From Bacillota bacterium (GTDB taxonomy: Bacteria; Bacillota_I; Bacilli_A; RFN20; CAG-826): a stretch of DNA of 25,762 nucleotides. Of this stretch, positions 1 to 25,762 are shown in pieces. How positions within the stretch are numbered: the stretch's first letter is position 1; each line of letters opens with the position of its first letter. The translations under genes and the position numbers were made by a program. The DNA is taken from the NCBI GenBank assembly GCA_016872075.1, contig VHBF01000001.1, positions 1 to 25,762 of the forward strand. Direction: 5' to 3'. The notes beneath the pieces were generated by a model. That model saw only the letters and a list, made by a program, of their open reading frames with translations. It was not told the DNA's origin and searched no databases.

Positions 1-231
1 GAGGACCTTCAAGACCATTTACTTGCGCTGGAAAAACAGTCGCAAGCCGGCATGATCACTGACAATATGAATAAGATTATGCAAATCGCCAAAGATGGCG
101 GAGGGTTTGCCAAAATGTCAGGTGCGGGTGGGGGCGATTGTATGTTGGTTTTTTTGACTCAACGTAAACAAGCCTGGTTTACCAAACAGATAAAATTACT
201 CAATTTTACAATTCTTTCCGATATAATTTAA
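1..231 (+). CDS. mvaK2: Phosphomevalonate kinase (GHMP kinase family), 3' part only, runs off window start
   Basis: My translation of frame +1: EDLQDHLLALEKQSQAGMITDNMNKIMQIAKDGGGFAKMSGAGGGDCMLVFL...SDII*. AKMSGAGGGDC is the C-terminal GHMP/PMK motif, and the gene sits directly upstream of fni. Not in the ORF track. Confidence 0.8.
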   Translation, partial: EDLQDHLLALEKQSQAGMITDNMNKIMQIAKDGGGFAKMSGAGGGDCMLVFLTQRKQAWFTKQIKLLNFTILSDII

Positions 232-233
232 AT
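222..233 (+). promoter_or_regulatory. Candidate -10 box for a leaderless fni transcript
   Basis: TATAAT (222-227), 6 nt, ATG (234); no Shine-Dalgarno sequence. Confidence 0.45.
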
Positions 234-1226
234 ATGAATCGAAAAGACGATCACATTCAACTAGCGTACGCCCAACAAGCAAAAGCAAACGATTTTGACA
301 CAATTAAATTTGTCCACCACGCCTTTCCAGAAATTGATGAAGCTGACCTCGACTTATCAGTATCCTTATTCAACCAAAAATTCCCTCTGCCTTTTTATAT
401 CAACGCGATGACCGGTGGTAGTGATCAAGCCAAACTCTTAAATGAACGTTTTGCGATGCTCGCCAAACATTTTCAGATTCCCCTTGCAACTGGTTCGGTG
501 ACAGCGGCCATCAAAAATCCAAACTTGGCAGATTCTTTTACCATCATTCGGGAAGTTAATCCTCAAGGTTTTGTCATGGCCAACGTTGGCGCAGGGCAAA
601 CGATTGAGAACGCCAAAAAAGCTGTGACGTTATTAAATGCTAACGCCTTACAAATTCATGTGAATGTAGTTCAAGAAGTGGTGATGCCAGAAGGTGATCG
701 TGATTTTACCGGCCTACTGAAGTCAATCCAACTCATTAAAGATGCATTGAACATCCCAGTGATTGTCAAAGAAGTAGGTTTTGGGATGAGTACAAAAACC
801 ATTAAACAACTAAGCGATATCGGTGTTAAATATCTTGATGTTGCTGGACAAGGTGGCACTAATTTTGCGGTCATTGAAAATCAACGACGACAAAAACCAT
901 ACTCAAGTTTTGATGATTGGGGTTTATCAACGGTGCAAAGTTTAATCAATGCCAAAAGCTTCCCCCAGTTAAATATCATCGCAAGTGGCGGTGTTCGCAA
1001 CCCACTTGATGTGGTGAAGTGTTTAGCGCTAGGCGCGAAGATTGTCGGTTTATCAGGTTTTTTCTTGCATCTAGTTAAAGACCATACCCATGAACAAGCC
1101 GTAGAAAAACTCAATCAATTTATCGAAGAAATCAAAATGATCATGTTAGTGTTAGGGAAGAAAAGAATTCGTGACTTAGTGAACGCTGATATCACCCTAT
1201 CCTCTTCTTTATCTAAACCATTATGA
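234..1226 (+). CDS. fni: Type 2 isopentenyl-diphosphate delta-isomerase (IDI-2, FMN-dependent)
   Basis: Motifs RKDDHI, INAMTGG, QIHVNVVQE, IVKEVGFG, DVAGQGGTNF, ASGGVRN; 330 aa; mevalonate context. Confidence 0.95.
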   Translation: MNRKDDHIQLAYAQQAKANDFDTIKFVHHAFPEIDEADLDLSVSLFNQKFPLPFYINAMTGGSDQAKLLNERFAMLAKHFQIPLATGSVTAAIKNPNLADSFTIIREVNPQGFVMANVGAGQTIENAKKAVTLLNANALQIHVNVVQEVVMPEGDRDFTGLLKSIQLIKDALNIPVIVKEVGFGMSTKTIKQLSDIGVKYLDVAGQGGTNFAVIENQRRQKPYSSFDDWGLSTVQSLINAKSFPQLNIIASGGVRNPLDVVKCLALGAKIVGLSGFFLHLVKDHTHEQAVEKLNQFIEEIKMIMLVLGKKRIRDLVNADITLSSSLSKPL

Positions 1227-2062
1227 AAACACTCATTGAATCTTCCTTAATTCAATTTATCGATCGGTTACCAACTTCAACATTAAAAGAAGCGGCTCTA
1301 TATGCAGTGAAAGCCGGTGGCAAAAGATTCAGACCATTGGTTGTGCTTTCACTCATTGAAAGTTATGGCGGTGATTATTTGCCGTTTGTTGATTTAGCCA
1401 CGAGTATTGAAATGATTCATCTCTATTCTTTAATTCATGACGATTTACCGGCGATGGATGATGATGTCTTAAGACACGGCGTGCCTACGATTCATAAACA
1501 ATTTGATGAGGCAACCGCCATTTTATTAGGAGATGGTTTGTTAACTAACGCGTTTGAACGCGTGAGTGAATCACGTTCTATTCAGGACCATCAAAAAGTG
1601 AAACTCGTGCAATTGTTAGCGACCCGTGCTGGACTCAATGGCATGGTCTATGGCCAATTTTTGGACATTGAAGCAGAAGGAAAGCAAGCCAATGTTGAAC
1701 ATTTAACACTCATCAGTCGCCATAAGACCGGTAAATTGATTGAGGCTGCCTTTCGTATGGGTGCCTTGATCGCCGCTCCACAAGATGAAGAACGTTGGGG
1801 CCAAATTGGTTTGCATTTAGGGTTGATGTTTCAAATTCAAGATGATGTCTTAGAAATCACAGCGACAGAAGCTGAACTACAAAAATCGAAATCAGATGTT
1901 GCCTTAAATAAAGCAACTTTTGTCAGTCAATTGGGTTTACAGAAAGCAAAGGCGATGATTGTATCCCTATATCAAGAAGTGCAAAAAGAATTATCGTTTT
2001 TGAAAATAAAAAAGCCTACCATCACAGAATTAATTAATAAGATTTATGCCCGTCGTTATTAA
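1223..2062 (+). CDS. ispA: Short-chain polyprenyl (farnesyl) diphosphate synthase
   Basis: GGKRFRP, HLYSLIHDDLPAMDDD (first Asp-rich motif), GMVYGQFLD, KTGKL, FQIQDD; ATGA overlap with the fni stop. Confidence 0.93.
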   Translation: MKTLIESSLIQFIDRLPTSTLKEAALYAVKAGGKRFRPLVVLSLIESYGGDYLPFVDLATSIEMIHLYSLIHDDLPAMDDDVLRHGVPTIHKQFDEATAILLGDGLLTNAFERVSESRSIQDHQKVKLVQLLATRAGLNGMVYGQFLDIEAEGKQANVEHLTLISRHKTGKLIEAAFRMGALIAAPQDEERWGQIGLHLGLMFQIQDDVLEITATEAELQKSKSDVALNKATFVSQLGLQKAKAMIVSLYQEVQKELSFLKIKKPTITELINKIYARRY

Positions 2063-2423
2063 CGTCGTGAATAAACGCAGTTTTACCTTTAAAGATTCGG
2101 TCAAAGTTTAATTTTGTTTTTTGAAGAATAATGTTGTTTTGTGGAATTAACGGGTGAGCTTGTAACCAGACTTTTAATTGATCAACTAAGGATGGATTGG
2201 GTACGACCGCATAATGCAAATAAGTAAAAGGAATAATAAAAGCATTCTTTTTTAAATCTTCATTTCCAGCTTTATCTAATATCTCTTGGATAGAGGCATT
2301 GTTTAATCCTTGTAACCAGTCTTTGATTTCATTTTCACGATATTCAAAAATGACATCGGCAAGAAACCGATGCATCAGCATCATCGCTTCATTAGATTCA
2401 AGTGGGTGTAATTTAGGATCCAT
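2034..2423 (-). CDS. Hypothetical protein, 129 aa, no family recognised
   Basis: Open frame whose ATG overlaps the end of the upstream kinase gene (2413-2423), consistent with translational coupling; 3' end overlaps ispA by 29 nt. Confidence 0.55.
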   Translation of the reverse strand: MDPKLHPLESNEAMMLMHRFLADVIFEYRENEIKDWLQGLNNASIQEILDKAGNEDLKKNAFIIPFTYLHYAVVPNPSLVDQLKVWLQAHPLIPQNNIILQKTKLNFDRIFKGKTAFIHDVNNDGHKSY

Positions 2424-2939
2424 AAAGATTGAGGATGAATCGTGCTCCTATTTCTATTGTATCGAGGAAGTTTTCATTTGTAACATCGAACACTCGATAA
2501 TAATAAGTTTTTTCTGATTTGGAGGGGAATTTGTAATCCTCATACATTTTTTTGAGAGCGTTAATCTCAATTTGTTTCCATATTCTTTTTTCATTACGTT
2601 CTTTAATCACTTGGTAATCGGTTTTGACAAACGCAAAATATAAAATAGGAATTTTTGGAAATTGTAATAAGAGTTTACCTCGATATTCAGGGTTTATAAG
2701 CGTGGCATCAAACGCAACCACCTAACCATTATTCAAGGCAGATCGTGCTCGTTGATATGCTAATTCCCATACAAGGGATTCCATTTCCGGCCTGAATTGA
2801 TAATCTTTTGCAAGTTCAAAACGAATCTCATCAGTTGAGATAATCACCAGGGTATTAATGTTTTTTTAAGGCCACCAATGAAAGTTGATTTACCGGATAA
2901 AGGCGGACCAGAAAAAATACATAAAATTCCTTGACGCAT
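2413..2939 (-). pseudogene. AAA_33/polynucleotide-kinase-like P-loop kinase, interrupted by a frameshift and an in-frame TAG
   Basis: ATG 2939 gives MRQGILCIFSGPPLSGKSTFIGGLKK (Walker A), which stops at TGA 2844-2846. The -1 frame after the A7 run (2861-2867) continues NINTLVIISTDEIRFEL...RSALNNG*(TAG 2722-2724)VVAFDATLINPEYR...ERNEKR to TAA 2413-2415. Repaired length is about 175 aa. The ORF track shows only the 2413-2721 fragment. Confidence 0.85.
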
Positions 2940-2946
2940 GATTGGT

Positions 2947-3954
2947 TTATAGTTTAATCGTTTTGGACGATGCTTTTTCAAGACGATTCATGAGCGCGGT
3001 CCCAATCCCTTTGGTAGAAAAGGTATGAGTGTAAATGGTTTTAACTTTAAGGTCGTCCAGTGTTCTTAAAGTACGATAAAGGGTTCTTGCAATCGTTTCT
3101 AATGTAGATTGTGGACCAAGGGCAAAGGTATTCATGGTCAAGGATTGTAATTGTCCACATACTTCATTACTACCCATGAAGACTGCTTCTGGATCATTGA
3201 CCTTTTTTAAGAATTTTACAATTTCTTCAGTATTGCCATCAAGGATCACAACATCACCAAAGGGTTTGTAATGTTGATATTTCATACCGGGTGACTTAGG
3301 AGCCTTGTCGACTTTACTTGAAGAAATCACCACCATGCCAAGAACATTTTCAATCGCCTCTACACTGACAGCGCCAGGTCTTAGAATTGTAGGAATTTTT
3401 GTGGTTAAATCGATGACCGTGGATTCAATCCCATATTCAGGAATGCCACCATCAACAAACACTGCTACTTTGCCAAAAAAATCTCGATAAACGGCTTCAA
3501 AGGTTGTACCTGAAGGTTTCCCTGATAAGTTGGCGCTTGGGGCACATAATGGAACACCAGCGGCTTTGATCACTTCTCTTGCTAAGGAATCTTTTGGCAT
3601 CCGAACGGCAACGGTTGGTAAATTGGCTGTAATCAAATTAGGAACGGCGTTCGCTTTTGGTAAGACCAGTGTTAACGGCCCAGGCCAAAAGGCATTAATC
3701 AGTTTCTTGGCATAGGCGTTTACTTCTGTCACTAGCAAATCTAACTGGTTTAAATCCGCAATATGAATGATGAGAGGGTTATCTTGAGGTCTGCCTTTCG
3801 TTGTAAAAATCTTCTTCACCGCGATTTCATCATAGATGGAAGCCCCTAGACCATAGACTGTTTCAGTAGGAAAAACGATTAAATCATGATTTTCAATTGC
3901 TTTTTTAATTAAATTTTCTTCCAGTAGTGGATGCTTAATGATGGTTGATTTCAT
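2947..3954 (-). CDS. sua5: L-threonylcarbamoyladenylate synthase (Sua5, YrdC domain plus C-terminal SUA5 domain)
   Basis: FPTETVYGLGA, KGRPQDNPLIIH, FWPGPLT, PSANLSGKPS, GIESTVID, ILRPG, SPGMKYQHY. Confidence 0.96.
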   Translation of the reverse strand: MKSTIIKHPLLEENLIKKAIENHDLIVFPTETVYGLGASIYDEIAVKKIFTTKGRPQDNPLIIHIADLNQLDLLVTEVNAYAKKLINAFWPGPLTLVLPKANAVPNLITANLPTVAVRMPKDSLAREVIKAAGVPLCAPSANLSGKPSGTTFEAVYRDFFGKVAVFVDGGIPEYGIESTVIDLTTKIPTILRPGAVSVEAIENVLGMVVISSSKVDKAPKSPGMKYQHYKPFGDVVILDGNTEEIVKFLKKVNDPEAVFMGSNEVCGQLQSLTMNTFALGPQSTLETIARTLYRTLRTLDDLKVKTIYTHTFSTKGIGTALMNRLEKASSKTIKL

Positions 3955-3969
3955 AGGGTTATTCTACCA
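3955..3969 (-). promoter_or_regulatory. Extended -10 promoter, probably leaderless sua5 mRNA
   Basis: Minus strand TG-g-TAGAAT (3969-3961), 6 nt (aaccct), ATG 3954; no SD. Confidence 0.55.
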
Positions 3970-4002
3970 TTAAATAACGTTCCATAGTAAGATAGGATAG
4001 GA

Positions 4003-4977
4003 ATGAAAGAACTAAAAAGAATCCTTTTATTAGACCCCTCTATCGCCACATTTAATGTTGGAGATAAAATTATTTCTCAATCAGTAAGAGAACACTTAAA
4101 ACCGTTAATTGATTTTAGTTTCGTGATTGAAGCCTCGACCCACTTACCAGTGACGATGTATCTCAAAAATATATTTTATAGTTATGATTTTGATTATCGT
4201 TTTGTTTGTGGATCGAATTTAATCCGCGGAAAAATGAATCGCATCATTAAACTATGGGATATTAATTTACGATCCGCAAGTATTGTTTCCCCATTAATTT
4301 TAGTTGGGGTTGGTTGGTGGAAAAAGGGCGATTTACCTAATCAATATTCTAAGTTACTTTATGGCCGCCTTTTAGATAAAAAAATGCTTCACTCGGTTCG
4401 GGATAACTATACTCTGAATCAATTCCAACAAATGGGTTTTAAAAACATTCTTAATACCGCTTGCCCGACGATGTGGAAATTAACCAAAGACCACTGTAAA
4501 GACATTCCTAAAACCAAATCCCAAGATGTGGTTACCACCCTTACCGATTATGATAAAAATCCTGTTGCAGACCAACAAATGTTAAATATTTTAAGTAAGA
4601 AATATCGCAAAGTTTATCTATGGTTACAAGGGGTTAACGATTTTAATTATGCGAATTTACTCAGCCTACCCCATAACTCAGAATTAATTAATCCGAATCT
4701 TGAAGATTATGATGCCATTCTCAATTCACCCGATATTGAATACGTGGGTACGAGATTACACGCAGGCATTCGCGCCTTACAAAAGAAAAAAAGAACCATT
4801 ATTCTTGCCGTTGATCACCGCGCTATTGAAAAGAAAAAAGACTTTCAATTAACAGTCCTTGATCGTAATGAAATCCAACTATTAGAAGGGATGATTGATG
4901 ACCGGTTTAAAACCGACATCCAATTGCCTCTGGATGATATTCAAGCTTGGAAAAATCAATTTATCCATGCCAAGTAA
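4003..4977 (+). CDS. Polysaccharide pyruvyl transferase family protein
   Basis: NVGDKII, GSNL, VRDNYT, ACPTMW, YVGTRLHAGIRALQ, AVDHRA are typical of this family. Confidence 0.85.
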   Translation: MKELKRILLLDPSIATFNVGDKIISQSVREHLKPLIDFSFVIEASTHLPVTMYLKNIFYSYDFDYRFVCGSNLIRGKMNRIIKLWDINLRSASIVSPLILVGVGWWKKGDLPNQYSKLLYGRLLDKKMLHSVRDNYTLNQFQQMGFKNILNTACPTMWKLTKDHCKDIPKTKSQDVVTTLTDYDKNPVADQQMLNILSKKYRKVYLWLQGVNDFNYANLLSLPHNSELINPNLEDYDAILNSPDIEYVGTRLHAGIRALQKKKRTIILAVDHRAIEKKKDFQLTVLDRNEIQLLEGMIDDRFKTDIQLPLDDIQAWKNQFIHAK

Positions 4978-5596
4978 ACATGCGACCCTCGTTTTATCTC
5001 AAGTTACCTTGAATGATTTGCCTTTGATACAAGGCGATATCATTGCCGTTGATAAGGGTTGTGAATTATTATTAAAAAGTAAGTTTCCCATTCAGTGTGC
5101 GGTCGGAGATTTTGATTCTATTTCTCCAAGATTCTTGGCCCAACTCCAACAGCAAAAAGTCCCCCTACACAAATTCCCTAAACAAAAAGATCAAGCGGAT
5201 GCTGAACTCGCATTAGATTGGAGTATTCAACGAGGTTATGACCAGATTTTCATCGTGGGATTTTCTGGTGGTAGGCTCGATCATTACCAAGCGATTTTAC
5301 ACATGCTTTTTCGTTTTCAAAAACCGAATGTGACCTTGTTAACATCTCAGCAATCGATACAGTATTTGCGCCAAGGAAATTATGTTTTAAATCATGAAAA
5401 AACGGAAACCTATTTTTCCGTTTTGACGCTCTCTCAAGCAGTGATTTCTCTCCACGGTAGTCTATATCCACTGACTGAGAAAACCATCACCGTCAAAGAT
5501 ACTTTTACTTTATCCAATGAATGGAAGGATAAGAAAAAAGTAACGCTAACGGTTCACTCTGGCGAAATTTTGTTGTATCGAACGAAGCTTACTTAA
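4967..5596 (+). CDS. thiN: Thiamine diphosphokinase
   Basis: AVDKG, VGDFDS, KDQADAELAL, GFSGGRLDH, GSLYPL, TLSNE. Start placed at ATG 4967, overlapping the upstream stop, rather than 4895. Confidence 0.9.
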   Translation: MPSKHATLVLSQVTLNDLPLIQGDIIAVDKGCELLLKSKFPIQCAVGDFDSISPRFLAQLQQQKVPLHKFPKQKDQADAELALDWSIQRGYDQIFIVGFSGGRLDHYQAILHMLFRFQKPNVTLLTSQQSIQYLRQGNYVLNHEKTETYFSVLTLSQAVISLHGSLYPLTEKTITVKDTFTLSNEWKDKKKVTLTVHSGEILLYRTKLT

Positions 5597-6163
5597 GGTT
5601 AACTCTCCGTAACTACTTAACGTCCATAATGTCGTGGTTAAGAGGATGAGTCGTTGAAATATTCCGCGAATCTCTTGACGATATAAAATAAAAAATCCTG
5701 AGAAAACCAAGGCAAAAACCAAAAAGAATAAATGTTGTAATTTTAAGTACTTTTGTTTAGATAAAGCGGCGTGAGTGGTAATACTTGCGACGGTAAGTAA
5801 GTTACTAGCATACGTAATATAACGATGGATGATCACGACCGTTTCATTCACGTTTGCATTGATTAAACCATCATAACTGGTTGGGAATATTCCTAATAAA
5901 AAGGTCATCAAACCATTCAGTGCAGTTAACCAAAATAACCAAGTGGGTAGTTTTTGCTGAAGAAGATAGTAAACGGCAAAGGCGATGTAAGAAGCACCAC
6001 CTAGAAGAAATCCAGTGGTTAAAATCCAAGCATTAGCTACGCCTTGCCCTGCCAGTTCACTCATCGTGTGTTGATAAAATAAATAACCTTCGGGTGCGAA
6101 AAAATGCGCTAAGAAGATAATGGAGACAATCAAGAGATTGGTCAAACGAATACCGAGATACAT
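5546..6163 (-). CDS. DUF998-like multi-pass membrane protein
   Basis: About 5-6 hydrophobic segments; TMSELAG, GIFP, IHRY and RGIFQR resemble DUF998 conserved positions; ATG overlaps the fabV stop. Confidence 0.6.
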   Translation of the reverse strand: MYLGIRLTNLLIVSIIFLAHFFAPEGYLFYQHTMSELAGQGVANAWILTTGFLLGGASYIAFAVYYLLQQKLPTWLFWLTALNGLMTFLLGIFPTSYDGLINANVNETVVIIHRYITYASNLLTVASITTHAALSKQKYLKLQHLFFLVFALVFSGFFILYRQEIRGIFQRLILLTTTLWTLSSYGELTLSKLRSIQQNFARVNR

Positions 6164-7356
6164 TATTTGGGTTCCAACAGACTTAATTTGTCCATATCGA
6201 CATCAGCCTCGTAATTGACGTTAGCGAATCGGAAACCGTGGATTTGATAAAATTCATCAATAAATTGTTTGGTTCCGTTTAGTTGAAAGATGCCATCATT
6301 TTCAAGTTTCTTACTCATGGCATCAATTTCGGCTTGGATGTTAGCTTGCATTTCGTAATGGTCAATGCGAATACGCCCTTTTTCATCAAGTAGACGTTTG
6401 TTACCATACACCATGTCTTTAAATAAACGATGTTTATGTTGGAGTGTGGACTCATGCACTCCGTGTTTTTTCATCACTTCAAACATCGTAGAAACATAAA
6501 AGGCAATCTTGGGAATAAAGACACTAGCTTTGGTGACCACGGCTTTTGAAACTGAAATTAAACCTTCACCTTTAATCCGTTGTTTTAACAATTGATTGAT
6601 TTGCACACCGGCAGCTTCTAAGTCATCTTTAGCTTTACCAATCGTACCATCACGGTAAATCTTTGAATTATTCTTACTACCAATATAAGTATAAGAAATC
6701 GCTTTGGCACCCGTATTGAGTAGGTTAGCATCCGTTAATTGTTGGACCCAATCTAACCAATCACTGCCACCCATGACATAAATAGTATCTTTGATTTCTT
6801 GTTCAGAAGCCGGGGTTACTGTTAAATCTTTAATTTGCATTTCACCAATATCAATGGTTTTACCTGTCACTGGTTCACCAATGGTTTTGAGGGTTGAGCG
6901 CACCAATTCACCAGTGGTTGGATGTTGTCTGGCCCCCGCGGCGAGTGAATAGACAATTAAATCAATTTTTCCAAACGTTTTGCGAATATAATCTTTGACC
7001 TGATCCTTCATGCTTTGGGCAAAGGCGTCGCCAACGAAATCTTTATGAATTATGCCACTGCTTTGCATTGCTTGTTGGAAATAGATATTGTTCCACCAAC
7101 CCGCTGATCCAGTTCGATCGCCCTTAGGTCTTGATTCAAACGATACATTGATTGTTTCTGCTCCAGCATTAACCCCAAGCGTGACACGGGTGGATAAGCC
7201 ATAACCTGAAGAACCACCAATAATGAGAACTTTTTTTGGACCAGTAAAGTTAGGTAATGTTTTTGCTTCGTTGATCAGACCCAGGACATACTGTTGACAT
7301 CCTAGCGGGTGACTATTGGTAAAGACGTTACTGCGTAATGATGGTTTAATTTGCAT
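6163..7356 (-). CDS. fabV: Enoyl-ACP reductase FabV / trans-2-enoyl-CoA reductase
   Basis: HPLGC, GPKKVLIIGGSSGYGL, SAGWWNN, GDAFA, DLIVYSLAA, VMGGSDW, SYTYIG, YRDGTIGKAK, VVTKAS, GFRF; 397 aa; SD AAGGAG. Confidence 0.93.
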   Translation of the reverse strand: MQIKPSLRSNVFTNSHPLGCQQYVLGLINEAKTLPNFTGPKKVLIIGGSSGYGLSTRVTLGVNAGAETINVSFESRPKGDRTGSAGWWNNIYFQQAMQSSGIIHKDFVGDAFAQSMKDQVKDYIRKTFGKIDLIVYSLAAGARQHPTTGELVRSTLKTIGEPVTGKTIDIGEMQIKDLTVTPASEQEIKDTIYVMGGSDWLDWVQQLTDANLLNTGAKAISYTYIGSKNNSKIYRDGTIGKAKDDLEAAGVQINQLLKQRIKGEGLISVSKAVVTKASVFIPKIAFYVSTMFEVMKKHGVHESTLQHKHRLFKDMVYGNKRLLDEKGRIRIDHYEMQANIQAEIDAMSKKLENDGIFQLNGTKQFIDEFYQIHGFRFANVNYEADVDMDKLSLLEPK

Positions 7357-7454
7357 AAGGACTCCTTAAACTAACGTTATTTTACTCTAATTTGCTTGAA
7401 TAAAGAAACTACCAAAAAAGTGGAGGGATGAAACGTTAAGAAGATAAGAAAAAT

Positions 7455-7955
7455 TTATTTTAAATTTGCTTTTGTTGGCAATTTTTCTTCAGTGTCTAAG
7501 GTTTTATTTTCTTCATCAATAACGGTTTCTACAACACGAAAAGCTTTCATCATCCCTCTCACATCAAATAAGGATAATTTTCTAATGCTCTTATTGACAA
7601 GGTTATCTCCAAACTGAAAGGAGCGTTGATTAGAAAGTTTGCCTTGTTCGGTTAATTCTAAAAAGTAAACGCGATTATCGTTTGTATTTTACACTTTTTT
7701 TAAATAGCCCTTTCTTATTAACGACTTGACTGAATTGGAAATGACGGGTGGTGAAAGTTGAAGATATTTAGCAATATTCATGACTGTATGGTCGTTATTT
7801 TTTTTCATACGATCTAATAAACCAAGTAACAACATTTCCCGAATTGTGAGACTATTTTGGGAACGAATTCTTAGGGAACGTTCAATGAGCAAATATGCTT
7901 GAAAATAAAATTTTAAGAATGAATCTTGAAAGTTGTCCCCAAAAATCTTAAACAT
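7455..7955 (-). pseudogene. MarR-family regulator (FabT-like position upstream of fabV), interrupted by an in-frame TAA
   Basis: LTIREMLLL...TVMNIAKYLQLSPPVISNSVKSLIRKGYLKKV*(TAA 7689-7691)NTNDNRVYFLELTEQG... The same frame continues through the MarR wing and terminal helix to TAA 7455-7457; repaired length 166 aa. Confidence 0.85.
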
Positions 7956-8033
7956 ATTAATGTTATCTTACCGAATATTAATGGTGTTGCACCAAACATA
8001 AGCACTTAACTCGTAAAAACTTCACAATCTCCT

Positions 8034-8045
8034 TATAATTCAAGT
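8034..8045 (+). promoter_or_regulatory. Candidate -10 box for a leaderless transcript
   Basis: TATAAT (8034-8039), 6 nt, ATG 8046; no SD. Confidence 0.55.
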
Positions 8046-8957
8046 ATGAAAAATTTAAAATTATATTCACGTTTTTTAATGTTAAACGCTCAGCAAATTG
8101 AAAAATTAAATCAACTTGGCGTTACGGTTACCAAAACCATAGAACCTGATACAAACGCGATATTCTCAGATCAATTTTTCATCGAATCTAATCTTGATAC
8201 CCTTCCTGAATTGGCATATTTACAAGTCGCAACTTCCGGTCTAGATCGCATCAATCTTCAGCACCCTAAGTTAGCCAAGGCTGTTGTCAGTGGCTCACGT
8301 GGTGTTTTTAATCAACCCATGGCCCAATATGTTTTGAGTCACGTCTTAAGCGTTTATCAAAATCATCGATTCTTTTTACAAACTCAAAAAGATCAACAAT
8401 GGCGTCCCTCTCGACACAATGAAGAACTGTCAGGAAAACGGGTTGCCGTCATTGGTTTGGGTCAAATTGGATTACAAATCGCCAAGACATTTGCTTTTTT
8501 TGGCGCCAAGGTAGATGGATTTAATCGTTCAACCATTGATTCCATTTATGTGCAACAAACGTATTCTCTCCAAGACCTAGCTAATCAAATCGCAAATTAC
8601 GAAGTGGTGATTGTGGCGCTCGCCTTAAATCGAGATACCCAAGGTTTATTCAATGCGCCATTATTTGAAAGACTTAATCCAAAAGCTATTTTTGTGAATG
8701 TGGGTCGCAGTGAACTCCTCGATGAATCTGCACTTATCGCTTTATTACAAAATAAAAAGATTCGACATGCTGTATTGGATACTTTTAACAAAGAACCACT
8801 TCCTAAAGATCATCCATTATGGTCCTTAGAAAATTTAAGCATGACCCCACATATTTCCTTCACATCGATTCAAAACCTAGAAAGAATGTTTGATGCTTTG
8901 TACAATAACCTTCAACTTTACTTACAAAATGAACCGTTGATTAATCAATTTAAATAA
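8046..8957 (+). CDS. D-2-hydroxyacid dehydrogenase family protein (NAD-binding)
   Basis: VAVIGLGQIG Rossmann motif, FVNVGRSELLDE, AVLDTFNKEPLP, HPLW, MTPHIS. Confidence 0.9.
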   Translation: MKNLKLYSRFLMLNAQQIEKLNQLGVTVTKTIEPDTNAIFSDQFFIESNLDTLPELAYLQVATSGLDRINLQHPKLAKAVVSGSRGVFNQPMAQYVLSHVLSVYQNHRFFLQTQKDQQWRPSRHNEELSGKRVAVIGLGQIGLQIAKTFAFFGAKVDGFNRSTIDSIYVQQTYSLQDLANQIANYEVVIVALALNRDTQGLFNAPLFERLNPKAIFVNVGRSELLDESALIALLQNKKIRHAVLDTFNKEPLPKDHPLWSLENLSMTPHISFTSIQNLERMFDALYNNLQLYLQNEPLINQFK

Positions 8958-9387
8958 ACTTCATATTTTGGTAGTCTCGAATTAAACTTTCCACCCTCGT
9001 TAAGATAAAATCTCTGATTGGGCGAATCGCTTTTAATTTTTCTTCTTCGGTTCCAGGCAATGCAGAAGGATCGGGTAAATCCCAGTTTAATGTGACCTTG
9101 GTACTTGGAAAGATCGGGCAACGTTGACCGTTTAATGCGTCGCAAACCTTTACGACAATCTCGTATCGCTTTCCTTGTTTAAAAAAATCAAAGACATCTT
9201 TGGTTTTATTTTTTGAAATGTCATAACCAATTTCTGCCATTGCTTTTACTGCAATTGGGTTCAGTTTTCCAGCTTCCAAACCGGCACTTTCTGCAACAAA
9301 CTTACCTCGACCAAGGCGATTAAGAAATGCCTCTGCCAATTGACTACGAGCAGAATTATGATTACAAATAAATAATACTTTAATCAT
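8950..9387 (-). CDS. arsC: Arsenate reductase ArsC, LMW-PTPase fold (thioredoxin-type Cys arrangement)
   Basis: CNHNSARSQ P-loop, ESAGLE, VCD...RCPIFP redox pair, WDLPDP; SD AGGAGG. No arsR or acr3 in the window. Confidence 0.8.
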   Translation of the reverse strand: MIKVLFICNHNSARSQLAEAFLNRLGRGKFVAESAGLEAGKLNPIAVKAMAEIGYDISKNKTKDVFDFFKQGKRYEIVVKVCDALNGQRCPIFPSTKVTLNWDLPDPSALPGTEEEKLKAIRPIRDFILTRVESLIRDYQNMKFI

Positions 9388-9475
9388 TTGTGCCTCCTTT
9401 ATTACTATAAATTGGGGCTCAGATTATAATGTTAATTTTGTGTATAGATTCCGTAAATTTAGAATTGATTCATTA

Positions 9476-9490
9476 TGATAAGATAGTGCT
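9476..9490 (+). promoter_or_regulatory. Extended -10 promoter directly upstream of the true cat-like start
   Basis: TG-a-TAAGAT (9476-9484), 6 nt, ATG 9491; no SD. Confidence 0.5.
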
Positions 9491-10124
9491 ATGAAAAAAA
9501 TGGATTGATTTTAATATCTGGCCCCGTTACCGACATTACCTATTTTTTAAAACCTATGAGATGCCCCGATTCAATATGACTTTTCCTTTGGATGTGACCC
9601 AGCTTTATCAAGTGGGTAAAGCCAAAGGTTATCGATTTTACTTTTTGTTGATGCATCAAGTCGTACTTACGCTTAATCAAATCGAAAACTTCCGCTATCG
9701 GATTGAAGATGGCAAAGTCTTTGACCAACCAATTGAATTTGTTTCATTCACTGACTTCATTGAAGCCGAACAATTATTTAAAATGGTTTTTACCAAGGTT
9801 GATGCTGATTATCTCACCTTTGAAAAAACGTCCATCACGACCTCTGCTAAACAAGGGAATCTCTTGATTCAAATGGACAAAGAAATGGTGTTGAACACCA
9901 TCTATATTACGTCGTTTCCTTGGGCAAGATTTACGCAGTTTACGCATGCGACTAAATTAAGTGCTACGGATTCGGTTCCTCGAATTAGCTGGAGTCAATT
10001 TCAAGAAGAAAATGGCAAAAAGATTCTTAACTTCTCCGTAGAAGTTCACCATGGACTTGTCGATGGTTATCACGTTGGATTATTGATTAACCAATTACAA
10101 AAGCGGTTAAACGAATATCGTTAA
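9491..10124 (+). pseudogene. cat: CatA-like (chloramphenicol O-acetyltransferase family) gene with an apparent +1 frameshift in an A7 run after the start codon
   Basis: Catalytic motif VHHGLVDGYH and ITSFPW. The family-typical N-terminus WIDFNIWPRYRHYLFFKTYE lies upstream of ORF-track ATG 9561 in the same frame, but that frame is closed by TGA 9492-9494. ATG 9491 reads MKKMD*; removing one A from 9494-9500 gives MKKWIDFNIW..., 210 aa. Confidence 0.75.
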
Positions 10125-11089
10125 CGACTACCCTTATCGTAAGGAATACCTTCCGCTTTGGGTGCTCGTGATTTTTTACTGGTGAGAATTAACGCCCCTA
10201 AGGTTGCTAAATATGGTAATACCGTAAAGAAATACCCTAAAGATAAACCATCAAAAACAGGGATCAAGGTATATTTAATACTTAAGGCATTCATAAAACC
10301 AAAGAATAAGCTTGCGAATAATATTTTTTCTGGTTTCCATTGCCCAAAAATCATCACAGCGAGGGCTAAGAAACCATAGCCACTTACTTGCCCGGAGAAA
10401 GTCACGGAACTTGAAACCACAAACACCAGTCCCCCGATTCCTGCTAATGCGCCGGAAATCAGCGTCCCTACCCAACGTGTTTGGTAGACATTGATGCCAA
10501 CGGAATCTGCAGCACCAGGATGTTCACCGACTGCTGATAAACGTAAACCAAATCGCGTGCGATAAATGACAAAGATGGCAACCAAGGCAATCACATAACC
10601 GACAAAACTTAAGATATTGATGTCCTGAAATAAAACGTCACCGATAATTGGAATATCGCCAAGAAGCGGTACTTTTTGGATATTAAAGGTTTGATCAAAA
10701 GGAATGTTTTTAACATTGTTAAGGGTTCTAGCAATAAAAATCACCATCGGGGCGGCGAATAAATTAATTGCCGTGCCACCGATGACTTGGTTCGCCTTAA
10801 GGTTTACTGCAGAGAAAGCCAAAAGTGTTGAAAGTAGAGATCCAGTGATAGCAGCAATCAATGCGGCGATTAATAACATGATGCTTGGATCAAAATCAGG
10901 AAAGGTATTTTGCATGAAATTGATAAATAAAACAGAAAAGAAAGAACCAAAGACCATCGTCCCTTCTAATGAGATGTTGACCACCCCACTTTTTTCGGCA
11001 AACATACCCCCTAATGCTGTAATCAACAAAGGTACAGTAAAGAATAAAGTAGAGTTTGCAACAATAATAAATAAATCAGCAAAACTCAT
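10121..11089 (-). CDS. Nucleoside/purine ABC transporter permease (BPD_transp_2; NupQ/RnsD-like)
   Basis: EKSGVVNISLEG, RTRFGLRLSAVGEHPGAADSVGINV, GYGFLALAVMIFGQWKP, PYLAT, PKAEGIPY. Confidence 0.92.
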   Translation of the reverse strand: MSFADLFIIVANSTLFFTVPLLITALGGMFAEKSGVVNISLEGTMVFGSFFSVLFINFMQNTFPDFDPSIMLLIAALIAAITGSLLSTLLAFSAVNLKANQVIGGTAINLFAAPMVIFIARTLNNVKNIPFDQTFNIQKVPLLGDIPIIGDVLFQDINILSFVGYVIALVAIFVIYRTRFGLRLSAVGEHPGAADSVGINVYQTRWVGTLISGALAGIGGLVFVVSSSVTFSGQVSGYGFLALAVMIFGQWKPEKILFASLFFGFMNALSIKYTLIPVFDGLSLGYFFTVLPYLATLGALILTSKKSRAPKAEGIPYDKGSR

Positions 11090-12165
11090 TATTTTTTACC
11101 TCCTCTTTTAAAATATTTTAATAACGTATCTTTCACTAGCATTGCCATCGCCGAGGTATAAATAATCGCTGCAATGATCACATCGATGATTTCCACTTTG
11201 ATGCCCAACGTTTGCATAAAGTAACCACCGCGTTGAATAAAAGAAATAAAGAAAGCGGATAAAACGATTCCAAATGGATGGGATTGTCCGAGTAATGCAA
11301 CTGCAATTCCATCAAAGCCGGCGGTTAGTAATTCATTACCAACAGAGTATTGGTTGCCACTATTAATGGAACCTTTAGCTAAAAAGTATAATGCCCCAGC
11401 AGCCCCTGCTAATGCGCCTGCTATCACCATCGATAGGATTAAACTTTGATCCTCTTTAATGCCGCTATATTTAGCCGCATATCGATTATTACCAACGGTT
11501 TGTAATTCGAAACCAAACCCAGTTTTATAAAGGATGAAATAAATGAGAATTGAAAAACCGATGGCAAGCACGATGCCAAGGTCAATCGCAGATCGGGTAA
11601 ACACTTCTCTTAAAAAAGTAGTAGGGATATAAGCATTCAAATCAATTGCTTTTGTTTTGGAGAAGGCAATGTTAAATAAATTGGCATCGCCTTGAATCCA
11701 CATATTGACTGTATACATGCCTATGTAGTTCAACATAATGGAAGAAATGACTTCATGCACATTAAATTTTGCTTTGAGTAATCCTGGAATCAAACCCCAA
11801 ATACCACCCGCGACCATTGCCGCAATGAAGGCAACAACCCATTGAAGAGGACCCAAGATATCGCCATAAATTCCTATCCAAACCCCAGCAAACATGCCCA
11901 TGGTGTATTGACCGGTTGCCCCAATATTAAATAAACCAGTTTTGAAAGCAAAACCGACAGATAAACCTGTGAGGATTAAAGGTCCAGTTAAAAAGATTAA
12001 GTCACCAAATCGTCTGAGGAATTCAGGATTCATTAACCAACCACCAATCATCGTAAAAAAACCAGGAATGGCTGTGAATGGATTGGCAATGATCATGATT
12101 AAAAGGCCAAAAAGTAAACCAAGGATGATGGCAACAACGGAAGATAAGAACGCTTGGTTTTTCAA
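11089..12165 (-). CDS. Nucleoside/purine ABC transporter permease (BPD_transp_2; NupP/RnsC-like)
   Basis: GLFNIGATGQ, NVHEVISSIMLNY, GFELQTVGNNRYAAKYSGI, GFDGIAVALLG; TTG start with GGAGG upstream. Confidence 0.92.
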   Translation of the reverse strand: MKNQAFLSSVVAIILGLLFGLLIMIIANPFTAIPGFFTMIGGWLMNPEFLRRFGDLIFLTGPLILTGLSVGFAFKTGLFNIGATGQYTMGMFAGVWIGIYGDILGPLQWVVAFIAAMVAGGIWGLIPGLLKAKFNVHEVISSIMLNYIGMYTVNMWIQGDANLFNIAFSKTKAIDLNAYIPTTFLREVFTRSAIDLGIVLAIGFSILIYFILYKTGFGFELQTVGNNRYAAKYSGIKEDQSLILSMVIAGALAGAAGALYFLAKGSINSGNQYSVGNELLTAGFDGIAVALLGQSHPFGIVLSAFFISFIQRGGYFMQTLGIKVEIIDVIIAAIIYTSAMAMLVKDTLLKYFKRGGKK

Positions 12166-13694
12166 GAGGGTTTTCCTCCCGCCATATATAGACCGATCAT
12201 TTCTTTGTTTGTTTGCTTAGGATTTAATTCTGCCACAATCTGGCCTTCATACATCACGAGAATACGATCAGAAAGCTTCATAATTTCTTCAAGTTCTAAA
12301 GAGATCATGAGTATGGCTTTGCCTTCATTTCGTTGCGCTAAGATTTGTGAATGAATGTATTCGATGGCCCCCACATCTAAACCTCTGGTTAATTGGACAG
12401 CAAGCATCACATCTGCATTACTATCAATTTCTCTCGCGATAATTGATTTTTGTTGATTGCCACCACTTAGACTTCTCGTCAAGGATTGGGTGCCCTTTCC
12501 GGATCGCACATCAAATCGATTGATTAAATGTGAAGAAAGCTCTAACCATTTTTTCTTTTGAATGATACCCCGTTTTTGAAAAGGATTAAGATGATATTTT
12601 TTTAAGGTTAAATTTTGATAGAGCGGTGCATCTAAAATCAAACCATATTTATGACGATCTTCTGGAATATGAGCAAGACCTAAATCGTTACGTTTTCTCA
12701 CAGAAAGATGCGTCACATCTTGGTTTTTGATGAGGATTTGACCCTGAGATGGTTTCAGTAAGCCGGCAATTAAATAGGCAAGTTCGGATTGACCGTTGCC
12801 TTCGATGCCAGCCAAACCAACGATTTCACCGCGATTGACATCAAAAGAAACTTGATTGACGATTGATTTTTTAGTCCTTGGAGAGACATACGTCAGTTGA
12901 CGAACCGATAATCCAATACCTTGTGACTTGATTTCAGGTTTATCAACCTCAAAACTAATCTCTCTTCCTACCATCAAATTCGATAGTACTCTTGGATTGG
13001 TTTCATTGGTATTTAATGTGCCAACGGATTTACCTTTTCTAAGTACGGTCACACGATCAGAAACGGCCATAATTTCATTTAATTTGTGAGAAATAAATAA
13101 AATAGATTTACCTTCCGCTTTTAAATTTTTGAGGATTTTCATTAACTCTTCAATTTCTTGAGGGGTTAAAACTGCGGTGGGTTCATCAAATATGAGAATG
13201 TCATTTTTGCGATATAACATCTTTAAGATTTCGACACGTTGTTGCATCCCCACGGAAATATCTTCAATCTTTGCATCAATATCAATCGCTAATTTATATT
13301 GATTGGAAAGAGCTAAAATTTCTTTTCTTGCTCTTTGCCTATCAATCACAACACCTTTCATCGGCTCTGCACCGAGTAAGATGTTGTCGAGGACAGAAAA
13401 CACACCCACTAATTTAAAATGTTGGTGCACCATGCCAATCCCATAATGATTGGCATCATTGGGATTTTTAATTTGAATCACTTGCCCGTTCTTTTTGATT
13501 TGGCCACTTTCAGGAATGTACAAACCAAAGAGAACGCTCATGAGGGTTGATTTACCAGCACCATTTTCACCTAGTAAAGCGTGGATTTCGCCACGGTTCA
13601 ATGAAAGGTTGATTTGATCATTGGCAATGACGCCAGGAAAAATCTTGGTAATATCAAGCATTTGAATGATGGGGGTGTGCAACTTTTGATTCAT
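12162..13694 (-). CDS. Nucleoside/purine ABC transporter ATP-binding protein (double ABC domain; NupO/RnsA-like)
   Basis: GENGAGKST, SVGMQQRVEI, IFDEPT, FISHKL, IPEDR, LSGGNQQK, RGLDVGA; 510 aa. Confidence 0.95.
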   Translation of the reverse strand: MNQKLHTPIIQMLDITKIFPGVIANDQINLSLNRGEIHALLGENGAGKSTLMSVLFGLYIPESGQIKKNGQVIQIKNPNDANHYGIGMVHQHFKLVGVFSVLDNILLGAEPMKGVVIDRQRARKEILALSNQYKLAIDIDAKIEDISVGMQQRVEILKMLYRKNDILIFDEPTAVLTPQEIEELMKILKNLKAEGKSILFISHKLNEIMAVSDRVTVLRKGKSVGTLNTNETNPRVLSNLMVGREISFEVDKPEIKSQGIGLSVRQLTYVSPRTKKSIVNQVSFDVNRGEIVGLAGIEGNGQSELAYLIAGLLKPSQGQILIKNQDVTHLSVRKRNDLGLAHIPEDRHKYGLILDAPLYQNLTLKKYHLNPFQKRGIIQKKKWLELSSHLINRFDVRSGKGTQSLTRSLSGGNQQKSIIAREIDSNADVMLAVQLTRGLDVGAIEYIHSQILAQRNEGKAILMISLELEEIMKLSDRILVMYEGQIVAELNPKQTNKEMIGLYMAGGKPS

Positions 13695-13710
13695 ATTTTC
13701 ATTTTACAGA

Positions 13711-13739
13711 AAACACAGGGTGCAATACACCCTGTGTTT
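13711..13739 (-). terminator. 12-bp perfect hairpin after the BMP gene (partial terminator or mRNA-stabilising stem)
   Basis: AAACACAGGGTG-caata-CACCCTGTGTTT with a short U tract on the minus strand, followed by TAAAAT (13706-13701), 6 nt, ATG 13694. Confidence 0.7.
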
Positions 13740-13758
13740 CTTAATTTAGAAATAATAA

Positions 13759-14874
13759 TTAAGCAACGAAAGTGACAGCGACTTTATTCATCACTGTGTC
13801 ATAAGCTTCAATTTCAGCTTCGGTTGCACCAGTAACGGTTGAACCATTAAGAATTAAAAGCACAAATCTTTCGCCTTCTGCTAATTCATCATAGATGACT
13901 TCATATTCAGCAACGGTAAAGGTTTCAAAACCCCATGAGGCTTCATCGGTTGGTAAACCAACGCCATCATTGGAAGCGTCTAAGACCCAAACTTCACCAC
14001 CCGGGAATTCGTTTGCATAAAATGCTTCTAAGGCTTGAACAACGGAGGTTCCTAATCCCTTCATTGCGGAAGTGATCACGGTATCAGATAGGTCTGCACC
14101 ACCTGGACCTTGGTTGACGTCAACACCGATAACTTTCTTACCAGCTTTTTCAGCTTCTGACATTACTGATAAACCAACTGCACCACCGGCAGCGAATATA
14201 ACTTCAACACCAGCATTGAACATCGTTTCTGCGGTTGCAGCATTGTCTGGGGTGTCCGCAAAGTCACCAGTATAGTGATATTGAATCGTTACTTCAGCAT
14301 TTTCATCGGTCGCAGCAGCTTGGGCACCAAGCATGAAACCAACACCAAACTTAACAACAGCAGGAACTGCCATACCACCCATAAAGCCTAAAGAACGGAA
14401 GCCATCCGCTACTGCAGCATAACCCGCTAAGTAACCGGCTTGTTGTTCGGCATAAAGGATTGAGAGAACGTTACGGCCTTGACGGAATACTGAATAGTCT
14501 GCGCTGTGTGGAACACCATCCAAAAGAATAAAACTTACTTCTGGATTTTCATCCATCGCTAAGAATATCGGCGTTTCGAATAAGAAACCTGGAGTTACGA
14601 TAATATTAGCTCCACCTTCGATGGCTAAATCGATAGTGTTGACATATTCAGTGTTATCAACTGCGGTTGGTTTGTAATATTGATATGTTCTATCATTTTC
14701 TTCGGCAAATTCCACAACACCTTCCCAAGCACCTTGGTTAAAAGATTTGTCATCGATGTCACCAACGTCAGTGATAAGAGCAATTTCGTATTCATTAACC
14801 GATGCTCCACAAGAAGATAGCAACATTGAGAAACCAGCGACTGCAATAATTGCGACTGTGGTAAATTTTTTCAT
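13759..14874 (-). CDS. BMP/PnrA-family nucleoside-binding lipoprotein
   Basis: Lipobox LSSC, DVGDIDDKSFNQGAWEG, GFLF, EQQAGYLAG, GFMGG, IFAAGG, VIGVDVNQ, ITSAMK; SD AGGAGG. Confidence 0.93.
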   Translation of the reverse strand: MKKFTTVAIIAVAGFSMLLSSCGASVNEYEIALITDVGDIDDKSFNQGAWEGVVEFAEENDRTYQYYKPTAVDNTEYVNTIDLAIEGGANIIVTPGFLFETPIFLAMDENPEVSFILLDGVPHSADYSVFRQGRNVLSILYAEQQAGYLAGYAAVADGFRSLGFMGGMAVPAVVKFGVGFMLGAQAAATDENAEVTIQYHYTGDFADTPDNAATAETMFNAGVEVIFAAGGAVGLSVMSEAEKAGKKVIGVDVNQGPGGADLSDTVITSAMKGLGTSVVQALEAFYANEFPGGEVWVLDASNDGVGLPTDEASWGFETFTVAEYEVIYDELAEGERFVLLILNGSTVTGATEAEIEAYDTVMNKVAVTFVA

Positions 14875-14979
14875 TTTTTTCCTCCTTTAAATGAAATTAC
14901 CTTGGCAACAGAGGTGGTTTTCCATGAATTTAGCCGCATTCAAGAAAATAAATCTCGTTGACCAATATTTAATAATTTC

Positions 14980-15010
14980 ATTATAACCAAGAGAGATAAA
15001 ATTTTAGCAA
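14980..15010 (-). promoter_or_regulatory. Probable sigma-A promoter of the nucleoside ABC operon
   Basis: Minus strand TTGCTA (15010-15005), 19 nt, TATAAT (14985-14980); about 100 nt 5' UTR. Confidence 0.45.
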
Positions 15011-15040
15011 AGTTGAATTGTAAATTTTTTTCACTGAGTC

Positions 15041-15072
15041 TTTACATTTCTTTAACTTAAGTTTGGTAAAAT
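15041..15072 (+). promoter_or_regulatory. Pho-box-like direct repeat and -10 upstream of phoP
   Basis: TTTACA (15041-15046) and TTAACT (15052-15057), 11 bp apart, then TAAAAT at 15067-15072; resembles Bacillus PhoP TT(A/T/C)ACA repeats. Confidence 0.5.
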
Positions 15073-15129
15073 GTTTTTAATATATTGAGGATAGTTTGCT
15101 CTGCAAATGAAAAGCAAAGGAGATCCTTC

Positions 15130-15810
15130 ATGGCAAAAAAGATTTTAGTGGTTGAAGATGAAGCATCTTTAGCTAAAATATTAAAATTTGACCTTGAAAC
15201 TGCTGGATTCTTAGTAAAAACAGCTCTAAATGGGACAGAAGCTTATCGTTTAGTTCAAAAAGAGTCTTTTGATTGTTTAGTCATCGATTGGATGCTTCCT
15301 TCCATGAATGGGATTGAATTGATTAAAAAGTTGAGAGCAGAAAAGAATCGAGCTCTTTTTGTGATGCTAACAGCAAAAACTTCAGAATTTGATGCAATCG
15401 AAGGCCTGGGTTCAGGAGCAGATCTGTTCCTTAAAAAACCAATTTCCAATCGAGAATTAATCGCCCAAATCAAAGCATTATTGGGTCACTTTAAAGAAGA
15501 AAAATCAAATGACGATGATTTGTTAACTTTTGGCGACATTTCCCTTGATTTAAAGCAATATAAAGCCACGATCAAAGGCAATGTCATTGAATTAACCAAA
15601 ATGGAATTTGATTTACTCAAATTCTTCATTATTAACAAAGAACATGCCCTTTCAAGAGATGCGATTTTAAATTCGATTTGGGGTTTTAATTATGATGGAA
15701 CAACTCGAATCGTGGATGTTCACGTTTACAATTTAAAGAAAAAACTTGAGAATTCTGCTTGCTTCTTCAAACCAGTTCGTGGCGTAGGATATTCCTTACT
15801 TTTAAAGTAA
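15130..15810 (+). CDS. phoP: OmpR/PhoP-family response regulator
   Basis: ILVVEDE, VIDWMLP (phospho-acceptor Asp), MLTAK, GADLFLKKP, LTKMEFDLL, IWG, RIVDVHV, VRGVGY. Start at ATG 15130 with SD AAGGAG. Symbol assigned from the adjacent pst/phoU genes. Confidence 0.88.
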   Translation: MAKKILVVEDEASLAKILKFDLETAGFLVKTALNGTEAYRLVQKESFDCLVIDWMLPSMNGIELIKKLRAEKNRALFVMLTAKTSEFDAIEGLGSGADLFLKKPISNRELIAQIKALLGHFKEEKSNDDDLLTFGDISLDLKQYKATIKGNVIELTKMEFDLLKFFIINKEHALSRDAILNSIWGFNYDGTTRIVDVHVYNLKKKLENSACFFKPVRGVGYSLLLK

Positions 15811-15817
15811 AATAAGG

Positions 15818-17047
15818 ATGATGAAAAGCCCGCGACGTTTTTACCTGATTTATTTAATATTTGTCTTGTGCGTTTTGATTGGCATGGTTTGGTTTTTTTC
15901 CACCAACCCGTGGATTAGTACGATTTGGATTCTGTTGAATTTATTCTTATTAATCTATTTATTTCCCAAAATTTTAAAATTACCTAAAATCACAATAGAA
16001 GCCAACTCACTCATTGCCCCTAACAAATCAGACAAAATCAATTTATTAAGTAAAATCTTTCAACAACTCGATCAATATATTCTCATCATCCAAAGTGATG
16101 GCGTGATTTCTGAATTTACCCAACCCTGGATGGAGTTATTTTCGATTGAGGAAAACGCTTCGATTACAATGAAAGCATTAAGATTAGCACCTAAACTATG
16201 GTCCACGATTAACCAAGGATTGGCCACAGAAAAAGGCGCTCAATTTCAATGGGAACTATCCAACCAAACTTTTCAATCATCTTTAACCCCACTCTTCTTA
16301 GATCAAACATTTTATGGTGTGATGGTGACGGCAATTGATATCACAAAGATTAGTCAACTTGAACAAATTCAAAGTGATTTTTTAGCAGACATATCGCATG
16401 AAATTAAAACGCCTCTCGCGGCCATTTTAGGCGCTTCAGAAATTCTTAATCAATCGACGAGAAAATTAACCACTGAAGAAACTAAAGAATTTCAAACGAT
16501 GATTGCCAGTGAATCGTCTCGATTACAACGTTTGATTCATGAACTAACCGACTTATCTAAAATTGGCACTCATGGTTTTCAAACCCTAATTAAAACTAAG
16601 TTTTCGATTCTTGATTTGTTAACAGAAGTTAAACAAGTCTATCAGTTAGAGTTGGATAAAAAGGCACTTCAATTTAAGATAAAGATACCTAAAGAATTAA
16701 ACATTTTTGTTGATCGCGACAAGTTTTTTCTTATTTTTTCCAATTTACTTTCTAATGCAATTCGCTATACGGATAAGGGGGCGATTCAAGTATCAAGTGA
16801 AATTAAGAATCAAACTTTGATTCTTTATTTTGCTGATACTGGCAGAGGCATTGAACCTAAAAATCTAGCAAGAATTTTTGATCGTTTTTATCGTACAGAT
16901 GCTGCAAGAACGCGTGTCAGTGGTGGCAGTGGTCTGGGTCTAGCGATCACGAGGGGCATTGTTCAAGCCCATCAAGGCACCATCGAAGTTTCAAGTCAGT
17001 TAGGTAAGGGGACCACATTTACTTTAACAATCCCCCACTTAACCTAA
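15818..17047 (+). CDS. phoR: Sensor histidine kinase PhoR-like (2 TM with a very short loop, PAS-like, HisKA, HATPase)
   Basis: FLADISHEIKTPL, NLLSNAIRY, DTGRGI, IFDRFYR, GGSGLGLAI, GKGTTF. Confidence 0.88.
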   Translation: MMKSPRRFYLIYLIFVLCVLIGMVWFFSTNPWISTIWILLNLFLLIYLFPKILKLPKITIEANSLIAPNKSDKINLLSKIFQQLDQYILIIQSDGVISEFTQPWMELFSIEENASITMKALRLAPKLWSTINQGLATEKGAQFQWELSNQTFQSSLTPLFLDQTFYGVMVTAIDITKISQLEQIQSDFLADISHEIKTPLAAILGASEILNQSTRKLTTEETKEFQTMIASESSRLQRLIHELTDLSKIGTHGFQTLIKTKFSILDLLTEVKQVYQLELDKKALQFKIKIPKELNIFVDRDKFFLIFSNLLSNAIRYTDKGAIQVSSEIKNQTLILYFADTGRGIEPKNLARIFDRFYRTDAARTRVSGGSGLGLAITRGIVQAHQGTIEVSSQLGKGTTFTLTIPHLT

Positions 17048-17053
17048 CCCTGA

Positions 17054-17103
17054 TTAATTCTTTACGGTAACTTTATCTACTTAACAAATCCCTCCTTTAT
17101 ATT
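17054..17103 (+). promoter_or_regulatory. Pho-box-like repeats and -10 upstream of pstS
   Basis: TTTACG (17061), TTTATC (17072, 11-bp period) and TTAACA (17081), then TATATT (17098-17103); no consensus -35. Confidence 0.45.
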
Positions 17104-17134
17104 GAGAGCGTATGAATTCATAAGGAGGATATCT

Positions 17135-18163
17135 ATGAACATGCAATTAAAGAAAGGAACTTTGTTTGCCTCACTTGCAGTGATCTTAGCTGCGTGCGGT
17201 ACCACGGTTTCATCGTCTAGTGACAATTCTGTTGCTTCATCCGCCACATCTGTTGCGCCAGAGTTTACGACATCGAACAATATTGTTCTTTACACACGTG
17301 ATACAACTTCAGGAACCCGTGATGGTTTTATGGGTGGTATCGGATTTAGCACGGCTGCAAAAAATGATAGTTTATTAACGGATGGATTTGTTATCGCTGA
17401 TAACACAGCGATCTTAACTGCGATGAGCGGTTCCGATAAGTATGGTATTGGTTATGTCTCCTTATCTTCAGTTAACAACAACGTCAAAGCTTTGGATTTC
17501 AATAATGTTGAAGCAAGCGAAGACACAGTTTTAGATAACAGCTATGGATTGAAGAGACCATTCAACTGGATGTTAAGAGCAGACAACGATTTCCCTTCTG
17601 CTACCGTTGAAAACATTTCCAAAGCTTTCGTTGCCTTCATGGGAACGATTGAAGGTGGAGACACCATTGCTGGGGCAGGTGCAGTTGCTTTAAATGCCAC
17701 TCAACGTTGGGATGACATCAAAGCTAGTTATCCAGTTTGTAATCAAGATAATAGTGCTGTGACCGTTCGCTTTGGTGGTTCTGACTCGATTGAAAAAGTT
17801 GCGAAGGCCATCACTGCTTCTTTTAAACCTCGTTGTGGGAACTTTGTTGCCGAACACGAACACACAGGTTCTGGAGATGCGTATAAGAGAACGAACGATC
17901 CTGCAATCAAAGATACCGCGGTCGGTAAGGATGTTGGTTTTGCCTCAAGAAACTTCGCTGATGCTGAAAAGAAAGTTGGCGATGTTGCCTTACCATCAGC
18001 TCAATATGGTCAATTAGCTTGGGATGCCATCGTTGCCATTGTTCACAAAGACAACCCATTACTCAATGTCAATGGTGATATTTTAAAGAGAATGTATGAA
18101 AAAGCATCCGCCAATCCAATCCGTACTTGGGCAGAAGCTTTAGCAGCAGAAGCCGCGCTTTAA
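17135..18163 (+). CDS. pstS: Phosphate-binding lipoprotein PstS, circularly permuted
   Basis: SD AGGAGG before ATG 17135; lipobox LAAC; Ser-rich tether; motifs TRDTTSGTR, GIGYVSL, KRPF, GGSDS, TGSG, GFASR, AWDAIVAIVHKDNP. Confidence 0.9.
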   Translation: MNMQLKKGTLFASLAVILAACGTTVSSSSDNSVASSATSVAPEFTTSNNIVLYTRDTTSGTRDGFMGGIGFSTAAKNDSLLTDGFVIADNTAILTAMSGSDKYGIGYVSLSSVNNNVKALDFNNVEASEDTVLDNSYGLKRPFNWMLRADNDFPSATVENISKAFVAFMGTIEGGDTIAGAGAVALNATQRWDDIKASYPVCNQDNSAVTVRFGGSDSIEKVAKAITASFKPRCGNFVAEHEHTGSGDAYKRTNDPAIKDTAVGKDVGFASRNFADAEKKVGDVALPSAQYGQLAWDAIVAIVHKDNPLLNVNGDILKRMYEKASANPIRTWAEALAAEAAL

Positions 18164-18191
18164 TTCTAACCAAATCATAACAAATAAGACC

Positions 18192-18219
18192 TTATACCGA
18201 GGGAGACCCCTCGGTATAA
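18192..18219 (+). terminator. 12-bp perfect hairpin between pstS and pstC
   Basis: TTATACCGAGGG-agac-CCCTCGGTATAA. The 3' arm overlaps TATAAT (18215-18220), which lies 6 nt before the pstC ATG. Confidence 0.7.
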
Positions 18220-18226
18220 TTTATTT

Positions 18227-19162
18227 ATGACCATTAAAACGAATGTCACTAAAAAATGGATTGATCAATTGGTTGAAAAAATTCTTTTTTTTATGGCGTT
18301 ATTATCAGCCTCATTTATCGTCATGGTTGTCATCGTCATTATCGAAAGAGGGTTATCGCCTTTTTTTTCAGATAACGATGGTTTAGGTCAAGTTAACTTA
18401 TTAAGATTTTTAACTGGCATTGTTTATTTGGATGGCCCCACGTTTGCTTCTAATGCTTATGGCATTGGTTATTTGATAATCAGTACGCTTTATATTGCTT
18501 TACTGAGTTTATTGATTGCGATGCCCATCTCTATCTTTTCAGCACTATTTATTGCCAAGATTGCCCCTAAACCGTTAGGCAATACCTTAAGAACTGTAAC
18601 GGAAATTCTTGCCGCGATACCTTCGATTGTTTATGGGTTGTTTGGCGCGGGTGTCATCTTGGATTTGGTTTATAACTTATCTCTGATTGTTGGGGTTCAA
18701 TCCTCTGCAGGATTTTCAGTGTTATCCACGGTGATTGTTTTGGCAATTATGATTATTCCCACCATGACGGTCATTGCCGAAGTGGCAATTCGTGCGGTTC
18801 AAAAAGAATTAATCCATGGTTCATTAGCATTGGGTGCTACGCCTACGCAAACAAACTTTAAAGTCGTTTTGGCCTCAGCAAAATCGGGTATCTTTACAGC
18901 GGCAATCCTTGGAGTAGGCAGAGCCTTAGGTGAGGCAACGGCTGTTAGTTTAGTCGCTGGTTCTAGACGTTCGGGCATTTCATTTGCCTTATTTGAAACC
19001 ACAGCTACACTGACATCAACGATGTTACAAGGGATGAAAGAAACGGTTGGTTTAGATTACACGATTCGCTTTTCGATTGGATTAGTCTTAATGGTAATTA
19101 TTTTGCTCGTTAACTTTATTTTAAACTTCGTTAAATCAAAGGTTGGTCGAGTTCATGTCTAA
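18227..19162 (+). CDS. pstC: Phosphate ABC transporter permease PstC
   Basis: EILAAIPSIVYGLFG, MIIPT, GSLALGATPTQT, GVGRALGEATAV, TATLTS. Confidence 0.95.
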   Translation: MTIKTNVTKKWIDQLVEKILFFMALLSASFIVMVVIVIIERGLSPFFSDNDGLGQVNLLRFLTGIVYLDGPTFASNAYGIGYLIISTLYIALLSLLIAMPISIFSALFIAKIAPKPLGNTLRTVTEILAAIPSIVYGLFGAGVILDLVYNLSLIVGVQSSAGFSVLSTVIVLAIMIIPTMTVIAEVAIRAVQKELIHGSLALGATPTQTNFKVVLASAKSGIFTAAILGVGRALGEATAVSLVAGSRRSGISFALFETTATLTSTMLQGMKETVGLDYTIRFSIGLVLMVIILLVNFILNFVKSKVGRVHV

Positions 19163-20375
19163 ATTTAGTTTCCGATATGTCATCGATGCTTTATTACAAG
19201 GTATTACTTTTTTATTTTCATCGATTTCATTTTTGACCTTAGGCGCGATTCTAGTGTTTGTATTTAATCAAGGATGGTCATTAGTTAACATTGATTTGAT
19301 TCGCTATCCATACGAATCGACTACCATTTTGGGAGCACCCCTCGAAGATCAAAATGAATTTTGTTTATGTGAACCCAACATTACACTTGATCCTGAGGTT
19401 TTTTATTCAAATAAATGGGGTGTTGGTTTTTCACAAGGGCAAGATTTATTAGGCCAAGCGACAGTTCAACTAGCCTACATTCACCCCAATTCACCCATAA
19501 GTTCTTTAACAAATAAAGGAATTGAAGGGAATGAATTTGTCTTATTACCTGAATATTTAATTCAAAAAATTTCTTATAATGACCGTTCTACTTCATTGGC
19601 GAGACGCGGTGTTGAAAGAATGATTAATGAACTCGAATCCTCTAATTCAATTTATGAAATTGAAGTCATTACCAAAGGTGGTGGCATCGGCGGTTCGATT
19701 ATTACCACGCTATGGTTGATTGGTTTAACCTTAATCATTGCCATTCCAATTGGGGTTGGGGCTGCCTTATATTTGAATGAATACGCCAAACACTCTCAAT
19801 TCGCGAACGCAATTCGTTCGTTCATCGAAACGTTAACCGGGGTCCCTTCTATTATTTTTGGATTGCTAGGGGTGGCGATTTTTATTCCACTTACGGTTGC
19901 AACTACCAATGCCACTGGTGGTAATTTAATTTCTGGGGCGTTGACCCTTTCTGTCATTTTATTACCGATTGTGATTCGCACCACCGAAGAAAGTCTTAAA
20001 GTCGTGCCGATGGATTACCGTAACGCTTCATTAGCGTTGGGTGCGTCTCGAACTCAAACCACATTTAAAGTCGTGATTCCTAATGCCCTTCCTGGCATTT
20101 TAGCGGCAGTATTACTTGGGATTGGTCGAATTGTCGGCGAATCTGCGGCGTTGATCTTTGCCATCGGTTCGATTGTGAGGGATGAGATTACTTTAACGGA
20201 TAAATCCACTTCTTTGGCAGTGCATATTTATTCGATGATGACTGATGAACCTGCCAATATTGAACTATCTTCAACGATTGCCATTATCATCTTGGCAATT
20301 GTGTTAGTCCTTAACTTATTGATTAAATTCATTTCCAGCAAGATTATGAAAGGCAAACTCGGAGGAGTAATCTAA
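19155..20375 (+). CDS. pstA: Phosphate ABC transporter permease PstA with a ~125-aa extracytoplasmic insertion
   Basis: [70 protein letters not shown]; start at ATG 19155, overlapping the pstC stop. Confidence 0.93.
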
Positions 20376-21130
20376 TGAAAAAAGTATTTGATACCCAGAA
20401 CCTGTCTTTATTTTATGGGAAAAACCAAGCGTTAAAAAACATTAATCTTTCGATTTTTGAAAAAAGCGTGACCGCACTTATCGGTCCTTCTGGATGTGGA
20501 AAATCCACATTTTTAAGAACGTTAAATCGGATGAATGATTTGATACCTGATGTTAGCATCCAAGGTGGAGTTTGGTTTGGTGATATTTCAATTTATGATC
20601 AAAAGACAGACGTCATTGATATTCGCAAGCGTATCGGCATGGTGTTTCAAAAACCCAATCCATTCCCCATGAGTATTTATGACAATGTCGCGTATGGCCC
20701 AAGGTGCCAACGAAATTATTCTAAAAAAGAAATGGATGCACTCGTAAAAGAGGCATTGGTAAAGTCCGCTTTATACGAAGAAGTGAAGGATCGATTACAG
20801 CGTTCAGCGCTTGAATTATCAGGTGGTCAACAACAAAGACTATGTATCGCACGAGCATTAGCTATGAATCCCGAAGTGTTGTTAATGGATGAACCTACCT
20901 CAGCGCTCGATCCAATTGCCACTGCCAAAATTGAAGAGTTGATTGTCGAATTAAAGAAAAACTATACTATAGTAATCGTAACCCATTCCATGCAACAAGC
21001 CGCCCGTATTTCTGATCAAACCGCCTTCTTCTTACTTGGTGACCTTATTGAAGTAGAAGAAACAAAAACATTCTTCGCAACACCGAAAGATCCCCGTTCA
21101 GAAAGTTATATTACCGGAAGGTTTGGATAG
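20375..21130 (+). CDS. pstB: Phosphate ABC transporter ATP-binding protein
   Basis: [67 protein letters not shown]. Confidence 0.97.
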
Positions 21131-21138
21131 GAGTAAAT

Positions 21139-21780
21139 ATGACCACTTTAATTGAAACAGAAATTAGAGAAATAGAAAAAAATCTCAAAGAGATGATTGA
21201 TTTAGTGTTGTCGATGCACCGCGACGCTAAGAAAGCGTTAGAGACCAATGATACAAAATTAGCCATTCAAATTATTAAACGTGATGAGCAAGTTAATAAT
21301 CTAGACGAATTGATCAATGAATCAGTGCTTTCATTTTTAGCAACGCAAGCCCCTGTTGCGAGGGATTTACGTTCTGCTATCGCGATGATTCGGGTTGCCA
21401 ACGATGTGGAGCGCATTGGGGATTATGCGAAAACAATCTCTGAATTTATTATTTTAACCAAGCCACTCTATGATCCATTCAAGTTATATATCAATGATAT
21501 GTTTGATGATTTTATGAAAATGTTTCAAATGGCGACGAGTTTATTTTTTAAACCCGTTTTGGAAGAATCTTATACCATTGCCGCCCAAGATCAATTTATT
21601 GACGCCAAACTCAAAAAAGCGTTTCATGAAATTCCTAAAGTGGTCAATACTACCAACGTCATGAGTTTATTAGATACCTTTAACATCATTCGTACCCTCG
21701 AGAGAGCGGGAGATCATACGAAAAATATTTGTGAAGCCGTCATCTTTAAATTAAAAGGGAAAAAAATCGATTTAGGTTAA
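21139..21780 (+). CDS. phoU: Phosphate signalling protein PhoU
   Basis: QAPVARDLR, DVERIGDYA, LERAGDHTKNICE; two PhoU repeats; SD AGGAG. Confidence 0.95.
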   Translation: MTTLIETEIREIEKNLKEMIDLVLSMHRDAKKALETNDTKLAIQIIKRDEQVNNLDELINESVLSFLATQAPVARDLRSAIAMIRVANDVERIGDYAKTISEFIILTKPLYDPFKLYINDMFDDFMKMFQMATSLFFKPVLEESYTIAAQDQFIDAKLKKAFHEIPKVVNTTNVMSLLDTFNIIRTLERAGDHTKNICEAVIFKLKGKKIDLG

Positions 21781-21908
21781 ACTTAACAATTCGATATTTT
21801 GCGATAAATAAACACCGAATTTGGTGGTTATTATAGTTCCCATCATTCTTTGGTTTTCAACCCCCCAATCATCGCTATAATAATGAAAGATTTAAAGGAG
21901 ATGAGATC

Positions 21909-22532
21909 ATGCGTATTGGGATTTTAGGACCGATAGGTTCAGGTAAGTCAACACTCGCGAAAATGCTCGCTGATTATTATAAATATCCATTATTAGAAGA
22001 ACCGGTAGAAAAGAATCCATATTTACCTTATTTTTATGAAGATAAAGAAACCTTTGCCCTCCTCTCTCAAAATGCTTTTTATAGTGCCTTATTCCTCTTG
22101 ATGTGGAAAACCAAAGACCTGCCTCACGTCATCTGTGATTCCACCTTGTATTCCAATCTTGTGTTTGCCGAAATGTTAAGACTGGAAGGATTTATGAGTG
22201 CCACCGAAGTGGCATTAACGTATGCAATTGCCGATGCTCACCTAAAACGTCTTCCCGATCTCGACATGCAAGTGGTATTGATGAGACCCAAAGATGAATT
22301 ATTCCGCTATGTGAGAAAACGTGGTAGAACGATTGAAAAAGGCCAAGAAGATTACTTAAACTTTCACTATGACAACTATTATGATGTTTTAAATCGCATT
22401 TTTAAAAATTATAAAGTCGACAAGAATAAAGTCTTATTTTTAGAACTGGGTGATATCAATGATCCCAAAGAATTTGAAAGAGTTAGATTAAAAATAGAAG
22501 CCGCTCATAAGCTGGCGATGAAAAAGAAGTAA
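21909..22532 (+). CDS. Deoxynucleoside kinase (dCK/dGK/dAK family)
   Basis: GPIGSGKSTL, EEPVEKNPYLPYFY, PDL, RKRGRTIE; DST replaces the usual DRS/ERS motif; SD AAGGAG. Confidence 0.85.
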   Translation: MRIGILGPIGSGKSTLAKMLADYYKYPLLEEPVEKNPYLPYFYEDKETFALLSQNAFYSALFLLMWKTKDLPHVICDSTLYSNLVFAEMLRLEGFMSATEVALTYAIADAHLKRLPDLDMQVVLMRPKDELFRYVRKRGRTIEKGQEDYLNFHYDNYYDVLNRIFKNYKVDKNKVLFLELGDINDPKEFERVRLKIEAAHKLAMKKK

Positions 22533-22544
22533 TTACTTCTTTTT
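22521..22544. repeat. 24-bp perfect palindrome formed by the abutting 3' ends of the dNK gene and udk
   Basis: AAAAAGAAGTAA|TTACTTCTTTTT, with the two stop codons at the centre. Confidence 0.85.
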
Positions 22545-23180
22545 TTTCTTTTCTGCTTGATGAAATTCAGATACTAGTGAGGCAACTTTGGTCAATAATA
22601 AGTCGGTTGCTTTTGGGTTAAATGCGCCTTCAGGAACGATAATATCCGCGTGGATTTTTGAGGGTTCGACAAATAAATCATGCATTGGTCTAACCGTTTG
22701 AAGATATTGGTTAGTAATGCTCTTAAAATTACGACCACGTTCTTCAATATCCCGTTTCACACGTCTTAAAACTCGAATATCAGCTGGAGTATCGACGTAA
22801 ATTTTAAAGTCTAACATCGTTAATAATGCAGGGATTGCAAACGTTAGAATTCCTTCAACGATAATCACAGGAGCAGGGCTTGTTTTAATCGTTGCATTCG
22901 CTCGAAGATGGTTTTTGAAATCGTAAGTCGGTTGTGGAATGGCAGTGCCGTTTTTTAAAGCATTTAATTGTTCGAGAATTAACGTTACATCAAAAGCATC
23001 GGGATGATCGTAATTGAGCGCCGCTCTTTTTTCAAAATTTAAATCGGTACGATTACGATAATAATTATCCAAACGAATAATCACCGCATTCCCGTTACCT
23101 GATTCAGAGAGTAAGACATCTGCCAAGGTTGTTTTACCTGATGCAGTGCCGCCAGCAATCCCAATGATGATTCGTTCCAT
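22533..23180 (-). CDS. udk: Uridine kinase
   Basis: IGIAGGTASGKTT, DNYY, NYDHPDAFD, YDFKNHLR, IIVEGIL, RVLRRVKRDIEERGR, VRPMHDLFVEPSK. Confidence 0.96.
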   Translation of the reverse strand: MERIIIGIAGGTASGKTTLADVLLSESGNGNAVIIRLDNYYRNRTDLNFEKRAALNYDHPDAFDVTLILEQLNALKNGTAIPQPTYDFKNHLRANATIKTSPAPVIIVEGILTFAIPALLTMLDFKIYVDTPADIRVLRRVKRDIEERGRNFKSITNQYLQTVRPMHDLFVEPSKIHADIIVPEGAFNPKATDLLLTKVASLVSEFHQAEKKKKK

Positions 23181-23217
23181 TGTTGATAATCATAAATAAA
23201 AAAGGTCATCGTTTCAA
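23181..23217 (-). promoter_or_regulatory. Sigma-A promoter of udk embedded in the upstream terminator
   Basis: TTGAAA (23217-23212), exactly 17 nt, TATGAT (23194-23189), 8 nt, ATG 23180; no SD. Confidence 0.6.
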
Positions 23218-23232
23218 TTAAAAGATGACCTT
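23198..23232 (-). terminator. Rho-independent terminator after the Pro-rich small ORF
   Basis: Minus strand AAGGTCATC...GATGACCTT 9-bp stem whose 3' end runs into a U6 tract. Confidence 0.75.
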
Positions 23233-23256
23233 AGAATTGTTAAGAAATAAAGTGGA

Positions 23257-23394
23257 TTAACCGCCACGACCGCCCGGACGTCTGGTCATTGGTTTTGGCA
23301 TGGTGACAGGTGGGCGATTGCCAACTGGTTTTGGTTGATTAGGTACAAACGGAGTTTTGTTACCTTTCATCGGTGGAATAAATGGTTTTGGCAT
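23257..23394 (-). CDS. Unannotated 45-aa proline-rich, cationic small protein
   Basis: MPKPFIPPMKGNKTPFVPNQPKPVGNRPPVTMPKPMTRRPGGRGG*. SD AAGGA upstream of ATG 23394; starts 16 nt after the upstream stop; followed by a terminator. Below the ORF-track length cutoff. Confidence 0.75.
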   Translation of the reverse strand: MPKPFIPPMKGNKTPFVPNQPKPVGNRPPVTMPKPMTRRPGGRGG

Positions 23395-23410
23395 AATGAT
23401 TTCCTTAATT

Positions 23411-24058
23411 TTATTCTACATTAATTTGCGATAAATAGTGAGCAGTAATCGATTCAAGTGCATCGGCGATGGGGTTAATGGTTTCTGAAGCCGTACCAGC
23501 GGCAACGGTTTCATTTGCAGAAATCATAATTTCCCAAGCGTTAGCATAAACGGCAGCCTTTCCCTTTAAATCATTTTTAAGTGCATTAATAATGATGTCA
23601 CCAAAGTTTCCGTGTTCTCGGTCCTCAACCCCTTGAAAACCCAAGTAAATGGAATTAGCCAACCCCACTCTAAAACGGTTGGAGTTTCTTCCACCATTGC
23701 CATCGACTAAGGCTTCGTAAACAAACCCGTAAAAACTACCATCTAGATTAAATACTCTTTGGACTTCAATTACTTTAGTTGACGTTAAGTTTTGGGTTAA
23801 ATTTTCACTTACCGAATAGAACTGAGTCAGGGTTGCACCACCCATTGCAATTGACCATTTAGAATTTAAGGTGACGATTGTACTCGTCGCAGGAATCGAT
23901 GATGAGTTGACTTCACTTGATTGAATTTCGTTTGAACTGGTCGAAATGATAACGGTTGAAGTTGTGAATGCCACTGATGAAGACATCACATCAGATGAAG
24001 AAGTAGCACAACCCACGAGTGCGATACCGATGGCAACAAGGCGAATTGGTTTTAGCAT
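23411..24058 (-). CDS. Lipoprotein with a Ser/Thr-rich tether and an RnfG/FMN-bind-like C-terminal domain
   Basis: SD GGGAG before ATG 24058; lipobox LVGC; GFVYEALVDGNGG...RVGL...GFQGVEDREHGNFG...LKGK aligns by eye with RnfG-type FMN-bind domains. Confidence 0.6.
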   Translation of the reverse strand: MLKPIRLVAIGIALVGCATSSSDVMSSSVAFTTSTVIISTSSNEIQSSEVNSSSIPATSTIVTLNSKWSIAMGGATLTQFYSVSENLTQNLTSTKVIEVQRVFNLDGSFYGFVYEALVDGNGGRNSNRFRVGLANSIYLGFQGVEDREHGNFGDIIINALKNDLKGKAAVYANAWEIMISANETVAAGTASETINPIADALESITAHYLSQINVE

Positions 24059-24168
24059 AACAATCTTCTCCCTTTTTAAACTGAACTTCGATTGTAAATT
24101 CATAGAAATATGTGTCAGTTGCGTTTATTATATGTATTAAGGAAAAATAACGCATCTAAAATGCTTTT

Positions 24169-24597
24169 ATGATAAAAAAAGACCTAATTGAAAAACTAAA
24201 ATCACACTATATAACGATGATCGCGGAAAAAAATTTTGATCACTTTATCAATCCGCGAATTATCAAACTCGAAGATGGTGAAGCGGAAGTGCATTGGCAA
24301 GCGAAACCGGATCATTTAAACCGATTCGGTGCTGTTCATGGTGGTGCGTTAGCAGGTTTGATTGATACCGTGGCCGCCATTGCATCACTCACCAAAATGA
24401 AAAGGATTGTCACCATTGAATTAAATGTGTCGTATATCAAGGCTGCGAATATCTCTACTCACATCATCGCCAAAGGAAAAGTGATTCATGCTGGTCGGTC
24501 TTTACTAAGAACTTCTGTGGAATTAATGAATGCTGAAGGCGACATCTTAACCAAAGGCAATCTTACTTTTTTTGTTTTAGGAGATTTAACATTATGA
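24169..24597 (+). CDS. PaaI-family thioesterase (hotdog fold)
   Basis: HLNRFGAVHGGALAGLID, VTIELNVSYIK, VIHAGRS; preceded by TAAAAT (24157-24162), 6 nt, ATG. Confidence 0.9.
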   Translation: MIKKDLIEKLKSHYITMIAEKNFDHFINPRIIKLEDGEAEVHWQAKPDHLNRFGAVHGGALAGLIDTVAAIASLTKMKRIVTIELNVSYIKAANISTHIIAKGKVIHAGRSLLRTSVELMNAEGDILTKGNLTFFVLGDLTL

Positions 24598-25589
24598 GCA
24601 CAAAACCCTTACCATTAGGTGGCATTCATCACGTCACCGCGATTACGTCATCTGCGAATGAAATCTATCAATTTTTCACGAGAGTCCTTGGTTTAAGGTT
24701 AGTAAAAAAAACCGTCAATCAAGATGACATTCGCGCTTATCATCTTTTCTTTGCAGACGATCGCGGTAATCCTGGAACCGATATGACGTTCTTTGATTTT
24801 GCTAAATCTCCAAAAGCCGTCCGTGGCACAAATGAAATTTATCGGACTTCGTTCCGAGTGAAAGATGACCAAAGTTTAGCGTATTGGTTAAAACGTTTTC
24901 AACGTTATCAAGTTAAACATGAACCGATCAAAACGATGTTCGGTCGTAAATGGCTAAATTTTATGGATTTTGATGAACAAATGTATACCTTGGTGTCTGA
25001 TGAAAAAATTCCAGGGGTTGCTGCCGGAGAACCTTGGCATCTTGGTCCAGTGCCTGATGAATTTGCCATTATTGGTCTCGGGCCAATTTTTATTCGCGTG
25101 AATGAATGGGAATTGATGCATCGACAATTAACCCAAGTGATGGGTTTAACCTTGATTCTGAAAGAAGTATCGATGTCACTATACGAAATGACACCCAAAG
25201 GAAATGGCGCTGGTGTCGTGATTGATTATCAACGGATGATGGGGCAAGCCATTCAAGGGTATGGCAGTGTTCACCATGTTGCATTCAGAATCAAAGATAG
25301 AGAAGAACTCGATGAATGGCGAGTGCATTTACTGCAAAATCAAATTCCCAATTCAGGATTTGTGGATCGATACTATTTCCAATCACTTTATGCGCGCATC
25401 TATCCCAAAGTTCTCTTTGAATTTGCCACTGATGGACCTGGTTTTATTGATGAAGAAGAACCTTATGAAACCTTAGGAGAAGCGTTGTCAATTCCTCCGC
25501 ATTTAAAAATAAAAAGTGATTTAATCAAACAAATGATTAAACAATTGAATACCAAAAGAAGTGGGTTTGTTTTTCCTAAAGAATATTGA
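24594..25589 (+). CDS. Ring-cleaving dioxygenase, VOC/glyoxalase family (MhqA/MhqO-like)
   Basis: GIHHVTAI, LVKKTVNQDD, YHLFFAD, GTDMTFF, GSVHHVAFR, VDRYYFQSLY, LFEFATDGPGF. Confidence 0.92.
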   Translation: MSTKPLPLGGIHHVTAITSSANEIYQFFTRVLGLRLVKKTVNQDDIRAYHLFFADDRGNPGTDMTFFDFAKSPKAVRGTNEIYRTSFRVKDDQSLAYWLKRFQRYQVKHEPIKTMFGRKWLNFMDFDEQMYTLVSDEKIPGVAAGEPWHLGPVPDEFAIIGLGPIFIRVNEWELMHRQLTQVMGLTLILKEVSMSLYEMTPKGNGAGVVIDYQRMMGQAIQGYGSVHHVAFRIKDREELDEWRVHLLQNQIPNSGFVDRYYFQSLYARIYPKVLFEFATDGPGFIDEEEPYETLGEALSIPPHLKIKSDLIKQMIKQLNTKRSGFVFPKEY

Positions 25590-25762
25590 TGAAACGTGCT
25601 AGGGTATTCATGCAAATCATGATTCCAGGCCTACTTGTTTTAAGTATGGTTTGTGTGTATTTGGCAATAATCTTCAAACCAAGTCCCAGAGAAATTTTTC
25701 GCTTAGCATTTAACCCGCTGAATGTAGAAACGAATGCAAATGTTGATGTCCTAGAGCAGACG
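25589..25762 (+). CDS. 5' part of a membrane-anchored or exported protein, truncated by window end
   Basis: ATG overlaps the upstream TGA; MKRARVFMQIMIPGLLVLSMVCVYLAIIFKPSPREIFRLAFNPLNVETNANVDVLEQT is open to the end; basic N-terminus plus one hydrophobic helix. Confidence 0.55.
   Translation, partial: MKRARVFMQIMIPGLLVLSMVCVYLAIIFKPSPREIFRLAFNPLNVETNANVDVLEQT

Follow-up and report, generated by a model that had tools for sequence, protein, structure and literature searches.

A Predicted PDZ-Fold Domain in the P1 Loop of the Phosphate Permease PstA of Bacilli

The phosphate permease PstA of a small-genome Bacillota bacterium (hereafter the source) carried an insert of about 120 residues in its P1 loop (aa 52-174, PYESTT...EVITK; 19308..19676, + strand), and structure prediction indicated that this insert is PDZ-like by fold (AF2 domain model, VIA-align, Foldseek and ESM Atlas). 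The window, which is the whole stretch of DNA analysed, comprised 25,762 nt (GCA_016872075.1, contig VHBF01000001.1, positions 1-25,762, forward strand). The transporter is a known one with a novel domain architecture; the insert is real, widespread and well placed, and its function is putative.

Operon Organization and Topology of PstA

PstSCAB is the main bacterial high-affinity phosphate importer and feeds the Pho regulon. Open reading frames and family profiles revealed a complete phosphate-uptake operon on the + strand, in the order pstS-pstC-pstA-pstB-phoU. Upstream of pstS lay a response regulator and a histidine kinase (15085-17047, + strand), a two-component pair that was phoP/phoR-like by position alone. 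The gene pstS (17102..18163, + strand; likely true start at the Met of MNMQLKK) encoded a lipoprotein phosphate-binding protein that was circularly permuted relative to TIGR02136. The permease partner encoded by pstC (18227..19162, + strand) was of ordinary length, and its match to TIGR02138 (221.8 bits; residues 14-305 to profile positions 2-294) spanned the protein with no insert comparable to that of PstA. The gene pstA (19155..20375, + strand) overlapped the 3' end of pstC by 8 nt at its 5' end and encoded a phosphate ABC transporter permease of 406 aa; the ATG at 19155 corresponded to the start Met of PstA homologues. It was followed by pstB (20375-21130, + strand) and phoU (21139-21780, + strand).

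PstA scored over the equivalog cut-off of TIGR00974 (220.8 vs 193.45 bits; matched residues 173-397, the first of them aligned to profile position 47) and matched Pfam BPD_transp_1 within the same residues (PF00528; E 1.4e-22; domain 197-397), which together with the pstSCAB-phoU context identified it as a phosphate permease. The first transmembrane helix, TM1, was placed at aa ~17-43 with the N-terminus inside (19203..19283, + strand) from a helix at residues 2-43 of the full-length AF2 model and from homology to Escherichia coli PstA. The conserved start of TM2, GGGIGGS (19677..19697, + strand), aligned by phmmer to T74-E-G-G-G of E. coli PstA (PDB 9k3s_A), residues 74-292 of which aligned to residues 173-396 of the source PstA. 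Both the profiles and this alignment gave a net insertion of approximately 100-125 residues between TM1 and GGGIGGS. An initial annotation, made by eye, had described a 406-aa PstA with about 125 residues between TM1 and GGGIGGSII, as translation and profile coverage bore out, and had listed PDZ-like motifs in order along the insert; the CxC at C70/C72, KWGVGF from nt 19413 (K87) and YEIEVIT were all found, in the order given there. In single-sequence searches no Pfam, NCBIfam or PDB sequence model matched the insert residues.

The first PstSCAB structures, those of E. coli, are dated February 2026 (PMC12976172). In them PstA and PstC have six TM helices each, TM1 of PstA is followed by a periplasmic P1 loop, the P1 loops of both permeases extend into the cleft between the lobes of PstS, and Pro73 in P1 of PstA touches the PstS C-lobe (PMC12976172). 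Residue T173 of the source PstA, the first beyond the last strand of the predicted PDZ fold, aligned to Thr74 of E. coli PstA (phmmer to 9k3s_A), which is next after the PstS-contacting Pro73. Because Pro73 touches PstS and T173 aligns to Thr74, the domain would be extracytoplasmic by homology, with its base at the PstS interface. The outside topology inferred in this way agrees with the initial annotation, and homology to the E. coli P1 loop spoke against a cytoplasmic insert, the placement named there as evidence to the contrary. In the source PstA a folded domain would thus occupy P1, an extracytoplasmic loop on the docking side of the permease (T173/Thr74).

Predicted Fold and Relationship to PDZ Families

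The domain-only AF2 model, built from 42 diverse inserts, had a pLDDT of 91.1 and a pTM of 0.83 and comprised eight strands and one helix. In the full-length PstA model (33 sequences) mean pLDDT was 74.8, and the insert ranged between approximately 70 and 88. Strands were predicted at approximately residues 57-62, 83-85, 90-96, 102-109, 117-120, 126-129, 135-141 and 166-172, and the helix at 153-162; the termini of the insert adjoined each other. The predicted structure had the elements of a PDZ fold, namely a 5-6 strand beta-sandwich with a long alphaB helix beside beta2.

Among 48,161 PDB representative chains searched with VIA-align, independently of Foldseek, the best 50 entries were PDZ domains without exception (Z 9.2-7.6; rmsd mostly 2.2-3.0 A over ~82-90 residues), and the matches extended over model residues 10-131 and covered each PDZ almost in full. 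The best 50 Foldseek entries were nearly all PDZ domains (best E 6.5e-3; probability ~1.0; TM by target 0.5-0.65). Structural alignments were sequential and covered metazoan-type PDZ domains end to end, whereas HtrA-type bacterial PDZ models from the ESM Atlas aligned from residue 34 onward only (TM 0.46-0.48); the strand order of the model is therefore that of a canonical, non-permuted PDZ. A fold search of the ESM Atlas returned a Bacillota PstA cluster of 374 aa, with BPD_transp_1 on 100% and PF00595 PDZ on 40% of its members, which superposed on the insert model with a TM of 0.70 over 112 residues. A feature search of the ESM Atlas gave only sub-0.9 matches, to unnamed clusters.

The insert shared with canonical metazoan-type PDZ domains the fold and strand order (~82-90 residues), the X-Phi-G-Phi loop, the S-P after beta3 and the single long alphaB. 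It departed from them in a beta1-beta2 loop of ~25 residues with the CxC, and in a short alphaA that was not predicted helical by AF2. The same two features, and the lack of a Pfam match, set it apart from the PDZ clan (PF00595, PF13180, PF17820), as did its place inside a polytopic membrane protein and, by homology, outside the cell; its groove is a candidate ligand-binding site.

Sequence comparison of the source-type inserts with PDZ families was negative. Neither the source insert nor any of the 42 aligned inserts, searched individually, matched a Pfam PDZ family at E <= 1, the profile of the 42 inserts matched nothing in Pfam, NCBIfam or PDB sequences, and hhalign of the 42 source-type inserts against a true PDZ_2 domain alignment was not significant; the source insert thus lay outside formal membership of the PDZ profiles PF00595, PF13180 and PF17820. 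Inserts of the Turicibacter type were homologous to the source type (hhalign 99.2%, E 2e-19) and had the consensus GxGLTLE ... SPAR ... RRGQVLEGIN ... FTLRVRQ. Sub-threshold Pfam matches of Turicibacter-type inserts were to PDZ_2 in 3 members, PDZ_6 in 2 and PDZ in 1 (E 0.0086-0.19), and PDZ was the sole family that recurred. The Turicibacter-type profile aligned to the true PDZ_2 alignment of domains from related genomes (hhalign P 3.9e-4) in the expected register, through the GLGF loop, the SPA motif, the GD-I-x-x-IN strand and the last strand. The insert is probably homologous to PDZ, as judged from structure prediction together with this transitive link; the initial proposal that it was PDZ-like held at the level of the predicted fold (AF2 pLDDT 91.1, VIA-align, Foldseek and the Atlas cluster with PF00595).

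Other long PstA proteins, with DUF3333 (PF11812), also have extra residues after TM1. As the identity of the insert DUF3333 was rejected, with no PF11812 match at E <= 1 for PstA or for the insert; one relative had a weak match (E 0.075), confined to the TM1 region.

Distribution and Conservation of the Insert

When a word-indexed search was scored on residues 40-180 alone, 86 PstA clusters of ~400-414 aa proved to carry the insert, at insert identities down to 38%. Of 400 genomes sampled from the same class, 117 had a match to the insert profile, and these represented 17 of 30 families; the insert-bearing open frames were mostly 390-430 aa, with a minority of longer ones up to ~550 aa. Retention in open frames across these clusters and genomes argues against chance or an assembly artefact, and bears out the earlier expectation that similar long PstA proteins exist in related Firmicutes. 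An exhaustive phmmer search of 1.84 billion representatives with the insert returned PstA proteins or PstA fragments only, apart from a surface-type protein (P0097, 1672 aa) whose six short local matches were rejected as chance resemblance (profile comparison probability 1.9%).

Exact look-ups named Turicibacter sanguinis, Erysipelothrix larvae, Merdibacter massiliensis and Candidatus Caccosoma as carriers; Peloplasma aerotolerans and Acholeplasmataceae MAGs were further ones, and all were annotated simply as PstA. The closest relatives of the source were uncultured MAGs labelled Bacilli or Bacillota. The architecture was common to many Erysipelotrichales, Turicibacter, Acholeplasma-like bacteria and related small-genome Bacilli. 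In some genomes a second PstA of ~535-555 aa had the domain duplicated in tandem, which fits an autonomous module; a homologue search for longer proteins with the insert alignment added only these double-domain forms of PstA.

Over the 42 diverse inserts, conservation was highest for S85 and S113 (100% each), G89 (98%), P114 (95%) and Y108 (88%), followed by G152 and A153 (83% each), W88 (81%) and L160 (76%). The best-kept residues were those at the binding loop, at the S-P turn after beta3 and at the start of alphaB, which are the walls of the canonical pocket. The binding loop, of the X-Phi-G-Phi (GLGF) type that receives the carboxylate in PDZ domains, was K87-W88-G89-V90 (19413..19424, + strand) at the start of beta2, and fell in hhalign register with the Gly-Leu of PDZ_2 through the iGL of the Turicibacter type. 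Only one glycine was nearly invariant, G89, and it lies in the GLGF-like loop KWGVGF picked out by the initial annotation. Residues G152-A/V153 and helix alphaB (aa 152-162; 19608..19640, + strand), helical in both AF2 models, corresponded to the second wall of a canonical PDZ groove. Conservation of the groove may be structural rather than functional.

The CxC, C70-L-C72 (19362..19370, + strand), lay where the beta1-beta2 loop is extended by ~25 residues, and conservation within the domain was lowest there. It was found in the source clade and in many Acholeplasma-like members, and in several subfamilies both Cys were replaced jointly. The CxC (FCLCEP) reported ahead of KWGVGF was thus present but not conserved family-wide, and it was rejected as a defining feature.

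Retention across many families also bears on whether the domain has a specific ligand at all. It might be a tolerated embellishment of P1, acting as a spacer or as a shield for the mouth of the translocation pathway in wall-less or thin-walled cells. Insert identity to the source in distant loci was 16-30% vs 36-55% for the whole PstA, so that the insert evolves much faster than the membrane part, and both the CxC loop and domain length varied, as such an embellishment would allow. Against this stand the many families that keep the domain, the invariance of S85 and S113 and near-invariance of G89 and P114, the tandem duplication in some paralogues, and a co-fold with PstS above all controls (below), which leave a mere embellishment very improbable.

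A ligand other than PstS was also considered. The PDZ would then bind the C-terminus or a beta-hairpin of a surface or secreted protein as a scaffold, or unfolded envelope peptides as a sensor, and would give phosphate uptake or Pho signalling a second input. The bacterial envelope PDZ proteins DegS, RseP and Tsp have such ligand-binding or sensing roles and provide a precedent, with which the conserved groove residues agree. A search of 13 genomes of the source genus yielded no classical PF13180 PDZ, so that the insert could be their only PDZ-type module, although this is weak evidence because the genomes were 63-93% complete. This reading is nevertheless doubtful: no candidate ligand gene was linked to the operon in the source stretch or in the 20 loci inspected, the domain was found in PstA only, and its insertion point is exactly at the PstS interface.

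Permutation of PstS and the C-Terminal Tail

Residues 58-184 of PstS corresponded to TIGR02136 positions 161-281, and residues 219-348 to PBP_like_2 positions 8-128, coordinates that confirmed the permutation noticed in the initial annotation. In 20 diverse insert-bearing operons PstS was colinear with the permuted source form in 17; the opposite order occurred in the other three (G400 and G309, from the source family, and G136). A PstS profile search of the 400 genomes, cross-tabulated by hand, gave 108 genomes with both the insert and a permuted PstS. Five combined the insert with a PstS of canonical order (G136, G186, G389, G309 and G400), G186 and G389 having a single colinear TIGR02136 match. 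Four combined a permuted PstS (by TIGR02136 coordinates) with a plain short-loop PstA (G260, G261, G303 and G356; loops ...HYTSENVS...). Most other apparent exceptions, besides G137 and G350, were contig ends or divergent Turicibacter-type inserts missed by the profile. Strict co-occurrence was rejected on these exceptions in both directions: the insert and the permutation of PstS are strongly associated yet separable both ways. Since kin are not independent, the association may mark one operon lineage.

The PstS of the source ended in the tail AEALAAEAAL (18131..18160, + strand), an extension particular to the source clade; its final AAL was kept in seven close relatives (L034-L040), and the tail was absent from other permuted PstS. 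Outside the source clade, permuted PstS proteins stopped shortly past a conserved W-x-(D/E)-(L/V/I), and their terminal residue was E, D, K, G, N, T, A or M; these tails were mostly charged at the end and had no conserved hydrophobic end. PDZ grooves usually take a hydrophobic C-terminal end.

These observations bear on the proposal of a tail tether, in which the groove would take up the free C-terminus of the permuted PstS and thereby fasten PstS to the permease. Of the proteins encoded by the operon, PstS alone has an extracytoplasmic C-terminus, because the termini of PstC and PstA are inside and PstB and PhoU are cytoplasmic. The AAL end of the source-clade tail is Phi-x-Phi-like, the residues of the canonical pocket are the best conserved, and the insert and a permuted PstS coincide in the 108 genomes. 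As a tether it is nonetheless decidedly improbable: tails outside the source clade lack a conserved hydrophobic end, the insert persists with canonical PstS proteins that have other termini (five genomes), a permuted PstS occurs with a plain PstA (four genomes), and the association may stem from common ancestry of a single operon type. The initial suggestion that the new C-terminus (...ALAAEAAL) is the PDZ ligand was consequently not supported as a general mechanism, given the unconserved, mostly charged tails and the exceptions in both directions. Binding of the AAL tail in the groove is possible as a matter local to the source clade.

Predicted Contact with PstS and Proposed Role

The domain, entered as the alignment of 42 inserts, was co-folded with mature PstS and gave an ipSAE of 0.48 (runs 0.48, 0.60 and 0.47) vs 0.00 for the best control; the runs shared at least 84% of contacts, and partner pLDDT was at least 92. 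Of 80 solved complexes 58 attained the co-fold mark, as did 2 of 110 mismatched pairs; because only 7 of those 80 and both of the mismatches that passed had a score of 0.60 or less, the co-fold lends weak support. To our knowledge there is no solved PDZ-PstS complex, so that a pass from model memory is unlikely. The insertion point was already at the PstS interface, which made the prior reasonable, and the co-fold was for that reason read as modest support for contact. A direct contact between the domain and PstS is weakly suggested by these models.

Because its two ends adjoin, the PDZ-fold domain of ~120 residues spliced into P1 would protrude as a knob from the outside of the PstCA membrane unit. 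There it may serve the lipid-anchored PstS as an additional platform for docking or retention, enlarging or stabilising the interface between PstS and the permease in bacteria without a periplasm. Such a platform at the outer PstCA face is the most likely role, and is favoured by a little over an even chance. PstA without the insert works with a canonical PstS in E. coli and with a permuted one in the four genomes with short loops; since a plain PstA serves both PstS orders, the domain would not be needed for PstS docking as such.

A stronger form of the contact was judged unlikely. In it the groove clamps a strand or the tail of PstS (in the source clade the AAL tail), and PstS becomes a permanently tethered subunit. 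If so, the clamp would link binding protein and ABC importer in an undescribed manner, and its evolution may have gone hand in hand with the repeated circular permutation of PstS.

Comparison with Known Systems

E. coli PstSCAB (PDB 9k3s, 9k3x and 9k3y; PMC12976172) belongs to the same transporter family and to the same pstS-pstC-pstA-pstB-phoU operon type. The PstA core was shared (source residues 173-396 to E. coli 74-292), and in the E. coli complex P1 reaches into the docked PstS. The two differed in that E. coli PstA has a short stretch before Thr74 with no folded domain, where the source PstA has the predicted PDZ-fold domain of ~120 residues, and in that the source PstS is a circularly permuted lipoprotein, unlike its E. 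coli counterpart.

The P2 loop of MalF in MalFGK2 is a large folded extracytoplasmic domain that caps the maltose-binding protein; its fold is Ig-like, and it is inserted between TM3 and TM4. The likeness to the source PstA is that of a folded domain in an ABC importer permease loop at the docking face, a functional analogy for a docking role. MalF P2 is not a PDZ and is not in P1, and it has no sequence or fold relation to the source insert.

The literature searched contained no description of a PDZ domain in PstA or another ABC importer permease, and no experiment on an insert-bearing PstA. A branch of Bacilli that includes the gut genera Turicibacter and Erysipelothrix and many uncultured lineages with small genomes would have a protein-interaction domain in the PstS-touching loop. 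Should the domain dock or tether PstS, this would be a new way to keep a binding protein at its transporter without a periplasm, and PstA would also be a rare instance of a polytopic membrane protein with a PDZ fold built into it.

The PstA of the Atlas cluster (374 aa) and those of the Turicibacter type (381-389 aa) were annotated as PstA only, and no functional study of them was found in the literature searched. They had the same TM1-PDZ-TM2..6 architecture as the source PstA, and homologous inserts. Their inserts were shorter, were without the CxC loop and were closer to classical PDZ (GxGLTLE, SPAR, RRGQVLEGIN). The domain is outside the current Pfam and NCBIfam annotation of these PstA proteins and could justify a new domain model. 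PF00595 had been assigned automatically to some related PstA, and the architecture was in that sense latent in databases.

Affinities of the operon

The pst operon was compared over window positions 17102-20375 with genomes of the window's own family (G169, G274, G309 and G400) and with families f14, f17, f20 and f21 of the genome sample. The PDZ-like insert of the window PstA matched other families far more strongly, with E ~1e-50, against 1e-13 to 1e-18 for most own-family members. Likewise, the window PstS matched other families with E ~1e-125 and most own-family members with 1e-47 to 1e-104, and of the 40 own-family genomes no more than 8 gave a match to window-type PstS. The operon could have been acquired horizontally, or this family mismatch could stem from a binning or classification issue.

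Variation in PstS

PstS was circularly permuted in most operons of the insert-bearing set, including the window (pstS, 17102-18163). Two full PstS copies were fused in one open reading frame of 593-678 aa in 4 genomes (genome:contig:positions G042:C5:4211-5929, G277:C1:1825454-1827142, G228:C8:20474-22204 and G291:C5:40000-41772). Genomes G136, G186 and G389 encoded PstS in canonical order, in the same genera, yet very similar to the permuted profile. Loci L028, L051 and L052 were also among the permutation, fusion and canonical-order cases. The pattern looks like permutation through duplication plus truncation with intermediate stages visible, a process possibly running in both directions.

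In the window's clade, PstS carried a C-terminal extension of 7-10 residues (AEALAAEAAL, window 18131-18160), kept in 7 close relatives (PstS identity 74-94%) and absent from permuted PstS outside that clade.

PDZ domains and variants of PstA

With a single PDZ model, classical PDZ_2 (PF13180) was found in none of 13 genomes of the window's genus (G000, G401-G412; completeness 63-93%); in other families of the order, most genomes had 1-5.

PstA paralogues of 535-554 aa (e.g., proteins P0098 and P0105) carried a tandem pair of PDZ-like domains in the P1 loop (G306:C52:26915-27274, G137:C11:11690-12061, G250:C11:12668-13036, G383:C31:15292-15585 and G015:C8:16843-17133), and genomes with this form often also encoded a single-domain PstA. 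In L051 (G186:C1, 2367-3764), the P1 insert of a 466-aa PstA was enlarged by about 50 residues past the PDZ-like core; PstS of that operon was in canonical order.

The window pstC and pstA overlapped by 8 nt, from the first base of the pstA ATG (19155) to the last base of the pstC stop codon (19162), an arrangement that suggests translational coupling. An apparent fusion of PstC with a plain PstA, one that lacks the insert, occupied a single 610-aa open frame in L047 (G303:C13, 1345-3174), adjoining a permuted PstS.

Follow-up and report, generated by a model that had tools for sequence, protein, structure and literature searches.

A conserved proline-rich microprotein gene between a lipoprotein gene and udk in freshwater Bacilli

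Does a reading frame of 45 codons, lying between a lipoprotein gene and the uridine kinase gene udk, encode a protein of its own, and on what would so small and basic a product act? This question is raised by the window considered here, that is, the whole stretch of 25,762 nucleotides that was analysed, for the DNA of which lake metagenome DNA runs are listed and no RNA run. The preliminary description of this DNA had proposed a small gene hidden at this place and punctuated by a Shine-Dalgarno sequence (AAGGA), an ATG, a TAA and a terminator, and both the sequence and the folding of the region agree with that punctuation. The features concerned are these.

23257 to 23394, minus strand: coding sequence of the proline-rich microprotein (P0001), from ORF and translation, orthologues, dN/dS and codon-position variation
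23402 to 23406, minus strand: Shine-Dalgarno sequence AAGGA, 7 nt 5' of the ATG, at the same place in 16 of 16 orthologous loci and in the distant locus L037
23196 to 23232, minus strand: terminator-like hairpin GGTCATC...GATGACC with a U-run, 24 nt past the stop of the peptide gene, from its fold energy

The frame is read from 23394 down to 23257 and consists of an ATG, 44 further sense codons and a TAA. The resulting peptide of 45 residues contains 13 Pro, 5 Lys and 4 Arg, with zero Asp, Glu, Cys, Trp, Tyr or His, which reproduces from the translation the composition reported before; its net charge is +9, and it has no hydrophobic stretch, signal sequence or membrane segment. The triplet PKP, encoded by CCAAAACCA, occurs three times in the gene (23383 to 23391, 23326 to 23334 and 23290 to 23298) and MPKP twice, and 16 nt separate the stop codon of the lipoprotein gene (23411 to 23413) from the ATG of the peptide, all as had been described. 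The Shine-Dalgarno sequence varies among the 16 orthologous loci between AAGGA, GAGGA and GAGGT. On the 3' side, the hairpin (23232 to 23202) has a folding energy of -13.5 kcal/mol (z = -3.1), a stability equalled by none of 200 shuffled sequences; a simple terminator scanner did not call it, because its loop is long. No overlapping ORF of at least 30 aa was found at the site on either strand. In order to provide a reference for the proline content, all ATG-initiated ORFs of 30-80 aa in the six frames of the 0.77-Mb assembly were considered (2,382 ORFs). The proline fraction of the peptide (0.29) was the highest of all, the 99.9th percentile being 0.22. A second cationic proline-rich ATG-ORF, of 36 aa with 22% Pro and a net charge of +7, is found on the minus strand of contig C90 (G000); it is a candidate and could be an off-frame stretch of a longer gene.

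A six-frame search for the frame covered 40 relatives, among them 17 other genomes of the genus and members of 22 other genera. Sixteen of these 17 genomes yielded an intact frame of 44-46 codons; the other genera yielded none. The contig of the 17th genome begins 78 nt upstream of udk, just short of the peptide site, and its first bases, ...GCA GGA TAA, are compatible with the end of the ORF. Peptide length is constant at 44-45 aa in all copies, and the sole indel among the orthologues is a single codon. Compared with the window copy, the dN/dS values were between 0.04 and 0.15 in the closer species, with dS values of 0.8-1.5, and 0.4-0.5 in the three species farthest away, in which synonymous sites have reached saturation. 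Across the 16 distinct coding sequences the numbers of variable sites at first, second and third codon positions were 19, 20 and 36 of 45, that is, third positions vary about twice as often as the other two. The invariant residues P8, P18, R38, R39 and P40 each use four codons across the orthologues. Conservation of the frame in relatives with dN/dS below 1 had been named in advance as the check to be made; the frame is conserved, with dN/dS about 0.1.

These numbers bear directly on the suspicion that such a frame is non-functional, being open by chance or conserved on account of an RNA or DNA element, a suspicion that a short ORF of low complexity naturally invites. What speaks against it is that amino acids are kept while synonymous sites are saturated, that the only indel is in frame, that every copy has its Shine-Dalgarno sequence, that the ORF is retained in a relative (L037) whose dNK is only 58% identical to that of the window, and that its proline content exceeds that of all other ORFs compared in the genome. 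We find this explanation hardly credible, and consider it nearly certain, from the comparison of sequences, that the reading frame is a real gene. The gene is hidden only in the sense that it is missing from the length-thresholded ORF track, the orthologues being annotated by NCBI and JGI, where they are labelled 'hypothetical protein' in MAGs named Bacilli or Bacillota bacterium.

All carriers are freshwater MAGs (lakes, rivers) of about 0.7-1.0 Mb, and throughout the genus the gene order is fixed as thioesterase, one or two lipoprotein genes, peptide, udk and dNK. The gene is core rather than mobile, because this order is fixed among housekeeping genes and phage contigs carry no copy, and because the peptide diverges about as much as dNK does (51-57% versus 58% identity in the comparison with L037). 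A phage origin was rejected, as no relative of the peptide was found among the IMG/VR phage contigs. Taken as a whole, the comparison describes a translated-looking core gene, vertically inherited in a single lineage of freshwater Bacilli whose genomes measure about 1 Mb.

The orthologues also show which parts of the peptide are kept. A first conserved block spans residues 1-20, with the core IPPM[KR]GxKxPFxPxQ, and a second one residues 34-43, KPxxRRPxxR, with RRPxxR as its core. Residues 21-33 are nearly free to vary and the total length is nevertheless fixed. The PKP repeats and the C-terminal RGG to which attention had been drawn are present in the window, and their conservation is partial: only the first and last PKP copies are partly conserved, the central one being replaced in orthologues by PKQ, SPS, ANN or PPK, the second MPKP is mostly VPKP or VQKP, and the terminal GRGG becomes GRNG, GRSG or NRGT. 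An AlphaFold2 model made with the family alignment had zero secondary structure and a pTM of 0.18. The peptide is thus predicted to be disordered, without secondary structure, in agreement with the earlier guess.

Searches for relatives returned little beyond the family itself. No Pfam or NCBIfam family was found up to E = 10, no match in a PDB sequence-profile search at E <= 10, and nothing relevant in an Rfam search of the window and L037. The exhaustive profile search of 1.84 billion cluster representatives gave three clusters, namely the family itself, a fragment and a divergent peptide of 45 aa (P0019), and an ESM Atlas feature search gave unnamed clusters only, with scores of at most 0.86, below the useful range. 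When 301 genomes of the order were searched with the profile in six frames, nothing credible appeared outside the genus; the remaining matches, among them one to a YidD-like ORF and others that lay antisense or out of frame, were at chance level. By these searches the family is an orphan, with no relatives outside it and known before only as a hypothetical protein, which bears out the remark that its family could not be named.

Several candidate relationships were rejected on the way. The sole weak match to a paralogue in the genome, on contig C62, runs antisense to an ORF of 418 aa and was dismissed as spurious. Membership in YidD (PF01809) was rejected, the likeness being of 18 residues only and the peptide having neither Cys nor a Pfam match. 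The stretch in question (G291:C51:21935-21988, L042), in G291, a genome of the taxonomic family, surrounds ISPMKG near the N-terminus of a typical YidD-like ORF of 81 aa and resembles the N-terminal block of the peptide at chance level; its E-value of 1e-3 per genome corresponds to about 0.3 matches expected over 301 genomes. A search for YidD (PF01809) found none in the 41 genomes of the order covered (24 of high quality), and the idea that the peptide replaces YidD was discarded, there being no such pattern when all 41 relatives lack YidD.

What the peptide may do has to be judged partly from its surroundings, for which the following features of the window are needed.

23411 to 24058, minus strand: lipoprotein gene with an RnfG/NqrC/FMN-bind-like fold, from the lipobox LVGC, AlphaFold2 and Foldseek
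24091 to 24118, minus strand: promoter-like sequence CTGACA-16-TACAAT preceding the lipoprotein gene and the peptide gene (its sole basis is a scan in which 10 of 12 consensus positions matched, which is not evidence of function)
22533 to 23180, minus strand: udk, uridine kinase (Pfam PRK family, E 1.8e-36), the conserved downstream neighbour

The lipoprotein, which carries a Ser/Thr-rich linker, has no Pfam match. Its AlphaFold2 model has pLDDT values of 70-90 over the folded part, and Foldseek relates it to FMN-binding-domain, RnfG and NqrC proteins, with a best AFDB cluster E-value of 1.5e-8; against RnfG chains of the PDB the probabilities were 0.94-0.97, with weak E-values. The label 'RnfG-like' given to it before is therefore a reasonable one. 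Homologues of 212-215 aa start at the ATG at 24058, which is likely the true start (215 aa) rather than 24103. The gene is confined to the lineage of the peptide, where its evolution is fast, at 30-85% identity, and where several sister species carry it in tandem copies, and it lies directly upstream of the peptide gene throughout the genus. The two are probably co-transcribed, the peptide being the last cistron of the unit in the window; their products would be expected on different sides of the membrane.

On the other side, udk follows the peptide gene at every locus of the genus and has no Shine-Dalgarno sequence of its own. A promoter-like pair, TTGAAA-17-TATGAT (window 23178 to 23217, minus strand), overlaps the terminator of the peptide gene and ends 8 nt before the udk ATG. 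This distance, together with the missing Shine-Dalgarno sequence, suggests that the udk mRNA is nearly leaderless. In the main subclade the spacer between peptide and udk consists of the hairpin and U-run with the TTGAAA-17-TATGAT pair embedded in it; the hairpin is absent in L016-L018 and L038, and in L054 (4120-4150) the udk ATG lies only 7 nt past the peptide stop, where the last codons of the peptide, GGTGGA, could serve as a ribosome site for udk.

A different context is offered by the divergent peptide P0019, which is encoded on a 5.6-kb contig, L037, with a GC content of 44.6%. The dNK of this contig is 58% identical to that of the window, compared with 85-98% within the genus, and the peptide itself, also of 45 aa, shows 51-57% identity and keeps I6, P7, P8, M9, G11, K13, P15, F16, P18, P35, R38, R39, P40 and R43. 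Its gene has a divergent MFS_3 gene upstream and a convergent gene for a membrane protein of 211 aa downstream, and possesses its own ribosome site (GAGGAG) and its own strong, bidirectional terminator (z = -5.7). Neither the lipoprotein gene nor udk lies beside it, and dNK is 1.6 kb away. Directly upstream of this peptide gene we also observed a structured stretch of about 130 nt (L037:2062-2200, plus strand; MFE -47.9 kcal/mol, z = -3.0) that ends in a strong GC-rich terminator hairpin. It belongs to no Rfam family and is a single sequence that could be a riboswitch or a small RNA.

The arrangement within the genus would suit a cis-acting leader or arrest peptide, in which translation of the ORF or stalling of the nascent chain controls udk downstream. 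In every genome of the genus the ORF immediately precedes udk and shares its strand, udk lacks its own Shine-Dalgarno sequence, a hairpin stands between both genes, and in L054 only 7 nt separate the two, with final codons of the peptide, GGTGGA, that are SD-like for udk. The known arrest peptides SecM, MifM and the RAPP-type ApdA/ApdP likewise show conservation of their amino acids. The main weakening point is that the L037 copy keeps the motifs with no downstream gene to control, having just a convergent gene behind a bidirectional terminator; that the regulated gene should always be downstream on the same transcript holds in the genus and fails in L037. Besides, the layout between the two genes differs among species (with a hairpin, without one, or with only 7 nt), the 24 nt between stop and hairpin place the latter outside the stretch that a terminating ribosome covers, folding of the region showed no alternative antiterminator pairing, and both ends of the peptide are conserved instead of merely the last residues in the tunnel. 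We regard control of udk by this route as very unlikely. A solitary copy with its own Shine-Dalgarno sequence and terminator indicates that the peptide is selected for itself, not as a leader of udk, and that it does not depend on sharing an operon with the lipoprotein. The evidence favours a peptide that acts in trans, as judged from the sequences compared.

Among trans-acting possibilities, an exported, leaderless, bacteriocin-like peptide directed against the ribosomes of other bacteria would give a role to the neighbours, the lipoprotein serving for immunity or binding and MFS_3 for export. In the current definition, proline-rich antimicrobial peptides (PrAMPs) have at least 25% Pro and a net charge of at least +1, a PRP motif being indicative and antimicrobial activity with an intracellular target (DnaK or the 70S ribosome) essential (PMC7736402). 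The peptide has 28.9% Pro (13/45) and a net charge of +9, which accords with this composition; a PRP motif is absent, and exchanging PRP for PKP in apidaecin and drosocin costs only a 2-fold loss of activity (PMC7736402). The fast evolution and tandem duplication of the upstream lipoprotein gene, and an MFS_3 gene that adjoins the peptide gene in L037 and is 3-4 kb from it in the genus, would also be in line with such a function. Yet secretion is disfavoured because any export signal is absent; there is neither a signal or leader peptide nor a dedicated ABC exporter nor a modification gene. The fold of the lipoprotein is FMN-binding/RnfG-like and not a known immunity fold, and the L037 peptide gene has no lipoprotein gene beside it. 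Bacteriocin loci are usually patchy and mobile, and this is a core, vertically inherited, slow-evolving gene among housekeeping genes; planktonic cells with 1-Mb genomes would, moreover, be unlikely bacteriocin producers. Altogether we hold an antibacterial export product to be very unlikely indeed.

More consideration is due to a regulatory microprotein whose linear motifs would recognise a specific protein (Udk, dNK, DnaK or another cytoplasmic enzyme), even though we think it unlikely. The gene is found near udk and/or dNK in every context, dNK being 1.6 kb off even in the rearranged L037, and the 7-nt distance to the udk ATG in L054 is an arrangement typical of co-produced partners. With a hydrophobic core between Lys residues, K-P-F-I-P-P-M-K, the peptide fits the general rule for segments bound by DnaK, for which the work of Zahn et al., as cited in PMC7736402, is one source. 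The carriers are, however, all close kin, and their common neighbourhood may reflect nothing more than synteny by descent; most species have a terminator between the peptide gene and udk, the L037 locus has no udk, and nine positive charges with zero negative ones suit a nucleic-acid ligand better. A prediction of the complex between Udk and the peptide gave 'no answer' with a score of 0.00, which counts neither way.

The reading that we place first, tentatively, has the ribosome or rRNA as the target. The peptide would stay in the cytoplasm, as suggested by the lack of a signal sequence and of a membrane segment, and would act in trans as an extended ligand with two anchors. Two invariant stretches, IPPM[KR]GxKxPFxPxQ at the N-terminus and RRPxxR at the C-terminus, would attach to a polyanionic partner, and the proline-rich part between them, variable in sequence and strictly constant in length, would act as a spacer. 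The likeliest partner would be the ribosome or rRNA, with the peptide lying, for instance, in or along the nascent-peptide exit tunnel, in a manner resembling that of RTOF or of proline-rich antimicrobial peptides acting from inside the cell. RTOF (Rv1155a, DUF5302), the ribosome tunnel occlusion factor of M. tuberculosis, is a small, mostly unstructured and lineage-specific protein that occupies the exit tunnel of ribosomes not engaged in translation (bioRxiv 10.1101/2024.11.25.625233). We rank this target first because the charge is +9 with no negative residues, because the N-terminal [FY]-I-P-P resembles the YLPRP and YIPQP cores of exit-tunnel binders, because PKP can replace PRP in apidaecin and drosocin, because RTOF provides a known case of a tunnel filler made by the bacterium itself, and because a fixed length suits a channel-spanning peptide.

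Other evidence points away from the ribosome. The likeness to proline-rich peptides that bind it does not go beyond composition: when the peptide was aligned to nine PrAMPs, the scores were no better than those of a shuffled peptide (z <= 2), and the analogy with apidaecin and oncocin drawn in the preliminary description is reduced by this to a compositional one. Nor is there a match to DUF5302/RTOF or to any other Pfam family at E <= 10. A basic, proline-rich linear motif could also be bound by many other partners, such as DnaK, DNA or a specific enzyme, and a ribosomal role gives no explanation for the constant siting between the gene of an extracytoplasmic lipoprotein and udk. We also rejected the idea that the peptide stands in for a missing hibernation factor, since 16 of the genus's 17 genomes have HPF (PF02482) and there is no gap to fill. 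The full version of the ribosomal reading, an endogenous proline-rich ligand that threads the exit tunnel or binds rRNA through its two anchors and so silences or protects idle ribosomes, is in our analysis an unlikely proposition; it would make the peptide a self-made bacterial counterpart of the PrAMPs or a Firmicute analogue of the mycobacterial RTOF.

Small proteins are under-annotated, and very few disordered proline-rich ones with a known role exist in bacteria. The present one is unusually well supported as a gene by strong selection, fixed length and two anchor motifs, and its retention in genomes of about 1 Mb suggests that it earns its keep. It is confined to an uncultured lineage. 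If it binds ribosomes, bacteria other than Actinobacteria would be seen to apply tunnel-plugging or PrAMP-like chemistry to ribosomes of their own, and the peptide would offer a natural scaffold of 45 residues for translation inhibitors. If the partner is another one, the two short invariant motifs would define a new linear-motif interaction.

There are known systems with which the peptide can be compared. With RTOF it shares a similar size (45 aa versus about 60 aa), restriction to one lineage, a cytoplasmic location and a mostly unstructured chain; RTOF also has functionally important Arg residues near its C-terminal end. RTOF differs in having an N-terminal helix and being actinobacterial, no sequence relationship is detectable (the peptide has no DUF5302 match in Pfam at E <= 10), and ribosome binding has been demonstrated for RTOF and is a proposal for the peptide. 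The PrAMPs (apidaecin, oncocin/pyrrhocoricin, Bac7 and abaecin) resemble it in having at least 25% Pro, strong positive charge, no predicted fold and P-basic-P triplets, and its [FY]-[IL]-P core (FIPP) may be set beside the YLPRP and YIPQP of PrAMPs. They are, however, secreted and processed host-defence peptides of eukaryotes that enter cells through SbmA-type transporters, while the gene described here belongs to the core of a bacterial chromosome and encodes no signal peptide. The small basic proteins that associate with bacterial ribosomes, such as Sra/bS22 (45 aa, in E. coli), RMF and bTHX of Thermus, are not proline-rich; they have size class, strong basic charge and a restricted taxonomic range in common with the peptide, and no sequence similarity to it.

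The arrest and leader peptides SecM, MifM, TnaC and the RAPP-type ApdA/ApdP are short ORFs upstream of another gene. The likeness to them lies in amino-acid conservation, upstream siting and Pro, Gly or Arg near the C-terminus; the differences are that the peptide has no RAPP/RAGP motif, that its intergenic layout is variable and that the distant orthologue has no downstream gene. Finally, SEP1, SEP2 and SEP5 of Pseudomonas stutzeri are proline-rich proteins of less than 50 aa that are proven to be translated and form an operon with a DUF6338 gene, and they are reported not to be conserved beyond the species (PMC10433244). Like them, the peptide is barely annotated and lies next to a larger conserved gene. 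A partnership with DUF6338 was rejected, as there is no such gene in the vicinity and no Pfam family matches the 211-aa neighbour in L037. The peptide is one of the loosely known bacterial proline-rich small proteins, and it differs from the SEPs in its context and in its deep conservation, across the genus and beyond and under strong purifying selection.
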